A stretch of DNA of 64,000 nt, taken from positions 64,682-128,681 of the forward strand of contig JADGRH010000003.1 of NCBI GenBank assembly GCA_017881075.1, read 5' to 3'. Of this stretch, positions 1-64,000 are shown piece after piece. The position numbers were made by a program, and so were the translations under genes. The notes beneath the pieces are model-generated. The model worked only from the letters and a program-made list of their open reading frames with translations, did no database searches and had not been told where the DNA came from. This stretch comes from Minisyncoccota bacterium. GTDB taxonomy: Bacteria > Patescibacteriota > Minisyncoccia > Phycocordibacterales > CAJBRS01. How positions within the stretch are numbered: the first letter of the stretch is position 1; every line of letters starts with the position of its first letter.

Positions 1-218
1 TCCGGTCGATGGGGTCGAGAAACGACATGGTCACAGGCTCTGTTTCGTCAGTGAGGATACGGATACCTTCCGTCAGGATTTCAGATGTGTTCATTGCTCT
101 GCCCCCATGTTTAACACAGGACAAAACAAATGTCGAATACTTTGGCGGAGAGAGTGGTGTGAAGTTGGAACCAATTTGTTGGGAAATAAGGGTATTTGAG
201 GATTTTGTTCTACTTACT

Positions 219-554
219 CTAAAAATGTATTAGTGGTTTAAATCCTAATTTATTTTGTAATATAAAACCAATTGTTATAAGCAGAATTGGTACAATAACT
301 CTGATGACGAATTTTGTCGTTTTAGAATTTAAATTAGGATAGATTTTTCTTAAATAATACCAAATAAAAGTTTCGTTTCTATCTTTACCCATTTCTATGT
401 GGGTTAAAATACATCCATCAATTATCCAATACTGAATTTGCAAAAGAATAACTCCCAAAATGATTATTTTCCAGCTAATAAGTAAAGGTGAAAGATATGC
501 TGGTATTAACAGTAGTACATGTATCCAAAACCATAATCCAAATTCTTTTTTCAT
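219..554 (-). CDS. small hydrophobic membrane protein (start trimmed to internal Met so it does not overlap tRNA-Ser)
   Basis: ORF 219..653 minus; internal Met gives a 111-aa product with 3 predicted TM stretches; the untrimmed ORF would overlap the tRNA at 570..660. Confidence 0.3.
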   Translation of the reverse strand: MKKEFGLWFWIHVLLLIPAYLSPLLISWKIIILGVILLQIQYWIIDGCILTHIEMGKDRNETFIWYYLRKIYPNLNSKTTKFVIRVIVPILLITIGFILQNKLGFKPLIHF

Positions 555-569
555 AAATTTAAAATATAT

Positions 570-660
570 TGGCGGAGAGAGCGAGATTCGAACTCGCGGT
601 ACCCTTTCGAGCACACAGACTTTCCAGGTCTGCCCATTAAACCGCTCTGGCATCTCTCCA
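570..660 (-). tRNA. tRNA-Ser (anticodon GGA), type II with long variable arm, CCA encoded
   Basis: revcomp reads GGAGAGA.GCCAGAGCGG..; anticodon stem CAGAC/GTCTG with loop CTGGAAA; long variable arm; T-arm GCGAG-TTCGAAT-CTCGC; acceptor 3' CTCTCCG-CCA. Confidence 0.8.
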
Positions 661-858
661 AGATAATTAAAACTAACCTATTTTTGACACAAATTCAATT
701 CAGAGATGTCCGAAACGGGGTGTCGGACACCTCGTTTCGGACATTCAATTTGACTTGACAATAACTTCCATCAGGAGTAATTTCAAAAATAGATGATTGG
801 TCGAGTGATCAGCCAGTACTAAGACAAACCAAACAAGAACAAAAAAGAAAGGTTCATT

Positions 859-1455
859 GTGAACTTGAAGAAAAAAATAATGGTGTCCGTGGTAGCTGCC
901 GCGATAGTGGTGGCCACTATGGGGATTAGTGAGCATTTCCTTAACCAAGCAGAGATTCGCTTCAATCAACGACAGGAAGCAGAACTTGGCGCCAAACAGT
1001 TTCGTCAGGATGTCCAGCCGATGCTCGACAGCTTCTATTTTGAACACAACTTGCAGGCTGGAGACATGGCTCTTCATGCGGTGGCGTTGGAGAGGGCTCG
1101 TCTCGCAACCTACTACCATGGCGGCTTCGCCCATTACTTATGGGAATCGAATGACCCGATTGACCAAAAGAATGTTCCTCTCGTCGTTATGGCCCGGGAC
1201 AATCTACAACAGTATGTGATCGTCTCTGGAAAGATAACCTATCTGAAAGATGGTGATTGTCAGGAAGAACTCCGATTGGTTATCTATACCTTCCCGCACA
1301 AGAAAGGTGATCCACGACGTCGCGTTGACGAAAATGGGCAAGTGAGTGCCTTTATTAACGAAAAATGGCTCGTCGATCTGGATCAAACTCTTGCAGACAA
1401 AATCCGGGCCCAAGCTTATCTGGCACTTATTGATCGACCGCTTCATATACTCTGA
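859..1455 (+). CDS. secreted/periplasmic hypothetical protein with N-terminal signal peptide
   Basis: 198-aa ORF; N-terminus MNLKKKIMVSVVAAAIVVATMG is signal-peptide-like; GC richer than flanks. Confidence 0.5.
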   Translation: MNLKKKIMVSVVAAAIVVATMGISEHFLNQAEIRFNQRQEAELGAKQFRQDVQPMLDSFYFEHNLQAGDMALHAVALERARLATYYHGGFAHYLWESNDPIDQKNVPLVVMARDNLQQYVIVSGKITYLKDGDCQEELRLVIYTFPHKKGDPRRRVDENGQVSAFINEKWLVDLDQTLADKIRAQAYLALIDRPLHIL

Positions 1456-1583
1456 TGGATGTAGTCGGCGCCCATACTTCAAGTCCTTCACAACGCGACG
1501 TTGTGGAGGCTTTTTATTTTCCTCATGAAATTTTTTTAAAGTTTTGGTTTGAATAATCCTCGGCGATAGGCGATACTCTATCC

Positions 1584-3242
1584 ATGACTCAAGCAGAAGC
1601 ACTGGATATCTTAAAGATGGGACACAATGTATTTATCACCGGCGCAGCTGGAAGTGGCAAAACTCACACTCTGCGTGCCTATATTGATTATTTGAACAAG
1701 AGCAATGCGAGCGTTGCCATTACCGCATCCACGGGAATTGCGGCTACGCACATTGGTGGTAGCACCATTCACTCATGGAGCGGCCTGGGAGTCCGCGATT
1801 CTCTTTCCGAGCAGGACTTAAGTGAAATGGAAGAGCGACAATATCTCTGGCGACGATATGATCAAGTAAGGATTTTAATAATTGATGAAGTTTCAATGCT
1901 CCATCATTTTCGATTTGATCTTTTGGATAAAATTTGCCGATTTTTCAAAAGAAACGATGCCCCCTTCGGGGGCATGCAAATAGTGCTTTGCGGTGACTTC
2001 TTCCAACTGCCGCCAGTCACCATAATGGGGGAGCCGGAGGCAAGCTTCATTCATAAATCAGATGTTTGGGAAGAGATGAATTTGAAGATCTGCTATCTCT
2101 CCGAACAGCATCGCCAAAATATTGAAGACGAATATTTTAAAATCCTAAATGAGATCCGCGGGAATGATGTCGGCACGGATACATACGAACTCCTACAATC
2201 CCGTCTTAACCAAGAATCCGAATCAAAAATTCCGCCGACTCGTCTCTACACTCACAACATTGATGTTGATGCCGTGAATAACCGCGAGCTCGGAAAGATT
2301 GCGGGGGAGGCAAAAATTTACGCCATGTCTTCCAAAGGAAGGGCCGCTATAGTGGAGACTTTGAAAAAGAGTTGTCTTTCACCGGAGAAACTTTCTCTTA
2401 AAATTGGAGCCAAAGTAATGTTCGTTAAAAATAATTTTGAGAAACATTATGTTAATGGAACATTGGGGATAGTTGTGGCTTATGATTCAGCCGGTTATCC
2501 TATTGTGGAAACTCTTTCTGGAAAGAGGATACTGGCCACACCGGAGAGCTGGATGATAGAAGAAGAGGGCAAGATTAAAGCCGAGATCAATCAAGTGCCG
2601 CTCCGGCTCGCCTGGGCTATTACTGTGCATAAAAGCCAAGGAATGAGCCTTGATGCGGCAGAAATGGACCTATCAAAATCTTTCATTAAAGGGATGGGAT
2701 ATGTGGCTCTTTCGCGAGTGCGTAGTTTAAAAGGCTTGAAGCTACTCGGTATCAATCAAATGGCTCTGCGAGTAGATGAAGGTGTTTTTGAATACGATCA
2801 AACTCTCCGATCACTTTCAAAACAAAGCCAAAGTGAGTTAAAGAAGATGACCGCAAGCGAAATGAAAAAAGAGCAGGGAGAATTTCTGGCGAAAGTTGCT
2901 GGCTCCAAAAAAATTAAGGAAGAAAAAATAGCCACTCATCACAAAACCAAAAATCTTTTGCTCCAGAAGCTCTCTTTGGAAGAAATGGCAGAGGCGCGTG
3001 GGATGACCACCGAGACTATTGTCAGTCATATTGAGAAATTACTAGAGGAAGATCCGTCGTTTGATGTTCAGTATCTTTTCAATGCTAATTTTACTGATGA
3101 GCGTTTTCAGAAAATTGAAAAAGCTTTTGAAAAATCTTTAGCCAAGAATGGCGACTATCGTTTGGCGCCGGTGCGAGGTCTGCTTGGGCCCGATTTTGAT
3201 TATTTGGAACTGCGCATAGCGAGGTTGTTTTTGGGAAAGTAG
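1584..3242 (+). CDS. PIF1/RecD-family ATP-dependent DNA helicase
   Basis: Walker A GAAGSGKT, LIIDEVSM (motif II), FFQLPPV, AITVHKSQG, C-terminal HhH-like tail; typical PIF1-like SF1B motif order. Confidence 0.8.
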   Translation: MTQAEALDILKMGHNVFITGAAGSGKTHTLRAYIDYLNKSNASVAITASTGIAATHIGGSTIHSWSGLGVRDSLSEQDLSEMEERQYLWRRYDQVRILIIDEVSMLHHFRFDLLDKICRFFKRNDAPFGGMQIVLCGDFFQLPPVTIMGEPEASFIHKSDVWEEMNLKICYLSEQHRQNIEDEYFKILNEIRGNDVGTDTYELLQSRLNQESESKIPPTRLYTHNIDVDAVNNRELGKIAGEAKIYAMSSKGRAAIVETLKKSCLSPEKLSLKIGAKVMFVKNNFEKHYVNGTLGIVVAYDSAGYPIVETLSGKRILATPESWMIEEEGKIKAEINQVPLRLAWAITVHKSQGMSLDAAEMDLSKSFIKGMGYVALSRVRSLKGLKLLGINQMALRVDEGVFEYDQTLRSLSKQSQSELKKMTASEMKKEQGEFLAKVAGSKKIKEEKIATHHKTKNLLLQKLSLEEMAEARGMTTETIVSHIEKLLEEDPSFDVQYLFNANFTDERFQKIEKAFEKSLAKNGDYRLAPVRGLLGPDFDYLELRIARLFLGK

Positions 3243-3310
3243 TCTTGAAAGGAATTGAACAAAAACCAAAACTAAGTAATAATGGAATGGTTATATAATA
3301 AATCAAAACA

Positions 3311-3730
3311 ATGAGCGAAAAATTTGAACCAAATCCATTGACTCCTGAAACACCTCCTGAGAAATCGATTCAGAGACTTGCTGAAGAGATTTACAAGAAG
3401 AGACCAAAGGATGGCCCTATGATTATTATGGATGTGGACGAGACAAAAAGAGAAGCTCTTTTGACTGCAGTGTCAGTGCTCTGTAAGACTGGTGAAGTTG
3501 AGGAACCAATGCCTCCAATATTTTTTGTTAACGATAAAGAAGATCTTGCTTCATTAGCCCCGAAATTAGTGGATGACGAAAGCACAATAAGACAAGCAAT
3601 GGAAAAACTTCAGCTCGCCGATTTTCCCGAACCAATCTTAGTCGATGAGAAACCTCCAGAACCATGGCACCCAAAAGCTAAACATCCTCCCTGGGAAAAA
3701 CGTCCCAAGAAAAAAGGAAGGAGAAAATAA
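3311..3730 (+). CDS. hypothetical protein, Pro/Lys-rich C-terminus
   Basis: 139-aa ORF immediately upstream of the TrmB-like gene (8-nt gap), probably co-transcribed. Confidence 0.45.
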   Translation: MSEKFEPNPLTPETPPEKSIQRLAEEIYKKRPKDGPMIIMDVDETKREALLTAVSVLCKTGEVEEPMPPIFFVNDKEDLASLAPKLVDDESTIRQAMEKLQLADFPEPILVDEKPPEPWHPKAKHPPWEKRPKKKGRRK

Positions 3731-3737
3731 ATAAAAA

Positions 3738-4505
3738 ATGGCTCAAAATTTATATCAGTTTTTAAAAAACATAGGCATTTCTCAAAAAGAGGTAAATGTT
3801 TACATCTATCTTTTGTCGGTGGAATCAGCTCTGCCAATGGAAATTGCTAAGGAGACCAATCTTAAGAGGTCCACTGTATATGTAATCCTCGAACTCCTAA
3901 AAGAGAAAGGGTTAGTGCGCGAGGTAGAGCGAGGCAAACGCTCCGCCTATATCTCGGAAGACCCGGAAAGAATCAGATTTCTTTTGGAACAACTTCGACT
4001 TCAGACGGAAAATAGTATTAAGGGATTGAATATCATAATTCCTCAACTGAAAGCCACTCTTCGAAAAGAAGGGGAGCCGCCACTGATCAGATTCTTTGAA
4101 GGAGAAAAAGCGGTTCAGGTCTCAATGGAGGAATTGGCGGACAATCCTAAATTTAGAAAAGAGTTAAATTATGATGTTTTTCCACTTGAGCTAATCTATA
4201 AATTATTCCAGAGAAAGAATTTGCGAAAATATATTAATCTTCGCATTCATAACAATGAAAACTTCAAAATCCTCTATACATCAGATGAAGGAGGGTTAAC
4301 CAACGCGGAGACACACGGACAAGAAGCGATCAAGATTGACCAAAAAGAATTTCCTCTATCATGTGACATCGCCATCTTTGAAGATGAGGTTAGAATTCAT
4401 ATGTTGGGTAAACCTATTTACGGCATATTGATTAAAAACTTGGAATTGGCCCAGACTCTCACTAGTATTATCAAATTGGCAATAAAAGGAGCCAAGGTAA
4501 ATTAG
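3738..4505 (+). CDS. TrmB-family winged-helix transcriptional regulator
   Basis: N-terminal HTH pattern Y.FLK..G.S..E..VY.YLL......EIA.ET.L.RSTVY.IL..L.EKGLV typical of TrmB; ~255 aa. Confidence 0.6.
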   Translation: MAQNLYQFLKNIGISQKEVNVYIYLLSVESALPMEIAKETNLKRSTVYVILELLKEKGLVREVERGKRSAYISEDPERIRFLLEQLRLQTENSIKGLNIIIPQLKATLRKEGEPPLIRFFEGEKAVQVSMEELADNPKFRKELNYDVFPLELIYKLFQRKNLRKYINLRIHNNENFKILYTSDEGGLTNAETHGQEAIKIDQKEFPLSCDIAIFEDEVRIHMLGKPIYGILIKNLELAQTLTSIIKLAIKGAKVN

Positions 4506-4858
4506 GCAAATATTTCTCATACAGATTGTTTCAATTATCTAGTAAGAATTAGACAATTATTGTATTTAGTTTGTTAAAACAGGCCTGATTACCCAATTCT
4601 TTTGTTATATATAAACATTTTCTACTTAAAATGAGAGCAACAATTCTTACTCGTCTAATCATCATTGACACTTATTGTCACTTGCTCTAATTTTACATCA
4701 GAAACAGTTTTTTGACAGCCGGCACGGGCTTCCACTTACAGTTTCGCCGGCCTTCTTCACAGCTCGGAGGGGAATTCATTAATGCCCTCCAAGCTGTGAT
4801 CTGCGTTCAAATGGACGTGGAAGGCTAGCAAAACCAAGTAAATAAGGAGAAATAAGTT

Positions 4859-6139
4859 ATGAGTATACGTTTCGTTATCTCAGTTATGTTGGTTGGCCTT
4901 TACATGGCCATATCAATCCTGTATCCAGTAGCCCAAGGCCCGATCGAAGGAAAGATCGCGGCCAGTATGGTCCAAGATAGTGATGCGTCTTATGCAGCGG
5001 CTCACGCCCTGCTCACGACGCATTCGCCGATAACCATTATCGGTTGGGCAGTGTTCATAGCATTGCTCGTCATCTGGGTGCCAGTTTTACGGCGCGCCCT
5101 CAAGCGCCCCACTAAAACGGCAGCGACATTTCTCGGGTGTATCGCCTTTTTGGCGACCATTCTCACCACGGGATGTGTGGGACCTTATAAGGTAGAGAAG
5201 TTCGAGACCATCGAATCAAACGAGACGGCCTTCGTCGTTCCCTTGGAGGGTGCGACGCTCGCCAATCAAGCGAAGTTCATGTCTATCGACTATCTCAATT
5301 CGCCTGAAGTGAAAGTGGCGACCAAGCGGATCACTATTCCGCAACGGCAACGCGACACAGGACGGGTGGCCGGTAATTACGAATGGATTGACACCGTTCG
5401 CGTCATCAAGGTAAACCGGGCGCCTATCACCAGACAGTGGGTGAAGGCCTCAACACAAGGCACTTCTAAATCCGACGAGGCCATCGAGGTGGAGTCTAAA
5501 GAGTCAATCGACTTCTACACCGGAGCGGTCTGCAGCGGGTTTATCGCTGAAGAGGATGCGGCAAGGTTCCTCTATTATTTCGCCGGGAAACCTTTAAGCG
5601 AAGTGATGGACGAGAACGTACGCGGGTATGTTCAAAACCTGATGTGGGTGGAGTTTGGTACGCGGGACTTGACCGCTGCCAAAGAGGCCAAGAAAGAGAT
5701 CATGGATGCGGTTTCCAAATCGACGAAGGAGTTCTACTCCAAGCAAGGGATAACGATCTCTTACGTCGGTGGAGCTGAAGGTCTGACCTACAAGGATCCA
5801 AAGATCCAAGAATCCATCAACTCGGCCTTCATCGCCGAGAATGACCGCAAAGTGGCGGATCAGGAGAATCAGGCCCAAACGATTAGGAATACCAAATTGG
5901 TTTCCATCGCTACAGCACAGCGTCAGGCGGCTGAAGAGTTCGCCAAAGCGCAGAATGCCATGATTGCCAAGACCCAGCTCGAGATCCAAATGAAGCAGGC
6001 AGACGCCATGCTGGAGATCGCGCATAACTCGCACGGCATCAGCATCCAACCGGGTGCGATCTTGTCTGAAGGGTCGCCCTTCCTGTTTGGCCTGGATAAG
6101 GTCACGGGAGCTCGGCCGCCGGTCACTGCAAATAAGTAA
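4859..6139 (+). CDS. membrane-anchored SPFH/band-7-like protein (inferred), GC-rich
   Basis: N-terminal TM segments; C-terminal Ala/Gln/Glu-rich coiled coil resembling HflC/K tails; visibly higher GC than the backbone; SD AGGAGA upstream. Confidence 0.45.
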   Translation: MSIRFVISVMLVGLYMAISILYPVAQGPIEGKIAASMVQDSDASYAAAHALLTTHSPITIIGWAVFIALLVIWVPVLRRALKRPTKTAATFLGCIAFLATILTTGCVGPYKVEKFETIESNETAFVVPLEGATLANQAKFMSIDYLNSPEVKVATKRITIPQRQRDTGRVAGNYEWIDTVRVIKVNRAPITRQWVKASTQGTSKSDEAIEVESKESIDFYTGAVCSGFIAEEDAARFLYYFAGKPLSEVMDENVRGYVQNLMWVEFGTRDLTAAKEAKKEIMDAVSKSTKEFYSKQGITISYVGGAEGLTYKDPKIQESINSAFIAENDRKVADQENQAQTIRNTKLVSIATAQRQAAEEFAKAQNAMIAKTQLEIQMKQADAMLEIAHNSHGISIQPGAILSEGSPFLFGLDKVTGARPPVTANK

Positions 6140-6167
6140 CGACCTTTAAAACGTAGAGAGAAATCTC

Positions 6168-6206
6168 GGCGCGTGGTCCGGTTGAGCAATCAACCCCCAC
6201 GCGCTT
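6168..6206 (+). terminator. rho-independent terminator after the SPFH-like gene
   Basis: GCGCGTGG..loop..CCACGCGC followed by TTTTTT. Confidence 0.6.
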
Positions 6207-6316
6207 TTTTAATTTAACTTTTCTTTATGGGAGATTCATCACCCATTTATATATTTAAGTAATAGCAGAAAGATTTGCAAGGATTTGGGTATTCCTGAAG
6301 AAGATTAAAATTAAAA

Positions 6317-6347
6317 AATCCGGCCGAAGCATTTGTCGGCCGGATTA
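6317..6347. terminator. conserved hairpin AATCCGGCCGA-N8-TCGGCCGGATT (family copy 1), bidirectional terminator
   Basis: perfect stem; A-run upstream and T/A-run downstream; sits between convergent genes; same arms as copies at 7708 and 9474. Confidence 0.65.
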
Positions 6348-6361
6348 TCAAAACCATTCGC

Positions 6362-6733
6362 TTAGCTCACGGATGATTGTGTGAGCTGGAGATCAAGAAG
6401 TCGGATTACTGTGTCGGGCACGTCGTCCTTGCGCGATGCATGACTACATCCGGCCGACATCATCAGTTGTTGGACCTTAAAGCATCCCGCCGCTGTTACT
6501 ATCGGCATGGCAGACTTCTGGCGCAATTCGCGAATGAAAGGTTCAGTATTATAGGTATAGCCCGGAACACAGCCATCAACGACTACCAGATCAAAAGGAT
6601 CCGAGCGGTCCAGGATTTTCTGGGCACCCTCCAAGTCAAACGCTTGGTTGATAACAACCTCGTATCTGCAAAGTTTCTTCTCCCAGTCGAGCTGGTACTG
6701 CGGGTTATCCTCTACAAGTAAGATTTTTTTCAT
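6362..6733 (-). CDS. stand-alone CheY-like receiver domain protein (canonical acidic pocket: LLVEDN .. DLVVVD .. T .. K)
   Basis: MKKILLVEDN, FDLVVVDGCVPG, PIVTAAG motifs; 123 aa; paralog of 7736..8089 and 9503..9856. Confidence 0.6.
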   Translation of the reverse strand: MKKILLVEDNPQYQLDWEKKLCRYEVVINQAFDLEGAQKILDRSDPFDLVVVDGCVPGYTYNTEPFIRELRQKSAMPIVTAAGCFKVQQLMMSAGCSHASRKDDVPDTVIRLLDLQLTQSSVS

Positions 6734-6793
6734 AATTCTAAATCGGATACTACATTAAATGCCAAAAAAATCAAAATCAGGTAGTATTAACCC

Positions 6794-7705
6794 ATGGATC
6801 AATCTCAAAACTCCACTAGAGAATATTCTGCCATTAGCCCAACATCTCGCAGCTCATTTTGGATGAAAACTTTCACCGACATTCCTTACGTGCGGGAAAT
6901 ATACGACGAGCTGGAAAAAGGGAAGCAGAGTGGAGCGGAAAGCAAAATCAGGGATTACGGAATCAATCATGTTGGTCTCTCAAGTATTGCTCCATATTTT
7001 GAGGCGAGATACTTAATCATTAATAGATTATTGAAAGAAGTTGGAGCGACACAGATTATTGAATTAGCTTCCGGCCTCACTCCTCGGGGTCTTGAGCTTA
7101 CCAAAGATCCAAATATCACTTTCATCGAATTAGACCTCCCTGATGTAATCGAAGAGAAAAAGAAAATAGTGGAAAATATTATAAGAGAGCATAAAATCGG
7201 CGATCGTAACAATTTGTATCTGGAAGCAGGAAGCGCCCTGGAAGAAGCGGATATCATGAAAGCCGCCTCTCATTTTGATGAAAAGAAAGAGATCGCTATT
7301 ATTAATGAAGGATTACTTCGCTATCTGAAAAGAGACGAACAGGCAAAAATGGCTCAGGCGATCTTACCCGTGCTTCAAAAATTCGGGGGAGTATGGATCA
7401 CCCCTGATATTGGCATCAGAGATAAAATGCTGGCAGGACAAGCGAAATTGTCGCCGATATTCATAGACAGAACTAAAAAGTTGGAAAAAATGACGGGCGC
7501 TGGAAATTTTTCCGACAACCTTTTCGCCGATGCTGCAGAAGCCAAGGCAATCTATGAAAAACTAGGATTTGAGATAGAGATGCATACTTACTCTGAAGTA
7601 TCCGATCAACTCGTTTCACCCACTAAACTCGGTCAACCAAAAGAGATTACAGACTCACTTATGGAATGGAGCAAGGTCTTTGTGATGCACCCAAAGACCA
7701 AATAA
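6794..7705 (+). CDS. class I SAM-dependent methyltransferase, leucine carboxyl methyltransferase (LCM)/TcmP-like
   Basis: IIELASGLTPRGLEL resembles the LCM motif VV.LGAGLDTR; acidic residue after beta2 (IELDLPD); 303 aa; leaderless-style start 6 nt after TAGTATTA. Confidence 0.5.
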   Translation: MDQSQNSTREYSAISPTSRSSFWMKTFTDIPYVREIYDELEKGKQSGAESKIRDYGINHVGLSSIAPYFEARYLIINRLLKEVGATQIIELASGLTPRGLELTKDPNITFIELDLPDVIEEKKKIVENIIREHKIGDRNNLYLEAGSALEEADIMKAASHFDEKKEIAIINEGLLRYLKRDEQAKMAQAILPVLQKFGGVWITPDIGIRDKMLAGQAKLSPIFIDRTKKLEKMTGAGNFSDNLFADAAEAKAIYEKLGFEIEMHTYSEVSDQLVSPTKLGQPKEITDSLMEWSKVFVMHPKTK

Positions 7706-7707
7706 AA

Positions 7708-7738
7708 AATCCGGCCAGAGAATTCACGGGCCGGATTA
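7708..7738. terminator. conserved hairpin AATCCGGCC-N12-GGCCGGATTA (family copy 2)
   Basis: same arms as 6317 and 9474; between convergent genes. Confidence 0.65.
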
Positions 7739-8089
7739 CGAAAAACTTCTGAGTCCTAACAGCATGATGATGGTATTTACCAAATCGTCAGGATGAGCCT
7801 CATGGGTGCATCGAAAATAATTCAACATAATCTGTCGGATACCGGGACTTTTGTCCACAACCACAATGGGTCCATTGCAATGAGGAGGAAGACTCTTCAG
7901 AAGTGCTCCGGTGTTGAACGTTTTTGACCCAACACAAGTTTCGACGGCTACAAGGTCATAACGATCAGATTCCTCAATCGCGAATCTAACGTCGTAGGCG
8001 TAGCTTGCGCTGACGTCATATTCCTCCAACCTCCTTTGCCACTCGGTCGCCAGGTCATTGTCATTAGTCACAATTAAGATATTCTTCAT
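7736..8089 (-). CDS. receiver-fold paralog with degenerate phospho-acceptor site (ILIVTNDND .. DLVAVETCVG)
   Basis: 117 aa; ~65% identical to 9503..9856; the Asp of the DLVxxD pocket is replaced by Glu and the beta4 Thr is absent. Confidence 0.55.
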   Translation of the reverse strand: MKNILIVTNDNDLATEWQRRLEEYDVSASYAYDVRFAIEESDRYDLVAVETCVGSKTFNTGALLKSLPPHCNGPIVVVDKSPGIRQIMLNYFRCTHEAHPDDLVNTIIMLLGLRSFS

Positions 8090-8219
8090 TAGTCTTTCCT
8101 CATATTACACAGCCTTCCTTGGAAATCAAGGTAGAAATGGAAGTTATACCGAAAATAAAAAAGCGGCCACCCCTTTCGAAGTGCCGCTTGTTTGAACGCG
8201 ATGCGCGCTAAGATACCGC

Positions 8220-9350
8220 TTACTCTCTTAGCATCAGCGAGACCGTGTCGGGGAACGTTGTTGTGTAATCCCCGAAGATCTGCATGCCGAAACTTTTCGG
8301 CGTCACTTTGTCCCAAGTGATCTTCTCGTTGGCACCGGCGCCGGAATATGATCCGACACTCATTGGGGATGTGTGGTACTCGACGAAACCTCCCCATGGT
8401 CTGATGAGCTTGTCCTGTAGACGATGTGATTCGTCTGCGAGGAAGTCATGCTTGAGGTGGGGGACAACGCAAATGGCGAAGTCTCCAGCAATGCCGCCAC
8501 CAAGCTGGACGAAAGCCAGCGGAGTTTTGCGGGTCACGTCCATGTAGAATTCCGCGAGCGCATGCATGTACGAAATCCCCGGAAGGACCACGTTCATGTC
8601 GATCGGCGCCTCGATCTTGTAATTTTTCAAGAACCAATGGTCGCCCTTGTAGCACGCCTGAGCAAAAATATTGCCCATCGTAGAATCTTCGAATCCAGGA
8701 ACGAAGAGCGGAATGTCGAGTTTTGCAGCTTTGCGAAGCCAACATTCTTCCGCATTGGCCGTCGGATCTTTTCTGATCAGATCGTGCTTGAACAGGTGAT
8801 AGAAATACTGATGCCAGAGTTTCCGCTCCTTATTTACTCCGGCGATCCTCCATTGCTTCATGAGCTTGGGCAGGATGACTCTGACCGATTCGTCTTCCGG
8901 CAGGATCGTGTCTGTGATTCGGCGGAAACGAAGGCGGCGAAGCTCCTCTTCCTGTTTGGGCGTCAAGGATTGATAGTTGGGAATGTAGACATAATACTGA
9001 TTTGCTGAGAATCGGTAGGCGCTTTCTTCCATGTTCGCGCCGGTAACTGACATTCCGGCGATGTATCCGGCGTCCATCAGTCTGGTGATGGGTACACCGA
9101 GCTGGAATGATGATCCGGCTCCGGCCATTGATAAGAATATCTTGCCGCCCTCTTCGCAGAAATCTCGAAGCCAAAGGCCGGCATCGACAGTTCTTCCTCC
9201 GTTGCAATGGCGCTTGTTCTGGACCAGTGAATTTGAGACGGGGCTGTCTGCGCTGGGGGTATAACGTCGTTCTCCCACAGTGATCATCTTGCGAAGCCCA
9301 GGACTGAGCTGAGCCATTTTTTGTTTAAGGGACATGATTTGATTTGACAT
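8220..9350 (-). CDS. deoxyhypusine synthase-like protein (DHS/homospermidine synthase family)
   Basis: Blocks matching eukaryotic/archaeal DHS: IPLFVPGFEDSTMGNIF ~ IPVFSPALTDGSLGDMIF, LGGGIAGDF ~ LGGGVVKHH, YSGAGANEKITWDKV ~ DSGARPDEAVSWGKI, C-terminal F.D..TTFP ~ YADASLVFP. Confidence 0.7.
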   Translation of the reverse strand: MSNQIMSLKQKMAQLSPGLRKMITVGERRYTPSADSPVSNSLVQNKRHCNGGRTVDAGLWLRDFCEEGGKIFLSMAGAGSSFQLGVPITRLMDAGYIAGMSVTGANMEESAYRFSANQYYVYIPNYQSLTPKQEEELRRLRFRRITDTILPEDESVRVILPKLMKQWRIAGVNKERKLWHQYFYHLFKHDLIRKDPTANAEECWLRKAAKLDIPLFVPGFEDSTMGNIFAQACYKGDHWFLKNYKIEAPIDMNVVLPGISYMHALAEFYMDVTRKTPLAFVQLGGGIAGDFAICVVPHLKHDFLADESHRLQDKLIRPWGGFVEYHTSPMSVGSYSGAGANEKITWDKVTPKSFGMQIFGDYTTTFPDTVSLMLRE

Positions 9351-9473
9351 AGTGCTTTCCTCGGTTTGTGTTGTTCTTCTCTTCTGAAATCATATTACTT
9401 AAATAGGGGATTAGTTCAAGTTATGGGTTTTCCAAATTTTGAGCGGGTTTTTCACGAAATTGAAGAAAATAAA

Positions 9474-9505
9474 AAATCCGGCCTGTGAATCGGTCGGCCG
9501 GATTA
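9474..9505. terminator. conserved hairpin AATCCGGCC-N12-GGCCGGATTA (family copy 3)
   Basis: same arms; lies directly 3' of receiver paralog 9503..9856. Confidence 0.65.
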
Positions 9506-9856
9506 AGAATAGCGCTTCAATTCAAGAAGAGTGACGATGAGAGACACCAACAAGTCCGGATGCGCGCCATGTGTGCATCCAAAATCTCTAATCATTGCCT
9601 GACGGATCTCCGAACTCTCGTCCACGATCACTATTGGTCCATTAGAATGGGCAGGGAGACTCTTGAGGAGTGGGCCCGTATTGAATGTCTTGGAGCCAAC
9701 GCAGGTCTCTACCGCCACGAGGTCATAACGGTCTTGATTGGAAACCGCATAACTTACGTCATAGGCGTAGCTTGCGTTGACTGCGTATTCATCCAGTCTA
9801 TTCCGCCAATCGGACAGATGGTCATTGTTAGTAGACACAATTAGGATAAACTTCAT
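9503..9856 (-). CDS. receiver-fold paralog with degenerate phospho-acceptor site
   Basis: MKFILIVSTNND .. YDLVAVETCVGSKTFNTG; 117 aa; paralog of 7736..8089. Confidence 0.55.
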   Translation of the reverse strand: MKFILIVSTNNDHLSDWRNRLDEYAVNASYAYDVSYAVSNQDRYDLVAVETCVGSKTFNTGPLLKSLPAHSNGPIVIVDESSEIRQAMIRDFGCTHGAHPDLLVSLIVTLLELKRYS

Positions 9857-9954
9857 ATTTCTATTTCCGATACTACATCAAATATCCCAAAAATCAATTT
9901 TTCCTGGACACCCCTTGAAATTGAAGAAAAAACAAAATCGGGTAGTATTACCTC

Positions 9955-10353
9955 ATGAACATACCAGCTTGGTATTCACAATTAATTAAACCTTCTTGGG
10001 CGCCACCATCGTGGCTCTTCGGGCCGGTATGGACATTTCTGTATGTCTTGATCGCCATTTCATTTGGCAAAGTATTTTTGATGGCATGGAAGAAAGAGAT
10101 TGCCCTCATGGTGGCCTTGCCGTTTTTACTCAATCTAATATTCAACTTCGCTTTCACACCCCTCCAATTTGTCCTCAAAAGCAACCTCCTCGCCGCCCTC
10201 GACATCCTTCTAGTTCTCGGCACTCTCATCTGGGCCATGCTGGCTATCTATCCCTATGCCAGATGGATCGCCTATATCCAAGTCCCATACCTCCTCTGGG
10301 TCCTCTTCGCCACCATTCTCCAATTAACGATTACGTATCTCAATCTAAATTAA
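9955..10353 (+). CDS. tspO: TspO/MBR family tryptophan-rich sensory protein
   Basis: KPSWAPPSWLFGPVWTFLY signature plus further TM helices; 132 aa (slightly short, so the N-terminus may be truncated or extended). Confidence 0.75.
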   Translation: MNIPAWYSQLIKPSWAPPSWLFGPVWTFLYVLIAISFGKVFLMAWKKEIALMVALPFLLNLIFNFAFTPLQFVLKSNLLAALDILLVLGTLIWAMLAIYPYARWIAYIQVPYLLWVLFATILQLTITYLNLN

Positions 10354-10390
10354 ACCTGAACAAAAATTGAAGATTTAATGAATTTGTGGG

Positions 10391-10750
10391 ATGATTTTTA
10401 ATATGACTAAGATTGAGGATCTGATTACAAGAGTGACTGCATTTAGAGATGATAGAGACTGGAAACAGTTCCATAATCCCAAAGATAATGCTATCGGATT
10501 AGTTCTGGAAGCCTCGGAGGTTTTAGAGCTATTCCAGTGGAAAAATAAAGAAGAAATTGACAAGTATATAAAATCACATAGCGAAAATATTTCTGACGAA
10601 CTAGCGGATGTTATGTATTGGGTTTTATTAATGTCACATGACTTGAATATTGATATCGGAAAGGCTATAGAAAAGAAACTTAAGAAAACAGAAGAAAAAT
10701 ACCCTATAGAAAAATCCAAAGGTAATCATAAGAAGTACACAGAACTTTAA
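10391..10750 (+). CDS. MazG-like nucleotide pyrophosphohydrolase
   Basis: DWKQFHNPKDNAIGLVLEASEVLELFQW followed by ELADVMYW .. L: MazG/NTP-PPase EExxE-type helix pair; 119 aa. Confidence 0.7.
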   Translation: MIFNMTKIEDLITRVTAFRDDRDWKQFHNPKDNAIGLVLEASEVLELFQWKNKEEIDKYIKSHSENISDELADVMYWVLLMSHDLNIDIGKAIEKKLKKTEEKYPIEKSKGNHKKYTEL

Positions 10751-10754
10751 TCTT

Positions 10755-12608
10755 ATGATTCTATATAAAAATAATCTAAAGGATTTTAAAATTCACGTTG
10801 ATACTAATCAGATCGGGGATTTAATCGAGAAATCTTTTAGAGAAAAATTAGGGCACAAAGTTGCTCCAAATGAAAAAAGGTCATGGACTAATTCTATGTC
10901 GTTTATGGAGAAAATAGTCAGAAGGGCTGATCTTTCGGATACTTGCGGAGTTATGTTGGAATATATTATTCCAAACACTTCTAACAGAATCGACTTTTTA
11001 ATTTCCGGGGAAGACGAGAAAGGGAACAAGAATTTTATAATTATTGAATTGAAACAATGGGAAACATCAGAATCTACTGATAGAGATGGTGTAGTAAGGA
11101 CTTTTGTGGGAGGAGGAGTACGCGAAACTACGCACCCATCTTACCAGGCCCATTCCTATAAATTGTTTTTAAGTGACTACAATGAAAATATTGATTCTGG
11201 CATTCTTTCACCATACGCTTGCGCGTATCTGCATAATTATAAAGAGCGGAGTCCGGAGCCTCTAAAGGCTCAAATATATGAATCTGTTATTAAGGTAGCG
11301 CCAGTTTATTTTAAGGACGATTATGAAAAATTGGAGCAGTTTTTGCATAATTATGTTAGGTTCGGAAAAGGAGAAGAAATCTTGTATCAAATTGAAGCCG
11401 GCAGAATAAAACCTAGCAAAAAACTTATTGAGCATATTCAAAAAATGTATGAAGGAAACCAGGAATTTATATTACTGGATGAGCAAAAGGTGGCATATGA
11501 GACAGCTCGATCTGTAGCAAAGAAAGTTAAAGAAAAATCTGTCGTAATTATAAAAGGTGGTCCAGGGACGGGTAAATCTGTAATCTCAATGAATTTATTG
11601 GGAAGCCTATTAAAGGATGAACTTAATGTAAACTTTATTGCCCCTAACTCTGCCTTTAGAGAAGTAATGATTCATAGATTAGCAAGGAAGGAGACTAAAT
11701 TAAGGTTAAAAAACTTGTTTAAAGGCTCTGCTGGTTTTGTAAATGCCAAGAAAGACACATTTGATACTTTAATAGTGGATGAAGCACATAGATTAAAGAA
11801 AAAAGGTGCTTATCAATACAAGGGGATAAATCAGATAGAAGATATCGTTAATTCTGCTAGAACGTCTATCTTTTTTGTCGATGATAATCAGATGATTCGT
11901 CCAGACGATATAGGTTCAGTTCAGGAGATTAAAAGAGTGGCTGATAAAAATAAGGCAAGAATTTATGAAATAGAATTAGTCGCCCAATTTAGGTGTGCTG
12001 GGGCAGAAGGTTATCTTAATTGGCTCGACAATACATTACAGATTAAAGAGACAGCGAATTTTGATGGATGGGAGCAAAAAGATTTTGAGTTTAAGATTTT
12101 TAATGATCCTAACGACTTAAGGAAAATGATAAAAGAAAAGCATGATAAAGGATTTAATGCTCGAATTCTTGCTGGCTATGCTTGGAAGTGGACAAGTGTA
12201 GGGGAGGGCAATAAAAGTGGAGAAGTTGAAGATGTCTTAATCCCCGAATTCGATTTCAAAATGCCGTGGAATGCTCGACAAATTGGAACAACTTGGGCGG
12301 TTGATCCAAAAGGTATTGATCAGGCAGGATGCATTCATACTTCACAAGGTCTGGAATTTGACTACGTTGGAGTTTTGGTAGGCAATGATTTACGTTTTGA
12401 TTCCAAAAAACTTGACTACCATGCTCACTGGGTATCCTACAAAGATACGACGGGGAAAAAAGGGCTGAAAAATAACCCGGAAGAATTAACTAAATTAGTA
12501 AAAAATATCTACAAGGTTCTTATGAGCAGGGGTATGAAGGGATGCTATGTTTATTTTACTGACAAAGAAATGGAGAGATATTTTAAATCACGCTTAGGTA
12601 TCAAATAA
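10755..12608 (+). CDS. nuclease-helicase: N-terminal PD-(D/E)xK-like fold + P-loop SF1-like NTPase + DUF2075-type C-terminal region (Schlafen-helicase / Nhi-like architecture)
   Basis: N-term RIDFLI .. IIELKQWE (D .. ExK); Walker A VVIIKGGPGTGKSVIS; Walker B/DEAH LIVDEAHRL; 4-nt gap after the MazG-like gene (operon). Confidence 0.65.
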   Translation: MILYKNNLKDFKIHVDTNQIGDLIEKSFREKLGHKVAPNEKRSWTNSMSFMEKIVRRADLSDTCGVMLEYIIPNTSNRIDFLISGEDEKGNKNFIIIELKQWETSESTDRDGVVRTFVGGGVRETTHPSYQAHSYKLFLSDYNENIDSGILSPYACAYLHNYKERSPEPLKAQIYESVIKVAPVYFKDDYEKLEQFLHNYVRFGKGEEILYQIEAGRIKPSKKLIEHIQKMYEGNQEFILLDEQKVAYETARSVAKKVKEKSVVIIKGGPGTGKSVISMNLLGSLLKDELNVNFIAPNSAFREVMIHRLARKETKLRLKNLFKGSAGFVNAKKDTFDTLIVDEAHRLKKKGAYQYKGINQIEDIVNSARTSIFFVDDNQMIRPDDIGSVQEIKRVADKNKARIYEIELVAQFRCAGAEGYLNWLDNTLQIKETANFDGWEQKDFEFKIFNDPNDLRKMIKEKHDKGFNARILAGYAWKWTSVGEGNKSGEVEDVLIPEFDFKMPWNARQIGTTWAVDPKGIDQAGCIHTSQGLEFDYVGVLVGNDLRFDSKKLDYHAHWVSYKDTTGKKGLKNNPEELTKLVKNIYKVLMSRGMKGCYVYFTDKEMERYFKSRLGIK

Positions 12609-12658
12609 TTTATCTTTATTTTAGCGTTGCTTCATGATACACATGGTAGGTTGTCGTC

Positions 12659-12820
12659 ATGAAGAAACAAAAGATCAAAGATAGTGACAACGCCTATTTA
12701 ATAAGCAGTAACAACTATGAAGACGATAATTGCCCCATCTGCAATCTAATGAGGCGATGTGAAATAGAGGAAAGAGAACCCACCTCACAAGAGATTAAAG
12801 AGGTGATGAAATTTAAATGA
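12659..12820 (+). CDS. small CxxC zinc-ribbon-like protein (53 aa), speculative
   Basis: MKKQKIK .. CPICNLMRRC ..; not in the ORF track (under 60 aa); AT-rich. Confidence 0.25.
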   Translation: MKKQKIKDSDNAYLISSNNYEDDNCPICNLMRRCEIEEREPTSQEIKEVMKFK

Positions 12821-12910
12821 TCCTATTTATGCACGGCCTTTATCTAAAAAATGGCCAATGGACCAAAGAGAGAGCAGTAAAAATATCTGCGTATCATTTC
12901 ACTTATGGAT

Positions 12911-12932
12911 AATCCGGCCTGCTCTGCCACGC
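12911..12932. repeat. left arm of 22-bp terminal inverted repeat AATCCGGCCTGCTCTGCCACGC
   Basis: revcomp matches 13320..13342 at 21/22; shares the AATCCGGCC core with the three cassette terminators. Confidence 0.6.
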
Positions 12933-13319
12933 TTGTATTGCCCTCTACTTTTTTTATGGCATACTTAAAAAAGAAATCCATGACAGACCTAATCTGATCT
13001 TTAAATATAAACCCTATTTTGCAGGTATGAAGAGACAATAAAGCATCGATTAAAAAATAATATGACCAATAAATATAGCAATAATCTTGTTACATAGAAT
13101 TTCAAATTTACTTAAAATATGGCTCTAATCAAGAACTAATTAAGATATGCACAGCTTATCCACTGGTAAGCTATTTACAAAACTGCTAGATTATGATACA
13201 TTAAGAGAGGAATATTTCTTTTTCCCCTCTTGCTGATTATAATAAGCTTTTCTTTCATAATAGGAAAAATAATATTAGCTAAATACTTGACTCCAAAAAT
13301 TTTGGAGAGTATTATGCAA

Positions 13320-13342
13320 GCGCGGCAGAGCAGGCCGGATTA
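13320..13342. repeat. right arm of the 22-bp inverted repeat GCGCGGCAGAGCAGGCCGGATTA
   Basis: see 12911..12932; arms flank ~390 bp of AT-rich non-coding DNA. Confidence 0.6.
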
Positions 13343-13359
13343 TCAATAAATTAAATTAT

Positions 13360-13761
13360 ATGACCAACGACAAATCTTTTTTGGAGGATCTCTATACTGA
13401 CAGTGGGGGATTCGACCGCGAACGGGTAGTGCGGGTGCTCCAAACCATACTAACCATTCAGCGGGGCGACCATAAAGTCTTCTTTAAAAAAGAGGCAACA
13501 CTAGAAGCTGCGGACAAAATTTTGGCTTATGCGTTAGTAAAAAAGCTTTTAAAGACAGAGGGGGTAACTGAAACGAGTAGTGTCTCGGGAAAGGAACTGA
13601 AGAAGCAAACGGGTGTAAAGTCCGGGACGGTCGATTTTACAATTAAAAAACTTAAAGAGGAAGATGGTCTGCTTGTTGGCAGCGGTAGCAATTATGAAAT
13701 ACCAGCACACAAAGTTGAAGACATCTTAGAGCGTCTTGAAAAATGCGCTTCCAAAAAATAA
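13360..13761 (+). CDS. hypothetical protein with C-terminal winged-HTH-like motif
   Basis: SVSGKELKKQTGVKSGTVDFTIKKLKEEDGLLVG resembles a wHTH recognition helix/wing; first gene of a tight 4-gene operon. Confidence 0.4.
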   Translation: MTNDKSFLEDLYTDSGGFDRERVVRVLQTILTIQRGDHKVFFKKEATLEAADKILAYALVKKLLKTEGVTETSSVSGKELKKQTGVKSGTVDFTIKKLKEEDGLLVGSGSNYEIPAHKVEDILERLEKCASKK

Positions 13762-14206
13762 ATCTATGGAAAATAACATAAAAAAAATACTCGGAGAAAT
13801 ACTCACATCCATAAAGAGCCTTGAAAAACGAGTTACTCTCATAGAAAGCAAGACACCGAGCATGAGTACACCATCACATGATCTTCCCATTGCCTCGAAG
13901 AAGATGTCGATAAAGGAGTTCCTAATTGATCGCTCTCCAGCAAATGGAGTACAAACAACTCTCGCGGTCGCATATTATCTAGAAAAATATGACAAGATCT
14001 CGCCATTTAATGCCAGTGACATAGAGAAAGCATTTCGTTCCGCTAAGGAACCAGTGCCCAACAATATCAATGATAAAGCAAATATGTGTATTAAAAATGG
14101 TCATTTAATGGAAGGAGAGGATAAGAAAGACAATATGAAAGCGTGGGTAGTCACTCGAAGCGGAGAACAATACGTTCAGGAAAAATTTGATCGTTATAGT
14201 CATTAA
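13736..14206 (+). CDS. hypothetical protein; C-terminal domain shared with the next gene
   Basis: 26-nt overlap with the upstream gene; C-terminal pattern (hydrophobic stretch .. SPFNASD .. K.G .. KAWVVTRSGEQY) parallels 14236..14784. Confidence 0.4.
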   Translation: MKNALPKNKSMENNIKKILGEILTSIKSLEKRVTLIESKTPSMSTPSHDLPIASKKMSIKEFLIDRSPANGVQTTLAVAYYLEKYDKISPFNASDIEKAFRSAKEPVPNNINDKANMCIKNGHLMEGEDKKDNMKAWVVTRSGEQYVQEKFDRYSH

Positions 14207-14235
14207 AAATAAAATTATTCACTAATATAAATATT

Positions 14236-14784
14236 ATGTCTGAAGCAGAAATAGTAGAAATCGTAGGGAAAATTGTTACTGCACTCACTCCTCTTTCTCA
14301 TGAGGAACGACAGAGGGCGGTGCAAGCGTCTTTAAATGTATTTGGTGAATCCATGCTCAGGTCTACACAAAGAAAAGACGAACTCAATGAAATTCCCTCT
14401 GCATTTAGTGAACGCGCGCGGATATGGATTAAACAGAACGAGCTTTCTTTGGAAAATTTAGAACAAATTTTTCATATTACTGATACTGGAGCAGAATTGA
14501 TTATTCAAGAAGTGCCGGGAGGAAAGGATAACAAACCCAGGGTGCTAAATGTGTATGTTCTTTCTGGCGTAGCTTCCCTACTCACCTCAGAAAATTCTAA
14601 TTTCGACGACAAAGTTGCAAGAACCATATGTGAATCATTTGGATGTTACGATCCAACAAATCACACTAAATACCTAAAGAAAAGTAAATTCTTTACAGGA
14701 TCCAAAAAAACAGGATGGACCTTGACTGCTCAGGGTTTAAAACATGCAGCCATGTTAGTTAGAGAACTGAGTAAGCCCCAATAG
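14236..14784 (+). CDS. hypothetical protein; C-terminal domain paralogous to the previous gene
   Basis: C-terminal .. VYVLSGVASLL .. NFDDKVARTI .. TGWTLTAQGLKHAA aligns with the preceding protein's tail. Confidence 0.4.
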   Translation: MSEAEIVEIVGKIVTALTPLSHEERQRAVQASLNVFGESMLRSTQRKDELNEIPSAFSERARIWIKQNELSLENLEQIFHITDTGAELIIQEVPGGKDNKPRVLNVYVLSGVASLLTSENSNFDDKVARTICESFGCYDPTNHTKYLKKSKFFTGSKKTGWTLTAQGLKHAAMLVRELSKPQ

Positions 14785-14786
14785 AT

Positions 14787-15527
14787 ATGATTTTCACATT
14801 TAAAAATATTCCGATCAATCTTTCTGAAAAATTGGTTGAGGAATACTTGGAAATAAAGAAACGCCATTCAATGAGTGATTGGGGCCCAAGTCAATTAAAA
14901 GGCGGTAGATTTGCAGAAGCTATGTTACGCATTTTCCAACATTTGCTCGGTATTTCTATTACACCATTTGGGACCAACATTCCAAACAAAGACCGTATTT
15001 TAAATGCTGTAAAAATTCACCCGTCATTGGATGACCACATTCGTCAAAAAGTAGCACCTCTTATAAGACTTCTTCTAGATTTTCGTAATAATCGAGATGT
15101 AGCACACCTCGGAGGATTCAATGCAAATAGCATGGATACTCTTTTTGTGATGACAACAGCGACATGGATTTTGTGTGAACTGATCCGTGTTTATGGAGGG
15201 CAAAGTATGGACACCGCTCAAAAACTAGTAGACTCACTTTCCGTTAAAGAGTATCCAGTGCTAATGGAGTTCGAAGGAGAGCTCTTTATTACTCGACACA
15301 ATCTCAACGCAGAACAAGAAGTGCTAATATTTTTGTATAAAAATCGTAAAGCAGGCTACAATTTTTTGTCTTCAAAGACAAAGGACAGCAATTCTTCACG
15401 TTTTAAGAAAATTTTAGAGAAAATGGTTGCGGTAAAGTTCATTGGCAGCAAGGCAAATCAGTACTTTATCATGCCTCGTGGAATCGAGCGTGTAGAAAAA
15501 GAACGCTTATTGATCTATTCAAACTAG
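14787..15527 (+). CDS. hypothetical protein with HEPN-like R-x6-H motif (RNNRDVAH), candidate RNase
   Basis: 3-nt gap from the previous gene; motif LLLDFRNNRDVAHLGGF fits the HEPN Rx4-6H signature within a predicted helical context; inference only. Confidence 0.35.
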   Translation: MIFTFKNIPINLSEKLVEEYLEIKKRHSMSDWGPSQLKGGRFAEAMLRIFQHLLGISITPFGTNIPNKDRILNAVKIHPSLDDHIRQKVAPLIRLLLDFRNNRDVAHLGGFNANSMDTLFVMTTATWILCELIRVYGGQSMDTAQKLVDSLSVKEYPVLMEFEGELFITRHNLNAEQEVLIFLYKNRKAGYNFLSSKTKDSNSSRFKKILEKMVAVKFIGSKANQYFIMPRGIERVEKERLLIYSN

Positions 15528-15612
15528 GAATCAACAAGGCCAAGGCTGTTTTTTATATCTATTTCATCTTTTCTTCATAAATTTTTCATATTTAAAATGT
15601 TATGATGTGTGA

Positions 15613-16083
15613 ATGCAAAAGGACTTTACCTTTCAATTAATAAAGGGAAAAATCAGCGAAACTATATTTGATCAGATGTTTCGAGAAGCAGGGGAGTTTA
15701 CAGTTATCCCCTTTGGTTATGAAGCTTTAGTCCCGGAAATTGCTCAGCTTGCTCGTTCATTAGAACGCAAGGAAGTTCTGGACTCAATTAGGAATAGTCC
15801 TGATTTTGCACTGGTCTCTCATAGTCAGAAAAAGGTATTTCTAGTTGAAGTGAAATATAGGTCGCATTTACACGAAGATGACGTGTTAAATATTGCTCAG
15901 ATGGTTCACGACAGATGGAAACTAGCGTGGTTGTTCATTGCTACTCCGGAAGGATTCTATTTTGATAGTTGCTCGGATGTCTTAAATACTAAGACCATTA
16001 ATAAACTTAAACCAACATGGATCAATGCCGAACTCCAGGAAAAGTATTTAGCAGTAATGAATAAGTTTCAAGTTAACCATTAA
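15613..16083 (+). CDS. PD-(D/E)xK restriction-endonuclease-fold protein
   Basis: E(A)L .. PDFALVSH .. VFLVEVKYR = canonical E .. PD .. (D/E)xK arrangement; 156 aa. Confidence 0.5.
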   Translation: MQKDFTFQLIKGKISETIFDQMFREAGEFTVIPFGYEALVPEIAQLARSLERKEVLDSIRNSPDFALVSHSQKKVFLVEVKYRSHLHEDDVLNIAQMVHDRWKLAWLFIATPEGFYFDSCSDVLNTKTINKLKPTWINAELQEKYLAVMNKFQVNH

Positions 16084-16102
16084 GTAGAGGTAAGAATTTC
16101 TT

Positions 16103-16861
16103 ATGTTCTCAGATCCAATCATTGAAAATTTAAAGTATTACGTTTATATACTTGTTGATCCGAGCAATAATAAGCCTTTTTATATTGGAAAAGGAATAGG
16201 AAATAGGGTTTTTTCCCATCTAAAAAATGAAATTGAAGACGAGTCTAAGATTTCATTAAAACAAGCGCTTATTAAAAATATTCAGGATCAAGGGAAAGAT
16301 GTTGAGATATACATAGTACGACACGGTTTAAATGAGAAGGAGGCATTTGAGATTGAGGCGACACTTATTGATTTTATCCAACTTAGAAATCTTACTAATG
16401 AAATAGTAGAGCACGACTATAAGGAAGAAATACCAGCTAAAAATCTGGCTAATATTGTTTTAGGACATCATGCGGGAGAAAGGGGGCTTATGACGCTAAA
16501 TGAAATACTCCAGTTGTATGGTGCAGAAGAGGCTAATATTACCGACCCAGTAATAATAATTAATATAAATCGAAAATATAAACGGGGCATGAGTCCGAAT
16601 GAAATATATGAAGCAACTCGAGCATCTTGGGTCATAAGCAAAGATAGGTCACAGAAAGCTAAATTTGTTCTCGCATCATTTCGTGGAATAGTAAAAGAAG
16701 TTTTCTATGTTAATCATTGGCAACAATCTAAGAATTCAAACCGCTTAGAATTTGAAGGAGGTGTTGCTCAGTTAGAGATTGCTGAAAAATATAGAAACAA
16801 AGCTATAACTAATTATTTGAAGACGGGGGCACAAAACCCAATTAGATACGTAAATTGTTAG
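16103..16861 (+). CDS. GIY-YIG nuclease domain protein with ~150-aa C-terminal extension
   Basis: YYVYILVDPSNNKPFYIGKGIGNRVFSH .. E (GIY/YIG with Arg, His and Glu); 20-nt gap after the PD-(D/E)xK gene. Confidence 0.6.
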   Translation: MFSDPIIENLKYYVYILVDPSNNKPFYIGKGIGNRVFSHLKNEIEDESKISLKQALIKNIQDQGKDVEIYIVRHGLNEKEAFEIEATLIDFIQLRNLTNEIVEHDYKEEIPAKNLANIVLGHHAGERGLMTLNEILQLYGAEEANITDPVIIININRKYKRGMSPNEIYEATRASWVISKDRSQKAKFVLASFRGIVKEVFYVNHWQQSKNSNRLEFEGGVAQLEIAEKYRNKAITNYLKTGAQNPIRYVNC

Positions 16862-16963
16862 ATTAAATTGTACTATTCTCATGCCAGATGAATTGGAAAA
16901 TCAGGAATTAAAGGGGTCAGAAGTCATTTTTATATTAAATTTTATCTTTCTGTTGTATTAATC

Positions 16964-17107
16964 ATGGACTCCGATGAAATCTTAGAATTAGTTAAAGATG
17001 GCGTGATAGAGCCGGATCAGGTGGAAGATTTTCAGAATTTGGATGAGGAGATCCAGCAAATGGTGGCGGATGGGGATTTGGATGCAGATGAGGCGTTGAG
17101 TTTATAA
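16964..17107 (+). CDS. 47-aa highly acidic small protein (MDSDEILELVKDGVIEPDQVEDFQNLDEEIQQMVADGDLDADEALSL)
   Basis: not in the ORF track (under 60 aa); strongly acidic; sits between the GIY-YIG and NYN genes. Confidence 0.3.
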   Translation: MDSDEILELVKDGVIEPDQVEDFQNLDEEIQQMVADGDLDADEALSL

Positions 17108-17157
17108 ATTTATCTTTTCTTGACGGGGAATTCATCTGCAAGTTCTATTCTATATGA

Positions 17158-17661
17158 GTGGAAAATGAGTTTAAGAATCTTGCTTTTATAGATGGACAGA
17201 ATCTGTATATGGGTACGTCAAAGCGAGAGATCGATCCGTGGGAAATTAACCTTACCCGATTCTGTGTATATCTGGATGAAAAATACAATGTCGGTAATGC
17301 CTATTATTTTTTAGGATATGTGCAGGAGGCAAATCAAGAACTCTACGAAGAAATACAAAAGGCTGGTTTCTTGCTAGTATTTCGAGAACATAATCCAGCG
17401 ATGATTGGGAAGAAAAAAGGAAATGTGGATTCAGATATTGTCTTTCATGTCATGAAAAATCTATACAAGAAAGAGAATTTTAAAAAGATAATCCTTGTTT
17501 CTGGAGATGGTGACTATAAATTACTGGTTGATTTTTTGATAGCAGAGAACCGATTCGAGAAGATATTGTTTCCGAATAGAGAATTTGCGTCTTCTTTGTA
17601 CAAGAAACTCGGTTCGGAATATTTTGATTACTTAGAAAATATAAAGACATATATCACATAA
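17158..17661 (+). CDS. NYN-domain (PIN-like, LabA/YacP-like) ribonuclease
   Basis: AFIDGQNLY .. D .. VSGDGDY signature of NYN domains; terminator hairpin follows at about 17671..17708. Confidence 0.7.
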   Translation: MENEFKNLAFIDGQNLYMGTSKREIDPWEINLTRFCVYLDEKYNVGNAYYFLGYVQEANQELYEEIQKAGFLLVFREHNPAMIGKKKGNVDSDIVFHVMKNLYKKENFKKIILVSGDGDYKLLVDFLIAENRFEKILFPNREFASSLYKKLGSEYFDYLENIKTYIT

Positions 17662-17823
17662 AAAGAAAAGGGCTCCTAAGGCACTTACACCTTTCGGATC
17701 CCTTTTCGTCTGAATATTTAAATAATATCGAAATCTGCGAATCTGTCAAACCAAAACTTCATAAATTCTTTATATGAAAGCACCTTTTATGTTAATATGG
17801 AATAAATAATCATCTTTAAACCT

Positions 17824-18138
17824 ATGCAAAATAAATACCCAATTTGGCACAGTTTGGGGCATGCGATATTGGTCTTTCTATATGTATCGGGAGTATCGTG
17901 GCTTATGTTCAATAGCCAAAATCTTTTCGGCCAAGTCAAAGATAGTTTTCTCGATCCGCTTGCCGTACTTCTTCTTTTTGTGCTCTCGGCCACTATTGTC
18001 GGCACACTCGTCCTCGGCCGGCCGATTCTCCTTTATTGGGATGGTAAGAAGAAAGAAGGTCTAGAGTTTTTTGGCCTGACCGTTCTATGGATGATCATTA
18101 TCACCACTATTGTCTTTATTTATCTTTTGGCTAGGTAG
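17824..18138 (+). CDS. small membrane protein
   Basis: 104 aa, 3 hydrophobic helices. Confidence 0.4.
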   Translation: MQNKYPIWHSLGHAILVFLYVSGVSWLMFNSQNLFGQVKDSFLDPLAVLLLFVLSATIVGTLVLGRPILLYWDGKKKEGLEFFGLTVLWMIIITTIVFIYLLAR

Positions 18139-18379
18139 AAATAAAAGGGTCAGGAGACATTTTTATGGATTGATTGATCCCAATAATCGAAAGGACCACA
18201 ATAAGGAGGACCAATATTCCTATACAGATGAACAGTTTCTTTTCTTCGAGCAAAATCCGTAAGATCTTCATAAAGATTTTATCACGGAATAAAAAGGGCC
18301 AGTTTTTTGACAATATAAGGATTCTGGATCCTAAGGGGATATAAAAAATAAAAAGCGCCTGATTGGGTAATGAATCCAA
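18131..18379 (-). CDS. small membrane protein
   Basis: 82 aa, hydrophobic. Confidence 0.3.
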   Translation of the reverse strand: MDSLPNQALFIFYIPLGSRILILSKNWPFLFRDKIFMKILRILLEEKKLFICIGILVLLIVVLSIIGINQSIKMSPDPFIST

Positions 18380-18877
18380 TCAAGCAACTTTGAATGTACG
18401 AGTCAGGAGCTCACAAGCAGCTGGCTTGCCGAAGTCAACGATTCGGATTGTTCCGTCGGAGTATCGACAATACTGCCTAGCTTCCTGCAGATCGGCGAGA
18501 GATGTGTCCACCCCTCCAATATTGTCCCATCCGTTCGGAAAACGCTCACGCACTTCCTCCAGAGTAACGGCTGTTCCTCGATCTTGGGTGGCGATCAGGC
18601 CGCCCCACATCAGACGGCGCATTGGCATCAGCCTGTCATCATGGGTTCTGAGGTACTGGCTATATTCCAACCGATTCCCCAGAATTCCATCCATGAAGCT
18701 GTGTTTAATGGAGGAACGGTAGCTGCCGAAACGTTGGATGTGTCGCCGACGTCTGTCTGCCGAAACTGCTAACCCGAGCAGCCTCTCAATGAGCCGAAGA
18801 GGGCGGAAAAAACCGATTCTTATAGCGCGATCTTCCAAAAGAATGACCACGCGGGTAGAGCCTTTCAGGATTTTCAT
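18380..18877 (-). CDS. hypothetical protein, GC-rich relative to surroundings
   Basis: 165-aa Arg-rich ORF; visibly elevated GC; no family recognised. Confidence 0.4.
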   Translation of the reverse strand: MKILKGSTRVVILLEDRAIRIGFFRPLRLIERLLGLAVSADRRRRHIQRFGSYRSSIKHSFMDGILGNRLEYSQYLRTHDDRLMPMRRLMWGGLIATQDRGTAVTLEEVRERFPNGWDNIGGVDTSLADLQEARQYCRYSDGTIRIVDFGKPAACELLTRTFKVA

Positions 18878-18988
18878 CTGTAAAAATACTACAACTCTTA
18901 TTAGAAACAGTCAAATATGGGAAAAGGTGTAATGGTGTATGATGAAGGATCGTCACCTAAGGTAATTATTCTTTAATCATTTATTTAT

Positions 18989-19438
18989 ATGAACAAAGAC
19001 ATTAACGCCAAGGATCTAAAAAAAGAATCACCCCGAAGCGCTTACGAGACCATGGGAGGCTACGCCATTTTACCAAGAGCGATCGATAAAGGCCGTGCCA
19101 CCATTGCAGGAACGCAGTGGGAATATAATTTTGACTGCCCGGTGGATAATAAATTTTTAAGTTTTAGCGGTCTGAAAGGGGAAGATATGAAAGCGGTGCT
19201 CGCGAGCGGAGCGAGCGACGAAGAAGTGCTTGAATGGGTGAAGAAGAGTGCCACATCGCACACAGATGAAGAGATCAAAGAATGGTCCGATCATTTTCAC
19301 AGCGACTACTCCTATACCACCGATCCGGATAAAAGCGGCTGGTTTAGGGGAGAATGCGCTAAGTATGGTCTTGATCCCGACAAAACCACTCTGTTTGATT
19401 TTCTTGATGTAGATGACCGTGAGTCTCATAAGAGCTAA
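18989..19438 (+). CDS. conserved hypothetical protein
   Basis: 149 aa; MGGYAILPRAIDKGRA motif; terminator-like hairpin at 19477..19527. Confidence 0.45.
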   Translation: MNKDINAKDLKKESPRSAYETMGGYAILPRAIDKGRATIAGTQWEYNFDCPVDNKFLSFSGLKGEDMKAVLASGASDEEVLEWVKKSATSHTDEEIKEWSDHFHSDYSYTTDPDKSGWFRGECAKYGLDPDKTTLFDFLDVDDRESHKS

Positions 19439-19527
19439 AGTTATATAATAAACGGCAAGATGAATAAATTAAATGGACAGGTGCATTATTCATACATTAT
19501 TTAAAATACACCTGTCCCTTTTTACCC

Positions 19528-19791
19528 ATGAAAATCATCGTCAAGGCAAAACCAAAGGCGAAGGAGGAGAAAGTAGAGAGGGTGACCCCTCACCAAATTT
19601 CTTTGAATTTGAAATTTGGTGAGGGGGCTGAAATGGATGTCTATAAAGTTTCGGTCAAAGAGCCGCCGGTAGATGGACGGGCAAATGAGGCCATAACGAA
19701 AGCTTTGGCCAAGCATTTCGGCGTTTCTTTGTCTCAAGTCCGTCTGGTGTCTGGGGCGAGAGGAAAGAAGAAGATTTTTGAAATTAAGTAA
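19528..19791 (+). CDS. YggU/DUF167 family protein
   Basis: PVDGRANEAITKALAKHFGVSLSQVRLVSGARGKKK matches the DUF167 core. Confidence 0.7.
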   Translation: MKIIVKAKPKAKEEKVERVTPHQISLNLKFGEGAEMDVYKVSVKEPPVDGRANEAITKALAKHFGVSLSQVRLVSGARGKKKIFEIK

Positions 19792-19811
19792 TAGGGATTA
19801 TCATTTAGAAG

Positions 19812-20462
19812 ATGAAAAACCTATTTTACAAATTGCCAGAGAATGTTGCCGCCTGTTTTAAGGGCCGTAATTTGCTGTGGCAAATTGCGGCAATTGTTTT
19901 GACTTATCTTTTAGTGGTGACGGGGGCGGATTGGGCTTACTTTCAACTTTTTCAGGGGAAGGGGATCTATCAATATCTTTTCTTGGCCGGACTTGTAGGG
20001 TTTCTGGTGCCGGTGATCTTACCGATAATCTTTTTACTGATTGGGGTAATGAAGAAGAACGGGAGATTATTGAATGCCGGATGGGGAATTGCTCAAGCGG
20101 AAATTCTGGCCTGGTGTTTATCCGCTTTTTATAAATTTTTCACCGGTCGGGCACATCCGAGCATGTCGGGAGTCAATACAGACATCACCCATGTTTTTAA
20201 TTTTGGTCTTGATCGCGGCGGCATCTTCTGGGGTTGGCCGTCATCGCACACCATCGTCGCCTTTGCCATGGCCAGCGCCATCGCCGCTCTATTTCCCGAG
20301 AAAATGGCCACGAAAGTCTTGGTTTTTATCTACGCTTTCTATATAGGCCTCAGTGTCGCCGGCAGCTTCCACTGGTTCTCCGATTTCATTGCTGGTGCCA
20401 TCATCGGTGCCATCGTGGGTACGGTGGTGGGCAGGAGTTTTCGAATAAAGCCGTTTTCATAA
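19812..20462 (+). CDS. PAP2-family membrane phosphatase
   Basis: K-x6-RP-like KFFTGRAHP, PSSHT, and SFHWFSD (SR .. H .. D) motifs with TM helices. Confidence 0.65.
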   Translation: MKNLFYKLPENVAACFKGRNLLWQIAAIVLTYLLVVTGADWAYFQLFQGKGIYQYLFLAGLVGFLVPVILPIIFLLIGVMKKNGRLLNAGWGIAQAEILAWCLSAFYKFFTGRAHPSMSGVNTDITHVFNFGLDRGGIFWGWPSSHTIVAFAMASAIAALFPEKMATKVLVFIYAFYIGLSVAGSFHWFSDFIAGAIIGAIVGTVVGRSFRIKPFS

Positions 20463-20533
20463 TTCTTTTGTACCCTTTACAAAATCTTATTTTGTGTTAA
20501 TATGTAGGAAGACTTGAAAACTACATATTAAGA

Positions 20534-21133
20534 ATGAAAACTAACTCAACGAACCTTTTCCTGATTATTGTCGGTCTCGGTATTATGACCATCGGTCTAT
20601 TTCGAGAAGTTCCTCTAAAATTTGATCAACGTTTTTGGTGGAACACCGTTCCGCTAGCCGTGGTCTTTCTCGCCGTTATTACACTGGCTATTTATGTTGG
20701 AGGGATTAAATATTTCCTTGTCGGCATTGATGGAGCGGTGTCTACCTCGGCGACCTTCCTTCTGACTCTCGTTCTACTCATGCCACTCATTGGCTTTAGC
20801 GCTCCGGTCGCCCATCACTTTGAAGCGACTATTGGTCAGGCATTGAGCGGACCTTTCGGCTATGGATGGGGAATCATCAGCGCCTTTCTTACACCAGGCG
20901 GTAATGCTCTCTCCGGTGTGGTCAGCCGATTGTGGGCGGTTAATCACCACTTACGACCACTTCTTCTTTACTTTCTGACCACTGTGCCTCTTACTAGTTT
21001 GACGATCTACTATATTCGTCAGCTGGGACTTGGTCCGGAGATTGCCAAGGAGATGTACAAAGTCAACTGGATGGTAGCCATCTGGCTCATGCCGTTCTTT
21101 TGGGTCTGGGGCAGATACTTCTACAAGGTTTAA
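20534..21133 (+). CDS. polytopic membrane protein
   Basis: 199 aa, about 6 TM segments. Confidence 0.45.
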   Translation: MKTNSTNLFLIIVGLGIMTIGLFREVPLKFDQRFWWNTVPLAVVFLAVITLAIYVGGIKYFLVGIDGAVSTSATFLLTLVLLMPLIGFSAPVAHHFEATIGQALSGPFGYGWGIISAFLTPGGNALSGVVSRLWAVNHHLRPLLLYFLTTVPLTSLTIYYIRQLGLGPEIAKEMYKVNWMVAIWLMPFFWVWGRYFYKV

Positions 21134-21253
21134 ATCCTTTTGCATCCGACTGTTCATAGGAACTATCGGATGTTTTTATTTAATATCGTTCGGAGTGTTA
21201 TAATTACACCTAAGACGAACTCTTGCCAGATAAAATATGCTAGACTTCTTTTT

Positions 21254-21715
21254 ATGATAATGAATCTGTCGGAAAACATGAAAGATGATAAGGAACGCCA
21301 AAAAGACGTCGGTTCTATAGATATTACTCGGGAGAAAGTTCTCGGTCTAATTAAAGACACTCCCAATTTTCAGAAAAATCTAGAGAGCATATTGGACTTG
21401 TTGGATAATCTAACTACGGGGATTAAAACTTTTGAAGCAGATGGATTTCCAGAAACAGATGATTATGTGGCCTTCCTTGACCAGACGTATGATGCGGCGA
21501 GCGATGTTTTTGAGGCATTAAAAAAACAATTTATGGAATTGCCTTGGGCGCCGGAATCGATGGAGAAATTAAAGACGATTATTGCTACCGCCCGTGAGGC
21601 CTTTCAAGGGGTAAAAGAAGAAATGCCGGAGGAATATGAAGAATTTGATATGACTCTTATCGATCTTGAGGTGATGGTAAGTGATCAGCTGGAGATGGCC
21701 GGGGAGCATGTCTAA
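21254..21715 (+). CDS. hypothetical cytoplasmic protein (start uncertain; ORF opens at 21140)
   Basis: acidic helical protein; internal Met chosen to avoid an unlikely hydrophobic leader. Confidence 0.35.
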   Translation: MIMNLSENMKDDKERQKDVGSIDITREKVLGLIKDTPNFQKNLESILDLLDNLTTGIKTFEADGFPETDDYVAFLDQTYDAASDVFEALKKQFMELPWAPESMEKLKTIIATAREAFQGVKEEMPEEYEEFDMTLIDLEVMVSDQLEMAGEHV

Positions 21716-22811
21716 TTCTTGGAAAAAACTATCTGATTGGTATTGGCGATATGAGCGACATCTCTCCTCGCTCGGTCTTATTGGTGGTTTCCTTTTTGAT
21801 ATTTTTACTTTGACCAGAATAGATCACGCTCTGGAAAATATTTGGGTGGGATTCCATCTATTGGTGGCGGCCTTCGGAATCTTAATGCTTAATCTTTATG
21901 AAGAAGGGAAGTTAAAAGCGAAAGTGCCGGGGCGTGCACATTTTTGGTGGACTTTTGTCATTCAATTTGCTTTCGGAGGATTATTCAGTGTCTTTTTAGT
22001 TTTTTATTCCCGAAGTACTTCCTTTTTCGCCAGCTGGCCATTTCTTTTACTACTGGCTCTGAATTTCCTGGCCAATGAACGCCTGCGCAAGCATTATGTT
22101 CGCACCGGTTTTCAAATGGCAATGCTTTTTCTCGGCATCTTCTTTTACGATATCTACATTGTGCCTATCATCTTCAAATCAATCTCGTCGGGAATCTTTA
22201 TTATCAGCGGCGTGGTCAGCTTGATGATAATGGGAATTTTTATTTTTATTCTTTCTCTGCTTACACCCAATCGGATCTGGAAAGAAAAATGGATATTGGT
22301 CTGGAGTATCGGCGGATCCTTCCTTCTGATCAATCTTTTATATTTCACCCATCTTATTCCACCCATCCCGCTCTCGCTAAAAGAGGCGGGGGTTTATCAT
22401 TTAGTTTCTAAGGATGCTAGCGGAACGGGCTACAATGTTTTAGAAGAATATCAGAACGGCCAGTCTTGGTTCCACTATTTTCTGCCGGCGGACACTATTC
22501 ATTTAGTGGTAGGCCAGCCAGCTTATGTCTATAGCGCCGTCTTTGCTCCTACCAATTTTGCTACTTCCATTGTGCACCGATGGCAATATTACTCCGATAC
22601 GGAAAAGAAATGGCAGACGGTAAGCCTTATTCCGCTCACAATTATCGGAGGCCGTGACGGGGGTTTCCGAACCTTTTCGTTAAAGACTAATCTCGCTCCA
22701 GGCAAATGGAGGGTGAGTGTGGAAACTACGACGGGGCAGGTGATAGGCCGGCTCGACTTTTTGGTCGAGCCGGCCGAATTTACCCCGCTCTTGAGGGAAG
22801 TGGCTAGATAG
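21681..22811 (+). CDS. membrane protein with C-terminal extracytoplasmic domain
   Basis: 376 aa, 6-7 TM segments then a soluble domain. Confidence 0.45.
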   Translation: MISWRWPGSMSNSWKKLSDWYWRYERHLSSLGLIGGFLFDIFTLTRIDHALENIWVGFHLLVAAFGILMLNLYEEGKLKAKVPGRAHFWWTFVIQFAFGGLFSVFLVFYSRSTSFFASWPFLLLLALNFLANERLRKHYVRTGFQMAMLFLGIFFYDIYIVPIIFKSISSGIFIISGVVSLMIMGIFIFILSLLTPNRIWKEKWILVWSIGGSFLLINLLYFTHLIPPIPLSLKEAGVYHLVSKDASGTGYNVLEEYQNGQSWFHYFLPADTIHLVVGQPAYVYSAVFAPTNFATSIVHRWQYYSDTEKKWQTVSLIPLTIIGGRDGGFRTFSLKTNLAPGKWRVSVETTTGQVIGRLDFLVEPAEFTPLLREVAR

Positions 22812-23027
22812 GGTATGTTATAGATAAGATGAAAAAAAGATACGAATTCCTAATCATATTAATTATCCTCGTTCTTATTATCGGCCTCGGTCTGTGGCGA
22901 GCCATCTCCCTCTCTCTTCCTCCCCCGAGTCTTCACCCCCTATCTTCCAAAACTTTTGTGCCACTAAGTCCACCGATTTATTCTACTTCTTCTACTCCAA
23001 ATGCCACCTCCACTATTTAATTTTTTA

Positions 23028-23414
23028 ATGAAAATTGACGAAGAATTAAAAAAAGAAAATCCGGAGCTCTATCATGTGGCCAGAGAGAAGGGAACCGAGA
23101 TGCCTTTCACCGGCAAATATGTTCACGCTACGGAAAAGGGAACATACAACTGTGCCGTCTGTGGCCAGCCGCTTTTCAATTCTGATGTCAAATTTGATTC
23201 CGGAAGTGGTTGGCCGAGTTTTTATGATGCTATTTCGGGAAGTATTAAAAAAGAAGAAGACAATAGTGGTGGGATGAGAAGAATGGAGGTGACTTGCTCT
23301 CGTTGTGGCGCCCACTTAGGGCATCTTTTTGACGACGCGCCGCAGACTCCCACTGGCGCCAGATACTGTATTAACGGAGTCTGTTTGGATTTGGAAAAAA
23401 ATGAAAATAAATAA
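23028..23414 (+). CDS. msrB: peptide-methionine (R)-S-oxide reductase MsrB
   Basis: two CxxC pairs (CAVCGQ, CSRCGA); GSGWPSF; HLGHLFDD; RYCINGV; start set to MKIDEE. Confidence 0.8.
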   Translation: MKIDEELKKENPELYHVAREKGTEMPFTGKYVHATEKGTYNCAVCGQPLFNSDVKFDSGSGWPSFYDAISGSIKKEEDNSGGMRRMEVTCSRCGAHLGHLFDDAPQTPTGARYCINGVCLDLEKNENK

Positions 23415-24039
23415 ACTCGGACATTGCTGTCTAATAATAGAAGAAAACGGACTACGGATTTTAACTGATCCGGGCAATTACACTGAAAAACAAAATGAAG
23501 TGACCGGTATTGATATTGTACTCATTAGTCATGAACATAGTGATCACTATCATGTTGAATCGGTGAGAGCGGTAATGAAGAATAATCCGCAGGCGAAGAT
23601 TATTACCAATAGCGCCGTCGGTAAGATTCTGGATACAGAAGGTTTTATCTACACTATTATCGGTGATGGTCAGAGCATAACCGAAAAAGGAGTTTTGATC
23701 GAAGGTTTTGGAAAAGAACACGCTCCGATCTATAAAGATTTAATGATGGTGGAGAACACCGGATACTTAATCGCCTCACGACTTTATATTCCTGGTGACG
23801 CATTCCATAATCCGGCAAAGCCCGTGGAGCTTCTGGCTTTGCCGGTTGCCGGACCGTGGGTCAAAATTTCCGATTCAATAGATTATGCAATTGCCGTAAA
23901 TCCTAAAATTGTTTTTCCGGTTCACGATTCTAATTTACGAGTACTTGGCGGGGCGCCATACTATATTACTGAAGGAGTACTGGCAAAACACAGCATCAAA
24001 TTCTTACCCCTTGAAATTGAGAAGGAAACAGAGATATAA
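23401..24039 (+). CDS. MBL-fold metal-dependent hydrolase
   Basis: HEHSDHYH (HxHxDH); further His/Asp ligands; start set to MKINKLGH to avoid overlap with msrB. Confidence 0.6.
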   Translation: MKINKLGHCCLIIEENGLRILTDPGNYTEKQNEVTGIDIVLISHEHSDHYHVESVRAVMKNNPQAKIITNSAVGKILDTEGFIYTIIGDGQSITEKGVLIEGFGKEHAPIYKDLMMVENTGYLIASRLYIPGDAFHNPAKPVELLALPVAGPWVKISDSIDYAIAVNPKIVFPVHDSNLRVLGGAPYYITEGVLAKHSIKFLPLEIEKETEI

Positions 24040-24046
24040 TTAATCC

Positions 24047-24349
24047 ATGGAAACCATCTTTGCTTACGGCACTCTGAAGGATCCCAAGGTCCAGCAGGAG
24101 GTGATAGGTAGAAAAGTTGTCGGCATGCCGGATCATTTGGACGGCTGTATTAAATCTCATTTTCAACACGGCACCCGCAAGACCTACCCGGTCATTCTTT
24201 GTTCTATTGAAGGGCATGGAGTGGATGGTCTGCTCTTTTCTGTGACGCCGGAGGAACTTACAAAAATTGACGAATATGAAAACGACATCTATCGACGGGA
24301 AAAAGTGACATTGAAGAGCGGCACTCCCGCCTGGGCATACGTTAAATGA
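24047..24349 (+). CDS. gamma-glutamylcyclotransferase (AIG2/GGCT-like) family protein
   Basis: IFAYGTLKDP start and a conserved Glu near the C-terminus. Confidence 0.6.
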   Translation: METIFAYGTLKDPKVQQEVIGRKVVGMPDHLDGCIKSHFQHGTRKTYPVILCSIEGHGVDGLLFSVTPEELTKIDEYENDIYRREKVTLKSGTPAWAYVK

Positions 24350-24434
24350 GAACATAGAAGGTTTTTTATTATATTTTTAATTTCTTTTCATCAGTCACCA
24401 GTTAAAATGGTGAATTATTATTTAATAATTCGCC

Positions 24435-25556
24435 ATGAATACAATCAAAGCAGGGGTTTTTCTTCTCGGTCTAATTCTTCTCGGGCTACCTCTTCCCTCG
24501 CTTGCTAGTTCCAAGATTACTGATTTCAAAGCTCGGCCGCCGGTGCATGTGCTCGGCGCACCGGCGGCCTTCCCCAAAGGTCTTTCTCCAGATCAGGTTA
24601 AAGGTGTTTACCATCTGCCGAAAACTGGCGGTCATGGAACCATTGCCATCATTGTAGCCTATGACGATCCGACTATTGAAAACGATCTAAATGTTTTTAG
24701 TCGAGCATTTAATTTACCGACCTGTACATATCAGAATAATTGTTTAGAGAAACATCCGATGGGCGAAAATCTTTCTTCCAATAAGAATTGGTCGCTCGAG
24801 ACCTCGCTTGATGTTGAGTGGGCACATGCCATAGCTCCAAGAGCAAAGATTCTTTTAATTGAATCAAAAACATCCGGCGGTAATAATCTTCTTGGAGCTA
24901 TTGATTATGCAAGAAGTCGTAGAGATGTGGTAGCTGTATCAATGAGTTGGGGAGGGGCGGAGTTTCCGAGTGAAGTTAATTTGGATTCTCAATTCCAAAG
25001 TTCATCTGGCGCCACTTTCTTTGCTTCTTCTGGCGACAACGGCGCCGGTGTAAGTTGGCCATCTGTTTCTTCAAATGTAGTATCTGTCGGTGGTACTTCT
25101 CTCGGGTTTTCTTTAAACGGGAATTTTCTTAAAGAAATGGCCTGGAGTGGAAGCGGTGGTGGGGTAAGTAAATATGAGAAAGAACCGACATACCAACTCT
25201 CTTACAATATCCCAAGATCAAATAGTATGAGATCTATTCCGGATGTTTCTTATAATGCCGATCCGGCTTCAGGCTTTTCGGTCTATCGAAGTGTTCCGCA
25301 TTCATTACAGTCAACTAAAAATTGGTACGTCATTGGTGGCACCAGTGCTGGCGCTCCACAATGGGCCGCCATAAAATCTCTTGGCCTCTCAGCGTCCAAT
25401 GAAAAGTTTTACACTGATAAAGCAGCGGATAACAATGCCTCATATTTTCGTGATATAACCAGCGGCACGAATGGCGATTGCACCTATTATTGTCAGGCCA
25501 GAAAACATTATGATTATGTTACCGGTCTCGGCAGTCCACAAACTATCTCTTTCTGA
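24435..25556 (+). CDS. secreted S8/S53 (sedolisin-like) serine peptidase
   Basis: signal peptide; SSGDNGAG and GGTSAGAPQWAAI motifs. Confidence 0.5.
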   Translation: MNTIKAGVFLLGLILLGLPLPSLASSKITDFKARPPVHVLGAPAAFPKGLSPDQVKGVYHLPKTGGHGTIAIIVAYDDPTIENDLNVFSRAFNLPTCTYQNNCLEKHPMGENLSSNKNWSLETSLDVEWAHAIAPRAKILLIESKTSGGNNLLGAIDYARSRRDVVAVSMSWGGAEFPSEVNLDSQFQSSSGATFFASSGDNGAGVSWPSVSSNVVSVGGTSLGFSLNGNFLKEMAWSGSGGGVSKYEKEPTYQLSYNIPRSNSMRSIPDVSYNADPASGFSVYRSVPHSLQSTKNWYVIGGTSAGAPQWAAIKSLGLSASNEKFYTDKAADNNASYFRDITSGTNGDCTYYCQARKHYDYVTGLGSPQTISF

Positions 25557-25568
25557 TATAATCGCCAG

Positions 25569-26024
25569 ATGAAATTCAAGTCCATTTTGATCATTATTGT
25601 CGTTGTTTTGATTGTGGTGACGTTATCTTTTTTATATTTCTCTCATTCTCCCTCGCAACAAAAAAACTACGGATTTGAGCCACTTTCTATCGGACAGAGC
25701 ACTGTTAATGTAGAAATCGCCAACACCGAAGCTAAAAGAACTTTAGGCTTGGGTAATCGTTCCACTCTGTTAGAAAATAATGGCATGCTCTTTGTATTTG
25801 ATAAACCGGGTACCTATGGTTTTTGGATGAAGGATACGAATTTTCCGCTAGATTTTATCTGGATTGATGAAAATAAAAAAATTATTGACATCACCAATGA
25901 TGTTTTACCAGAAACGTACCCGAAAGTTTTCTATTCGTCCAGTCCGGTGCTCTATGTCTTGGAGGTAGGGGGTGGATGGGCCGAATCTCACGGAATCAAA
26001 ATTGGGGCAGAGGTTGGTTTCTAA
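25569..26024 (+). CDS. DUF192 domain protein
   Basis: NGMLFVFD .. FWMKDTNFPLDFIWIDENKKII pattern. Confidence 0.6.
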   Translation: MKFKSILIIIVVVLIVVTLSFLYFSHSPSQQKNYGFEPLSIGQSTVNVEIANTEAKRTLGLGNRSTLLENNGMLFVFDKPGTYGFWMKDTNFPLDFIWIDENKKIIDITNDVLPETYPKVFYSSSPVLYVLEVGGGWAESHGIKIGAEVGF

Positions 26025-26030
26025 AAATTG

Positions 26031-26068
26031 ACGGCAAAAGAGCCCTATTTCCTAGGCTCTTTTGCCGT
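26031..26068 (+). terminator. rho-independent terminator
   Basis: GGCAAAAGAGCC..loop..GGCTCTTTTGCC. Confidence 0.6.
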
Positions 26069-26167
26069 CGCCGTTTACATTTAAAAATTTTCATTTCCGT
26101 CTGAGGAATTTCCTTGCTTCGGTATAGAAATTCAGCTTTCATTGATGTAGAATGGTGGAATAAAGTC

Positions 26168-28828
26168 ATGGCAATCTCAATCACCAAACACGACGGCACC
26201 AAAGAAACTTTCAATGCCGATCAAATCAATCGATCAATTGAAAGAGCCTGTCGTGGATTGATGGATCCTATCGCCATGGTTACTCAAATCGCCACTGAAA
26301 CTCGATTAACTCTTTATGATGGCATCACAACCGAAGAAATGGACAAGGCCACCATCAATGCGGCCCTTCAAAACGTCAAAGATGATCCTGCCTATGACAA
26401 AGTAGCCACCCGCATTCTATTAAAAACTATTTACAGACAGGTTTTAGGTGATTACGACAAAGATAACAACCTCGCTTTAACTAAGAAGCATCGCGAAGGG
26501 TTCACTAAATATATTAAAGAGGGAATTGCCGATAATAAACTTAGTCCGCGCATGGCGGAGAAATTTAATCTGAAAGAATTAACAAACACTCTTGATCTTG
26601 AGCGTGATGATCTATTTCAATATGCCGGTCTCTCCACTTTTCTCAATCGCTACTCCTTAAAAAATATGGATCAGACTCCGCGCGAGACTCCGCAATATTT
26701 TTTCATGCGAGTGGCCATGGGACTTTCTTTCAATGAAAAGAAACCAACGGAGTGGGCTAAAAAGTTTTACAACAAAATGTCTCGGTTTGAATATATTCCC
26801 GGCGGCTCTACTAATCTCGGGGCCGGCACTGTGAAGTCGGCACTCTCAAATTGTTTTTTAATGGAAGTGCATGACGACATGGGACACATTGCTAAGACCG
26901 TCGCTGACGTCATGATGCTTTCAAAAGATTCCGGTGGTCTTGGCGTATCGGTGACCAAGCTTCGCGCCGCAGGATCTCCGCTGAAATCAAATAATGGAAT
27001 TTCCACCGGCCCGACTCCTTTTGCCAAGATTATGGATACTGCCATCAGAGCCATTCAGAGAGGAGGAAAGAAAAAAGGAGCACTTTGCTTCTACATGGAG
27101 AACTGGCACGTTGACTTCATTGAATTTATTGATTGGAAGAACAGTAGTGGAGATGACTATATGAGAATGAGAACGGCCAATACAGCGGCCTTTATCTCCG
27201 ATGAATTCATGAAAAGGGTTAAAAATAAGGATATTTGGTATATGTTTGATCCTGCGGAGACCGCCGATCTCAATGAACTTTACGGAAAGGCCTTTAGTAA
27301 ACGATATGCCGAATACGTAAAGATGGCAGATGAAGGAAAACTGCGCATGTTCAAGAAAATTCCGGCAGCCGAGCTCTATCGCAAGATGCTTGTTTCCCTT
27401 CAGACCACTTCTCATCCATGGCAGATTTGGAAGGACGCTGTTAATATTCGGGCCCTTAATAACAATACCGGCACCATTCATATGTCTAATCTCTGCACCG
27501 AAATTTGTTTGCCACAAGATAAAGAAAATATTGCAGTCTGCAACCTCGCCTCCCTTAACTTGGCGGCCCATGTCATTAATAAGGAAGTCAGCTGGGGAAA
27601 ATTGGAAGAATCTGTACGGCTGGCCATTCATCAACTTGATAATTTGATTGATATTAATATTTTGTCGGTAAAAGAAGCGGAGAAAGCAGACAAAGAGAAT
27701 CGGGCCGTGGGCTTAGGTGTCATGGGCTTCGCCGATGCATTGGAAAAAATGGGCCTTGCTTACGACAGTCAGCCAGCATATGACTTTGCCGACAGAATTT
27801 TTGAATTCATTAGTTACATGGCTATTGATGAAAGCACAAACTTAGCGGCAAGCCGCGGCAGTTACAAAAACTTTAAAGGATCGGAATGGTCAAAAGGAAA
27901 AGTACCGTTCGATACCATCGCGAAATTACAGGAAGAAAGAGATCTGCCGGTAACTGTTACTATGGAAAGCAAGCACAAGGGACTGAACTGGGATATTTTA
28001 CGAGAGAAAGTAAAGAGAGGAATGAGAAATGCTACCTTACTCGCCGTTGCCCCGAATGCCAACATTGGTCTCCTTGCCGCTACCACTCCCGGAGTGGACC
28101 CTCGATTTGCCCAAGTATTCTCGCGCAATAAAATTTCCGGAAAATATTTGGATATCAATCATAATTTAGTAAAAGATTTAAAAAATCACGGCATCTGGGA
28201 AAAAGTAAAAGAGAGAATCATTGAATACCAAGGAGACATTTCAAATATCGAAGAGATTCCGGAATACATTAAAGCTGTTTATAAAACCTCGTTTACCACT
28301 TCACCCTATGGTTTTATTGAGGTGGCGGCCAGAGCCCAAAAATGGGTTGATCAGGCACTTTCACGCAACATATATCTTAGGACTCGGGATATTGACGAAA
28401 CGATGGATATTTATACTAGCGCTTGGGAAAAAGGACTGAAGAGCACTTATTATCTACACATGGAACCACGCCACACGGCCGAGCAGAGCACTGTTGCTGT
28501 CAATAAATCTCAGAAAATGGGACGAGCGGGCTTTGGCTCTTTGCGAAAACATACAGCGGTGGAAAAAGCAGATGAATCGGAGCTTTTGGCTGATAGCGCA
28601 CCAGAGACGATGATAGTGGAGCCGATGGTCAGCCCGATTACGGAAGCGGAAATGCCACAGCCGGTGCCGGTAGTAAAGGTGGCACCGGCCCTAGAGGCAA
28701 TGGAAAAAGAGATGCCGGATAATAACCCAGCACCTAAATCAGAATCTAAACCTAACGTTCGTTTTATCGGCGCCAAGACCTGCCCGACCGACCCCGCCGA
28801 ATTCAATCAGTGTGATAGCTGTCAGTAG
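26168..28828 (+). CDS. nrdA: ribonucleoside-diphosphate reductase alpha subunit (class I) with ATP-cone
   Basis: ATP-cone VTKHDGTKETF; NLCTEI active site; C-terminal Cys pair; long low-complexity tail; start trimmed to MAISITK. Confidence 0.85.
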   Translation: MAISITKHDGTKETFNADQINRSIERACRGLMDPIAMVTQIATETRLTLYDGITTEEMDKATINAALQNVKDDPAYDKVATRILLKTIYRQVLGDYDKDNNLALTKKHREGFTKYIKEGIADNKLSPRMAEKFNLKELTNTLDLERDDLFQYAGLSTFLNRYSLKNMDQTPRETPQYFFMRVAMGLSFNEKKPTEWAKKFYNKMSRFEYIPGGSTNLGAGTVKSALSNCFLMEVHDDMGHIAKTVADVMMLSKDSGGLGVSVTKLRAAGSPLKSNNGISTGPTPFAKIMDTAIRAIQRGGKKKGALCFYMENWHVDFIEFIDWKNSSGDDYMRMRTANTAAFISDEFMKRVKNKDIWYMFDPAETADLNELYGKAFSKRYAEYVKMADEGKLRMFKKIPAAELYRKMLVSLQTTSHPWQIWKDAVNIRALNNNTGTIHMSNLCTEICLPQDKENIAVCNLASLNLAAHVINKEVSWGKLEESVRLAIHQLDNLIDINILSVKEAEKADKENRAVGLGVMGFADALEKMGLAYDSQPAYDFADRIFEFISYMAIDESTNLAASRGSYKNFKGSEWSKGKVPFDTIAKLQEERDLPVTVTMESKHKGLNWDILREKVKRGMRNATLLAVAPNANIGLLAATTPGVDPRFAQVFSRNKISGKYLDINHNLVKDLKNHGIWEKVKERIIEYQGDISNIEEIPEYIKAVYKTSFTTSPYGFIEVAARAQKWVDQALSRNIYLRTRDIDETMDIYTSAWEKGLKSTYYLHMEPRHTAEQSTVAVNKSQKMGRAGFGSLRKHTAVEKADESELLADSAPETMIVEPMVSPITEAEMPQPVPVVKVAPALEAMEKEMPDNNPAPKSESKPNVRFIGAKTCPTDPAEFNQCDSCQ

Positions 28829-28921
28829 GATAGAGTGAAACCATTTTGCCTTTTTTAGCCTAGCGCCAGGTACATTTTTTGTCTACAATATAAAAACTAT
28901 TAATTTAACTTTTAACTACCC

Positions 28922-29932
28922 ATGCCACTAATCGGAAAAGCGTCGCCGGAGGATATGAATTTACACCCAATGAAGTATCAGTGGGCCTATGATCTTTATA
29001 ATCAAGCAGTTCGAAATACATGGTTTCCTCATGAGATTGCTTTGAAGGAAGACTTGGAAGATTGGGAAAAGATGACGGAGGACGAAAGACACGCAGTGAA
29101 ATTCCTGATGGCCTTTTTTAATCCGGCCGAGCTGATCGTAAATCGCTCCATCGCTCTCGGCATTTATCCGTATCTGAAGTCGCCGGAGTGCCATCTCTAT
29201 CTAGCCAAGGTGATGTGGGAGGAGGCTAATCATTGCGTTGCTTTTGAGTATGTTCTAGAGACCTTTCCGCTCGATCGCGAAAAAGTTTTCGGCATTCATC
29301 TGGAAGTGCCCTCAATGAAGGCTAAGGAGGATTATATTTTTCGCTACATGAAACGCATGACCGAAAACACCTTGGATATTGAAACAGTAGAAGGGAAGAA
29401 GGATTTCATCCGCAACCTTGTGGCAACTAACATTGTCATGGAAGGCATCTGGTTTTATTCCGGTTTCATGGTGGCTCTTTCCTTTCGTCAGCGCAATCAG
29501 CTTCGCAATTTTGGCTCCATGATCAACTGGGTTTTGCGAGACGAGTCACTTCACTTAAAATTTGGCATCAATCTCATTCATACCATCCTGGAAGAGAACG
29601 CCGAGTTAATTACCGAAGAATTTGCCGCCGAGATTCGCAATATCGTTATTGAAGGAGTGGACAAAGAAGTGGCCTATAACAAGGATCTCTTTCCAAATGG
29701 TATTCTTGGTTTAAATGCCGACTATGTTAATCAGTATGTGCAGTATGTGGCTGACAGGCGACTGGAAGAGTTGGGAATGGAGAAACATTACAATGCTACT
29801 AATCCGGCCAAGTGGATGAGCACTGCAACTGATGTTTTTGAATTGGTTAATTTCTTTGAGGCGCAAAACACTAGCTACGAAGTGGATGCGAGAGCGCATT
29901 CGGAGAAAAAGAAAGATGAACCAGCCGTTTAA
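28922..29932 (+). CDS. nrdB: ribonucleoside-diphosphate reductase beta subunit (ferritin-like, class I)
   Basis: EEANHC, E..H pairs, and a C-terminal tail typical of R2. Confidence 0.85.
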   Translation: MPLIGKASPEDMNLHPMKYQWAYDLYNQAVRNTWFPHEIALKEDLEDWEKMTEDERHAVKFLMAFFNPAELIVNRSIALGIYPYLKSPECHLYLAKVMWEEANHCVAFEYVLETFPLDREKVFGIHLEVPSMKAKEDYIFRYMKRMTENTLDIETVEGKKDFIRNLVATNIVMEGIWFYSGFMVALSFRQRNQLRNFGSMINWVLRDESLHLKFGINLIHTILEENAELITEEFAAEIRNIVIEGVDKEVAYNKDLFPNGILGLNADYVNQYVQYVADRRLEELGMEKHYNATNPAKWMSTATDVFELVNFFEAQNTSYEVDARAHSEKKKDEPAV

Positions 29933-29941
29933 GGACGAAAC

Positions 29942-30009
29942 CTACAACTTTTTTAGAGACTAAGACTTGGGCAAACGCCCCGGAGTGGTCTCTAAAAAAG
30001 TTCGTAGGT
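29942..30009. repeat. 68-bp structured palindromic element, copy 1 (20-bp stem + loop TAAGACTTGGGCAAACGCCCCGGAGTG)
   Basis: near-perfect inverted repeat CCTACAACTTTTTTAGAGAC / GTCTCTAAAAAAGTTCGTAGG; a second copy in opposite orientation lies at 55729..55794. Confidence 0.7.
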
Positions 30010-30061
30010 GAGTCATTAAACGGACTTGTCTTATTTAAAAAATTTTATATAATAGACTCTT

Positions 30062-30453
30062 CTTGAATCGGGTAATTGCTCCGCCACCTAAAAAGGGCGG
30101 GGAGGAAAGTCCGAACACAGGCCCTTCACCAAAATTGGTGAAGGGAAGAGTAGCGGGTAATACCCGTCTGGAGCAATCCACGAGGTGCGAACAGAGACGA
30201 ACCGGTTAAGTCCGGGTGAAACGGCTAAATCCTTACTTCTGTGCAAGGCCGCGCGCCAATTTTGTCCGCTAGAGGCGGTTACAAAATTGAGCGTCCCGAG
30301 ATTTTCGAGGGATTGATCCTTCGACAAGCTCAGGGCACTCAATCTTGCAGCCACCTGCAGTGGGCAAGATTGGTGAGTGCCGCTTGACTCCGAGAGTAAT
30401 CGAGGAGCTAGATAAATAATTATCGATAACAGAATTCGGCTTATAGATTCAAG
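30062..30453 (+). ncRNA. rnpB: RNase P RNA (bacterial type A)
   Basis: P4 GGAGGAAAGTCCG.ACACAGG and 3' ACAGAATTCGGCTTAT conserved blocks; P1 pairing CTTGAATC/GATTCAAG; the minus-strand ORF 30088..30504 is spurious. Confidence 0.85.
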
Positions 30454-30464
30454 AAGACAAATCA

Positions 30465-30494
30465 AAAGCCTCCGCCTAACGGCGGAGGCTTTTG
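30465..30494 (+). terminator. terminator hairpin after rnpB
   Basis: AAAGCCTCCGCC taac GGCGGAGGCTTT. Confidence 0.6.
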
Positions 30495-30497
30495 CTA

Positions 30498-30590
30498 TTT
30501 GCATCGTCTTTTCAAGATGTTATAATAAATGAAAGCTAATGAAAGAATTTGCATCGTCTTTTCAAAATGTTATAATAAATGAAAGCTAAT
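30498..30590 (+). promoter_or_regulatory. tandemly duplicated (~50 bp x2) promoter segment carrying an extended -10 TGTTATAAT
   Basis: TTTGCATCGTCTTTTCAA[G/A]ATGTTATAATAAATGAAAGCTAATG occurs twice with one mismatch; the second copy ends at the ATG of 30589. Confidence 0.55.
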
Positions 30591-32985
30591 GGAAAAAATT
30601 GAAATCAAAACAGAAGAAGTTGTTCCGGAGAGAAATATTTTAACTACCATCCCTCATGTTCTGGTCGGAGCCTTATTGTTTCTGTTGCCAATATTTTTTA
30701 TCCCATCACCTCTTATTGCTTTTGGTTACGGTAAAATGATAATTGTGGCGGTGGTTGTTCTAATCTCACTTTTTAGCTGGATCGTCATTGTTTTTAAAGT
30801 TGGTAAGCTAACCTTGCCGATCAATTGGCTCTCTCTTTCTATTGTAGCTATTCCAATAATTTTTTTATTGGCCGCCATCTTTTCCCCTAATAGAGCAACT
30901 TCACTTATAGCCTCCGGTCTTGAACCTGGCACCTTCAGTTTCATCTTACTACTCTTTCTCTTAATGTTTCTGGTTTCCGTCTTTGTTCGAAACAAAAAAA
31001 ATATTTTTTCTTGCTACCTTTGGTTTGGAGTCGGGTTTATTGTTCTGGCCATTTATCAGATACTTCATTTGTTTTTAGGACCAAACTTTTTATCCTTTAA
31101 TTATTTTACCGATGTTGCCTCCAGTCCTTTGGGCAAATGGAATGATTTAGCCATCTTTGCGGGTGCTGCTGTTTTACTGACGCTTGTCAGTCTGGAGCTT
31201 TTGGTTTTAAGTCGTTTGGCGAAAAGTTTACTTTACACCCTTTTAATTATCGAATTATTTCTTTTAGCCATAACAAACTTTACCATCATTTGGGCTACTC
31301 CCGTCAGTATCATTACTCTCATCGGTTTTTTTGCCCTGCTCTTTTTTGTATATTTCATTTCATCAAATCACCTTTCCACAAATCAGGCTCCGGAGATGGG
31401 AAATTATTACCAGGCGACGACCCCACAAGGACTGGGGCACCGCCGTCTACCCTGGCCTTCATTAATAGTGTTGGTTTTTGCGGTGATCTTTACCCTGGGG
31501 GCCGGCCCGATTGGATCTTCCATCACTTCATTTTTTAAAATTAATGTTCTGGACGTCTCACCCACCTGGCAGTCCACTTTCACGGTGGCCAAGGCTAGTA
31601 TTTCTCGAAGCCCGATTTTGGGAATTGGACCCAACCGTTTTAGTAGTGAATGGAATCTTTCAAAACCGGACGGAGTCAATGCCACCGACTTCTGGAGCAC
31701 CGATTTTGACTCTGGAGTAGGAACGATTCCGACATTCTTAGTCACTACCGGCTCTTTGGGAATCTTAGCCTGGCTTATCTTTTTAGGCTTTCTTCTTTAC
31801 TTGGGTGGAAAAGCGATCTTTTCTGGGGTTAAAGATCAGCTCTCTCTTTATTTGATTATTTCCTCTTTCTTTGTGGCTATCTATCTATGGATTGTCCATA
31901 TTATGTATGTGTCGGGTGTTGTGATGTTTATCTTTGCCTTTATTTTTACCGGTCTCTTTTTAGCTTCTCTTTTTCGGGAGGGTATGCTTAAGGAGAGGAC
32001 CATTTTTTATGTTCAAGACTCTCGGAAAGGGTTTGTGACAATCTTGCTTTTAGTACTAATTTTAATCGGAGTGATTAGCGGAGGGTATTTATTATCAGAA
32101 AAAGTTTTGGCCTCGGTTTATGCCAACAGAGGAGTTACAACTCTCAATTCGGCAGATGTTCAAGGGGCCGAAAATTACACCCTTCAGGCAATTAACGCTG
32201 ATAAAAATCCGGCATATTATCGTTTACTTTCCCAGATTGAATTAGTCAAAATTAGTAATATTCTTCAGCAAGGCAGTCTCACTGCCGATATTGTCAAAAC
32301 CCAATTTCAGAATGGTCTGACTAACGCTGTTTCTGCCGCTTCTACCGCTACCAGTCTAGACCCAACCGATTATCAGAATTGGCTCTCTCTCGGGGCTGTT
32401 TATGAAAATGTCATTCCCCTCGGTGTAGCGGGGGCTTCAGGACAAGCGGCAAGTGCTTATCTGGAAGCCTTGAAGAGAAGTCCACAGAATCCATCTATAT
32501 ATCTAATGTTGGCTCGAGCAGAGTTAGCAAATAAGAATTATGATAAATCCAAGGAATATATTCTGGATGCTCTTCGGTTAAAAAATAATTATCTTGATGC
32601 CATTTATCTTTTGACACAACTTGATCTTTCTCAAGGTAACGGAGCGGCCGCTCTGGCTGATTTAGGTGTAGCGGTCACAGTAGCTCCAAATGATGCAGGA
32701 CCCTATTTCCAGATCGGCGTTTTAAATTATAATTTAGGTAATTATGAACCGGCCGCCACCGCCCTCACTCAATCTCTACGTTTAGTACCCAATTATGCGG
32801 ATGCAAAATACTATCTCGCTCTTAGCGACTATAAACTGAACCAAAAAGATGAAGCCACCAGACTTTTTCAGGAGCTTGTTGATGCTAACCCTATTAATAC
32901 CACTCTTACCGCCATTTTGGACAACATTAAGGGTGGTCGCGACCCTCTTTCAACTTCCACCGCGGCTACCAGTAGTAAAAAATAA
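30589..32985 (+). CDS. large polytopic membrane protein with C-terminal TPR repeats (O-antigen-ligase-like, inferred)
   Basis: more than 10 TM helices then a TPR-like helical repeat region. Confidence 0.45.
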   Translation: MEKIEIKTEEVVPERNILTTIPHVLVGALLFLLPIFFIPSPLIAFGYGKMIIVAVVVLISLFSWIVIVFKVGKLTLPINWLSLSIVAIPIIFLLAAIFSPNRATSLIASGLEPGTFSFILLLFLLMFLVSVFVRNKKNIFSCYLWFGVGFIVLAIYQILHLFLGPNFLSFNYFTDVASSPLGKWNDLAIFAGAAVLLTLVSLELLVLSRLAKSLLYTLLIIELFLLAITNFTIIWATPVSIITLIGFFALLFFVYFISSNHLSTNQAPEMGNYYQATTPQGLGHRRLPWPSLIVLVFAVIFTLGAGPIGSSITSFFKINVLDVSPTWQSTFTVAKASISRSPILGIGPNRFSSEWNLSKPDGVNATDFWSTDFDSGVGTIPTFLVTTGSLGILAWLIFLGFLLYLGGKAIFSGVKDQLSLYLIISSFFVAIYLWIVHIMYVSGVVMFIFAFIFTGLFLASLFREGMLKERTIFYVQDSRKGFVTILLLVLILIGVISGGYLLSEKVLASVYANRGVTTLNSADVQGAENYTLQAINADKNPAYYRLLSQIELVKISNILQQGSLTADIVKTQFQNGLTNAVSAASTATSLDPTDYQNWLSLGAVYENVIPLGVAGASGQAASAYLEALKRSPQNPSIYLMLARAELANKNYDKSKEYILDALRLKNNYLDAIYLLTQLDLSQGNGAAALADLGVAVTVAPNDAGPYFQIGVLNYNLGNYEPAATALTQSLRLVPNYADAKYYLALSDYKLNQKDEATRLFQELVDANPINTTLTAILDNIKGGRDPLSTSTAATSSKK

Positions 32986-33009
32986 AAAGAAAAAGAAAAT
33001 CCTCCCCCT

Positions 33010-34698
33010 ATGGTTAGAAGGATTCTCAATATTTTCAATAAAGAGATAGGCGGCGTTCATGAGGCCGCCTATCTTCTTGGCTCCTTTGCCATAATCTCCC
33101 AAATTCTAGCCCTTATTCGGGACCGGCTTTTGGCTCATTACTTCGGCGCCGGTCAAACCTTAGATATCTATTACGGCGCTTTCAGAATTCCCGATTTTTT
33201 ATTTGCTTCCATTGCTTCGTTAGTCTCTATTTCAGTACTTATTCCGTTTCTGGTGGAGAGGTTGGATCGCGACAAGGAGGAATCAAAGATATTTCTCAAT
33301 AATATATTTACCGCTTTTTCAATTGTGATGGGACTGGGTTGTCTGATTGCCTTCTTTTTAATCCCTCATCTTTTGAAATTCATTCTGCCGGGCCTCGCGG
33401 TCGGGCCCCAACAGACCGAATTAATAACCTTATCAAGACTTTTGCTTCTTTCTCCGATTTTTCTTGGTATTTCAAATTTTCTTGGATCCATCACTCAGAC
33501 TTTCCGCCGTTTTTTTATTTATGCCTTGAGCCCGATTGTTTATAACGCCTCCATTATCTTCGGCATCATTTTTCTCTACCCTCATTTCGGCATCAAGGGA
33601 GTGGTTTTTGGAGTAATCATTGGAGCCTTTCTTCATTTTTCCATTCAGGTTCCTTTTGTCAAAAGTCAGAAAATGATTCCACGTCTTGTTTCCAATCTTG
33701 ACTGGCAAAAGGTTAAACAAGTTATTTTTCTTTCTTTGCCCCGTACCCTGGCCCTTTCGGCGGACAGCCTTTCTCTTTTAGTAGTCACGGCATTTGCCTC
33801 GCTGATGATTGGTGGCTCTATTTCCATTTTTAATTTCGCTCTTAATCTTCAGTCGGTGCCACTGGCCATTATCGGAGTCAGTTATACCCTGGCTGCTTTT
33901 CCGACCTTAGCCAGGCTCTATTCGCGTGGAGAGAAGAGTCAATTTGTGGAGCAGGTCATTACGGCTGCCAGGCACATTATTTTTCTCTCCATTCCCATCA
34001 CCGTTCTTTTTATCGTTCTGCGAGCCCAAATTGTTCGATCAATTCTGGGGTCCGGTAATTTCAGTTGGGCCAATACTCGGCTAACAGCGGCGGCACTTTC
34101 AATGTTTACCATATCGCTCTTTGCCCAGGGGCTAACACTTCTTTTTGTCCGAGGGTATTACGCCGCCGGCAATACTAAAAAACCCTTAATCATTAACGCT
34201 ATTACTACTGTTGGGGACATTCTTTTTCCGTTTTTACTCTGGAAAGCTTTCTTGCATTATCCGATGTTTCAATATTTCATTGAAAGTCTTTTCAAGGTTA
34301 GTGATGTACCGGGAACGGTGGTGTTGATGTTGCCTCTCGGTTATTCTCTCGGTGTTCTATTGAATGTTTTAATATTTTTCATTTGCTTCGAGCGCGACTT
34401 TCAAAATGTGTCGCGCTCGCTTCTCCGCACCTTTCGGGAAAGCTTCTCGGCCGGTATTTTAATGGGATTTGTTTCATATCTCTGTCTTAATATTTTTGAC
34501 AAAGTTTTTGACTTGACCACACTCCCCGGTATTTTCTTCCAAGGACTCTGTTCCGGCCTTATCGGTATTTTCTTCGGTGTGTTGATCCTGAAGCTCCTGA
34601 AAAATCGGGAGATAGAGGAGGTGTGGCAGACGCTTCATACCAAGATCTGGAAGACCAACGAAGTGGTCATCGCCGAGCAGGAGAAGTTGGAGGTGTGA
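33010..34698 (+). CDS. murJ: lipid II flippase MurJ (MviN)
   Basis: LLGSFAIISQILALIRDRLLAHYFGAG .. DIYYGAFRIPDFLF, 14-TM MOP family. Confidence 0.8.
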   Translation: MVRRILNIFNKEIGGVHEAAYLLGSFAIISQILALIRDRLLAHYFGAGQTLDIYYGAFRIPDFLFASIASLVSISVLIPFLVERLDRDKEESKIFLNNIFTAFSIVMGLGCLIAFFLIPHLLKFILPGLAVGPQQTELITLSRLLLLSPIFLGISNFLGSITQTFRRFFIYALSPIVYNASIIFGIIFLYPHFGIKGVVFGVIIGAFLHFSIQVPFVKSQKMIPRLVSNLDWQKVKQVIFLSLPRTLALSADSLSLLVVTAFASLMIGGSISIFNFALNLQSVPLAIIGVSYTLAAFPTLARLYSRGEKSQFVEQVITAARHIIFLSIPITVLFIVLRAQIVRSILGSGNFSWANTRLTAAALSMFTISLFAQGLTLLFVRGYYAAGNTKKPLIINAITTVGDILFPFLLWKAFLHYPMFQYFIESLFKVSDVPGTVVLMLPLGYSLGVLLNVLIFFICFERDFQNVSRSLLRTFRESFSAGILMGFVSYLCLNIFDKVFDLTTLPGIFFQGLCSGLIGIFFGVLILKLLKNREIEEVWQTLHTKIWKTNEVVIAEQEKLEV

Positions 34699-34757
34699 AG
34701 TTTTTTATTTTCACAAAAGCTGAAATTTAGGCCGTTTCCTGCTAAGATAGACAAACT

Positions 34758-36584
34758 ATGGACTTGGAAAGAATCAGAAATTTCAGTATCATTGCTCATA
34801 TTGACCACGGAAAATCGACGCTGGCGGACCGTATGCTGGAGATCACTCATACTATAGAAAAGCGCAAAATGATGGATCAGGTGCTGGATAATATGGAGCT
34901 TGAGCGGGAGAAGGGAATCACCATCAAGATGCGGCCGGTGAGGATGATTTACACCACCTCCAACCCCCTCCTTGATCAAAGAGGGGGCACATCCTACATC
35001 TTAAATCTTATTGACACCCCCGGCCACATCGATTTCTCCTACGAAGTGTCGCGGGCCCTGAAAGCCGTGGAGGGCTCTATTTTGCTCGTAGATGCCACAC
35101 AGGGCGTCCAGGCGCAGACCCTTACAACCTTAGGCATGGCTCGCGACCTTGGCCTTACCATCATCCCAGTGCTCTCAAAAGTGGATTCACCACTGGCTCG
35201 AATTAAGGAGGTAAAAGAGGAAGTGTCGCGACTATTAGATTGTCTACAGGAAAGCATTTTAGAGACTTCCGGTAAAACAGGTCAAGGGGTTGACAACTTA
35301 CTTCAGGAAATCATTCGAAGAGTGCCGCCACCTCACGAATTATTGAAGTCAGACTTCGATAAATCTAATTTTCGTGCTCTAGTTTTCGATTTCCAGTACT
35401 CAAATCATAAGGGGGTAATTGTTTACGTGCGAGTTTTGGATGGACAGGTGGCTAAGAATGCCGAGCTTTTATTTACTGTGGCGAAAGAAAAGTTTTTTGC
35501 ACTAGAAGTGGGGATTTTTAAGCCGGAAGAGTCGCCGGCGGCGGTCTTAGCCGCCGGCGAGATTGGCTATATTGTCACCGGCATTAAAAAGCCAGGCATT
35601 GCTTCGGTTGGAGACACTGTCACTCTTCTGAAAAAACCACTGCCGGCTCTTTCTGGTTACGAGCGACCAGCTCCGGTGGTTTGGGCATCAATTTATCCAG
35701 AAGATGCTGATGATTTTGATTTGCTTCGACAGGCGCTTGGGCGTCTTCGCCTGTCGGACTCCTCCTTTTCATATGAAGAGGAATCATCAGGCTCGCTGGG
35801 CCGCGGCTTTAGATGCGGTTTTCTTGGACTGTTGCATCTTGAAATTATCACGGAGCGATTGAAGCGAGAATTTCGTTTGCAACTAATTATCGCTACCCCT
35901 TCTATTACCTATGAGGTGACGTATAAGAATGGGAAGAAGGCGATTGTTTATTCACCATCATTATTTCCCGAACAGAACGAAGTGGAAAGCGTCTTGGAAC
36001 CGTGGATGAAGCTACAAATCCTTACCCCATCATTATATTTAGGGAAACTATCCCAGCTTCTCTATGACCACGAAGGAGAAATGGATCATTCAGAAACATT
36101 TGGTGATGGCAGAACTTCGCTCTCTGTTAAGATTCCGCTTCGGGAACTGATGCGGAACTTTTTCGATGAGTTAAAAAGCGTTTCTTCCGGCTTCGCCTCA
36201 CTCTCATACGAATTTGAAAGTATGCGTCCGGCCGAAGTGGTGCGGCTGGATATTTTGGTAGCAGATGAGCCGGTGGAGGCTTTTACCAGAGTGGTATCGG
36301 TGAGGAGAGTACAGGAAGAGGCGGAGAAAGCGGTGGAAAAACTCCACTCCATTTTGCCTCGACAAATGTTTGTAACTAAGATTCAAGGAAAGGCCCTTGG
36401 CAGAATTCTCTCATCTGCAACCCTATCAGCTATGAAGAAAGATGTTACCCAGCACATGTATGGAGGAGATATCACTCGAAAGATGAAGCTGCGGGAAAAA
36501 CAAAAAAAAGGAAAGAAAAAAATGAAGGCGCGCGGCAAGGTCAATATTCCGCACGAGACGTTTTTGAAGATGATGAAAAGCTAG
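34758..36584 (+). CDS. lepA: elongation factor 4 (LepA)
   Basis: NFSIIAHIDHGKSTLADR, DTPGHIDF, LepA-specific C-terminal domain, Lys-rich tail; contains the in-frame palindrome at 34964..34987. Confidence 0.85.
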   Translation: MDLERIRNFSIIAHIDHGKSTLADRMLEITHTIEKRKMMDQVLDNMELEREKGITIKMRPVRMIYTTSNPLLDQRGGTSYILNLIDTPGHIDFSYEVSRALKAVEGSILLVDATQGVQAQTLTTLGMARDLGLTIIPVLSKVDSPLARIKEVKEEVSRLLDCLQESILETSGKTGQGVDNLLQEIIRRVPPPHELLKSDFDKSNFRALVFDFQYSNHKGVIVYVRVLDGQVAKNAELLFTVAKEKFFALEVGIFKPEESPAAVLAAGEIGYIVTGIKKPGIASVGDTVTLLKKPLPALSGYERPAPVVWASIYPEDADDFDLLRQALGRLRLSDSSFSYEEESSGSLGRGFRCGFLGLLHLEIITERLKREFRLQLIIATPSITYEVTYKNGKKAIVYSPSLFPEQNEVESVLEPWMKLQILTPSLYLGKLSQLLYDHEGEMDHSETFGDGRTSLSVKIPLRELMRNFFDELKSVSSGFASLSYEFESMRPAEVVRLDILVADEPVEAFTRVVSVRRVQEEAEKAVEKLHSILPRQMFVTKIQGKALGRILSSATLSAMKKDVTQHMYGGDITRKMKLREKQKKGKKKMKARGKVNIPHETFLKMMKS

Positions 36585-36586
36585 GT

Positions 36587-36707
36587 TTGCCTCGCTTGAA
36601 ATTGTACGTTTGTCCGGCCCTACGCCAAAAACTCTTCGTTGCGTCTGACGCAAGTCGAGTTTTTGGTCTGCGGGCACTCTGCCACCCTTCAGCGTAGCGC
36701 GAGGCAA
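36587..36707. repeat. complex ~120-bp palindromic structure (outer stem TTGCCTCGC/GCGAGGCAA, inner 20-bp stem CCAAAAACTCTTCGTTGCGTC/GACGCAAGTCGAGTTTTTGG)
   Basis: nested inverted repeats immediately 3' of lepA; GC-rich. Confidence 0.55.
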
Positions 36708-36843
36708 TCTTATCGAAATGCCGGGAAGTAGAGCAAGATCATACTAATAATGATCAAGACGCAGACTACGCTCCAGACGATTTTAATGATTTTTTGGTTC
36801 TTTTTGTGGAATAACATAGAGAATTATTATATCATAGACACTG

Positions 36844-37230
36844 ATGAGAGAATTTCAAGAAAGAAAAAGACTAAAAAGGCTCATCTACTCTAAACCAGTC
36901 CTAATTTTCCTATTTATCTTACTGGTCTTAGTGATTGACGGGACATGGAAAATCTACCAGAAAGAAAGGGAGAGCCGAGCCAATCTGGCGCGAGTGGAAA
37001 ATCAGCTAACGACTTTAAAAGAAAGAAGCGGCAATCTTTCGTCTGACGTGACTAGGTTAAAAACGGAGCAGGGAATGGAAGAGGAGATTCGCAGTAAATA
37101 TGAGGTTTCAAAACCTGGGGAACAGCTCCTAGTCATTGTGGATAAAGATGCGGCGGCGACTACGTCGCCGCCGCAGAACCTCTGGGAGCACTGGTGGTCC
37201 AGTTTTACCAATCTTTTTAAGCGGAATTAG
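36844..37230 (+). CDS. FtsB/DivIC-like septum formation initiator (inferred)
   Basis: single N-terminal TM then coiled coil; 128 aa. Confidence 0.35.
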   Translation: MREFQERKRLKRLIYSKPVLIFLFILLVLVIDGTWKIYQKERESRANLARVENQLTTLKERSGNLSSDVTRLKTEQGMEEEIRSKYEVSKPGEQLLVIVDKDAAATTSPPQNLWEHWWSSFTNLFKRN

Positions 37231-37291
37231 TTTAGTGGTAGAACTAGTGCTTCCCAAGCATTGGGCGGGAGTTCGATTCTCCCATTCCGCA
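37221..37291 (+). tRNA. tRNA-Gly (anticodon CCC)
   Basis: GCGGAAT acceptor, D-loop AGTGGTAG, anticodon loop TTCCCAA, T-arm GGGAG-TTCGATT-CTCCC; no CCA encoded. Confidence 0.75.
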
Positions 37292-37344
37292 CATTTTATC
37301 TTTCTTTTAAGGATCCTTCATCAGTCATTGTTTATGATTGATGG

Positions 37345-37815
37345 ATGAAAAACATACAAAAACAAAAGCCTAACGGCTTTACATTAATAGAAATTTTGGT
37401 CGTAATTGGTATCATTGCTATTTTGGCCGCAGTGGTTCTGATCGCTATTAATCCAACAAGACAATTCAAACTCGCTCGTGATTCACAACGACAAAGCAAT
37501 ATCACTGCCATTTTAAATGCAGTGGGGCAGGACATGGCGGAAAATAGAGGAGTCTTTACTTGTGGGGCAGCTTCTACTTCGCTTCCTACTACGGCGACCA
37601 TAATGAAAAGTCCGGGAGGATTTGATATTGGGACGTGTGTAGTGCCCATCTATATTTCTTCTCTTCCGTTTGACCCGAGCGCGACAGGTGCTCACTACAC
37701 CAGCACTACTGATTACGACACTGAATACACTATCATTTCAGACGCTAATGGTCGTGTTACTGTCAGTGCGCCGGCGACAGAGTTGGCCACTCCGGTAATT
37801 TCTGTCACAAGATAA
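37345..37815 (+). CDS. type IV pilin / pseudopilin (prepilin N-methylation motif)
   Basis: KPNGFTLIEILVVIGIIAILAAV class III signal sequence. Confidence 0.8.
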   Translation: MKNIQKQKPNGFTLIEILVVIGIIAILAAVVLIAINPTRQFKLARDSQRQSNITAILNAVGQDMAENRGVFTCGAASTSLPTTATIMKSPGGFDIGTCVVPIYISSLPFDPSATGAHYTSTTDYDTEYTIISDANGRVTVSAPATELATPVISVTR

Positions 37816-37825
37816 AGATAAATAA

Positions 37826-37858
37826 AAACGGCGGCCATTTTTTAAAGGCCGCCGTTTT
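37826..37858. terminator. bidirectional terminator
   Basis: AACGGCGGCC attttttaaa GGCCGCCGTT with flanking A/T runs. Confidence 0.65.
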
Positions 37859-38085
37859 CTATTACTTCTTGTTTTTCTTAGGCTTCTTCTTTTCCTTCTT
37901 TTGTCTATTTGCTCCTTTGGCCATTTTTAGTCAGCTTATAGGTATTTAGCTGATAGCTTATAGTCTTTATTTTTTCTATAAGTTAATTTCCTATAAGCTA
38001 TAAGCTATTTAATAAAGTCGACCTATTTAATTCACATCGAAATTGTCGTCACCCTCATTATACATAAAAAGTATCTGTAATAGGA

Positions 38086-38340
38086 GTGAAATTCAATACG
38101 TCATATACTGTATACAGAAGGTCGCTACTTATTAATCCAATAACTCGTTTCTCTATGAATATAAATTATAAAGGCGGAAATAGCACCGGAATTATCATTG
38201 GCATCGTCGTGATAATTCTTCTGGTCGCTTTCTTTGTCTATGTTCTTCCTGCCATTCGGGGCAATAACAATGGGGGCAGTGCTACTGTCACCCTTCCAAA
38301 CACTACGTCGAATGGCAATAGCGGCGGGCCAGCATACTAA
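38086..38340 (+). CDS. small membrane/secreted protein with Gly/Asn-rich tail
   Basis: 84 aa, one TM; terminator at 38364..38398. Confidence 0.35.
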   Translation: MKFNTSYTVYRRSLLINPITRFSMNINYKGGNSTGIIIGIVVIILLVAFFVYVLPAIRGNNNGGSATVTLPNTTSNGNSGGPAY

Positions 38341-38447
38341 AAAGGTCTCTTAATCTAGGGAAAAACACCCGCCGACCCAAGGGTTCGGCGGGTGTTTGCG
38401 TTGATTATTGGGGGTGATATACTATTGGCACATTAAATAATAACCAT

Positions 38448-38681
38448 ATGAAAAAAGTCTCAATTTACACCACGGATACCTGTACCTATTGCAAGATGGC
38501 TAAGGAGCTATTCAACGAATACAAAGTAAAATACGACGAATATAATGTCGGCAATGACCTGGAAAGGCGCAAGGAGATGATTGAAAAAAGCGGCCAAATG
38601 GGAGTGCCAGTCATTGTGGTGGATAATGAAGTAATGGTTGGATTTGATCGAGACACTCTGAAAGAAAGCCTCGGAGTCTAA
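38448..38681 (+). CDS. glutaredoxin-like protein (NrdH/Grx family)
   Basis: CTYC active site in a thioredoxin-fold 77-aa protein; GVPVIVVD. Confidence 0.75.
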   Translation: MKKVSIYTTDTCTYCKMAKELFNEYKVKYDEYNVGNDLERRKEMIEKSGQMGVPVIVVDNEVMVGFDRDTLKESLGV

Positions 38682-38697
38682 TTTTTCAACCCTCTCC

Positions 38698-38769
38698 GCC
38701 CTCGTAGTTCAACGGATAGAACGGATCCGTCCTAAGGATTTGATGTCAGTTCGATTCTGGCCGGGGGCA
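38698..38769 (+). tRNA. tRNA-Arg (anticodon CCT)
   Basis: acceptor GCCCTCG/CGGGGGC, D-stem GTTC/GAAC, anticodon loop GTCCTAA, T-arm GTCAG-TTCGATT-CTGGC. Confidence 0.75.
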
Positions 38770-38778
38770 CTTTAAGTC

Positions 38779-39678
38779 ATGAATGAAATTCTTATAACTA
38801 AAGCTTCTAAAGATTACGAGCTTATTGATAGTGGAAAAGGGGAGAAACTGGAACGATACGGTCAGTTTGTTTTGCGTCGGCCGGATCCGCAGGCTCTTTG
38901 GCCTAGATTTTTAAATAAGGAAGTTTGGGAAAAGGCCGACGCCATTTTCGCCCCGCCTCGGGCGGGACAGGGTGGCGTCGGCAAACCGAGTTGGACATTA
39001 AAATCCGGCATTCCTAATAGCTGGCAGATTAATTTTGGCGGATTGAAATTTGTAATTAAACTGACAGCTTTCAAGCATACCGGTCTTTTTCCGGAGCAAC
39101 TGTCTAATTGGGAATGGATTGAGGAAAGAGTAAGGGCGGCCGCCGGAGGCACAGGCGGCCGCCAGTTGTCTATTCTCAATCTCTTCGGTTACACAGGCGG
39201 TGCAAGCCTCGCTGTCGCCAAAGCTGGTGCCTCTGTCACCCACGTGGATGGCTCTAAAAGCGCCATAACTTGGGCTAAAGGGAACGCCGAGGCCTCCGGC
39301 CTCGGCTCCGCCCCCATCCGCTGGATTCTCGACGATTGCCGCAAATTTCTAGAACGAGAGATAAAAAGAGGTAATCACTACGACGGCGTTATCATGGATC
39401 CGCCCGCCTTCGGCCATGGGCCAAATAAGGAGCTGTGGAAGATAGAGGACCATTTTTTAAAACTTTTAGAACTATCTTTTCAAGTTCTTTCGCTGAATCC
39501 CGCTTTCTTTTTGATTAACGGTTATGCTTCTGGATACTCGGCAGTAGCTTATGAAAATAATTTGAAAGTACTCGTAGATAAATTCGGCGGCAAAATTGAA
39601 AAAGGGGAACTCACCATCATGGAATCCACTGGTAAGCGCCTCTTACCTTGTGGCATTTTTGCCAGATGGGCTGATTAA
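38779..39678 (+). CDS. class I SAM-dependent RNA methyltransferase (RlmI/RlmK-like)
   Basis: NLFGYTGGASLAVAKAGA (motif I), VIMDPPAFG (motif IV), N-terminal PUA-like region. Confidence 0.55.
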   Translation: MNEILITKASKDYELIDSGKGEKLERYGQFVLRRPDPQALWPRFLNKEVWEKADAIFAPPRAGQGGVGKPSWTLKSGIPNSWQINFGGLKFVIKLTAFKHTGLFPEQLSNWEWIEERVRAAAGGTGGRQLSILNLFGYTGGASLAVAKAGASVTHVDGSKSAITWAKGNAEASGLGSAPIRWILDDCRKFLEREIKRGNHYDGVIMDPPAFGHGPNKELWKIEDHFLKLLELSFQVLSLNPAFFLINGYASGYSAVAYENNLKVLVDKFGGKIEKGELTIMESTGKRLLPCGIFARWAD

Positions 39679-39707
39679 TATTGCAAAATATGATATAAAA
39701 ATAGAAT

Positions 39708-39783
39708 GCCGGGGTAGCTCAGTTGGTAGAGCATGTGCCTGAAGAGCATGGGGTCGGCGGTTCAAGTCCGCCCCCCGGCACCA
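39708..39783 (+). tRNA. tRNA-Phe (anticodon GAA), CCA encoded
   Basis: GCCGGGGTAGCTCAGTTGGTAGAGC .. CTGAAGA .. GGTTCAAGTCC .. CACCA. Confidence 0.8.
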
Positions 39784-39792
39784 ATGTCGTTA

Positions 39793-40068
39793 TTATTTAC
39801 TTATAAAAAAACTGGAAAAGTTGGGCATCTGGTGCCCGGTTATAGTTTGATAGGAAGTGGCCAAAGAATCAATAACGGGCTTTAAATAGTAGAATAGGCC
39901 TATGGTGGCGGCCACGATCACTATCCACTTAACTACAGAAAAGACAGAAGACCATTTAGTGGAGCGATAGATATATCGAATCATCCGATTGTTCTCATTT
40001 TCCAATCGAGCATTCTCTCTCAAGAGATTTTTTAGTTCCGGATCTTCTATCCCGTTAGGAGTAGTCAT
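39793..40068 (-). CDS. small membrane protein
   Basis: 91 aa with one TM. Confidence 0.35.
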   Translation of the reverse strand: MTTPNGIEDPELKNLLRENARLENENNRMIRYIYRSTKWSSVFSVVKWIVIVAATIGLFYYLKPVIDSLATSYQTITGHQMPNFSSFFISK

Positions 40069-40070
40069 TT

Positions 40071-40562
40071 TTACGATGCTCGCACTTTCAATTTTGTCTG
40101 TTTTTCCTTATCAATTTTGGGTAGTTTGATGGAGAGAAGCCCCTGGTTCTCAACCGCCTCCGCTCCTTCAATTTCTATCTCATGCGGTAAAAGAATAGTT
40201 CTGGAAAATCCTCCCCAATAAAGCTCCTTATGGAAATAATCCTGCTCTGAAATACCACCCTCTTCTTCTCGTCGCCCTTTAATGGTAACCATATCGCGGG
40301 TGATGGAAATATCCAGATCTTCTCTTCGGACCCCGGCTACCATTGTTTTAATAACAATTTCTTGAGGTGTCTGATAGACATCCACATTTAACTCTCCTTC
40401 GCCGGTATCTTCCTCAAGCCAGTTGCTAGTGGTAGATTTTTCTTTAGCAATACCCGCAATACCTACAGGACTCTTAGCTACCGCCGTCTCCTCATCCTCC
40501 TCATACTCATTCGCATTGACACTACCCGTCAGTCTCTCAAAAAATGATTTTTTTTCTTTCAT
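40071..40562 (-). CDS. Hsp20/alpha-crystallin family small heat-shock protein
   Basis: alpha-crystallin domain: VDVYQT .. VIKTMVAGV .. ITRDMVTIKG .. LLSIKLPK. Confidence 0.7.
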   Translation of the reverse strand: MKEKKSFFERLTGSVNANEYEEDEETAVAKSPVGIAGIAKEKSTTSNWLEEDTGEGELNVDVYQTPQEIVIKTMVAGVRREDLDISITRDMVTIKGRREEEGGISEQDYFHKELYWGGFSRTILLPHEIEIEGAEAVENQGLLSIKLPKIDKEKQTKLKVRAS

Positions 40563-40573
40563 ATAAATTAAAT

Positions 40574-41296
40574 TTAAGAATTAGTTTTTTTGATACCTTT
40601 AATTTTTTCAAACACCAGAATCAATATAATGATAGAAAGCCAAACTAAGCCAAAAATGATTATCAGACTGTGTCCACTATCGTTTATTATAGAAAAATTA
40701 AAGAGAGCATGCAAGATGATTGCTAGGGCAATACCACATAGAAGGAAAAGCCTTTTCTGCCACTTATTTTTATAAAAAGCAAAGGCAATAAAGACTCCTA
40801 TGATGGCTGAAGAAATAACATGGAGAAGATTGGCTCCGACAAAACGAAGATTACCGGTAATAATTCCTCTTAGATCATCATTGGACAAGAAAGGTTGAAT
40901 AAGGAAGAAAATGTTTTCAAGAGCGGCGAATCCTAGGGCGCTTGTAATAAGGTAAATAACGCAATCAATAGGCTCGTCGTCATGTTTTGTTTTTAAAGCG
41001 CTCCAAGAAGCCGCCCAGTATTTCAAAAGTTCCTCAACAACAGCAAATAAAAGGAAGGCGATAATAGCTGTTTCTTCAAAGTGAACGCTAATGAAGTGCT
41101 CAAAAGGAAGAGCTATTACCACCGCAATCATACCGGCGATGAAGGACCGGATGATTATCCGTTTCGGTTCAGGATGAAGCTTGTCTTCCTGGAGCCAGAA
41201 CCAAAGCCAAATGATGGAGGGAAGAATACCGGCGCCGACAGCGTAAATTAAAGCCCTGAAGATCATATAATTAAGTCGAAACTGGCCATTTTGCAA
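40574..41296 (-). CDS. PrsW-family intramembrane protease (inferred)
   Basis: EELLKY (EExxK), FAALENIFF, HALFNF motifs across TM helices. Confidence 0.5.
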   Translation of the reverse strand: MQNGQFRLNYMIFRALIYAVGAGILPSIIWLWFWLQEDKLHPEPKRIIIRSFIAGMIAVVIALPFEHFISVHFEETAIIAFLLFAVVEELLKYWAASWSALKTKHDDEPIDCVIYLITSALGFAALENIFFLIQPFLSNDDLRGIITGNLRFVGANLLHVISSAIIGVFIAFAFYKNKWQKRLFLLCGIALAIILHALFNFSIINDSGHSLIIIFGLVWLSIIILILVFEKIKGIKKTNS

Positions 41297-43343
41297 CCAT
41301 TAATAAACCCGACTCCTGATTCGGAACGAGTGACCAAATCTCTTCGGTGATGAATGGCATGAAGGGGTGAAGCAGTTTCAGAATGATATTTAAAGTATAA
41401 CCCAAAACTTGAGCAGTCGTTTCGGTGTCTTGTGTCTTAGAATACTCAATATATTTATCAGCGAAATCATGCCAAATAAAATCATACAGGTCGTGAGAGG
41501 CTTTACCGAACTGGTAAGTTTCAATATTCTGACTAACGAAAGCCCCGACCTCGTCCAATCGGGTCAAAAGTTCATGATCTTCGTCACTACTAATATTACC
41601 GGGTAATTTGACACCGATTTTGTCACCAGTCTTTTCTAAAACATAGCGACTGATATTCCAAAGCTTGTTGCTGAACTTCTTTCCCATAGCAATATTATCT
41701 TCGCTGAATCGGATCTCTTGTCCACCGAATTCCTGGTAGATCAGTCCAAAACGAACGGCGTCGGCCCCATACTTATCAATGAAAGTTACTGGATCAAGCC
41801 CAGTGCCGAGAGATTTACTCATTCTTTTACCGTCCTTAGTCAGAATGGTGGCGTGGATAAGCGCATCTTTAAAAGGTTTCTCGTTCATGAATTCCAGACC
41901 GGAGAAAATCATTCGAGACATCCACAAATGCATGATATCTCGAGCTGAAGTAACAAAGGCCGTTGGATAAAAAGTGTCTAAATCCTTTGTTTTCTCTGGC
42001 CAACCTAAAGCGGCAAAAGGCCAGAGAGCGGCGGAAAACCAGGTATCAAAAGTATCCTCACTCCCTTCAATTGGAATTTTATGACCCCACCAAATCTGTC
42101 GGGAAATACACCAGTCTCTAACGTTTCCAAGCCAATCAAGCGCTACTCCTTTCCATCTATCGGGATAATAATTAACCTCGCTGGATTCAATGGCCTTAAT
42201 GGCTTTTTCGGCGAGTGGTTTCATTTTCAAAAACCATTGTTTGGAGAGCAGGGGTTCGATAGTGGATCTGCAGCGGTAACATTTTGCCACGTTGTGAGTG
42301 AAATCTTCCTCTTTCTCTATCAGATTTAATCTTCTTAATTCATCTAGGATTTTTTCTCGAGCGGCGGCGATTTTAAGCCCATCGAAATCGCCGCCGATAT
42401 TTATAATCTTTCCGATCTCGTCAACGACTTTGTGATAGGGAAGTTTATTTTGATCAGCCACCTGACTGTCAAAATAATCGTGAGCCGGAGTGATTTTCAC
42501 CGCGCCGGTGCCGAATTCTTTATCAATCAATCTGTCGGTAATAATTGGAATCTTTCTATTAAGGATCGGCAAAACTGCCGTTTTGCCGATCATTTTTTTA
42601 TATCGTTCGTCATTCGGATTGACTGCGACAGCGCTGTCACCAAGCATTGTTTCCGGCCGAGTAGTGGCGACGGTAATAAATTCAACGGAATCTTCAATCG
42701 GATATTTAATATAGTAAAGTTTTGATTTCTCCTCCTGATATTCCAATTCCAGATCAGATAGGGCCGTTTGGTCTTTAATACACCAATTAATCACACGCTC
42801 TCCTTGATATATTAAACCCTTCTCGTGATAATGATTGAAAGCGGTTTTAACCGCCTGCTGATATTTCTCGTCCATGGTAAATCGGAGCCGTGACCAATCA
42901 AGAGAACAGCCCAATGATTTTAGTTGTTCTAGAATAGTACTGCCGTATTTTTCTCTCCATTCCCAAATTTTCTCAATAAATTTTTCTTTACCGAGATCAT
43001 GACGAGTCAGCCCCTGTTTTTTCAGATCTTTTTCCACAACATTTTGAGTGGCAATGCCAGCGTGGTCGGTGCCAGGGACCCACAATGTTTTGAAACCGCG
43101 CATGCGGTGATATCGTATTAAGACGTCAGAGACGGTATTCTCCAGCGCGTGACCCATGTGGAGCGAGCCGGTAATGTTGGGGGGAGCGATCATGATGGTG
43201 TAGGGCTTCTTTCGCTCGCCCGGCAGGTTATCCGGATTAAAAAAACCGCTCTTTTCCCAGAGCGAATAGATGCGGGACTCAGTGTCCTTTGGATCGTAAG
43301 GTTTAAGCAGTTTTTCGGGAGTCATTGGGATAAATATTAACAT
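41271..43343 (-). CDS. valS: valyl-tRNA synthetase (short form lacking C-terminal coiled coil)
   Basis: PPNITGSLHMGHA, KMSKSLGTG, ValRS editing/CP1 region; 690 aa. Confidence 0.8.
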   Translation of the reverse strand: MLIFIPMTPEKLLKPYDPKDTESRIYSLWEKSGFFNPDNLPGERKKPYTIMIAPPNITGSLHMGHALENTVSDVLIRYHRMRGFKTLWVPGTDHAGIATQNVVEKDLKKQGLTRHDLGKEKFIEKIWEWREKYGSTILEQLKSLGCSLDWSRLRFTMDEKYQQAVKTAFNHYHEKGLIYQGERVINWCIKDQTALSDLELEYQEEKSKLYYIKYPIEDSVEFITVATTRPETMLGDSAVAVNPNDERYKKMIGKTAVLPILNRKIPIITDRLIDKEFGTGAVKITPAHDYFDSQVADQNKLPYHKVVDEIGKIINIGGDFDGLKIAAAREKILDELRRLNLIEKEEDFTHNVAKCYRCRSTIEPLLSKQWFLKMKPLAEKAIKAIESSEVNYYPDRWKGVALDWLGNVRDWCISRQIWWGHKIPIEGSEDTFDTWFSAALWPFAALGWPEKTKDLDTFYPTAFVTSARDIMHLWMSRMIFSGLEFMNEKPFKDALIHATILTKDGKRMSKSLGTGLDPVTFIDKYGADAVRFGLIYQEFGGQEIRFSEDNIAMGKKFSNKLWNISRYVLEKTGDKIGVKLPGNISSDEDHELLTRLDEVGAFVSQNIETYQFGKASHDLYDFIWHDFADKYIEYSKTQDTETTAQVLGYTLNIILKLLHPFMPFITEEIWSLVPNQESGLLMVAKWPVST

Positions 43344-43539
43344 AAAAGCAAACGACCCCCGAACACAATATGCGCTCTAGGGGGTCGAAAAAGGAGAAGG
43401 TTCTAACGTCCGGACCTAAGACCCAAAGGTGCTCAATGGGAAAATGATTCGTCCCTTTGCGGCTGGCCATAACTCTCAATCAACTTTTCTATTTAGAATT
43501 ATAGCATATCGGTGAAAAAAGTCAAGGTTAGAATAGGTC

Positions 43540-44793
43540 TTATTTTAAGGCTAGATTTCCATTAGCTCCGAAATCGGATTTCGGGTTTTTGTCACTTAAA
43601 TAATTGAAATAACCAGCCATGGCGATCATAATGGCGTTGTCGGTGGAGAGGTGGGAGTCGGGAATTAGGAGTTGGGTGTCAGGAGAAGCAGCGATTAAAT
43701 CTTGAAAGGAGCGGCGGAGGTGGGTATTGGCGATTACACCTCCGCCGACTATTAGAGTTTTAATATCAAATTCTTCAATGGCTCGTTTGGTTTTGGTAAT
43801 CAATACTTCAGTGACCGAATCTTCAAATTCTCTGGCCATTTTTGCTTTCCATTCTGGATCTGATTTTTCTTTGTCGGTCATTTTTTTAATTGTGTAAAGG
43901 ACGGCAGTTTTCAATCCGGAAAAAGAGAAATCGTAATCGTTTGATTTGATCATTGGTCTGGGCAAAACAAAGTTGCAGAGGTTTGACCTCTGCAAGTGAT
44001 CTGCAGAGGTCAGACCTCTGCAACGCTCTAAATCGGCCAATTTTGAGATTTCAGGCCCGCCAGGGTAGGGAAGATCCAGCATTCTAGCCACCTTATCAAA
44101 AGCTTCTCCAACCGCGTCATCACGAGTTTGACCAATGATTTTGTATTTTTTCCATGCTTCAATTAAGACTAGCTCAGTATGGCCACCGCTAATGAGAAGT
44201 GCTAAAGCTGGAAAAGAAAAGCTGACAGTTGGTAACTGATAGCTTTCAGCTTTAGATTTTTTTGGTAATAAAGCTGACATAATGTGTCCTTCCATGTGAT
44301 TAGTAGGAATGACAGGCAGATCCCAAACGAATCCCAACGCCTTGGCAAAATTAATACCGACCCAAAGTGCTGGCTCAAGACCGGGGCCGGTGGTGACGGC
44401 AATGGCTTCAATATCCGGCTTAGGAATTGTCGGAATAAATTTAAGAAATTGTTCGAGTAATTCAGGCTCGCGTTCTAGGATCTTTTTCAAACCCCCTCCA
44501 ACTCCCCCTTGTCTAAGGGGGAGAGGAAGCCCCCCCTCCTCAAACGAGGAGGGGGTAGGGGGTGGTGTTGAACCCAATTTATCTAATAACTCTTTTAACA
44601 ACGGAATCAGATTTCTAGAATGCTCTCTCTTCGCCATCATCGGATACACTCCGCCATATTTTTCATGAATTTTAGTCTGGGAATTAAGCGCTTCAGCAAT
44701 CACTTTAAATTGAGGTCGCTCAAAACCGCCATTGGATTCCACGATAGCGAGCGCTGTTTCATCACAGCTAGTTTCAATACCTAGGATTTTCAT
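43540..44793 (-). CDS. tsaD: tRNA N6-adenosine threonylcarbamoyltransferase TsaD with two in-frame repeat-derived insertions
   Basis: MKILGIETSCDETA, HMEGH, GGVAN-type, DFSFSGLKTA motifs; 417 aa vs ~340 typical; see findings for the insertions. Confidence 0.8.
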   Translation of the reverse strand: MKILGIETSCDETALAIVESNGGFERPQFKVIAEALNSQTKIHEKYGGVYPMMAKREHSRNLIPLLKELLDKLGSTPPPTPSSFEEGGLPLPLRQGGVGGGLKKILEREPELLEQFLKFIPTIPKPDIEAIAVTTGPGLEPALWVGINFAKALGFVWDLPVIPTNHMEGHIMSALLPKKSKAESYQLPTVSFSFPALALLISGGHTELVLIEAWKKYKIIGQTRDDAVGEAFDKVARMLDLPYPGGPEISKLADLERCRGLTSADHLQRSNLCNFVLPRPMIKSNDYDFSFSGLKTAVLYTIKKMTDKEKSDPEWKAKMAREFEDSVTEVLITKTKRAIEEFDIKTLIVGGGVIANTHLRRSFQDLIAASPDTQLLIPDSHLSTDNAIMIAMAGYFNYLSDKNPKSDFGANGNLALK

Positions 44794-44816
44794 TTGCTTG
44801 CCATGAGTTTATCGAA

Positions 44817-44893
44817 TGGTGGGCGATAGAGGACTCGAACCTCTGGCATCAACAACGTCAATGTTGCGCTCTACCAGCTGAGCTAATCGCCCG
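44817..44893 (-). tRNA. tRNA-Val (anticodon GAC), CCA encoded
   Basis: revcomp GGGCGATTAGCTCAGCTGGTAGAGC .. CAACA-TTGACGT-TGTTG .. GGTTCGAGTCC .. CCACCA. Confidence 0.8.
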
Positions 44894-44930
44894 TTCGTTT
44901 AATCTATCATTTTAACAATTTGTAAACAAT

Positions 44931-45018
44931 GCGGAGGAGAGAGGATTTGAACCTCTGATGCGGTTTCCCACATGCCGGTTTTCGAAACCGGTGCCTTCAA
45001 CCACTCAGCCACTCCTCC
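44931..45018 (-). tRNA. tRNA-Ser (anticodon CGA), type II
   Basis: revcomp GGAGGAGTGGCTGAGTGGTTGAAGGC .. CCGGT-TTCGAAA-ACCGG; long variable arm; GGTTCAAATCC. Confidence 0.75.
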
Positions 45019-45046
45019 GTGAGAATTTATGGTAGCATATTTTGGA

Positions 45047-45118
45047 GGCCCTATCGTCTAACGGTTAGGACATCGCCTTTTCAAGGCGGTAATCCGGGTT
45101 CGATTCCCGGTAGGGTCA
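45047..45118 (+). tRNA. tRNA-Glu (anticodon TTC)
   Basis: GGCCCTATCGTCTAACGGTTAGGAC .. loop TTTTCAA .. GGTTCGATTCC .. TAGGGTC-A. Confidence 0.75.
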
Positions 45119-45239
45119 CAGATTTTGTAACTATATTTTGCAACGTATTTTGACTTACCCGATAGGATGTTCAGAACTTTTGTTGTGTTCTATTGATCAT
45201 CCTTTCGTGAGCCGAGTAAAATTTGATATAATTGAAACA

Positions 45240-45515
45240 ATGAATAACATTACCAAAAGTTTTTTACTTTTTATTTTCTCCTATATTCCCATATTAATTC
45301 CTTATTACTTATCTCTGAACATTCAGGGTGATTATTTTTCTTATATAACTTATGGATTATGGCTTTTATTGTCTGGAATATCTGCCTATTTCGCTTATAA
45401 AACATTTAAAAAAGATGAGCATCGTGTTGGAGGAGTTCTTCTTTTTATGGTTGACTTACTCCCTTTTATCTTGACCTTATATCTTTGGTATTTAAACGAA
45501 AATCTTTATGGTTGA
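45240..45515 (+). CDS. small membrane protein
   Basis: start trimmed to MNNITKSF; 3 TM helices. Confidence 0.35.
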   Translation: MNNITKSFLLFIFSYIPILIPYYLSLNIQGDYFSYITYGLWLLLSGISAYFAYKTFKKDEHRVGGVLLFMVDLLPFILTLYLWYLNENLYG

Positions 45516-45524
45516 TAAGTTTTA

Positions 45525-45670
45525 ACATCCTCTACTAGACTGATCAAGCGTGAACTTGTGAACGTCGTGAACCTTATCTAACCACCAACTCCAACTCTTG
45601 AATACTACTTTTTATACAATACTTATAACTCACCAGTTCTGAAAGCCACCCTATAGGGTCATATCATTAA
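45525..45670 (+). repeat. ~150-bp direct repeat, copy A (about 70% identical to 47823..47990)
   Basis: shared blocks CATCCTCTACT, ACTTGTGAAC..CGTGAAC, AGTTC.GAAAGCCACCCTAT.GGGTCAT. Confidence 0.55.
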
Positions 45671-45835
45671 TGAGGAGAGGCGTCTGATACAACGCCAACA
45701 TAGTGTTGACGAGCGTGCGGAGACATTACATTCATTCCATATAAAAAAGCATTGATCAATATTAGTAAAACAATAGTGGTTATAGCCCCTTTTAATGCTT
45801 TAGATGAAAATATGGAATGTGCTTCGGGCATAGAA

Positions 45836-46432
45836 TTATACGTATTGTGGGTTCTTTTTGAGCTTGTTAATTTCTTTCACTAATTCTCCGATATGGATCT
45901 CCAAGTTCTGTGTTCGCTCCGCCAGTTTTATTTCCAGTTGATTTGAATGTTTGGCCATTGTTTCGGCGATCTTCATCATTTCAGTTACATCTTCTATGGC
46001 CAAAAGAATAATTGGTGGAAATATTTTTGAGGCACTTTCTTCTTGAAAATGTATTTGCCGAGCATTTAAGATCATTACCTTACGGCCGATGGAAGGAAAT
46101 TCATGGGCCACTTCAAAACCTTTGAGGAAAGTATTTTTAGGTAGAATGTCTTCCAATAGATCACGCAGTGATGGGATATTCCATTGACCATTACCGAGTT
46201 CATAAACATGCGTATGAGTAGTATCTTTTTCTTCCACTTGAAACATCTTGTAGAAGGACTCGTTGGCCGCCATGACACAGAGATCTTTATTAAGGATTAA
46301 GACTGGTTCCCGTACTACATCCACTACCGTTTTAATGTATGTCCATCCTTCTGCCGATAAGCGCTCGAAAAAACTAGCCCCAAATGGCTTAGAAGACTCG
46401 GCTATCTCATTTTTAGGTGCTTTCATATTCAT
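45836..46432 (-). CDS. PAS-domain protein with C-terminal coiled coil (paralog of 47210..47791)
   Basis: about 70% identity to the other PAS gene over the PAS fold: VREPVLILNKDLCVMAANESFYKMFQVEEKDTTHTHVYELGNGQWNIP. Confidence 0.6.
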   Translation of the reverse strand: MNMKAPKNEIAESSKPFGASFFERLSAEGWTYIKTVVDVVREPVLILNKDLCVMAANESFYKMFQVEEKDTTHTHVYELGNGQWNIPSLRDLLEDILPKNTFLKGFEVAHEFPSIGRKVMILNARQIHFQEESASKIFPPIILLAIEDVTEMMKIAETMAKHSNQLEIKLAERTQNLEIHIGELVKEINKLKKNPQYV

Positions 46433-46570
46433 ATAGCCGAGAGCGTGCCTAAAGCATTACAGCTTGCTATAAGTAGCATAATGTGATAGGCTTAAAGTCT
46501 AGTTACAGTCTCCTTGGTGGCAACACTGAAATACTCTTGTAATAGAAGCTCGCCGCGTGCGGCATATCTT

Positions 46571-47104
46571 ATGATTAGTCCAAAACAACTGACAAAGATG
46601 CAGGGGGTATTAACGAGCGCCCACCTCGACTTTGAAAGGGCGCTTAATAAACATGCCTTTTTCAAGGTAAATGACCATAATATCGGTGAAGATTTGGTAC
46701 AAGACACTTTCCTAAAAACATGGGCCTACCTTGTAAAAGGTGGGGAGATTGTTTTGATGAGAGCTTTTTTATATCACATCCTCAACAATCTCATTATTGA
46801 TCAATATCGAAAACCAAAAACAACCTCTCTTGACGTTTTGCTTGAAAAAAACTTTGAGCCGAGCACCGATATTACCGATAGCCTTTTTAATATCATTGAT
46901 GGCAAAGCAGCCGCTTTACTCATTGAACGTCTGCCTGAAAAATACCAAAAGGTCATGAAGATGCGACACATAGAGCTTCTGTCACTTAAAGAAATATCCG
47001 CCATCACCGGACAATCCCAAAATACCATTGCCGTTCAAACCCATCGCGGATTAATGAAACTGAAGGTGTTGTATGATAATCCTCTACCGGGTGGAGCAGA
47101 TTAG
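46571..47104 (+). CDS. ECF-type sigma-70 family RNA polymerase sigma factor (start uncertain; ORF opens at 46514)
   Basis: region 2 DLVQDTFLKTWAY; region 4 HTH LSLKEISAITGQSQNTIAVQTHRGLMKLK. Confidence 0.65.
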   Translation: MISPKQLTKMQGVLTSAHLDFERALNKHAFFKVNDHNIGEDLVQDTFLKTWAYLVKGGEIVLMRAFLYHILNNLIIDQYRKPKTTSLDVLLEKNFEPSTDITDSLFNIIDGKAAALLIERLPEKYQKVMKMRHIELLSLKEISAITGQSQNTIAVQTHRGLMKLKVLYDNPLPGGAD

Positions 47105-47209
47105 ATTTTATTAATTGGAGGCATGGTAAGATACTGGAACCCCTATTAGAAAACCCTGATACTGAAACTTGTCTTGTAATAGGCTAGCCTATCCAATGGC
47201 TTCATTGTT

Positions 47210-47791
47210 ATGAAAAAATACAAAAAGGACCTTGGCCGAGAATTTAATCAAGCGGAGATAGATTTTATCGAGCGTATAGATAAAGAAAGTAGGTTATATA
47301 TTAAGACCTTGGTGGATATTGTCCGGGAGCCAATTTTAATACTTGATGAAGATCTTCGGGTGAAGATGGCCAACGAGTCCTTCTACAAGATGTTTCAAGT
47401 GGAAGAAAAAGATACTACTCATATGCATGTTTATGAACTCGGTAATGGTCAGTGGAATATTCCTGCTCTCCGAAAACTTCTTGAAGAGATTCTGCCTAAA
47501 AATACCTTCTTCAAAGGTTTTAATGTTACTCATGAGTTTCCTATAATCGGCCAGAAATCAATGGTCTTAAATGCCCGCAAGATTTATTTCGCGGATAACA
47601 CTACTCCACAAATATTTCCGTCTATTATCTTTCTTGCTATAGAAGACAACACCGCAATGATGGCTGTTGCTGAAACTCTGGCTATTCACGTAAAAGAACT
47701 TGCATCTAAAAATGCAGAACGAACCTGGAAACTAGAAATGTATATCTCTAAATTAGAAAAAGAAATTAATGAAATCAAGGAGAATATTTAG
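47210..47791 (+). CDS. PAS-domain protein with C-terminal coiled coil (paralog of 45836..46432)
   Basis: see paralog; opposite orientation. Confidence 0.6.
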   Translation: MKKYKKDLGREFNQAEIDFIERIDKESRLYIKTLVDIVREPILILDEDLRVKMANESFYKMFQVEEKDTTHMHVYELGNGQWNIPALRKLLEEILPKNTFFKGFNVTHEFPIIGQKSMVLNARKIYFADNTTPQIFPSIIFLAIEDNTAMMAVAETLAIHVKELASKNAERTWKLEMYISKLEKEINEIKENI

Positions 47792-47822
47792 ATCCCGACA
47801 CTAGACAAACATTCTGTAGAAA

Positions 47823-47990
47823 TCATTGGATGGTCTGGTTCTAGCATCCTCTACTGGGCGGGGCAAAGGTATACTTGTGAACACCGTGAACGTTATTTCA
47901 TTACTAAACTCAATTCTTGTATGCTAGATTTGATATAATCACTCTGACCTTCAAGTTCGGAAAGCCACCCTATGGGGGTCATGCCATATG
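47823..47990 (+). repeat. ~150-bp direct repeat, copy B; also the promoter/5' region of the HAD gene
   Basis: contains GATATAAT -10-like box; ends at the ATG of 47988. Confidence 0.55.
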
Positions 47991-48608
47991 AACGCTCACA
48001 TGCAGTCCAAATCAGTTATAGCAATTGATGTCGATGATGTTATTGCTGCAAACGCAAAGGCTTTTATAGAATATAGCAATCAGAAATTTGACACTAATTT
48101 AACGATTGATGATTACCAAGAACATTGGGGTGAAGTTTGGAAGGTAGAGTATAACGAGGGAGAAGAGCGTGCGGTTGAATATATTGATTCTGGTCACATA
48201 GCAACATATGGGATGATTGAAGGTGCTAGAGAGGCTCTTCTGCAACTAAAAAAACATTTTGAACTCATAGTATTAACTACAAGGCGAAATTCTGTAAAAC
48301 AGCTGACGAAAGACTGGCTTGAAAAATATTATCCCGACGTTTTTGACGACTTCATTTTTACCGGATTTTTCGATTCTCCAACTAAAGATAGTATTAATAT
48401 GACTAAAGCAGAATTGGCCAAAAGTATTAGGGCGGATTATCTTATCGATGATCAACTAAAACACATTATGGCTGCATCAGAGATCGGCATAAAAGGTCTT
48501 CTCTTTGGTAATTATTCATGGAATAAGACTGATAATCTTCCGAAAAATGTTACTCGAGTTACGGATTGGCAACAGATACTTATTTATTTTGAGAATCATA
48601 TAAGCTGA
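47988..48608 (+). CDS. HAD-superfamily 5'(3')-deoxyribonucleotidase-like hydrolase
   Basis: IAIDVDDVIA (DxDx[TV] nucleophile motif); NT5C-like spacing of later motifs. Confidence 0.5.
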   Translation: MNAHMQSKSVIAIDVDDVIAANAKAFIEYSNQKFDTNLTIDDYQEHWGEVWKVEYNEGEERAVEYIDSGHIATYGMIEGAREALLQLKKHFELIVLTTRRNSVKQLTKDWLEKYYPDVFDDFIFTGFFDSPTKDSINMTKAELAKSIRADYLIDDQLKHIMAASEIGIKGLLFGNYSWNKTDNLPKNVTRVTDWQQILIYFENHIS

Positions 48609-48693
48609 TTCCAATTCTCTCCCACTCGGGTCACGTCATTCGTTACTTTTTGTCTATTCACGAAGCGGTTGTTCCCTGTTAAAATAGGAGATT

Positions 48694-49476
48694 ATGAAAT
48701 ATTTTTCAATCCTCGAACAGTCAAGCAAAGAAGCTATTCGAGAATTTGCAGAAAAGAGAAATCTTACTGATTATATTAAAGGAAATTATCAGCACTCCCA
48801 AGAAGACTACTTAATCGCTTCGAATACTCCTCCAATTTTTGTCGTTTCAGACGGCGTTACTTTGAATTTTATGAAATTAGTCGAAAGTAATACTAAATAC
48901 CCGAATCCTTCGCCTGCCGGTGCAGTTGCGAAGATATTTTGTGAAGCGGTGATAAAAAGCGTTAAAGAAAAATATGAGAAATTTAATGAGAAAGATCTTG
49001 CGGCTGTTTTCAAAGAAGCCAATAATGAAGTCGCTGAATATAATAGAAGGGTCGGAAAGAGTGATATTTCAGGAAATAAAACAGGATTTTATTCGGCGAC
49101 AGGCTCATTTGTAATCATTCGTGATAATAAAGCATATTGGGTATCTATCTGTGATTCCTTCGTTGCCCTTTTTGATAATGAAATGAATCTAAAATTTATG
49201 TCTACCGGAGTATGTAGTCCTTATGCCGTCATCAATGGCGAGAAATATATGGTTGATTATTTAGAAAAAGGGATTTTTAATCTAGAAAGAGGAGATCGTA
49301 TTTTTGTCTTTACCGACGGCTTCGAACAATACGTTAGAAATCCTGATTTTCAGAAACTCTTTTTAGAATGGAATGGAAACATAAAGGAACGCATTGCGAT
49401 ATTTTCTGAAAAAATGAACCTCGAAGACCCTACAAAATATGGGCAAGAGCGTTCTATCATAGCAATATCTAGTTAA
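48694..49476 (+). CDS. PP2C/SpoIIE-like phosphatase fold protein (divergent, inferred)
   Basis: FVVSDGVT, IIRDNKAYWVSICDSFVALF, IFVFTDGFEQYV spaced like PPM motifs. Confidence 0.35.
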   Translation: MKYFSILEQSSKEAIREFAEKRNLTDYIKGNYQHSQEDYLIASNTPPIFVVSDGVTLNFMKLVESNTKYPNPSPAGAVAKIFCEAVIKSVKEKYEKFNEKDLAAVFKEANNEVAEYNRRVGKSDISGNKTGFYSATGSFVIIRDNKAYWVSICDSFVALFDNEMNLKFMSTGVCSPYAVINGEKYMVDYLEKGIFNLERGDRIFVFTDGFEQYVRNPDFQKLFLEWNGNIKERIAIFSEKMNLEDPTKYGQERSIIAISS

Positions 49477-49575
49477 ATATTTTGAAGTGAAAAATGGCTC
49501 CTGACCCCATTTTTCTACTCAGTGATGTGGTAGAATCTGAAGACGGAATTTTTATTCGTTAATTAATATAAAATC

Positions 49576-49845
49576 ATGGTTGACCCAACAAAAATAGACA
49601 TGAATCAGTTGCCGAAGAAATTTTGTGACGGTGCCATTGGGGCGTTCGGTAAGGAACTTTTTTCTTTTGCTCTTACTTCTGGCAATAACCTAGATTCTTT
49701 TGCCACCACACCCCAGACAATGAAAAGTATTGCTGTCTGGATGGGAGCTCAAATAGAGAATTACGAAAAACAATTCGGAGTTATTGATATGACCCCGCCA
49801 CAAATCCAGAGCCCAATCCAGGCAGCTGATTTGGATAATAAATAG
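49576..49845 (+). CDS. hypothetical small protein
   Basis: 89-aa ORF. Confidence 0.3.
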   Translation: MVDPTKIDMNQLPKKFCDGAIGAFGKELFSFALTSGNNLDSFATTPQTMKSIAVWMGAQIENYEKQFGVIDMTPPQIQSPIQAADLDNK

Positions 49846-49847
49846 CC

Positions 49848-50771
49848 CTATTTTGTATGTAGATGGACATAAATGTCCTCGAGAGCCTTGACGGCGTCGC
49901 CGGCGGCGATGTTGTTTTGGTGATAGAGACCATCGGTGCAGTCACCGGCGGCCCAGATGCCAGGCGAGCTAGTCTGCTGGGTGCGAGGGTCCACAATGAT
50001 TTGGCCGTAAGTATTTTGAGCTACCAGACCCTTGGTAAAATCAGTTGAGGGAATAAGGCCAATTTCTACGAAAACGCCGGTGACCGAAAGCTCGGTATTT
50101 TCTTTCGTCTCTCTATTTTGATAGACAATTGATTTAACAAATTTTTCACCTTTTACTTCCACCAGATCGGCATTTAAAACGGCATGCATTTTTGGATTGG
50201 AGAGTACTTTTTTAACAGTGACGGGATCAGCTCGAAACTCCTCGCTTCGATTGAGAAGGGTGACGCTTTTGCAATAAGCTAAAAGTTGAGCGGCTGTCTC
50301 AAATGCGGCATTGCCGCCGCCTATCACCACCACGTCCTGATCGGAAAAGAGTGGGCCGTCGCAGGAGGCGCAATAAGTAATGCCTTTATTCTCAAACTCC
50401 ACAGCGCCGGGAACAATCAATTTTCGGCGAGTACTGCCGGCAGTAAGAAGAACGGTCTTGCCTTCAAAATCACCCTCGGAAGTTTTAACCATGAAACCGT
50501 CAGAAGTTTTTTTAATAGAATTAACATATCCACCTTCTTTAATATCCACTGTGTCGCCGGCGTAAGCTTTTAGGTGCTGGCGAAAATTATCAGCCAGCGC
50601 CAATCCTTTAATTGAAATGGTCCCTATCCAATTTTGGATGTCTTCAGAAACATTACTCTGTCCGCCGATCTCTTTAGCCACTAGAACAGTCTTCAGGCGC
50701 TTGCGCGCCGCATATACTCCGGCGGCGACCCCTCCGGGGCCGCCGCCAATAATTATTAAATCGTAAATCAC
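49848..50771 (-). CDS. trxB: thioredoxin-disulfide reductase
   Basis: GGGPGG FAD site, CASCDG redox-active disulfide, GGGNAA NADPH site. Confidence 0.85.
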   Translation of the reverse strand: MIYDLIIIGGGPGGVAAGVYAARKRLKTVLVAKEIGGQSNVSEDIQNWIGTISIKGLALADNFRQHLKAYAGDTVDIKEGGYVNSIKKTSDGFMVKTSEGDFEGKTVLLTAGSTRRKLIVPGAVEFENKGITYCASCDGPLFSDQDVVVIGGGNAAFETAAQLLAYCKSVTLLNRSEEFRADPVTVKKVLSNPKMHAVLNADLVEVKGEKFVKSIVYQNRETKENTELSVTGVFVEIGLIPSTDFTKGLVAQNTYGQIIVDPRTQQTSSPGIWAAGDCTDGLYHQNNIAAGDAVKALEDIYVHLHTK

Positions 50772-50774
50772 AAT

Positions 50775-51914
50775 TTATTTTAACTTTGATCTTCGAAGAA
50801 AGGCCGGAACGGCACCCCAGTCGTTGTCATCATCGCCGACGGTCTCCAGTTTTTTTTCTTCCACTGCCGTTTTGGTTGGTTCTTTAGGAACAGAATTGTA
50901 TATTTTGCCTTTTTCGGCTTTTAGATCAAACTCGCTTTGAGGGCTGTTGCGCCGGGCACTTTCAGGGAAGCCAGAAGCAATAACTGTTACTCGCACTTCG
51001 CCTTTCTTAAGCCGATCGTCTTTAATAGTACCGAAGATAACCTTTGCTCCTGCATCAATTGATTCAGTAATGACCTTGGCGGCATCCTGGATTTCATGAA
51101 GAGTGAGGTCATCACCGCCGGCCACGGAAAAGAGAACCCCTTTGGCGCCATGTATGGAAGTATCAAGAAGGGGAGAGTTAATAGCCATTTTGGCAGCCTC
51201 TACAGCACGACTTTCACCACTCGCCGTGCCGATGCCCATAAGGGCCGATCCGGCATTGGCCATTACAGATCTAATATCGGCGAAGTCTATATTAATAAAC
51301 CCCGGAGTAGTAATTAGATCGGAAATGCCTTCCACAGCCTGTCTTAGAACCTCATCGCACATAGCGAAGGCGTTTTTAGCCGTAGTTTCCTTAGTAACGG
51401 TACTAAGCAGACGATCATTCGGGATAACAATCAGAGCGTCCACTTCCTTTGATAGCTCATCCAATCCTGCTTCAGCGATTTTCATCCTCTGCATACCCTC
51501 AAAGAAAAAAGGTTTAGTGACTACTCCGACAGTTAAAGCCCCTAGCTCTTTGGCTACCCGAGCCAAGATTGGTGAAGCGCCGGTGCCGGTGCCTCCACCT
51601 AATCCGCAAGTGATAAAAACCATATCCGCTCCCTTAATCGCTTCCTGAATTTCTTCCTTGTTTTCTTCAATGGCACGCTTTCCAAGATCAGGACTCATGC
51701 CAGTGCCCAAACCTTTGGTCAGGTTTTTGCCGATGTGAATTTTTTTCTTCGCTAATGCATGATGAAGATCTTGAGCATCAGTATTGACGGCAATAAAATC
51801 AACACCTTTCACTTTACTACTAACCATATGATCTAGAGCGTTATTACCGGAGCCTCCGACGCCGATCACTTTTATTCTGGCAAATGTTTCAACTTCTGGT
51901 TTTATTTGTGGCAT
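50775..51914 (-). CDS. ftsZ: cell division GTPase FtsZ
   Basis: VIGVGGSGNNAL, GLGGGTGTGASPI tubulin signature; start trimmed to MPQIKPEV. Confidence 0.9.
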   Translation of the reverse strand: MPQIKPEVETFARIKVIGVGGSGNNALDHMVSSKVKGVDFIAVNTDAQDLHHALAKKKIHIGKNLTKGLGTGMSPDLGKRAIEENKEEIQEAIKGADMVFITCGLGGGTGTGASPILARVAKELGALTVGVVTKPFFFEGMQRMKIAEAGLDELSKEVDALIVIPNDRLLSTVTKETTAKNAFAMCDEVLRQAVEGISDLITTPGFINIDFADIRSVMANAGSALMGIGTASGESRAVEAAKMAINSPLLDTSIHGAKGVLFSVAGGDDLTLHEIQDAAKVITESIDAGAKVIFGTIKDDRLKKGEVRVTVIASGFPESARRNSPQSEFDLKAEKGKIYNSVPKEPTKTAVEEKKLETVGDDDNDWGAVPAFLRRSKLK

Positions 51915-51964
51915 ATAGAGTAGAATACAAAAGAAATAGAAAAAAGACAAATGGCCAAAAAGGA

Positions 51965-53152
51965 TTATGGTAATAACTTCTTGATCCAGCGCCAAAAGTT
52001 GCTGGGCGCCTTATCTATAGCCCTAATTCCTAGGCGGGTTAAAGAATCATCCTCACTTGCAGAAAGGCCGAAAATACAAAGGCCGTAGGCCACAGCCCAC
52101 TCTGCTCCTTTAATAATGCTTCGGACATTACCCTCCAATCGGAGGTCCGATTTCTTAGAAGGCAGTTTTAAAGCGGCCTTAGCTAAGTCTTCAATGGTGG
52201 CAATGCCGGAGCCGCCGCCACTGATAATAACTCCGGCCGGCAACAAACCGTTTCGGCCTATTTTTTTTAGATGAGCCTCAATTAATTCAAAGATGTCAGA
52301 CATTCGAGCGACCACTATCTCATCTAATTTTTTCTTGGAATAATTTTCCGCTCGGCTGCTGCCAAGTTTAACCAACTCCGCTTCTTCAATCGGAATCTTC
52401 AATCCGAGAGCAATGTCATTAGTAATATCATTTGAACCGATAGGAAAGACTTCCAGCGAAATGGGAATATCATTTTCAAACACCACTATGGATACTGTTT
52501 CCGATCCAATATTAGCCAAGACACAGCCAGCGATTTTTTGAGTTTTAGTAAGAGAGACTAAACTGGCGGCAATGGGTGCGGCCATGACGTCTTCTACTTG
52601 GATACCGGCTTCTTCTACGGCACTAATAATGTCGTTAAGGTGATTGGAGAGGGAATTAATGAACAGGGTCCTTACCTCGAGCCTGGTGCCCTTCATCCCT
52701 TGAGGCCTTCCAAGAACCGCTTTGCCGTCTATCTTGAACTGGAGGGGTATGCTGTGAAGTATGGTGCGGTTTAGCGAAAACGATGGCGGTATTTCGCTTT
52801 CGCTGGCTTCAATAACCTTTTTAATATCAGATTCACCGATCTCCGAATCGGCTCGACTAATGACTAGCGAGCCGATAGAGATAAAGGCCGAGAGCCCGGT
52901 GCCTCCGATGGGTAGATAGGCCTTGGAGATTTTTAGGCCGCTGGCGGCTTGAGCTTGGCGGACAGCCGATCTTATACTTTTAGTGGCTTCAGGAAGGTTA
53001 ATAACATAACCGTGCCGTAAACCCTTGGTCTCGGCGGATCCGGTGCCAATGATCCGCACAGTTTCCTTGCCATTTTCGATCACTGCTTCAGCCACCACCA
53101 CCTTTATTTGGTAGCTGCCGATATCTATTCCAGCTGCGATGTGACGGGCCAT
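51965..53152 (-). CDS. ftsA: cell division protein FtsA
   Basis: actin-like ATPase; IAAGIDIGSYQIKVVVAE; immediately upstream of ftsZ. Confidence 0.85.
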   Translation of the reverse strand: MARHIAAGIDIGSYQIKVVVAEAVIENGKETVRIIGTGSAETKGLRHGYVINLPEATKSIRSAVRQAQAASGLKISKAYLPIGGTGLSAFISIGSLVISRADSEIGESDIKKVIEASESEIPPSFSLNRTILHSIPLQFKIDGKAVLGRPQGMKGTRLEVRTLFINSLSNHLNDIISAVEEAGIQVEDVMAAPIAASLVSLTKTQKIAGCVLANIGSETVSIVVFENDIPISLEVFPIGSNDITNDIALGLKIPIEEAELVKLGSSRAENYSKKKLDEIVVARMSDIFELIEAHLKKIGRNGLLPAGVIISGGGSGIATIEDLAKAALKLPSKKSDLRLEGNVRSIIKGAEWAVAYGLCIFGLSASEDDSLTRLGIRAIDKAPSNFWRWIKKLLP

Positions 53153-53524
53153 TTAAATATTAAAAAATTTGTGATAGGTTTTCTCCTTACTCTCCATTCT
53201 ACTACCATGACTAAAGCCTTTCAAATGACAGAGGCCGTGGATAAAGAGAGAAATTACTTCTTCTTTTAATTTGTTCGAGAGAAAAATCTCGCCCTGGGAA
53301 GGAGTGATCGAGAAGCTTAAAATATTTGCCGGCTGGTTTTTCTTCCGATAAAGTCGATTGAGTTTTTTAGAATGAGAGGTAGTAGTGAAGACCAGACTCA
53401 ATGTATATTTCCTCCCCAAGACCTTATTTTTTATTTTACTTAAAAACACCCCGCTTATTTTCGGAGTGTTCTTGACTAGAAAGGTGATGGTGAAATTGTT
53501 CTGGTATTGGCGAGTTCTCTGCAT
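53153..53524 (-). CDS. ybeY: rRNA maturation endoribonuclease YbeY
   Basis: HGLCHLKGFSHG (H..H .. H zinc motif). Confidence 0.7.
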   Translation of the reverse strand: MQRTRQYQNNFTITFLVKNTPKISGVFLSKIKNKVLGRKYTLSLVFTTTSHSKKLNRLYRKKNQPANILSFSITPSQGEIFLSNKLKEEVISLFIHGLCHLKGFSHGSRMESKEKTYHKFFNI

Positions 53525-53527
53525 GTC

Positions 53528-53779
53528 TTATCCGCGCTTGCCCATATTATTTTCTCTGGGTCGCATTTTGCCCAACTTAATCAGTTTCTCAACCTCTTCT
53601 TTTCGACGCAGAGATTTTAAAGTCTTTTTCTTGCGAACATAGGGTGATGCGGCGCGCTTGGCATATCTTAATGAGCGCACTCGATTTAAAACTCCCGATT
53701 CCTGAACCCGCCGGGTGAATTTCCGAATCATACTGACATTATTTTCGTTGCGGGTTTTATTTATTTCTACGTTAATCAT
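53528..53779 (-). CDS. rpsU: 30S ribosomal protein S21
   Basis: basic 83-aa protein; KFTRRVQESGVLNRVRSLRYAKRAASP pattern typical of bS21. Confidence 0.55.
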   Translation of the reverse strand: MINVEINKTRNENNVSMIRKFTRRVQESGVLNRVRSLRYAKRAASPYVRKKKTLKSLRRKEEVEKLIKLGKMRPRENNMGKRG

Positions 53780-53798
53780 GGGCTAATAGAATAGCATA

Positions 53799-55025
53799 CT
53801 ATTTCAACTTCTTCAAATATTTCACCAAATTTTCTATTTTGATGGTTTCTTGGGAGCGACTGTTCATGTGGCGGACCACCACGCTATTTTCCAGAGCCTC
53901 TTTTTGACCCATGATAATGATGTAAGGGATATTCATTTTTTCAGCGCTGGCAATTTGAGCGGTTAATTTATCTTTAGAAAGTGATTGATGAACGGGAATT
54001 TTAGCCTGTCGAAGCATCTCAATGATCTTCAAACTTTTCAATTTAGCTTCAAAAGCGAATTGAATAAAATAAAATTTCGGTCTGACTTCCGCTTTGTTGG
54101 CCGTTCGTTTTAAGTGATCTGGCTGGATAAGAATGGCTACACCTATGGCCGGCACATCTTTTTTGTTCCAGATTTTTTTAGCCAGGCCATTATATCGTTC
54201 ACCGATAGCCAAAGTCTTTACCTCAGTGCCTTTTTGGTTAGTGCCGCGAATCTCAAAGAGAGTACCGGTGCAGAAGCTGCGACTACCCACCAATGAATGC
54301 TCGATATCATAAGAGATGGAAAGAGACTCTAGATACTCCAAGATCTCCTTGAAATGAATCCGGCTTGGCTCGGAGAGAAAACTCATTGGTTTAGGAGCGC
54401 CTTCCAGCAACTCCAGGCACTTTCCTTCCTTGCAATGGAAAAGACCAAATACATCCTTTTTAAAAGTCTGTCGGCAATGGACCGGCAAAACATTCCAATT
54501 TTTTCTATAATAAAGAGTTAGCTCTCGGACGAATTTAGCCAACGACTCTTTGTCGCCCAGACTATTGATGTGCAGGTAAAGATTCTGGTGCGGGTATTGC
54601 TCTTTTAAAATAACGTAAGCCGTTTCAATAATCATGACATCGGCGATACTTTTTGAATTCCCGATGATTTCCAGATTAAAAGTCTTTTCTCTTTTGATCT
54701 TGCGGATGTGGGGGTTGCCTTCAATAGGACCCTCGTAATAGATCATTATGGGCGAGGAAAGATGGACCATTCTCTTTTCCATATAGGTTCGTAAGATGGA
54801 AATTTTTTCTTCCAGATATCCGGAGAATTTAAATTCGTCCTCTCTAAATGGGTGGACTTCCTTAGTGTGAGATTCTTTGAAGGCTCTGGCTCGAGAGAAG
54901 TCTTCCTTTTCTATTTTAAATTTAGGCGCTTCAAAATAACCATAGAATTTGGCGGTTTGAGTGGCTTTTTCATATTCTCGACTGCTGTTTTTAGAGCGCA
55001 CTCTCTTTTTGATCTTTGTTTTCAT
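53799..55025 (-). CDS. hisS: histidyl-tRNA synthetase-like class II aaRS (divergent N-terminus)
   Basis: INSLGD .. Y .. L .. YY; IGERYNGL (HisRS GGRYD-like); C-terminal class II anticodon-binding domain. Confidence 0.5.
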   Translation of the reverse strand: MKTKIKKRVRSKNSSREYEKATQTAKFYGYFEAPKFKIEKEDFSRARAFKESHTKEVHPFREDEFKFSGYLEEKISILRTYMEKRMVHLSSPIMIYYEGPIEGNPHIRKIKREKTFNLEIIGNSKSIADVMIIETAYVILKEQYPHQNLYLHINSLGDKESLAKFVRELTLYYRKNWNVLPVHCRQTFKKDVFGLFHCKEGKCLELLEGAPKPMSFLSEPSRIHFKEILEYLESLSISYDIEHSLVGSRSFCTGTLFEIRGTNQKGTEVKTLAIGERYNGLAKKIWNKKDVPAIGVAILIQPDHLKRTANKAEVRPKFYFIQFAFEAKLKSLKIIEMLRQAKIPVHQSLSKDKLTAQIASAEKMNIPYIIIMGQKEALENSVVVRHMNSRSQETIKIENLVKYLKKLK

Positions 55026-55027
55026 GA

Positions 55028-55705
55028 TTATTTAACTGCAGTTTCTGAAACACTACCGGGGAGAATAGCAATTCTGTCAGGTGGCAGTAATCTCAAGAAA
55101 GCTCTTCCAACAATCTCATTTCGCGAGACTGGTCCCCATGAACGGGAATCATAACTTACCGGTCGATTATCACCCATAACAAAATATTGGTCGGGACCGA
55201 GGGTAACAGTCATATTTTTTTCACCTTGGTATTTGATGTATGACTCGTCCAACTGAAATCCTTCGAGATTAGAAGCATTTTTTATGATTATTTTGTCATT
55301 GCGAATTTCCAAAGTCTCATTAGGCAGACCAATAACTCTTTTAATATAAAAAACCTTTTGATCAAGTGGCGGACGGAAGATTACCACATCGCCACGGTTC
55401 GGATTATGTAGGTGATACGACAATTCATCCACAATCAAATATTCTCCCCCGGAAAAGTTTGGTTCCATGGAAGTGCCGACAACAATAAATGGTTGAGCAA
55501 CGAAGAAGCGCAGAGGTACAAGCACTACCAAGATGAAAAAAACAAATTTCAGAAGCTCTTTGAAAAAACTGGCACTCTTAAATGTTTTATTAGTTGGAAT
55601 TTCTACTGATCTTGCCATTTTTTCACTCTCAATCTCTTCATTCATGGCCACATAATATAGGCAAAGAGTGCTTGACACAAGGATATAAGCCGTGTTATGG
55701 CTCAT
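55028..55705 (-). CDS. lepB: signal peptidase I
   Basis: VVGTSMEP (catalytic Ser), KRVIGLPNE, FVMGDNRPVSYDSRSWGPV. Confidence 0.8.
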   Translation of the reverse strand: MSHNTAYILVSSTLCLYYVAMNEEIESEKMARSVEIPTNKTFKSASFFKELLKFVFFILVVLVPLRFFVAQPFIVVGTSMEPNFSGGEYLIVDELSYHLHNPNRGDVVIFRPPLDQKVFYIKRVIGLPNETLEIRNDKIIIKNASNLEGFQLDESYIKYQGEKNMTVTLGPDQYFVMGDNRPVSYDSRSWGPVSRNEIVGRAFLRLLPPDRIAILPGSVSETAVK

Positions 55706-55728
55706 TTTGTCCTACTTCGAAATCTCGT

Positions 55729-55794
55729 CTACGAACTTTTAAACAGACCACTCCGGGGCGTTTGCCCAAGTCTTAGTCTGTTTAAAAGTTGTAG
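55729..55794. repeat. 68-bp structured palindromic element, copy 2 (reverse orientation relative to 29942..30009)
   Basis: CTACGAACTTTTAAACAGAC CACTCCGGGGCGTTTGCCCAAGTCTTA GTCTGTTTAAAAGTTGTAG; about 90% identical to the revcomp of copy 1 including the loop. Confidence 0.7.
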
Positions 55795-55824
55795 ACTTCG
55801 CTTCCGAAGTAGTAAGATACAAAG

Positions 55825-56415
55825 ATGTTTTATATTATTGGCCTAGGAAATCCTGGAGAAGAGTACGACAACACTCGACACAATGTCGGCAGAATGAGCG
55901 TGGAAATTTTCAGCAAGAATCATAAGCTTCCTGAATTTTCCATAAATAAAAAATTAAGAGCGCTGGTGTCCGAGGGGAAGGTCGGCCGCGATAAAGTGAC
56001 GCTTGTCTTGCCGGAAACTTTTATGAATAAGTCCGGTGAATCGGTGAAGCCGATAATTACCAGTAAGAAAAAAGCGGCCAGTCTTGTTGTTGTTTCCGAC
56101 GACCTGGACTTGCCGCTCGGCCGTTTCAAGATTGCTTTCAATCGCGGCTCCGGCGGACACAAGGGCGTGGAGTCCATTATTCGAGCGGTGAAGACAGAAG
56201 AATTTATCAGAGTGAAAGTGGGTATCTCACCCTCGACCGCCTCCGGTAAATTAAGAAAGCCCGACAGCAAAGAAATTCTAGATTTCATCATTGGTAAATT
56301 TAAAAAGCCAGAATTGGAAAAAATGAAGAAAGTTTTTAAAAAAGTCTCCGAAGCACTCGAGATGATTGTTGTTGAAGGAAAAGATAGAGCCATGGGAGAA
56401 TTCAATAGCCGATAA
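55825..56415 (+). CDS. pth: peptidyl-tRNA hydrolase
   Basis: IIGLGNPG..Y..TRHNVG; DDLDLPLGRFKI; GGHKGV. Confidence 0.85.
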   Translation: MFYIIGLGNPGEEYDNTRHNVGRMSVEIFSKNHKLPEFSINKKLRALVSEGKVGRDKVTLVLPETFMNKSGESVKPIITSKKKAASLVVVSDDLDLPLGRFKIAFNRGSGGHKGVESIIRAVKTEEFIRVKVGISPSTASGKLRKPDSKEILDFIIGKFKKPELEKMKKVFKKVSEALEMIVVEGKDRAMGEFNSR

Positions 56416-56419
56416 AATT

Positions 56420-56662
56420 ATGGATTCCAATTGGAAAGAAGAAAATAATTTTTTAAAAGCCACCTTTAAATTTAAAGATTTTAAAGAAGCACTTATTTTT
56501 GTAAATAAGGTGGGGGAGTTGGCCGAGCGACAGAATCATCATCCTGATATATGCATCAAGGATTATAACACCGTCACCATCGCCACCACTTCTCACGACG
56601 CCGGAAAGACTGTCACTCAAAAAGACCATGATCTTGCTAAAGCGATTGATGACTTGAGCTGA
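56420..56662 (+). CDS. pterin-4a-carbinolamine dehydratase (PCD/DCoH)
   Basis: F.F.DF.EAL.FVNKV..AE..NHHPD..I..YN.V.I..T.HD; start trimmed to MDSNWKE. Confidence 0.7.
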   Translation: MDSNWKEENNFLKATFKFKDFKEALIFVNKVGELAERQNHHPDICIKDYNTVTIATTSHDAGKTVTQKDHDLAKAIDDLS

Positions 56663-56778
56663 AACAGACCCACCTTTACTTTTGCCCTCCTTTTGAGTAA
56701 TTTGAGACTAGAGTTTCGTTGAAAACTACACAAATTTTCGGTTCAAACACAAACAAAAAAAGGAGAAAGTAGCAGCTT

Positions 56779-59700
56779 ATGATAACAACTCTCTACCAGA
56801 GTAACGGCGATAATCGTCGTGAATTTTGTTTCTGCGTGGAGACTAGTGCTCCGCTCACAGAAACAGAAATGCAGTTATTGCACGGGCTTCTGGCTGAGAC
56901 TTCTCAACCAGAGCTTACCAGAACAAATTCATTTTTGTCTGGCGGTGTAATGCAAGTAGGTCCGCGGCCGGCAGTTGAAACTGCGGCGTCATCAAACGCT
57001 GTGGCCATCTGTCGCTCTTTGGGAATTAACAAGGTGACGCGCATTGAAACTTTGCGCCGATACCTCCTTCCTATGGAAGGTCCATTCGATCGGATGACGG
57101 AGTGTGTCTACAACGTCATTCCTGAATCGTTCACCAATAACACAACTCCCGAGCCAGTCAGCATCATTCCGCTCATCGAGGATGGGCCGAAGGCGCTTCA
57201 AGTCATTAATCGTGACTGGGGTTTGGGCATGGATGACTTCGACATCGAGTTCAATTACGATCTCTTCGCGAACGTCTTCAAACGGAATCCGACAATCGTC
57301 GAGTGTTTCGGTTTGGCTAATGCGAACAGTGAACATTCTCGGCACTGGTTCTTCAAAGGGAAGATGATTATTGATGGCATTCCGATGCCACGCTCGCTGA
57401 TGCAGTTGGTAAAAGAATCACTTCGTCTGCTGGGCCAACATTCAAACAGTGTCATCGCCTTTGCCGATAACTCAAGTGCCATTCAAGGGCGCGAGATCAA
57501 GGTTCTCGTTCCGGCTCAAGTCGGTCCGAGGGCATTCAGTCTGCGACATCGCTTGTACGACATTATCTTCACTGCGGAAACCCACAATCATCCAACGATG
57601 GTTGAAGAGTTTCGCGGGGCTGAGACGGGTACCGGTGGTCGCATTCGCGATATTCAAGCCACCGGTCGCGGTGGTTTAGTGGTTGCGGGAACTGCCGGCT
57701 ACTGTGTCGGCAATCTCTTGATTCCGGGATTCAGTATTTCGGGTGAAAATCTAGATTTCAAATATCCCGAGAAATATCGGCGACCGCTCCAAATTCTCAT
57801 CGGCGCCTCTAACGGTGCTTCCGATTACGGAAATAAATTCGGCGAGCCGCTTATCAACGGCTTTGTTCGAAGTTTCGGTCTCTCTTTACCTAACGGCGAG
57901 CGGCGTGAGTGGATCAAACCAATTATGTTCACCGGAGGCATTGGCCAAATGGAGAGGAGTCATGTAAAGAAACGCAACCCCCAGAAGGGGATGTTCATCA
58001 TTCAGATCGGCGGTCCAGCATATCGGATTGGTCTCGGCGGCGGTGCAGCTTCAAGCATGACTCAAGGACAAAACACCGAGAATCTCGACTTTAATTCCGT
58101 CCAACGCGGCAACGCGGAGATGGGACAAAAAGTGAATCGTGTTGTTCGTGCCTGCGTGGAACTTCGAGAGAAGAATCCCATTCTCTCTATTCACGATCAG
58201 GGTGCGGGCGGACCATGCAATGTGCTTACAGAGCTGGTTCATCCGGCAGGTGGCAAGGTGAATATCCGCGCCATCAATGTTGGTGATACCAGTATGTCGG
58301 TTTTGGAAATCTGGGGGGCGGAGTATCAAGAGAGACTAGCCATTCTTCTTAAGCCGGAGGACCTGGAAATGTTTCAGGAAATCTGTGCGAGGGAAGTGGT
58401 GCCGTGTGAAGTCTTGGGAGAGGTGACGGGCGATGGCAACATCACTGTTTATGACTCTAATGACGGAACAACTCCTGTTAACCTGGTCTTGGATAAAATC
58501 CTTGGCTCGGTTCCGCAGAAAACTTTTCGGTCAGATTATCCGAACATGAAGCTTCAACCACTAGCAATTCCTTCAGAGGAGTCGGTGGGAGAGCTTCTCA
58601 AGAAAGTTCTTCGTCTCCCTTCAGTGGGATCGAAGGGTTACCTCATTCGGAAAGTCGATCGGAGCGTTACGGGTTTGGTTGCGCAGCAGCAGTGCTGTGG
58701 GCCGCTGCATCTTCCTGTTAGTGATTTCGCAGTCTGTGCTCAAAGTCATTCCGATCTCTTCGGTATGGCGACGGCGAACGGCGAACAGCCGATTAAGATG
58801 CTTGTGAATGCGGGGGCGGGCGCTCGGATGGCGATCGGCGAAATGTTGACCAACATCGTCTGGGTCAAGTCGGAAGGATTGGTGACTATTAAGTCGTCAG
58901 GTAATTGGATGTGGCCGGCAAAACTTCCCGGCGAAGGAGCTCTCATTTACGATGCGGCGGCCGCAGCTAGCGACTTGCTCGTCGCACTTGGAGGAGCGGA
59001 AATTGATGGAGGTAAGGACAGTCTTTCCATGGCGGCCAGTTTTGATGGAGAGACGGTCAAAGCACCGGGGCAATTTGTGGTGTCGGGGTACGTCGCCGTG
59101 CCGGATATCACGAAGAAAGTTACGCCCGATCTGAAAAAATGGGGGAAAAGCAAACTTGCTCTCATCGATATATCCGCGGGACAGTCTCGTCTCGGCGGAT
59201 CGGCGCTTGCACAAGCATTTGGACAGATCGGAAACGAAAGTCCTGATGTCGATGGTCCGATACGCCTTCGCCGCGGGTTTGAGGCAGTGCAGGAAATGAT
59301 TGATCAAGGTTTAATTTTGTCAGGGCATGATCGGAGTGACGGTGGCCTCATCGTAGCTTTGGTCGAAATGGCTCTGGCAGGAAATATCGGGATCGATGTG
59401 ATTCTAAAGGGTCAATACGACGAGGTGGCGAGACTGTTTGCCGAAGAGCTTGGTCTCTTGATTGAGTATTTGCCGGAGAAGGAAGAAGAAATTCTCTCTG
59501 TGCTGGATAAACATTTTCAGCATTTACCTCTGGACGAGTGCTTCCATGAGCTCGGCTCTACAACAGTGGACAGCAGAGTGAAGATTGGTTTCGACGGTCT
59601 CGATTCGACAGATGTCGTATTAAATGAAGACCTAGAAACAATTCGCTCCTGGTGGGAAGCGACGAGTGATAAACTCGAGGAGTTCCAGATGAATCCCGAG

Positions 59701-60615
59701 TGTGCGAAAGCAGCTGCGTCTGCTAGACGTCAGCATGTGCCTTGCTCGCATCTCTCATTTACTCCGTCGACAACACCGAAAGAGTGGATGAAGAGGGATG
59801 GTAGGCCAAGAGTGGCAATCGTTCGTGAGGAGGGATCAAACGGCGATCGGGAAATGGCGGCAGCTTTCTACGCTGCTGGCTTTGAGCCCTGTGATGTGCC
59901 AATGGCAGACCTTCTGAAAGGAAAAATTAATCTCAACGATCCTCGCGTGGGGTTCCGAGGAGTCGCCTTTGTTGGAGGATTCTCCTATGCCGACGTCTTT
60001 GGCAGTGCCAAGGGCTGGGCGGCAATCATTCGTTCAAACGAGCGACTGAAAGAGATGTTCGAGACGTTTAAACGACGTTCCGACACTTTCTCTCTGGGAG
60101 TCTGTAACGGCTGTCAGCTGATGGCCATTCTCGGATGGGTTCCGGGAATCGTCGAAGATGAGCGCGACCAATTACGGTTTGTGCACAACACGTCGGGGAG
60201 ATTTGAATCAAACTGGCTGCGTGTGCGAATCGAAAAAAGTCCTGCAATCATGCTTCGGGAAATGGAAGGGTCCGTTCTCGGAGTATGGGTTGCTCATGGC
60301 GAAGGGAGACTCTTTGCTCCAAAGGAAGAGATTCTCCTCGACGTCATTGAAAGGAGGCTAGCGCCGATGGTTTATGTGGATCAAGGGGAAATTTCTACGG
60401 AGTCTTATCCCTTAAATCCGAATGGCTCGCCAAGAGGAATCACTTCACTGTGTTCACCTTGCGGCAGACATTTGGCAATGATGCCTCATCCGGAACGCAG
60501 TTTTCTGAAATGGCAATGGCCGTGGTTGCCCAAAGAAGTGGCCGAAGCCGAAGTCTCGCCATGGCTCCGACTATTCCAAAATGCCCGTGAGTGGTGCGAG
60601 TTAAGAGAAGTGTAG
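56779..60615 (+). CDS. purL: phosphoribosylformylglycinamidine synthase, single-chain large form (lgPurL)
   Basis: 1278 aa; N-terminal PurS-like domain, duplicated PurM-like domains, C-terminal class I glutaminase with GVCNGCQLM; GC visibly above backbone. Confidence 0.85.
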   Translation: MITTLYQSNGDNRREFCFCVETSAPLTETEMQLLHGLLAETSQPELTRTNSFLSGGVMQVGPRPAVETAASSNAVAICRSLGINKVTRIETLRRYLLPMEGPFDRMTECVYNVIPESFTNNTTPEPVSIIPLIEDGPKALQVINRDWGLGMDDFDIEFNYDLFANVFKRNPTIVECFGLANANSEHSRHWFFKGKMIIDGIPMPRSLMQLVKESLRLLGQHSNSVIAFADNSSAIQGREIKVLVPAQVGPRAFSLRHRLYDIIFTAETHNHPTMVEEFRGAETGTGGRIRDIQATGRGGLVVAGTAGYCVGNLLIPGFSISGENLDFKYPEKYRRPLQILIGASNGASDYGNKFGEPLINGFVRSFGLSLPNGERREWIKPIMFTGGIGQMERSHVKKRNPQKGMFIIQIGGPAYRIGLGGGAASSMTQGQNTENLDFNSVQRGNAEMGQKVNRVVRACVELREKNPILSIHDQGAGGPCNVLTELVHPAGGKVNIRAINVGDTSMSVLEIWGAEYQERLAILLKPEDLEMFQEICAREVVPCEVLGEVTGDGNITVYDSNDGTTPVNLVLDKILGSVPQKTFRSDYPNMKLQPLAIPSEESVGELLKKVLRLPSVGSKGYLIRKVDRSVTGLVAQQQCCGPLHLPVSDFAVCAQSHSDLFGMATANGEQPIKMLVNAGAGARMAIGEMLTNIVWVKSEGLVTIKSSGNWMWPAKLPGEGALIYDAAAAASDLLVALGGAEIDGGKDSLSMAASFDGETVKAPGQFVVSGYVAVPDITKKVTPDLKKWGKSKLALIDISAGQSRLGGSALAQAFGQIGNESPDVDGPIRLRRGFEAVQEMIDQGLILSGHDRSDGGLIVALVEMALAGNIGIDVILKGQYDEVARLFAEELGLLIEYLPEKEEEILSVLDKHFQHLPLDECFHELGSTTVDSRVKIGFDGLDSTDVVLNEDLETIRSWWEATSDKLEEFQMNPECAKAAASARRQHVPCSHLSFTPSTTPKEWMKRDGRPRVAIVREEGSNGDREMAAAFYAAGFEPCDVPMADLLKGKINLNDPRVGFRGVAFVGGFSYADVFGSAKGWAAIIRSNERLKEMFETFKRRSDTFSLGVCNGCQLMAILGWVPGIVEDERDQLRFVHNTSGRFESNWLRVRIEKSPAIMLREMEGSVLGVWVAHGEGRLFAPKEEILLDVIERRLAPMVYVDQGEISTESYPLNPNGSPRGITSLCSPCGRHLAMMPHPERSFLKWQWPWLPKEVAEAEVSPWLRLFQNAREWCELREV

Positions 60616-60728
60616 TGTAGGTTGCCCTGTCCGTTCGTACGCGAATGGCCGGGGCACTTTTATTTTTAATTTAGACCAATTTGTTTTTGTTTATATTTCT
60701 GCTAATCTGAATCGAGAAGAATTTCATT

Positions 60729-61400
60729 ATGAGTAGAATAAAAACAGCAAAGTTTGTTGAACCGAACGATCCGGTTCTCACTAGGGTCGCCGAAGAAGTG
60801 TACTTGCCGGAACTTTTTTCTGAGGAGATTTCCGACTATATAGACACCATGTTCTATATGGCGAGGGAGAATCAGTCGAACAGGGGTGAGCGAGTGTTAG
60901 TCGGCCTTGCCGCGCCACAGATTGGCATTTCCAAACGAATCATTCTAGTGGATGTCATTGCCGACGGAGAAGGAGAAGTGGGAGACCTACGTCTCTACAT
61001 CAATCCGAAGATCACTTGGCGCTCGGAAGAGGAGAGCGAGTGGTATGAAGGGTGTTTTTCTACGAGTTGTGTTTGCGGTGTATTTTTACGACCAACCACA
61101 ATAAGGGTTAAGGCTCTGAAAATCGATTGGAAGAAAAAGACCATGGAGACGTCAGAAGAAGAGGAGTATTCCGGTTACGTCGCCCGCATCTTCCAACACA
61201 AAATTGATCACTTAGATCGAAAGGAATTCACCACTCATGTGACGGATCCTGAAAAACTTCACTGGGTAGAGAAGGACGAATTCTTTGAGTATCGTGATAA
61301 GCAGGGCTGGAAAAACTGGCCAAATAAATGCTCTCTCGATGATTGGGAGAAAATCAAACTTTTTGGGCTCCTCGCCCGGAAAGTGATCGCTCGGGAATAG
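60729..61400 (+). CDS. peptide deformylase homolog with catalytic Glu replaced by Lys (QHKIDH) and an internal insertion
   Basis: GLAAPQIG (motif 1), YEGCFS (motif 2), QHKIDHL instead of QHEIDHL (motif 3). Confidence 0.6.
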   Translation: MSRIKTAKFVEPNDPVLTRVAEEVYLPELFSEEISDYIDTMFYMARENQSNRGERVLVGLAAPQIGISKRIILVDVIADGEGEVGDLRLYINPKITWRSEEESEWYEGCFSTSCVCGVFLRPTTIRVKALKIDWKKKTMETSEEEEYSGYVARIFQHKIDHLDRKEFTTHVTDPEKLHWVEKDEFFEYRDKQGWKNWPNKCSLDDWEKIKLFGLLARKVIARE

Positions 61401-61431
61401 GTATTCCGAGCGATTTTTATTTAACAGCTAT

Positions 61432-62556
61432 CTACGCGTGCTCTACAAACGAGAGAGCCATCTTTTGCTCTTTGGCATCAAAGAGAGTGATGCGGAAGGT
61501 GTAGCTTTTGCCGAGCTCCAGTTTTTGTCGGAGTTTTTCTTCACTACCGAATTCGGAGATATGAACGAGGCCGGCGACACCCTCTTCAATGGAAGCAAGA
61601 GCACCATGCTTATTGAACTTAATAATAACAGCTTGAACAACGTCATCTTTTTTATATTTTTTCTCCGCCTCTTTCCATGGATTTTCTTTCAAAGCCTTAA
61701 TGGAGAGAGAAATCTTGCCGTCCTTAATCTCAATAATCTTTACCTTCACTTTATCACCAACGCTGAAAAGGGTTCGCGGATCGTCTATCAACGACCAGTC
61801 AATTTCAGAGATGTGAACCAATCCTTCCAATCCTTCCTCAACTCTGACGAAGACGCCGAAGTCCACCATACCTGTTACTTCGCCTTCCATTTCATCACCG
61901 ACGGTATATTTGCCGATGATTTTTTCTTTATCTTTCAATTCCGGATTCTTTTCGGAGAAAATAAGTTTGCCCTCTTTTGGCAGAGCGGAGATAACGGCAA
62001 CGGAAATTTTCTGGCCAATTAATTTTTTTAGCTCTTCTAAAATCTTGTCCTTGTCGCCATCCATTACCCGAGGGTAATGCTCAGTCTTTAATTGTGAAGC
62101 TGGCAAGAATCCCTGGAGGCCCTGCCAGGTCAAAATAAGCCCACCTTTGTTTGCTTCAATTACAAGAAGATCCAAAATGCGTTTATCGCGAATAGCTGAT
62201 TCCGCCTCGCTCCAAATGAGGGCCTGTTTTGCTTCCTTCAGAGAGAGTTCCAGATATCCTTCAACATTTTCCAAGTCAACAACCTTGGCCGCCACTCGGT
62301 CGCCAATGTTTATTCTCTTAATGATGTCTCGGGCGTTGATGTATTCCTTGCCGTAGATGATACCGGTACCATATGGAGGCAGATCAACAAAAACACCGCT
62401 TTTATCAATAGCGATAACAGGACCTTCCACAAGGTCTCCGACACTTGGAGGAGTGACGGAATCATTGAGGAATTTCCCCATAGCGTTTTCTTTTTTTGGT
62501 TTAGCCTCTTTTTCCTGTTTTTCTACTTCAGCTTGGGCTGTAATTGTTTTTGGCAT
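61432..62556 (-). CDS. rpsA: 30S ribosomal protein S1 (four S1 domains)
   Basis: repeated S1/OB motifs: GD.V.G.V..I...G.FV.L..G..GL.HISE. Confidence 0.75.
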   Translation of the reverse strand: MPKTITAQAEVEKQEKEAKPKKENAMGKFLNDSVTPPSVGDLVEGPVIAIDKSGVFVDLPPYGTGIIYGKEYINARDIIKRINIGDRVAAKVVDLENVEGYLELSLKEAKQALIWSEAESAIRDKRILDLLVIEANKGGLILTWQGLQGFLPASQLKTEHYPRVMDGDKDKILEELKKLIGQKISVAVISALPKEGKLIFSEKNPELKDKEKIIGKYTVGDEMEGEVTGMVDFGVFVRVEEGLEGLVHISEIDWSLIDDPRTLFSVGDKVKVKIIEIKDGKISLSIKALKENPWKEAEKKYKKDDVVQAVIIKFNKHGALASIEEGVAGLVHISEFGSEEKLRQKLELGKSYTFRITLFDAKEQKMALSFVEHA

Positions 62557-62808
62557 ATTAATTTTTGTACAAAAAATATCCCCGCGTTTCGCCTGAAAAT
62601 CTATCGTGACAAGGGCGAGATTACGCTACAGGGGTTTGGTTGGTAATAAGATGAGTATATAGGAGAAAAGGGATTTGTAAACACACATAGGCCGCAACAT
62701 ACTCGATATCAGCCTAACTATGGTTCCAATCCTTGACCCCCAGCTAGACAATTTTCCTTTCTATGATAGTAGAAAATACCCGACATCGGATATCGGGTTC
62801 GAGCGAAG

Positions 62809-62998
62809 CCAAAAGACTCTTGCGAAACCCACGCAGGAGCTTAGAAAATTAAGAGGCAAAAAGCTTCAGAACGGAGGAGACTGTTTGAGCGAAGCGAGTT
62901 TGACGGAGTAGGAGCTTTTTGACTCTATAATTTTCTTGAGCGACGAGTTAAGCAAAAACTCACCAGAGTTTTATGCGGGTTCCGCAAGAGTCTTTTGG
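62809..62998. repeat. imperfect 28-bp (perfect 16-bp core CCAAAAGACTCTTGCG) inverted repeat pair flanking ~160 bp
   Basis: CCAAAAGACTCTTGCG at 62809..62824 and its exact revcomp at 62983..62998; triplicated TGAGCGA[A/C]G words inside. Confidence 0.55.
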
Positions 62999-63021
62999 CA
63001 GAGCTATGTTATAATCCCGCC

Positions 63022-63627
63022 ATGGTAATCACATATCACGGACTGGAATTTTTTAAATTACAGCTAGGGGACTTAACAATTGCCCTAAATCCTCCATCAA
63101 AGGAGTCTAAATTCAAGGCGCCAAGATTCGGTGCTGATATTGTTCTTATTTCAATGAATAATCCCGATATGAACGGAGCCGAGCAGATGTCTCATGGCGA
63201 CCGCCAACCTTTTGTCATCTCCGGCCCGGGCGAATACGAAGTAAAAGAAATATTTATTAAAGGTTTCCCCGATTCTGCAAATACTATTTACACCCTATCT
63301 CTTGATGGAATGAATCTCTGTTTTCTCGGAGCGTTGTCGTCAAAAGAATTACCAAAAGAAACCGTGGAATCTTTAGACGACATCGATATATTATTTGTGC
63401 CGATCGGTGGCCACGGAGTGCTTGCCCCACCTGAGGCCTATAAACTGGCAGTCAGTTTGGAACCGAAAATTGTCATCCCTATGCATTATGTAGATGCCGA
63501 CAAAGCCCCACTGAAAGCCTTTCTCAAAGAGTCAGGGGAAGAAGTCAAAGCAATTGACAAGCTGACCATTAAGAAGAAAGATTTGGAAGGTAAGGAAGGA
63601 GATGTAATTATATTAAGTGCTGTCTAA
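63022..63627 (+). CDS. MBL-fold metal-dependent hydrolase (UPF0173-like)
   Basis: start trimmed to MVITYHG, 6 nt after TGTTATAAT; later His/Asp ligands. Confidence 0.5.
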   Translation: MVITYHGLEFFKLQLGDLTIALNPPSKESKFKAPRFGADIVLISMNNPDMNGAEQMSHGDRQPFVISGPGEYEVKEIFIKGFPDSANTIYTLSLDGMNLCFLGALSSKELPKETVESLDDIDILFVPIGGHGVLAPPEAYKLAVSLEPKIVIPMHYVDADKAPLKAFLKESGEEVKAIDKLTIKKKDLEGKEGDVIILSAV

Positions 63628-63629
63628 TC

Positions 63630-63917
63630 ATGTGGAATTTTATAGGTAAATTACAGAAGAAGCCCAAAGGCGAACGAAAGCGAATTGTATTTATGACTGC
63701 CAGTGGAATTACCTTAATAATTGCCGGCATCTGGTTTGTGTCATTTTATTTTAATGTACTTACCGTTAGGCAAACAAAAAAGACGGCCGAGACAAGTCCA
63801 ATTATGATTTTGAAAGCAAACCTCTCAAACGTCTATCAAAGCTTTTCTCAAACTGCTCCGACTACGACGAATTCAACCACCACCCTCACAAATTCCAGCA
63901 CCACCACTTCCCAATGA
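63630..63917 (+). CDS. small membrane protein with Thr-rich tail
   Basis: one TM helix plus low-complexity TTTNSTTT tail. Confidence 0.3.
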   Translation: MWNFIGKLQKKPKGERKRIVFMTASGITLIIAGIWFVSFYFNVLTVRQTKKTAETSPIMILKANLSNVYQSFSQTAPTTTNSTTTLTNSSTTTSQ

Positions 63918-64000
63918 AGCCTTTAAAACTGGCTGATTTTGTGTTAAAATTGCTAAATAATGGCTTCCAAACCTGATAAAAAAGACGGCTCGGCCGCATC

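Follow-up and report, generated by a model that had tools for sequence, protein, structure and literature searches.

We found that four small genes in the window, the 64,000-nucleotide stretch of DNA analysed here, form a tight co-directional operon (g1 to g4, positions 13360-15527) that belongs to no named family and whose members recur in many unrelated contigs. The last gene probably encodes an RNA-cutting enzyme, an RNase with the HEPN fold as judged from its predicted model, and it is encoded together with what are probably three small partner proteins of the nucleic-acid-binding type. We tentatively read the operon as a conflict module, horizontally mobile and of the toxin or abortive-infection type, in which g4 would be the RNase effector and its fast-evolving partners would act as regulators or sensors, and we give this reading somewhat less than an even chance. 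A sequence-only reading of the same DNA had proposed a candidate new system composed of binder or sensor proteins and a HEPN-type effector; our results support this proposal, with the defence or toxin role as its conjectural part.

Features of the operon and of its promoter region (positions are those of the window)
Feature	Position	Strand	Description
Putative sigma-70-like promoter	13287..13315	+	TTGACT-17-TATTAT, 10/12; best match, by consensus only; 45 nt upstream of g1
Palindrome CTCCAAAAATTTTGGAG	13291-13307		Perfect, 8+1+8; within the promoter spacer; candidate operator
g1	13360-13761	+	133 aa; ORF call
g2	13766-14206	+	146 aa from ATG 13766; alternative TTG at 13736 gives 156 aa
g3	14236-14784	+	182 aa; ORF call
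g4	14787-15527	+	246 aa; predicted effector
Rx6H motif R100-N-N-R-D-V-A-H107	15084-15107	+	g4 codons; loop between helix 3 and helix 4

The four ORFs were present as the sequence-only reading had described them, and we take them as real genes because homologues of each occur in the same operon setting on many unrelated contigs. Several details of the layout had to be corrected. The 26-nt overlap reported between g1 and g2 requires the TTG start, while the N-termini of the g2 homologues line up with the downstream ATG (MENNIKKIL...); therefore, the junction is probably a 4-nt gap. The two following gaps, given as 30 and 3 nt, are 29 nt between g2 and g3 and 2 nt between g3 and g4 according to the ORF coordinates, the stop codon of g3 ending 2 nt ahead of the g4 ATG. 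The GC content of the operon, put at about 32%, was computed as 38.7%, and that of the surrounding island is 35.8% against 43-44% in the flanks.

In the predicted model of g4, a four-helix bundle occupies about aa 10-150, and a beta-hairpin leads from it into a winged helix of the MarR/PadR kind (about aa 155-240). The bundle has the all-alpha, up-down arrangement of the HEPN superfamily and superposes on one solved HEPN protein. The RNNRDVAH stretch noticed in gene 4 was confirmed; in the model, the loop that joins helix 3 (aa 83-98) to helix 4 (aa 113-137) holds R100-x6-H107, which corresponds to the conserved Rx4-6H found in HEPN proteins where the last core helix begins. Alignments showed that neither R100 nor H107 varies among 35 close and 46 diverse relatives of g4. 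Among the diverse relatives, at 22-39% identity, E44, D117, and E131 do not vary either, and conservation reaches at least 90% for N101 and R103. The motif loop is modelled with low confidence (pLDDT <50 at aa 104-107). Sequence-profile searches of Pfam, NCBIfam, and PDB matched g4 to no HEPN family, Foldseek against PDB returned only insignificant winged-helix matches and none that was significant, and the Pfam family Abi_C, which we take to be an AbiJ-type HEPN model, gave weak matches in 3 of the 46 diverse relatives (best E 0.042). Only the predicted fold and the motif point to HEPN. More generally, profile searches assigned none of the four proteins to a housekeeping or named family: no meaningful E-value was obtained for g1-g4 with Pfam, NCBIfam, PHROGs, or PADLOC, PADLOC-DB v2.0 giving nothing better than E 0.029 for these proteins and nothing recurrent for the 46 diverse g4 relatives.

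The three partner proteins appear to have a common architecture, namely a helix or coiled coil, a linker, and a winged helix, the latter with the three-helix bundle and beta-hairpin wing of a winged helix-turn-helix domain. For g1, said to end in a winged-HTH-like segment, the sequence pattern of the C-terminal half (about aa 55-125) agrees with that description, and the profile matches are weak (HTH_11, E 0.023; MarR PDB chains, E 0.06). g1 also showed a colinear hhalign match to the C-terminal domain of g4 (E 0.01 over 79 columns). In g2, an N-terminal coiled-coil helix and a low-complexity linker precede a winged-helix-like C-terminal domain of about 90 aa; PDB profile searches gave weak matches of aa 6-40 to GCN4-type coiled coils and of aa 80-146 to the winged helices of AspA or BlaI. 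The model of g3 begins with an N-terminal two-helix hairpin, from which a disordered linker (aa 37-51) leads to a small alpha/beta unit and then to the C-terminal winged helix (aa 99-178). In g3, C132 is invariant and N142-H143 nearly invariant; the g3 alignment comprised 8 rows. The similar C-terminal domain that g2 and g3 had been said to share was recovered as a faint profile match (E 0.019 over 34 columns, 0.0077 over 60), and a search with a concatenated g2+g3 profile found six g3 proteins and zero g2 proteins. One partner from the broad family (L084) clears the Pfam cut-off for Penicillinase_R (2.5e-5).

We also looked at how the genes are kept together in other genomes. Results showed that the operon is not unique to the window and that the conserved unit is g4 with the g2 family, not all four genes. 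A g2-family gene adjoins g4 in 45 of 49 non-redundant loci, with at least two paralogues in 14 of them, and such a neighbour is also kept by distant relatives (L075, L078, L079, L082, L086). By contrast with this unit, g3 (20 of the 49 loci) and g1 (16, mostly of the candidate-phyla-radiation, or CPR, type) are accessory, and the complete g1-g2-g3-g4 set was found again in one metagenome contig (L036). The partner genes are separated from g4 by 2-4 nt or overlap it, and in P0156 a g4 homologue is naturally fused to a g2 C-terminal domain (E 8e-13). The partner set differs between loci, often with duplicates.

Median identity to the window proteins falls from 62% for g4 to 44% for g2, 42% for g3, and 30% for g1, and the g4 family comprises about 877 clusters at 50% identity. 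The module has a patchy distribution over Hyphomicrobiales, CPR bacteria, and one haloarchaeal plasmid; the mobile-element collections gave one weak match, to an archaeal plasmid, and the viral contigs and phage genomes gave none. In four loci (L008, L016, L022, L023), g4 or g3 is split or truncated. A conserved effector with divergent and variable partners, a patchy spread, and split copies is a pattern typical of toxin and defence modules. On the other hand, the identity of 50-68% that g4 holds across bacterial phyla is unusually high for a defence protein, and the insignificant Foldseek matches, the low-confidence motif loop, the absence of a HEPN profile match, the housekeeping neighbours described below, and the lack of a PADLOC homologue also count against a conflict module.

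If the operon is a conflict module, g4 would be its effector, a HEPN-fold RNase joined to a winged helix and probably dimeric; HEPN enzymes usually act as dimers. Each of the partners, g2 always and g3 and g1 optionally, would supply a helix for oligomerisation and, joined to it by a flexible linker, a winged helix, and the tight or overlapping gene junctions may set a fixed proportion of partner to g4, with which the partners would assemble. In the resting state, they would hold the RNase silent and may repress the promoter of the operon as well. A trigger would then displace, titrate, or degrade the partners; it is likely that the fast-evolving winged helices recognise foreign nucleic acid or a phage protein as this trigger. 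The freed g4 would cut cellular or viral RNA, leading to growth arrest. It is the RNase activity, the formation of the complex, the inhibition by the partners, and the nature of the trigger that we infer here.

The effector and partner evidence would be identical for a simple toxin-antitoxin or addiction module, one that stabilises a genomic islet and senses no phage, with g4 as the HEPN RNase toxin and one or more of the winged-helix proteins as labile antitoxins and promoter repressors. We consider this quite unlikely. Many copies of the module do stand alone among housekeeping genes, outside defence islands, and the palindrome in the promoter spacer upstream of g1 would fit autoregulation by a dimeric winged-helix protein. 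However, palindromes were not significantly enriched upstream of the related loci (13/52, or 25%, versus 17% in control windows, p = 0.09), and an operator common to these loci was rejected. Toxin-antitoxin pairs normally consist of two genes, whereas one to four partners, often paralogous, are found here. The antitoxins of known HEPN toxins are MNT nucleotidyltransferases, but no NTase domain was detected in g1-g3 or in 41 members of the g2 family. Near the operon, we also observed an inverted repeat (12892-12959 / 13293-13360); TetR-type HTH fragments were considered within it and were given no support by Pfam.

Among known systems, the operon can be compared with abortive-infection and toxin-antitoxin systems whose toxins are HEPN-domain RNases (AbiJ, AbiD/F, AbiU2, HepT/MNT; Anantharaman et al. 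2013, PMC3710099). The predicted four-helix bundle and the Rx6H between helices 3 and 4 are common to both, as is a small, mobile, patchily distributed module whose effector is better conserved than its partners. On the other hand, g4 carries a winged helix C-terminal to its HEPN domain and gives no significant match to the Pfam HEPN, Abi, or DUF86 models; coiled-coil/winged-helix partners take the place of the MNT nucleotidyltransferase or AbiJ-type N-terminal domain, and they number one to four instead of none or one. For the lactococcal-type Abi HEPN proteins (AbiD/F, AbiJ, AbiU2, AbiV, and the AbiA C-terminal domain), nothing rose above noise when g4 and its 46 relatives were searched with Pfam and PADLOC.

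We judge it very unlikely that the four winged-helix proteins form a non-toxic DNA- or RNA-binding complex, regulatory or architectural, of a mobile element (centromere-, kite-, or PCI-like), with the helical domain of g4 as a scaffold or a ligand-binding module. Such a complex would agree with the winged-helix-type domains of all four proteins, their weak similarity to the centromere binders AspA and TubR, to MksE/Nse kite proteins, and to PCI-type subunits, the strong conservation of g4 across phyla, and the weak defence-island signal. But a mere scaffold would hardly account for the family-wide invariance of R100/H107 and of three acidic residues, the pseudogenised copies suggest a costly gene, and the operon is linked to neither a partition ATPase nor a replication gene.

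The flanks of the operon in the window are as previously described, with a nuclease-helicase on one side and three nuclease-fold genes on the other. Upstream lies a 617-aa helicase of the DUF2075/Schlafen-group-3 type, with matches to the models of Nhi, AbiO, and PDC-S41. The three downstream genes encode a PD-(D/E)xK protein weakly similar to TnsA-N, a GIY-YIG protein that matches PD-T4-3 (1e-53), and a protein of the NYN type. A low-GC island with Nhi-like, PD-T4-3, and NYN genes counts in favour of a conflict module. Related loci adjoin MmeI, Eco57I, type ISP, or Mrr-methyltransferase genes, serine or tyrosine recombinases, or SMODS genes, and the neighbours in the 34 loci examined are mostly housekeeping genes (uvrA, MFS transporters, metW) with a handful of defence genes; the defence-gene neighbours of the module are sporadic. 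Neither the window island nor the related loci contained cas genes.

That the operon is one part of a larger known system of its neighbours, either the Nhi-like helicase and the PD-T4-3 gene between which it lies in the window or MADS in the alphaproteobacterial loci, is largely refuted and has next to no probability left, because none of the window's neighbours recurs beside g4 elsewhere (BLAST with all island proteins matched the identical contig L004 alone) and because the PADLOC mad2, mad3, and mad8 matches beside six related loci all hit a single protein, an ordinary UvrA of about 1000 aa; nor did any PADLOC model match g1-g4 or the 46 diverse g4 relatives. This protein carries the Pfam domains UvrA_DNA-bind and UvrA_inter and is transcribed convergently to g4. 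The MADS association was therefore rejected. In that system (mad1-mad8), mad6, mad7, and mad8 are mandatory (bioRxiv 10.1101/2023.03.30.534895), and an operon holding these three with the accessory mad genes is not present.

Other known systems resemble the proposed conflict module in part. Csm6/Csx1, the CARF/winged-helix/HEPN RNases of CRISPR systems, also combine a HEPN and a winged-helix-type domain in one polypeptide, and an RNase gated by a sensor is likely the common logic; however, g4 has neither a CARF/Rossmann domain nor a CRISPR-cas context, its domain order is reversed, and the lone CARF model match, in g1, is insignificant (E 0.029). Among the antitoxins and regulators of defence loci, AbiEi, BrxR/CapW, and the BlaI/MecI-type repressors are small winged-helix proteins encoded directly upstream of an effector, as here, but g1, g2, and g3 themselves do not match AbiEi, WYL, or BlaI, and they differ by an N-terminal coiled coil, a long disordered linker, and several paralogous partners per operon. 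Finally, winged helices accompany HEPN domains in the giant HEPN/helicase/Vsr/winged-helix proteins of the MTES_1575 type and in EC042_2821 (winged helix, HEPN, restriction endonuclease), where they were proposed to recognise invading DNA directly (PMC3710099). Both are large and combine several enzymes, with helicase or restriction endonuclease domains among them, whereas the proteins studied here are small and separate and include no DNase. No account of the architecture of the g4 module was found in literature searches on HEPN with winged helices or in the HEPN census, DefensePredictor, and the BREX survey.

A bolder version of the conflict-module reading, possible but on balance unlikely, is that these operons represent a widespread unrecognised class of immune systems. 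A conserved RNase combining HEPN and a winged helix would be armed by a combinatorial set of one to four small, rapidly diversifying coiled-coil winged-helix adaptors, often paralogous and sometimes fused. Acting together, the adaptors would sense foreign nucleic acid in a multivalent way, and target specificity would be swapped by exchanging adaptors and not by changing the effector.

Should the module prove to be a working toxin or defence system, it would add about 877 clusters (at 50% identity), a family left unnamed by current annotation resources. It would also be one of the few candidate systems common to CPR bacteria, Alphaproteobacteria, and haloarchaeal plasmids. The partner design, with several small helix and winged-helix proteins for one effector and a fusion to it, is unusual and may offer a tractable model of how HEPN RNases are silenced and triggered. 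Even if it were merely an addiction module or a regulator, it would still be a well-defined uncharacterised family that is worth a Pfam entry.

The four co-directional ORFs that the sequence-only reading had placed at 13360-15527 are present in the ORF map, and we refer to them as g1 to g4, with g4 as the predicted effector and g1 to g3 as its small partners. The g1/g2 overlap of 26 nt proposed in that reading is probably a 4-nt gap, because the N-termini of g2 homologues align with MENNIKKIL, the start at the ATG at 13766; the remaining gaps are 29 nt (g2-g3) and 2 nt (g3-g4). No Shine-Dalgarno sequence was recognisable in the 20 nt before the four starts (13340-13359, 13746-13765, 14216-14235 and 14767-14786), which may reflect the host's translation-initiation mode. 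A composition count gave 38.7% GC across the operon, and not the estimated 32%, within an island of 35.8% GC (about 10375-17700) surrounded by DNA of 43-44%.

Coordinates of features in the window and in related loci carrying g4 homologues (L-numbers)
Sequence	Feature	Position	Remarks
Window	MazG-like gene	10391-10750	island
Window	DUF2075/Schlafen-group-3 helicase	10755-12608	matches Nhi, AbiO and PDC-S41 models
Window	Minus-strand ORF	12844-13038	64 aa
Window	Imperfect inverted repeat, arms A / B	12892-12959 / 13293-13360	68 nt, 76% complementary, 333 nt apart
Window	Direct repeat	13055-13069 and 13353-13367	AAAT[A/T]ATATGACCAA
Window	Promoter-like site	13287-13315	TTGACT-17-TATTAT, 45 nt 5' of g1
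Window	Perfect palindrome	13291-13307	8+1+8, CTCCAAAAATTTTGGAG
Window	g1	13360-13761	133 aa
Window	g2	13736-14206	146 aa from the likelier start, ATG 13766
Window	g3	14236-14784	182 aa
Window	g4	14787-15527	246 aa
Window	TnsA-N-like PD-(D/E)xK gene	15613-16083	156 aa; weak match, E 0.0012, below Pfam cut-off; starts 85 nt 3' of g4
Window	GIY-YIG gene	16103-16861	PD-T4-3 match, 1e-53
Window	NYN gene	17158-17661	island
Window	Class A bacterial RNase P RNA	30060-30459	113 bits
L008	Split/truncated g3 or g4	4902-5373	
L016	Split/truncated g3 or g4	6034-6630	
L022	Split/truncated g3 or g4	6001-6748	
L023	Split/truncated g3 or g4	1653-2366	
L081	Archaeal g4-like protein	4941-5813	290 aa
L082	P0156, g4 homologue fused to g2-family domain	4087-5121	344 aa
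L082	Separate g2-family gene	5184-5735	
L084	Islet bounded by integrase	227-5393	

None of the four proteins had been assigned to a nameable family, and this held: Pfam, PADLOC (defence-system HMMs), NCBIfam and PHROGs gave no meaningful match. We found 257 word-indexed homologues of g4 at 50-68% identity, none of which carries a Pfam domain or is informatively named. When 1.84 billion cluster representatives were searched with a profile, 877 proteins matched with E no higher than 0.001; almost all of these measure 245-270 aa and align over their full length. Named hosts belong to Hyphomicrobiales (including Bradyrhizobium, Afipia and Hyphomicrobium) and to the candidate phyla radiation (CPR; including Saccharibacteria, Paceibacteria, Parcubacteria and Campbellbacteria); one weak match (L081) lies on the haloarchaeal plasmid PL131 of Natronomonas pharaonis, and neither IMG/VR viral contigs nor phage genomes gave a match. 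The RNase P RNA of the window barely exceeds the Rfam gathering threshold of 100, suggesting a divergent host lineage.

An AlphaFold2 model of g4 (35 sequences, pLDDT 83) predicts helices at aa 10-28, 38-53, 68-77, 83-98, 113-137 and 141-150, followed by a beta-hairpin and then a three-helix winged helix (aa 175-238). In the model, RNNRDVAH (R100-x6-H107) occupies precisely the stretch between helix 3 and helix 4, the place generally described for Rx4-6H in HEPN enzymes (PMC3710099). Among 46 diverse relatives, E44, R100, H107, D117, E131 and G232 are invariant, and conservation reaches at least 90% at F42, N101, R103, W127 and R134. On the contrary, no profile links g4 to HEPN families, the only trace being a weak Abi_C match in 3 of the 46 relatives (E 0.042 or worse); Foldseek returned nothing significant with the model, and the motif loop has low confidence in it. 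We therefore label g4 "HEPN-like by fold and motif".

We also asked which partners accompany g4. Scans retrieved 21 genomic and 49 metagenomic loci. To count partners, we used HMMs built iteratively from g1, g2 and g3 of the window on 49 non-redundant loci whose upstream sequence spans at least 1.3 kb. The g2 family was beside g4 in 45 of 49 loci (two or more paralogues in 14), g3 in 20 and g1 in 16. Alphaproteobacteria show the arrangement g3-g2-g4, while many CPR loci combine g1, a fourth helix/winged-helix protein (110 aa), a g2-like gene and g4. The partnership is kept in distant g4 relatives (22-39% identity), with g1, g2 and g2 in L078, three g2 paralogues in L086, one g3-like gene in L076, a divergent g2 downstream or on the opposite strand in L075 and L079, and in L084 a partner above the cut-off of Pfam Penicillinase_R (BlaI-type winged helix). 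Moreover, in P0156 a g4 homologue is naturally fused to a g2-family C-terminal domain (E 8e-13), and a separate g2-family gene follows it. Considering the partner counts, the distant loci and this fusion, the conserved unit is g4 plus the g2 family, with g3 and g1 accessory; the operon proposed as a four-gene unit stands in this reduced form, its full g1-g2-g3-g4 set being repeated in L036. In the L084 islet, the BlaI-type partner lies upstream of the distant g4 homologue, and downstream of it are SMODS nucleotidyltransferase genes and an unrelated 197-aa protein, membrane-like by sequence.

Weak matches link the N-terminus of the g2 profile to GCN4-type coiled coils, and its C-terminus to the winged helices of AspA and BlaI. 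The C-terminal domain that g2 and g3 were thought to share is reflected in a faint profile match (E 0.019 and 0.0077), best read as a common fold class. The winged-HTH end claimed for g1 has the expected sequence pattern and weak HTH_11 and MarR matches. g1 also aligns colinearly with the C-terminal domain of g4 (79 columns, E 0.01), and since its HMM matches the C-terminal region of the archaeal L081 protein (7.5e-8), there are hints that g1 could be a free-standing copy of that domain. In the g3 winged helix, C132 is invariant, N142-H143 nearly so, and C137 is conserved in part of the family; these residues may make up a site for a ligand, a metal or redox chemistry.

Upstream of g1, the best promoter-like site by consensus match holds the palindrome exactly within its spacer, making CTCCAAAAATTTTGGAG a candidate operator; related operons showed no upstream enrichment of such palindromes (p = 0.09). 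This site is borne by arm B of the inverted repeat just 5' of g1, both arms of which encode ...AEQAGLSI..., one copy within the minus-strand ORF, which has no family in Pfam. The start codon of g1 falls inside the second copy of the direct repeat, whose first copy opens just 12 codons of ORF; this repeat may be a duplication remnant at the cassette's 5' end.

As for function, we tentatively hold that the operon could be a conflict module with infection sensing. In favour of it are the invariant catalytic-type residues of g4, the near-universal g4/g2 linkage with tight junctions and one fusion, the variable and duplicated partner sets, the patchy spread across phyla, and the split or truncated g4 or g3 in four loci, as would fit the decay of a gene that is costly to keep. 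We also count for it that the partners diverge around a conserved effector, with median identities to the window of 62% (g4), 44% (g2), 42% (g3) and 30% (g1). Several loci adjoin restriction-modification, recombinase and SMODS genes, and the window operon lies in a defence island of its own. On the contrary, housekeeping genes are most of the neighbours in the 34 loci examined, and g4 conservation between phyla is unusually high. Beside the conflict module, we regard a plain addiction module as rather unlikely, and a non-toxic winged-helix complex, regulatory or architectural, as improbable. The island is crowded with defence-type genes. That the operon belongs to a neighbouring known system is scarcely credible: the MazG-like, helicase, PD-T4-3 and NYN genes accompany g1-g4 in no other locus, nor is the TnsA-N-like protein beside g4 elsewhere.

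HEPN-based candidate systems are often found, and the closest known to this module are the HEPN RNase toxins of Abi and toxin-antitoxin systems. It differs in that no profile matches it to these toxins, that the winged helix lies C-terminal to the HEPN-like domain, that it lacks an MNT, CARF or AbiJ-type N-terminal domain, and that it has one to four small partners, each combining a coiled coil with a winged helix. Its architecture is not described in the HEPN census (PMC3710099), DefensePredictor or the BREX survey. A link to MADS, which requires mad6-8 (bioRxiv 10.1101/2023.03.30.534895), was rejected: PADLOC mad2, mad3 and mad8 matches flanking six loci of Alphaproteobacteria fall on ordinary UvrA, encoded for example in L009, L010, L012 and L032 by a gene of about 1000 aa convergent with g4 (mad3, mad8 and mad2 matches down to 1e-101), so that MADS calls made automatically are prone to a false positive here.

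In conclusion, g4 is a solid, widespread, unnamed family, and the partner logic of its module is unusual. We infer that g4 would be the RNase effector of a toxin or abortive-infection type module, which its winged-helix partners would regulate or for which they would act as sensors.

Follow-up and report, generated by a model that had tools for sequence, protein, structure and literature searches.

A conserved, hyper-acidic 47-residue protein in a mosaic defense island of a probable Patescibacteria genome

The low-GC island and its genes

The stretch of DNA analyzed here, referred to as the window, is 64,000 nucleotides long, and its host genome probably belongs, on indirect evidence, to the Patescibacteria (CPR). 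The window yields few NCBIfam matches, encodes a short S1 protein, and has CPR proteins as its closest homologs; its non-island proteins show 50–55% identity to gene products of the small set of CPR loci compared. The genes at 15613–17661 constitute the distal end of a low-GC defense island of ~7.3 kb, which extends from 10391 as far as 17661 at least. The island borders are marked by steps in GC and GC3, with GC3 values of 0.27–0.36 inside and 0.49–0.62 in the flanks; the first island gene (MazG-like) has a GC3 of 0.33, compared with 0.58 for the TspO gene immediately 5′ of it. A first-pass annotation of the same DNA had described a nuclease-rich island of about 7 kb ending in three nuclease genes and a micro-ORF. 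The island was recovered as a defense-type island, the four ORFs (15613–16083, 16103–16861, 16964–17107, and 17158–17661, all on the + strand) were confirmed, and the three nuclease genes proved to be real, with motifs, Pfam, and structure matches identifying a PD-(D/E)xK fold, a GIY-YIG protein, and an NYN protein. The features are as follows.

10391..10750, + strand: MazG-like nucleotide pyrophosphohydrolase, the island's first gene (Pfam MazG-like, 4.7e-18)
10755..12608, + strand: DUF2075/Schlafen-group-3 helicase with an N-terminal extension (Pfam SLFN-g3_helicase, 4.5e-92)
13360..15527, + strand: four closely spaced ORFs of 133, 156, 182, and 246 aa, none assigned to a family (GC3)
15613..16083, + strand: stand-alone PD-(D/E)xK-fold protein of 156 aa, uncharacterized family (family alignment, AF2, Foldseek)
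16103..16861, + strand: PD-T4-3/CMoRE-type GIY-YIG endonuclease, 252 aa (Pfam, PADLOC, PDB 9U7U/9U75)
16909..16933, no strand: left copy of the 25-nt direct repeat TAAARGGGTCAGRAGWCATTTTTAT (repeat search in the window)
16964..17107, + strand: micro47, hyper-acidic micro-protein of 47 aa, predicted to have four helices, with two ~22-aa repeats (homologs, dN/dS, AF2)
17158..17661, + strand: NYN (LabA/DUF88-like) protein with a GTG start, 167 aa (Pfam NYN)
17665..17707, + strand: probable intrinsic terminator behind the NYN gene, at the end of the transcription unit (hairpin, then UUUUCGUCU)
18142..18166, no strand: right copy of the 25-nt direct repeat TAAARGGGTCAGRAGWCATTTTTAT, 1233 nt from the left copy

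In PADLOC, the helicase matches PDC-S41 (7.6e-21), AbiO (1.2e-15), and Nhi (1.7e-15). It is a candidate nuclease-helicase defense protein; a D...ELK motif is seen in its N-terminal sequence and may represent a nuclease motif. The four ORFs that follow have no significant match in Pfam, PADLOC, NCBIfam, or PHROG; three of them have an island-like GC3 (0.32–0.35), the first (13360–13761) being at 0.43. At the other end of the island, the hairpin at 17665–17707, followed by UUUUCGUCU, has a folding energy of −19.4 kcal/mol (z = −4.5), and none of 200 shuffles was equally stable. The two copies of the 25-nt repeat, against 0 expected from 100 shuffles, bracket micro47, the NYN gene, and a 104-aa membrane ORF (o104), and among 46 loci the repeat is confined to this genome. 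An RNA structure was considered for the repeat and rejected, with no stable fold common to both copies.

The three nucleases and the micro-protein had been grouped as one functional unit. Because each nuclease gene occurs elsewhere without the others, the island is instead a mosaic of independent modules and not one multi-nuclease system. Six modules may be delineated: the MazG-like gene with the DUF2075/Schlafen helicase, the four unknown genes, the lone 156-aa PD-(D/E)xK protein, the PD-T4-3/CMoRE-type GIY-YIG enzyme, micro47, and the CPR-typical NYN gene with the terminator behind it.

The three nuclease genes

The 156-aa protein has 195 homolog clusters. Residues E16, P63, D64, E79, and K81 (E79-x-K81) are invariant across 45 members of the family, and the catalytic E...(P)D...(D/E)xK motif lies on a conserved core. 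In a Foldseek search of the PDB with the AF2 model (pLDDT 86), the top matches were all PD-(D/E)xK proteins—namely Hjc resolvases, influenza PA-N, and RecU—with E values of 1.6e-3 to 1e-2 and probabilities of 0.95–1.0, the best being at about 2e-3 and 0.99–1.0; TM-scores of only 0.36–0.46 indicate that the match is confined to the core, for which the model predicts an alpha-beta-beta-beta-alpha-beta fold. The best Pfam match, Tn7_TnsA-like_N (TnsA-N), reached 19.8 bits, below the cut-off of 26.5, and no match was found in PADLOC, NCBIfam, or PHROG, nor any sequence match in the PDB. Elsewhere, the family adjoins SIR2-HerA/Pif1, Fic/RadC/MTases, or Shedu/transposase genes and, in the inspected loci, never lies beside a GIY-YIG gene. 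It stands alone in other defense or mobile contexts.

The 252-aa protein encoded next matches Pfam LEM-3_GIY-YIG (1.2e-15; 58.3 bits against a cut-off of 27) and PADLOC PD-T4-3 (1e-53), and aligns end to end with the CMoRE structure 9U7U/9U75 at 1.3e-34. Over residues 11–104 of 9U7U, the elements YVY, FY[IV]GKG, NRVF.H, and E.EA.LID are conserved; in the C-terminal domain, residues 114–217 and 211–249 of the query match residues 107–206 and 219–258 of 9U7U. On the strength of this alignment, the protein is homologous over its full length to PD-T4-3/CMoRE, a known type IV restriction enzyme encoded by a single gene. PD-T4-3/CMoRE has been described as a single-component system, and its E. coli proteins carry out modification-dependent cleavage of DNA containing 5hmC or glucosyl-5hmC; protection against T-even-like phages is known for these E. 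coli proteins only (PMC12923530). Like them, the island protein contains the GIY-YIG motifs (YVY...FYIGKG...R...E) and a counterpart of CMoRE's C-terminal sensor domain for modified cytosine, and should by itself cut DNA with modified cytosine. Unlike CMoRE, however, it is found in a probable CPR genome instead of an enterobacterium, its identity to CMoRE is only moderate, and its gene is flanked by the PD-(D/E)xK gene and micro47.

The NYN protein matches Pfam NYN (PF01936) at 2e-13 (51.5 bits against a cut-off of 24.2) and PDB entry 2qip at 2.4e-4, and its translation contains the conserved aspartates in FIDGQN, GNVDSD, and SGDGDY. To include the first of these aspartates, the protein must start at GTG 17158: public gene calls begin the gene at ATG 17209 (150 aa), with loss of the FIDGQNL aspartate, and homologs align from residue 1 of the GTG-17158 version. 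The family comprises 4848 homolog clusters, the best 120 of the 4848 being 73–84% identical, and the named homologs among the matches listed are Patescibacteria. By sequence, the gene is placed in a very common and highly conserved Patescibacteria family. The NYN loci inspected (six loci in two distinct contexts) are ordinary chromosomal neighborhoods without micro47.

The micro47 family and its neighborhoods

The 47-aa ORF at 16964–17107, termed micro47, is a genuine protein-coding gene, conserved and subject to strong purifying selection. The family comprises ~90 homolog clusters, nearly all of 47 aa and 66–90% identical (most 70–90%), with 12 invariant columns in the alignment. The dN/dS check proposed in the first-pass annotation gave a pN of 0.145, a pS of 0.80, and a median dN/dS of 0.09, with synonymous sites being saturated. 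Majority-base frequencies at the three codon positions are 0.86/0.93/0.61, placing the variability mostly at third positions, and the ORF is conserved between loci with unrelated flanking sequence. The reading of the micro-ORF as an RNA or DNA element was rejected on account of this codon-position pattern and the unrelated flanks; Rfam also gave no match at the micro-ORF. The description of the ORF as unannotated did not hold, given that gene callers do call it in public assemblies containing this contig.

The protein contains 17 D/E residues and a single K, for a net charge of about −16. The strongly negative charge claimed earlier was therefore borne out, although the D/E share is 36% and not about 40%; such a charge is what is looked for in a DNA mimic, and the acidic positions are conserved. 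The AF2 monomer (pLDDT 91) has predicted helices at residues 3–11, 17–24, 28–35, and 41–46, and some variants in the family have three repeats. In an exhaustive profile search, relatives were almost only stand-alone proteins of 40–70 aa; the few extended or fused forms resemble read-through or decay products and were set aside as a clue to function. The best match in a profile search of the PDB was caltractin (E 0.33, non-significant) and that in Foldseek against the PDB was ParB fragments (E 1.7), with no neighbor among solved mimics; an EF-hand or dockerin-like nature is unsupported by these values. The Pfam profile SHOCT-like_DUF2089-C (PF22746) reached 24.4 bits, below its cut-off of 27, over residues 32–47 only.

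The family is undescribed, rare but deeply conserved, with 50 representatives in 1.84 billion proteins and 16 matches in 185,579 species genomes. All named matches are chromosomal CPR MAG contigs, and the family is, as far as sampled, confined to Patescibacteria; one MAG holds a pair of copies, each in its own island (L006 and L010). BLAST searches of IMG/VR contigs, GenBank phages (INPHARED), and PLSDB plasmids found no micro47, with the low-complexity filter possibly masking weak matches, and a phage or plasmid origin was rejected on these searches. The GC3 of micro47 (0.50) is closer to that of host genes than to that of the island.

Across ~28 other loci, micro47 is nearly always the last co-directional gene, 2–50 nt 3′ of defense genes: the upstream gene is co-directional in ~27 of 29 loci, and the gap is 2–50 nt in almost all of those. 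Restriction or nuclease genes lie upstream of or near micro47 in at least 18 loci, a systematic association which agrees with the earlier proposal of a micro-protein tied to nucleases. The upstream genes encode type I HsdR (with or without YgjP), type ISP, Eco57I-type IIG, and type III Res proteins, as well as Cas4-like and DUF2779 nucleases, RmuC, and AbiU2; in one locus (L008), the upstream gene is the housekeeping gene YceG/MltG. In the window, a gap of 102 nt separates the GIY-YIG gene from micro47, which is followed by the NYN gene and the terminator.

The neighbors in ~30 loci are spread over many unrelated families, and no neighbor family common to all of the loci was found. The sequence of micro47 follows the host lineage and not the type of neighbor; for example, a near-identical variant is found next to a DUF2779 gene (L012) and next to a type III gene (L019). 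When all island proteins were compared by tblastn with ~30 other micro47 loci, no GIY-YIG, NYN, or 156-aa homolog was found within ±8 kb, the sole match being a MazG-like gene (67% identical) 1 kb downstream of the micro47 homolog in L033. A conserved nuclease–micro47 module was rejected on this basis, only the MazG-like gene recurring near micro47.

Downstream flanks of micro47 differ from locus to locus, with an IS200-type transposase, an IS3-like pair, or an HTH_17 excisionase-like gene in some. Large serine recombinases are encoded on the opposite strand, 4.5–8 kb upstream of micro47, in 7 of ~16 long loci; recombinases of this family are also encoded in an island that lacks micro47 (L040), the window encodes none, and the family was discarded as a specific partner. 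Several copies are incomplete or degenerate. Nucleotides 1–42 directly follow the HsdR stop in L007, with a full copy 840 nt further, and nucleotides 46–144 directly follow an HsdR C-terminal fragment in L022/L034; L036 retains codons 22–47 only, frameshifts disrupt L019 and L020, and a stop codon interrupts L031.

Possible roles of micro47

In the first-pass annotation, the micro-protein was suggested to be the cognate immunity protein or antitoxin of the adjacent GIY-YIG or NYN nuclease, in a 2-kb toxin–immunity module. Its gene does lie between these two genes on the same strand, with no terminator-like site before the end of the NYN gene; the protein is small, acidic, and by its model helical, as are inhibitors of the Im9 or barstar type; and the position 3′ of a nuclease gene recurs in other micro47 loci. 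However, the comparative data have largely refuted this idea, which is now very improbable. There is no GIY-YIG or NYN homolog within 8 kb of ~30 other micro47 genes, the inspected NYN loci lack micro47, and PD-T4-3/CMoRE acts as a single component in its published description (PMC12923530). Furthermore, micro47 remains 70–90% identical although its neighbors are of unrelated folds, the opposite of what is seen in co-evolving immunity pairs. A cognate role is unsupported because none of the three nucleases recurs beside the micro-ORF elsewhere, and micro47 does not show the conserved co-occurrence with one nuclease or toxin family that characterizes an immunity pair.

The explanation favored here, tentatively and at somewhat less than an even chance, is that the island is a module mosaic in which micro47 acts as a partner-independent, DNA-mimic-like acidic modulator of defense enzymes. 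Under this proposal, micro47 would be co-expressed with whichever restriction or defense nuclease lies upstream, and its small, carboxylate-covered, modeled four-helix body would occupy a DNA-binding surface, either on the defense enzymes or on a single conserved DNA-binding protein of the host. Self-damage would be damped as a result, amounting to restriction alleviation or a safety catch, and micro47 would not serve as a cognate immunity protein for a single nuclease. A DNA mimic had also been suggested in the first-pass annotation, and the present proposal is a partner-independent version of that idea. Partner independence (no common neighbor family; the variant shared by L012 and L019), acidity, and the tail-gene pattern speak for such a modulator. 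Several points weigh against it. The known DNA mimics serve phages and mobile elements in overcoming the restriction systems of their hosts, and are usually larger than micro47 and fast-diverging; an identity of 70–90% at a stage where synonymous sites are saturated argues instead for a single precise partner that is itself conserved. Against mimicry also stand the absence of micro47 from the viral contigs, phage records, and plasmids searched—so that it does not appear as counter-defense encoded by a phage, plasmid, or conjugative element—and the lack of any significant match in the PDB searches by Foldseek and sequence; in this window, moreover, micro47 is not the last gene. A precedent for such a modulator is found in the acidic DNA mimics Ocr and ArdA, by which type I restriction enzymes are blocked (PMC3439906, PMC2731889); Ocr blocks BREX as well (PMC7261183).

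Two further explanations dispense with a modulating function. The main rival, though rather unlikely, takes micro47 to be a backbone or boundary gene of mobile CPR defense islands that marks a module-exchange junction, so that its link to nucleases is positional; micro47 would then be a homology anchor, an intragenic recombination site, or an accessory (directionality) factor for serine recombinases. Its constancy at the 3′ edge of variable cargo, the truncated or degenerate copies at junctions, the upstream serine recombinases in 7 of ~16 long loci, the mobile-element genes 3′ of it, and the 25-nt direct repeat around micro47, the NYN gene, and o104 in the window are all consistent with this. 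Nonetheless, saturated synonymous sites together with a conserved protein mean that selection acts on the protein, and copies share about 70–75% DNA identity, which is not enough for lineages to exchange them by homology; the recombinase family also occurs without micro47 and is missing from the window; and only two junctions (L007 and L022/L034) have a breakpoint in common, with the other truncations breaking elsewhere. Insertion of an att site or cassette inside micro47 was kept as a rival, with the same two junctions sharing the breakpoint. A distinctly unlikely alternative is that micro47 is a small acidic protein without a defense role—metal-binding, or an adaptor of a cellular machine—situated at a defense-island hot spot. 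That the protein is so strongly conserved across CPR classes, with synonymous divergence at saturation, suggests a cellular partner that is itself conserved, and the host-like GC3, the housekeeping YceG/MltG neighbor in L008, and the D-G-x-[IL] loops in the repeats, along with the weak, non-significant caltractin match, fit such a protein. In contrast to a core gene, however, the family is rare and patchy; its varying downstream flanks speak against a single conserved hot spot; and one MAG holds copies in two different islands.

A broader claim, and an unlikely one, is that micro47 represents a new CPR-wide accessory of defense operons, either an acidic safety catch or an integron-like terminal gene or recombination junction. 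As a universal safety catch, micro47 encoded in cis would rely on a single common mechanism to tune many unrelated immune enzymes that cut DNA; as a terminal gene or junction, the more radical version, it would bound a region in which defense cassettes are shuffled between a divergent large serine recombinase and micro47. Truncated copies that break at nt 42–46 in two independent loci hint at the latter.

Defense islands and single-gene restriction enzymes are already known in kind, and the CMoRE homolog, the NYN protein, and the small PD-(D/E)xK protein are ordinary; the unexpected part is a 47-aa protein trailing type I, ISP, IIG, III, and IV restriction genes and other nucleases. Micro-proteins of ~47 aa are routinely missed or left unnamed by annotation. 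If micro47 modulates those enzymes, it would be a new and very small restriction regulator or inhibitor and a possible tool, and would be relevant to how symbiotic bacteria of ultra-small size can maintain many restriction systems and avoid self-killing. If micro47 is a recombination-junction marker instead, its presence would indicate a new route for the shuffling of defense genes.

Comparison with known small modulators

Colicin Im7/Im9 and barstar are small, acidic, helical proteins that are specific for and co-inherited with one nuclease. The likeness of micro47 to them lies in its size, acidity, predicted helices, and position directly 3′ of a nuclease gene; it differs in following many unrelated enzymes and no single one consistently. 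Lambda Ral and Rac Lar are very small prophage proteins that modulate type I restriction-modification, acting on type IA enzymes only. As with these, micro47 is very small and is proposed to be a modulator rather than a DNA cutter, but it has no detectable homology to them and accompanies many enzyme types. With SHOCT domains (PF09851, PF22746), micro47 shares a short helix-turn-helix-like repeat, L-x-x-L-x-x-x-G-x-I-x-x-x-E. Whereas SHOCT is typically a C-terminal appendage of larger proteins, with its function unknown (PMC3581485), micro47 is free-standing, has two such repeats in tandem, and is much more acidic. With respect to Ocr and ArdA, the common points are an extreme negative charge, the lack of enzymatic motifs, and a functional context of type I, other restriction, or BREX-like systems (PMC3439906, PMC2731889, PMC7261183). 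No sequence or fold similarity to either was detected, and micro47, at 47 aa, is shorter than Ocr, which has 116 aa (PMC3439906). Unlike Ocr and ArdA, micro47 is far more conserved in sequence and is encoded in cis at the end of host restriction operons, not on phages or plasmids.

Nuclease genes at the end of a mosaic defence island

A defence island of mosaic composition ends in this segment. Four ORFs, present on the + strand exactly as the first-pass annotation had described them, form the right-hand end of a low-GC block running from 10391 to about 17661, in which GC content is 0.33–0.37 (versus 0.42–0.52 in the flanks) and GC3 is 0.27–0.36 (versus 0.49–0.62 in the flanking TspO, deoxyhypusine-synthase-like, DUF5069, and PAP2 genes).

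Features of the island (window coordinates; + strand ORFs as translated)
10391–12608: MazG-like gene and DUF2075/Schlafen-group-3 helicase gene (by Pfam and PADLOC)
13360–15527: four tightly packed co-directional ORFs (133, 156, 182, and 246 aa) between two defence modules
15613–16083, +: 156-aa ORF, predicted PD-(D/E)xK fold
16103–16861, +: GIY-YIG ORF, 252 aa
16909–16933 and 18142–18166: 25-nt direct repeat TAAARGGGTCAGRAGWCATTTTTAT, copies 1233 nt apart, bracketing micro47, NYN, and a 104-aa membrane ORF
16964–17107, +: micro47 ORF, hyper-acidic, 47 aa
17158–17661, +: NYN ORF, 167 aa, GTG start
17665–17707: hairpin plus U-run immediately past the NYN stop codon (−19.4 kcal/mol, z = −4.5)

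The MazG-like gene is the first of the block, and the helicase gene begins 4 nt downstream of it; the helicase matches PDC-S41, AbiO, and Nhi in PADLOC. An IDFLI...IIIELKQWE stretch at the helicase N-terminus resembles a PD-(D/E)xK motif, and a 67% identical relative of the MazG-like protein is encoded 1 kb downstream of a micro47 homolog in a locus fetched for comparison (L033, 9008–9337). The island is split by a 540-bp non-coding gap; within it lies a 68-nt imperfect inverted repeat (arms 12892–12959 and 13293–13360, 76% complementary, 333 nt between them), which may represent a MITE or IS remnant, or else the junction of two island halves. The four ORFs at 13360–15527, for which no family match was found in Pfam, PADLOC, NCBIfam, or PHROGs, may constitute an undescribed defence system. 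Since no other + strand terminator-like site was found by consensus scan between 15.6 and 17.7 kb, and a strong hairpin follows NYN, the three nuclease genes and micro47 could be co-transcribed in this genome.

The nearest relatives of the island genes are from candidate-phyla-radiation (CPR) bacteria, and the non-island proteins of the window share 50–55% identity with genes of the small number of CPR loci fetched; most window proteins have no NCBIfam match, and the S1 protein is short. On this evidence, the window probably derives from a CPR (Patescibacteria) organism. The class A RNase P RNA (30060–30459) passes its gathering score of 100 with only 113 bits, as would fit a divergent (CPR-like) host; seven tRNA genes are present. 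A Pif1/RecD-like helicase at 1584–3242 (PADLOC PDC-S68, RecD_like) shares 53% identity with the Pif1 gene (2888–4204) of L037, an island compared here, where that gene adjoins SIR2-HerA and a homolog of the 156-aa protein; accessory genes such as Pif1 and the 156-aa family recur in differing arrangements.

The first-pass annotation had noted three nuclease folds within 2 kb; this is correct, but the genes are separate modules, unlinked elsewhere. The GIY-YIG protein is a full-length homolog of PD-T4-3 (PADLOC, 1e-53), with both its GIY-YIG and C-terminal domains aligned to crystal structures 9U7U and 9U75 (1.3e-34). PD-T4-3, lately renamed CMoRE, has been described as a type IV enzyme that works as a single component and degrades DNA with 5hmC or glucosyl-5hmC (PMC12923530). 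From its sequence, the window gene is firmly predicted to encode a CMoRE-type restriction enzyme. The 156-aa protein has only a sub-threshold Pfam match (TnsA-N); its family comprises 195 homolog clusters with invariant E16, P63-D64, and E79-x-K81, and the structures closest to its AF2 model (pLDDT 86) are Hjc resolvases, influenza PA-N, and RecU. We accept it as a predicted PD-(D/E)xK-fold member of an uncharacterised family. The relatives of this protein occur singly, with SIR2-HerA/Pif1, Fic/RadC/methyltransferases, or Shedu SduA plus a transposase and a serine recombinase as neighbours, and never beside a GIY-YIG gene in the loci inspected.

The NYN protein scores above the Pfam threshold and has 4848 homolog clusters, the best 120 of which are 73–84% identical and 164–203 aa long, the named ones among these 120 being from Kaiser-, Nomura-, Moranii-, and Paceibacterota. 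Two distinct contexts were inspected: the NYN gene has SecG and RNase J as neighbours in one and conjugation-like genes in the other, and neither contains a micro47 gene. Public gene calls place the NYN start at ATG 17209 (150 aa), thereby losing the first catalytic aspartate; with the GTG start, homologs match from the very first residue, and only the GTG-17158 version includes the conserved FIDGQN aspartate. Overall, neither the nuclease genes nor the island departs from known kinds.

A conserved acidic micro-protein

micro47 is a genuine, ancient, and strongly constrained micro-protein. A word-indexed search of 5.8 billion proteins yielded 90 clusters, almost all of exactly 47 aa and most 70–90% identical to the window copy, with 12 invariant and 11 nearly invariant alignment columns. 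The flanking DNA is unrelated between loci, and differences within the ORF are mainly synonymous: 24 intact copies gave a mean pS of 0.80 (saturated) and a mean pN of 0.145, with a median dN/dS of 0.09 for computable pairs and majority-base frequencies of 0.86, 0.93, and 0.61 at codon positions 1, 2, and 3. Conservation of the micro-ORF, which the first-pass annotation had left to be checked, is borne out by these values. The pS/pN, dN/dS, and codon-position patterns rule out an ORF arising by chance or as an antisense artefact, and likewise an RNA or DNA element.

The AF2 model (pLDDT 91) contains four short helices (residues 3–11, 17–24, 28–35, and 41–46), and the sequence consists of two ~22-residue repeats of the form EILxLVxDGxIxxDxxxxF, with three repeats in rare relatives. 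An exhaustive HMMER profile search across 1.84 billion representatives gave just 50 members, almost all of them free-standing proteins of 40–70 aa. No family reached threshold in Pfam (a SHOCT-like match scored 24.4 bits against a cut-off of 27), NCBIfam, PHROG, or PADLOC, and sequence and fold searches of the PDB returned nothing significant. Further small acidic ORFs with a related repeat (DEEIFEIAKDNDLDLTEALEL, MDEELFELAKENDLTLDEAQEV) occur in two loci (L005, 3–311; L016, 11278–11343), one of them directly upstream of a micro47 gene, which may point to a larger superfamily built on acidic helical-hairpin repeats.

Genomic setting of micro47

All 15 confident genomic matches (L006–L020) lie on contigs of Patescibacteria (Nomura-, Kaiser-, and Paceibacterota, Saccharibacteria) or of unclassified 'bacterium' MAGs, one MAG holding two copies in separate islands (L006, L010); a sixteenth, on a Sphaerobacteraceae contig (L021), is weak and partial. 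Metagenomes added 15 further loci, and none was found in viral contigs, phage records, or plasmids. The upstream gene shares the strand of micro47 in about 27 of 29 loci; nearly all of these genes end 2–50 nt before the micro47 start or slightly overlap it. The downstream genes vary in family and strand.

Genes or operons upstream of micro47, identified by Pfam
L007: type I HsdM/S/R, then an uncharacterised 248-aa gene
L014, L017: HsdR and YgjP-like peptidase
L027, L034: HsdR C-terminal domains
L035: HsdS
L031: type ISP
L016, L026: Eco57I-type methylase-nucleases, one with a PLD-SNF2 helicase
L009/L010, L015, L019, L032: type III Mod/Res
L011: Cas4-like PD-(D/E)xK protein
L012, L020: DUF2779; L020 also RmuC
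L023: Mrr-like (weak match)
L025: HEPN AbiU2
L008: SF1 helicase-REase, then YceG

Recognisable restriction or nuclease genes thus lie directly upstream in at least 18 independent loci, and the corresponding window gene is a predicted type IV enzyme. No neighbour family is common to more than a few loci, and no homologs of the window nucleases were found among the neighbours in other loci. Furthermore, variants of micro47 track lineage, not neighbour type, the IQDFEALDSEIQQLV variant being common to L012 (behind the DUF2779 gene) and L019 (behind the type III enzyme). micro47 is the characteristic tail gene of diverse DNA-targeting defence operons, without a fixed partner; as far as the libraries and papers examined show, both the family and this rule are undescribed.

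Signs of rearrangement were also observed. In L007 (7159–7209), a cut-down copy (codons 1–14, then a stop) begins 8 nt past the HsdR stop and is followed by the 248-aa gene and a full copy. In L022 (about 2800–2900) and L034 (568–671), codons 16–47 are fused directly behind an HsdR C-terminal fragment, with a full copy 1.3 kb upstream in L022. These partial copies comprise nt 1–42 (L007) and nt 46–144 (L022/L034), two independent junctions within about 4 nt. Codons 22–47 remain in L036, the gene is frameshifted near codon 35 in L019 and L020, and it has an internal stop in L031. Large serine recombinases (Resolvase, Recombinase, and Zn ribbon) lie on the opposite strand 4.5–8 kb upstream in L007, L008 (1079–2425), L009/10, L016 (1–1198), L017 (2326–3672), and L026 (1827–3320). 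They are 54–60% identical to one another, and the recombinase of L040 (1368–2699), an island without micro47, is equally similar to them. Across L008, L016, L017, L026, and L040 this ~445-aa family shows 54–67% mutual identity, except that the L026 protein is 497 aa and only ~35% identical. CPR defence islands carry the family whether or not micro47 is present; the window has none. The 25-nt repeat of the window, not expected even once by chance, does not occur in any of the other fetched loci, and no RNA fold is common to its two copies; a scar left by insertion and a site for protein binding are both conceivable.

Possible roles of micro47

The island is a defence island with an undescribed accessory micro-protein, and we tentatively describe the whole as independent modules plus a partner-independent accessory. 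The proposal raised by the first-pass annotation, that micro47 is the cognate immunity protein or antitoxin of a neighbouring nuclease, is largely refuted and now highly improbable: it stays constant while its neighbours change fold, and homologs of the window nucleases are not found beside it elsewhere. It is therefore unlikely to be a co-evolving immunity protein, and its target would be common to all its contexts, the simplest candidate being DNA binding itself. A small, rigid, carboxylate-covered body would compete with DNA and, used in cis, restrain the host's own enzymes as a form of restriction alleviation. Such a cis-acting, DNA-competing restraint is possible, if on the unlikely side; the absence of micro47 from the phages and plasmids searched and the lack of a structural match in the PDB searches stand against a mimic mechanism, and so strongly conserved a sequence would be more in keeping with a single, precise and conserved partner than with mimicry of a generic sort.

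The main rival, that micro47 marks the boundary or junction of mobile defence islands, would account for its terminal position and partial copies, but leaves protein-level selection unaccounted for and seems rather unlikely. More novel versions, in which micro47 acts in cis as a universal brake on many restriction enzymes or serves defence cassettes as an integron-like junction, are a degree more doubtful. That micro47 is a small acidic protein with no role in defence, lying at a hot spot for insertions, is improbable, being disfavoured by its rarity, patchiness, and variable downstream flanks.

The competition with DNA proposed for micro47 as a cis-acting restraint would resemble that of Ocr and ArdA at type I enzymes (PMC3439906; PMC2731889) and of Ocr at BREX (PMC7261183).

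Follow-up and report, generated by a model that had tools for sequence, protein, structure and literature searches.

A very large share of the bacterial tree belongs to the CPR/Patescibacteria, most of which are uncultivated; they have genomes of ca. 1 Mb, whose non-coding sequence is little known. The REPs of Proteobacteria have a conserved stem sequence and a conserved 5′ GTAG tetranucleotide, each REP family is confined to one species or genus, and REPs flank the RAYT transposase genes. Protection of mRNA 3′ ends and the provision of binding sites for host proteins have been proposed as their roles. The attC sites of integrons carry conserved boxes at the stem foot and a variable centre, and are found in cassette arrays beside the integrase gene. 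The hairpin inversions of chloroplasts take place at incidental hairpins without a conserved loop. Rickettsia palindromic elements (RPEs) are palindromic repeats that are kept in frame inside unrelated housekeeping protein genes, to which they add a peptide (PMC10969869). In the TIGR arrays of TIGR-Tas systems, which are frequent in CPR, variable but consistently palindromic stems flank a loop with conserved motifs (PMC12045711). Their defining features are a tandem array located by a Tas/Nop gene and loops with two variable spacers bounded by box C/D (PMC12045711).

Here we describe a hairpin element that occurs twice in the window, the whole 64-kb stretch of DNA analysed in this study. Both copies are members of a previously unannotated, dispersed hairpin-repeat family restricted to Patescibacteria/CPR. 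The element is a dispersed palindromic repeat of the REP/RPE kind, and among known repeats REP/BIME elements and RPEs come nearest to it. Its conservation is inverted, however: the stem varies, whereas the structured apex does not. For such a repeat, a distribution as wide as a superphylum is unusual.

The family is REP-like in the broad sense, since its copies are many, dispersed, palindromic, mainly intergenic, and near gene ends. As with REP/BIME, these are short palindromes in both orientations, with tens of copies per genome or more, located mostly just 3′ of stop codons within or between operons, and they form very stable hairpins that are not intrinsic terminators. In contrast to REP/BIME, a hypervariable stem is combined with a 27-nt apex that is conserved throughout the superphylum, and no RAYT-like neighbour was seen among the flanking ORFs. 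A CTAC...GTAG pair resembling the conserved 5′ tetranucleotide of REP/RAYT was present within the window stems, but it was not conserved in the hypervariable stems of the family. The preliminary description had suggested a REP/MITE-like element. The REP-like part holds for a dispersed palindromic family of ~110 copies, whereas the MITE part does not. Since it is the stem that varies, with entirely different arms even among copies of the same genome, conserved terminal inverted repeats are absent, and a comparison of filled and empty uvrB sites revealed no target-site duplication.

The likeness to RPEs lies in reduced genomes and in-frame retention, here in uvrB and in pilin leader regions. In uvrB, the element is an insert of the RPE-like kind, lying within a conserved gene with a length that is a multiple of three and an open frame. 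On the other hand, RPEs are ~150 bp, conserved over their full length, and found in one genus, whereas the CPR elements are 70–125 nt, conserved at the apex alone, mostly intergenic, and found in several CPR classes. With attC sites the element shares a structure conserved over variable sequence, extrahelical bases, and one strand that folds better than the other. It differs in that the apex is conserved and copies are dispersed among housekeeping genes without cassette arrays. An attC assignment was rejected, as conserved R″/R′ foot boxes (RYYYAAC...GTTRRRY) were absent and copies were solitary between housekeeping genes. A TIGR array was also rejected: copies are solitary and dispersed, and the loop is invariant and spacer-free, with no box C (RUGAUGA) or box D (CUGA). 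Inspection of the element by eye for K-turn, box C/D, and attC motifs found none of them. Finally, the element resembles the small hairpin-loop inversions of chloroplast non-coding DNA and flip/flop hairpins, in which a loop between short inverted repeats occurs in either orientation relative to fixed flanks. The difference is that the inverted segment here is a conserved, functional-looking module.

Position and fold of the two window copies

The preliminary description had claimed two copies of the hairpin in opposite orientations with a common loop, the first between nrdB and rnpB and the second between lepB and pth. Both were located essentially where it had placed them, at 29940–30009 and 55727–55796 (~70 nt each, opposite orientation), with identical loops, and the four gene neighbours proved correct. 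A repeat search of the window recovered arms at 29936–30012 and 55724–55800 (77 nt, 87% complementary). The 27-nt loop CACTCCGGGGCGTTTGCCCAAGTCTTA was found exactly at 29961–29987 (− strand) and 55749–55775 (+ strand). No third loop match occurred in the window with up to 3 mismatches allowed, and shuffled sequences expect 0. Hereafter, orientation A denotes the strand reading CACTCC...TCTTA and orientation B its complement, TAAGAC...GGAGTG.

Copy 1 presents orientation B on the + strand. Its 5′ arm ACCTACAACTTTTTTAGAGAC (29940–29960, +) starts 7 nt past the stop codon (29930–29932) of nrdB (28922–29932). The 27-nt apical module in orientation B, TAAGACTTGGGCAAACGCCCCGGAGTG, occupies 29961–29987 (+), and the 3′ arm GTCTCTAAAAAAGTTCGTAGGT (29988–30009, +) contains a bulged C at 30003. 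Within the apex, a U·G pair (29961/29987) closes the loop, and a mini-helix GGGC/GCCC (29969–29972/29977–29980) carries an AAAC tetraloop. A 5′ foot motif, GACGAA, is located at 29934–29939 (+), with its 3′ counterpart GTGAG at 30008–30012. The rnpB gene (30060–30459) has its own promoter, TTGTCT-16-TATAAT, at 30026–30053, which is 3′ of copy 1. Copy 1 thus closes the nrdAB unit ahead of the rnpB promoter.

Copy 2 shows orientation A when read on the + strand and B when read on the − strand. Its position is the shared leader region of divergent lepB (55028–55705, −) and pth (55825–56415, +), between both starts. The first arm GTCTACGAACTTTTAAACAGAC (55727–55748, +; bulged G at 55733) is 21 nt from the lepB start codon (55705). 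The apical module in orientation A, CACTCCGGGGCGTTTGCCCAAGTCTTA (55749–55775, +), is the reverse complement of the copy 1 apex. The second arm GTCTGTTTAAAAGTTGTAGAC (55776–55796, +) ends 28 nt 5′ of the pth start codon (55825). In orientation B, the 5′ foot motif is GAAGCGAA (55797–55804, −), and its 3′ counterpart is GACGAG (55722–55727, −).

Each window stem consists of 21 bp with one bulged base. Five pairs differ between the stems of copy 1 and copy 2, and all five differences are compensated. RNA folding of the window copies gave −35 to −43 kcal/mol (z −6 to −8.7 against shuffled controls), and folding with DNA parameters gave −21 to −24 kcal/mol. The GGGC-GTTT-GCCC mini-hairpin that had been noted in the loop was present in every predicted fold. 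A covariance model trained without the window copies scored them at 78.5 and 75.7 bits (E 2e-20 and 1e-19), and no convincing match beyond these two was found in the window. A hairpin at 26029–26070, GACGGCAAAAGAGCC-(10 nt)-GGCTCTTTTGCCGTC, located 5 nt past the stop codon of ORF 25569–26024, obtained 22 bits (E 7.5e-4) and is possibly a core-less relative. Its membership in the family is uncertain, the loop-proximal AAAAGAG/CTCTTTT being all that it has in common with the element.

Size and distribution of the family

A scan with the loop 20-mer over one genome per GTDB species found 31 places, with up to six copies per genome. Almost all were in Saccharibacteria, Paceibacterota/Parcubacteria, Minisyncoccia, and unclassified Patescibacteria MAGs. 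A match in a Phycisphaeraceae MAG was attributed to chance, as no stem was present there. Occurrence in another domain, suggested by a contig labelled 'archaeon GW2011_AR5', was not confirmed; this contig carries a sortase gene and no feature by which Archaea could be recognised. When metagenomes were scanned with the core in slightly degenerate form, 111 stretches were added, and matches to the covariance model numbered 97. After pooling and de-duplication, the family comprised 110 distinct copies from Patescibacteria MAGs and metagenomes. The earlier reservation that there might be only these two copies therefore fails.

On long contigs, the density was at least one copy per 25–30 kb, compared with 2 in 64 kb in the window. 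Single contigs of 32–150 kb carried up to 5–6 copies. Since most of the sequences were MAGs or metagenome contigs, whose bins may be mixed, the per-genome counts are lower bounds. In addition, the public scans demanded an exact core, and diverged members are therefore under-sampled.

In a gathering-score search of Rfam 15 covering the window and 18 loci, only rnpB and tRNAs were found, and no Rfam-described structured RNA reached its gathering score at the element. When permissive E-values were used for the window, the loci, and a nested subfamily described below, the matches were generic long-hairpin miRNA-precursor models scoring 13–28 bits against cut-offs of 54–250. In the searchable literature, neither the core nor any palindromic element of CPR was found by full-text search. 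A search for the exact core in 2.9 million viral contigs gave 0 matches, and phage as a vehicle was set aside on this basis.

Variable stems and a conserved apex

Across the family, the element is 70–125 nt long with stems of 21–49 bp, which fall into classes of ~21–22, 31–32, and 38–49 bp. The core GAGAC-(27 nt)-GTCTC is almost invariant, although the invariance of the matched 20–22 nt is partly by construction of the exact-core scans. Neither the covariance-model matches nor the uvrB lineage had been found through the exact pattern, and in both the core was still highly conserved. The remaining stem is unrelated between copies, even within one genome, and is always self-complementary; only the apex and the 5–9 loop-proximal pairs are common to copies. 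In the 21–22 bp class, which includes the window copies, a foot motif is present on both sides (GCGRAG in orientation B, CTYCGC in A), and this motif is part of the element.

Covariation had been proposed as a check on the structure, and it was found to be extensive. In an ungapped alignment of 27 copies (71 columns, window copies excluded), 20 of the 22 stem pairs changed on both sides, and 96% of the cells were paired, compared with 35–50% when the partners were slid. The pooled stems contained 2922 Watson–Crick pairs (97%), 46 G·U pairs and 15 A·C pairs as counted on strand B, and 33 other mismatches. G·U pairs thus amount to 1.5%, about as frequent as non-wobble mismatches.

The apex varies little, with only 14 haplotypes among 107 copies. 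The closing U·G pair (strand B) is invariant. The 4-bp apical mini-helix shows a compensated change from G-C to C-G (GGGC/GCCC to GGCC/GGCC), and the 8/23 pair shows a change from U·G to C-G at loop position 8. Loop positions 15 and 26 covary, being A-U in 17 haplotypes, G-C in 24, G·U in 1, and unpaired in 4. With two states only, this link may reflect clade history instead of a tertiary pair. An inner helix based on A5-U26 was rejected, as it fails in 27 of 46 haplotypes and the 15/26 pairing fits better. The tolerated variation preserves structure, suggesting that the apex acts as a folded single strand, for which RNA and DNA are equally possible.

Placement relative to genes

With ORF-based gene calls, 86 copies had an assignable context, and 72 of them were intergenic. 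Between tandem genes, orientation A was on the sense strand in 41 copies and orientation B in 11. Convergent genes flanked 9 copies and divergent genes 11, while 10 A-sense and 4 B-sense copies were located inside ORFs. In tandem pairs, the median distance from the upstream stop codon was 30 nt, compared with 69–97 nt to the next start, in both orientations. Many family members lay within 25 nt of a stop codon. The neighbours were unrelated housekeeping genes, including those for pilins, PilB- and PilC-like proteins, Pth, LepB, RpsL, NusA, an aminoacyl-tRNA synthetase, and UvrB. Among 225 neighbouring ORFs, no recurrent cis partner gene was found besides pilus and housekeeping genes.

On balance, we lean towards a combined reading in which the copies are members of this family, the apex of the folded strand is recognised by a trans-acting factor, and the hairpin has a REP-like effect at gene boundaries. 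The element would work as a folded single strand, with the apex as the ligand of a conserved trans-acting CPR factor and a stem that need only pair. In transcripts, such a very stable hairpin at gene boundaries may serve in 3′-end protection, processing, or insulation, and not in intrinsic termination. A REP-like transcript effect appears the most likely because the element is placed just after stop codons.

The location of copy 1 just past the nrdB stop, together with the many members within 25 nt of a stop codon, could also be expected of an ordinary Rho-independent terminator duplicated by chance. This explanation is so improbable that it can practically be discarded. Scans for terminator or promoter signals within the element or bracketing either window copy were negative. 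No T-run follows either window copy, and among the 52 tandem-context copies only 6 have five or more T among the first 8 nt past the hairpin. The stems of 21–49 bp, AT-rich and 21 bp in the window copies, with a conserved 27-nt loop are unlike those of intrinsic terminators, in which a short GC-rich stem with a loop of 3–8 nt runs straight into a T-run, and conventional hairpins with an A-tract and a GC stem occur elsewhere in the same genome. Furthermore, copy 2 separates two divergent gene starts, and other copies are placed within ORFs. The preliminary view that the element is not a generic terminator is supported.

Copies inside genes concern pilins in particular. Five or more pilin-like genes have an ATG 5–8 codons 5′ of the hairpin. 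Their ORFs read through the hairpin into the prepilin N-methylation motif (residues 38–58 at locus L019) and do so in two different frames. The core 20-mer is invariant at third codon positions, which indicates that conservation acts at the nucleotide level and not at the peptide level. The in-frame copies in uvrB and in pilin leaders, together with the presence, absence, and replacement of the element in uvrB, show an insertion behaviour unrelated to gene ends, which counts against a gene-boundary role.

Elements at orthologous sites

At three loci (L012, L019, and L029), the element occupies the same position of the same pilin gene, with flanks ~75% identical. Between L012 and L019, 8 of the 21 stem positions differ, all differences are compensated, and the loop is conserved. 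One locus, L001, has the same divergent arrangement of lepB and pth around the element as copy 2, with arms that are completely different and 38 bp long.

In the uvrB gene of L100, the hairpin lies in frame, and residues 438–482 have no counterpart in solved UvrB structures. A comparison of close homologs showed the insert to be present in P0001, P0002, P0003, P0006, P0010, and P0011 and cleanly absent from P0004, P0005, and P0007 to P0009; shorter remnants were found in several other homologs. This presence/absence polymorphism concerns one site in relatives that are 77–100% identical. The inserts add a net 72–144 nt, a multiple of three, and the frame is open in L100, L146, L147, and L148. 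The peptide predicted from the insert includes DHSGAFAQV.

For the comparison at the DNA level, L146, L147, and L148 served as filled sites and L144 and L145 as empty sites. Among the three filled genes, four-fold degenerate sites were 35–41% identical, i.e., saturated, and the arms 41–64%, whereas the core was 27/27 identical. By our own arithmetic, the chance probability of 27 matches in 27 at ~0.4 identity per neutral site is ~1e-11. An identical core next to saturated four-fold sites shows that purifying selection acts on individual copies. The stem diverges at about the neutral rate yet stays complementary, and the apex remains unchanged through long vertical descent.

The repeat CGCTCGC...CTCGCT that flanks the filled sites is absent from the empty L144 and L145 and therefore belongs to the element instead of being a duplicated target. 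The filled L147 has the empty L144 as its nearest relative (96% amino-acid identity), a relationship that favours loss. L100 and L146 are the closest pair (56% at four-fold sites), yet their elements have a core identity of 21/27 and an arm identity of ~40%, from which it follows that replacement of the element took place here in one lineage. The element is occasionally lost or replaced at a site, and in some copies its apex is inverted between the arms, as described below.

The polymorphism and the same-site replacement in uvrB raise the question of a selfish, non-autonomous mobile element of the MITE, REP-RAYT, or IS200/IS605-PATE type, which would move as a single-stranded DNA hairpin with a transposase encoded elsewhere and would have no host function, its apex being the recognition site of that transposase. 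The in-frame copies in uvrB and pilin leaders, the almost purely Watson–Crick stems, and the several copies per genome in both orientations are also consistent with such an element. However, the flanking repeat belongs to the element, so that no target-site duplication is seen, and conserved terminal repeats are absent. When the 225 flanking ORFs were clustered by BLAST, no recurrent transposase-like family emerged, and the viral contigs contained no copy. The very different arms within one genome give no sign of a recent burst. Above all, purifying selection, as seen in the orthologous cores at saturated four-fold sites, is not predicted for a purely selfish element. We regard this explanation as unlikely. 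Recognition of the apex by a trans-acting host factor, as proposed above, remains our preferred reading.

Strand preference and inversion of the apex

Strand B pairs better than strand A. The excess of G·U over A·C in the stems, the invariant U·G closing pair, and U8·G23 represent wobble evidence for this strand. The G·U to A·C ratio was 30:6 in A-sense copies and 6:6 in B-sense copies. As RNA, strand B of copy 1 was more stable (−43.1 vs −37.0 kcal/mol), and it was also more stable with DNA parameters in copy 1 (−24.2 vs −21.2 kcal/mol) and copy 2 (−24.1 vs −22.3 kcal/mol). Strand B is antisense to the flanking genes in ~80% of copies. A better-pairing strand that is mostly antisense is a poor fit to a hairpin functioning in sense mRNA. 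Moreover, arm-to-arm templated correction of a DNA palindrome fits the scarcity of G·U pairs better than selection on an RNA helix does. Templated correction would account for perfect pairing at near-neutral divergence and for apex inversions, but it would not account for the conserved apex.

These features bear on a site acting at the DNA level, namely a cruciform or a single-stranded hairpin of strand B that is bound by a replication, recombination, nucleoid, or DNA-uptake protein, with transcription irrelevant. Such a site would be consistent with stems that are Watson–Crick with few G·U pairs, with the better folding of strand B under DNA parameters, and with the better-pairing strand usually being the template strand. 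The apex inversion and nested long palindromes described next are typical of DNA palindrome dynamics. Nevertheless, the orientation of the element is biased ~4:1 with respect to the direction of the genes, which suggests a role for the orientation of the transcript. The structure-preserving variation of the apex suggests a folded single strand, and such a strand may equally well be RNA or DNA. The two window copies are opposite with no GC-skew inflection between them; orientation is thus not fixed to the replichore here, and a link between orientation and the replication strand was rejected. Overall, we consider a purely DNA-level site quite improbable, and the folded strand, probably acting in transcripts at gene boundaries, is still tentatively preferred.

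One subfamily consists of longer, nested hairpins, in which an outer repeat, GTAACCCCTCAC...GTGAGGGGTTAC, leads to an internal loop that is asymmetric; further in lie a 32-bp stem and, at its top, the core. Of 20 copies of this subfamily, 6 have the core turned round with respect to those asymmetric flanks, indicating that the apical segment can invert between its own arms. Inversion was seen as differences between loci only, and the orthologous sites that were compared agreed in orientation. Most coding copies, in pilin leaders and uvrB, are read in a frame in which orientation A is open, whereas orientation B gives TAA, TGA, or TAG; all three variants observed at those in-frame orientation-B positions are stop codons. 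The apex might conceivably be a superphylum-wide functional module carried on a self-correcting palindrome, with inversion as a flip-flop switch. If so, genes such as those for pilins would be switched off and on without a dedicated invertase. We give this idea little credence.

The preliminary description had also considered a small structured RNA gene. Very strong covariation, a structured and conserved apex, the wobble and U·G closing pairs on strand B, and the greater RNA stability of strand B in copy 1 would suit an independently transcribed RNA of strand B acting in trans. However, no promoter- or terminator-like signal brackets either window copy, and thirty or more near-identical genes would be unusual in a genome of ~1 Mb. 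The coding sequences of uvrB and pilins are unlikely places for such a gene, and the apex can occur in either orientation relative to conserved flanks. Therefore, an RNA gene of this kind is very unlikely.

Implications of the family for CPR genomes

A 27-nt sequence that is near-constant across several CPR classes, at ~30–40 sites per genome and with synonymous sites saturated, implies a conserved partner, either a protein or an RNA. By implication, the genomes or transcripts of CPR would be organised at a level that has so far gone unrecognised. Together with a cognate binding factor, if there is one, the apex could serve as a tool. The family is also a test case provided by nature for the way in which long palindromes diverge yet remain perfectly paired, be it by selection or by arm-to-arm templated correction, and it shows that such elements can reside inside essential genes like uvrB and inside pilin leader peptides.

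On the practical side, the core can mark CPR contigs sharply when metagenomes are binned. The element is also a source of gene-calling errors, namely spurious long ORFs and extended N-termini. RNA genes had been considered for 500–650 nt 'ORF-free' gaps beside some copies. These gaps turned out to be pilin genes reading through the hairpin, an artefact of the ORF filter.

Sequence variation among copies of the hairpin family

Three copies of the family lie within 3 kb of one another on the 3.5-kb contig L003 (421-491, 3239-3308, and 3419-3469). Their cores were of the A15/T26 type, of the G15/C26 type with C8, and of a strongly diverged type. Since these three variants differ, different core variants are present together in one genome, and the core is not homogenised genome-wide.

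In the family hairpin inserted in frame inside uvrB (L100 1-1578, minus strand; L146 3001-5211), the right arm was repeated as a second, partial copy beyond a spacer, and the native uvrB sequence GGCCAAGTC, located shortly downstream of the insert, was similar to the core GCCCAAGTC. Judging from the sequences, the partial second arm and the core-like native segment suggest duplication or recombination via microhomology.

A nested element of approximately 170 nt, with the outer inverted repeat GTAACCCCTCAC...GTGAGGGGTTAC, was found at L041 (3140-3290) and at about 19 similar loci on Ga0209515 and related contigs. Some copies of this subfamily carried more complementary sequence beyond the outer inverted repeat. 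Comparison of its outer flank ending in ...ATTGAAAG with CRISPR-DR6 gave a non-significant match (19 bits, E 0.2).

Hosts and neighbouring genes

The sole non-bacterial record with the element was L022, contig JWKQ01000003.1 of 'archaeon GW2011_AR5'. Its genes include those for a sortase and for proteins with PEP-utilizer domains, and diagnostic archaeal genes were absent from the contig; therefore, L022 may be a mis-binned CPR contig. L019 contains a Saccharibacteria type IV pilus cluster (1274-4542, minus strand), in which four pilin-like genes occur in succession adjoining a prepilin peptidase-like gene. Their leaders are unusually long, with 24-50 residues ahead of the G|FTLIE site. An ATGA start/stop overlap at the hairpin-carrying gene of this cluster suggests that translation is coupled into that gene.

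Other hairpins and repeats in the window

Upstream of nrdA, a hairpin, GACGGCAAAAGAGCC-(10 nt)-GGCTCTTTTGCCGTC, was located at 26029-26070, 5 nt past the stop codon of ORF 25569-26024. This hairpin has AAAAGAG/CTCTTTT near the loop in common with the family, lacks the 27-nt core, and scored 22 bits (E 7.5e-4) with the family covariance model. It may be a core-less relative of the family or, because a T-run follows it on the minus strand, an unrelated terminator-like hairpin. A near-perfect palindrome at 43972-44024 (23-nt arms, 96%; 7-nt spacer), within ORF 43540-44793 (minus strand), gave only a weak and generic match to the hairpin model (21.6 bits). The A-tract/GC-stem hairpin AAAAAATCCGGCC...GGCCGGATT occurs three times, at 6309-6353, 7700-7744, and 9467-9511. 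The copies resemble conventional bidirectional terminators, and a pair of them sits in duplicated blocks (7700-7966 and 9467-9733, 71% identical).

With the gathering score at 100, RNase P RNA (30060-30459) reached only 113 bits, which makes the window rnpB a divergent type-A RNA, as might be expected in a CPR organism. A 50-nt unit is tandemly duplicated (30497-30596, 94% identical) in the interval that separates rnpB from the TPR-repeat gene (30589-32985), each unit containing a promoter-like TTGCAT...TATAAT. A 522-nt inverted repeat (45852-46373 and 47263-47784, 72% identity) corresponds to divergently transcribed paralogous genes at 45836-46432 (minus strand) and 47210-47791 (plus strand).
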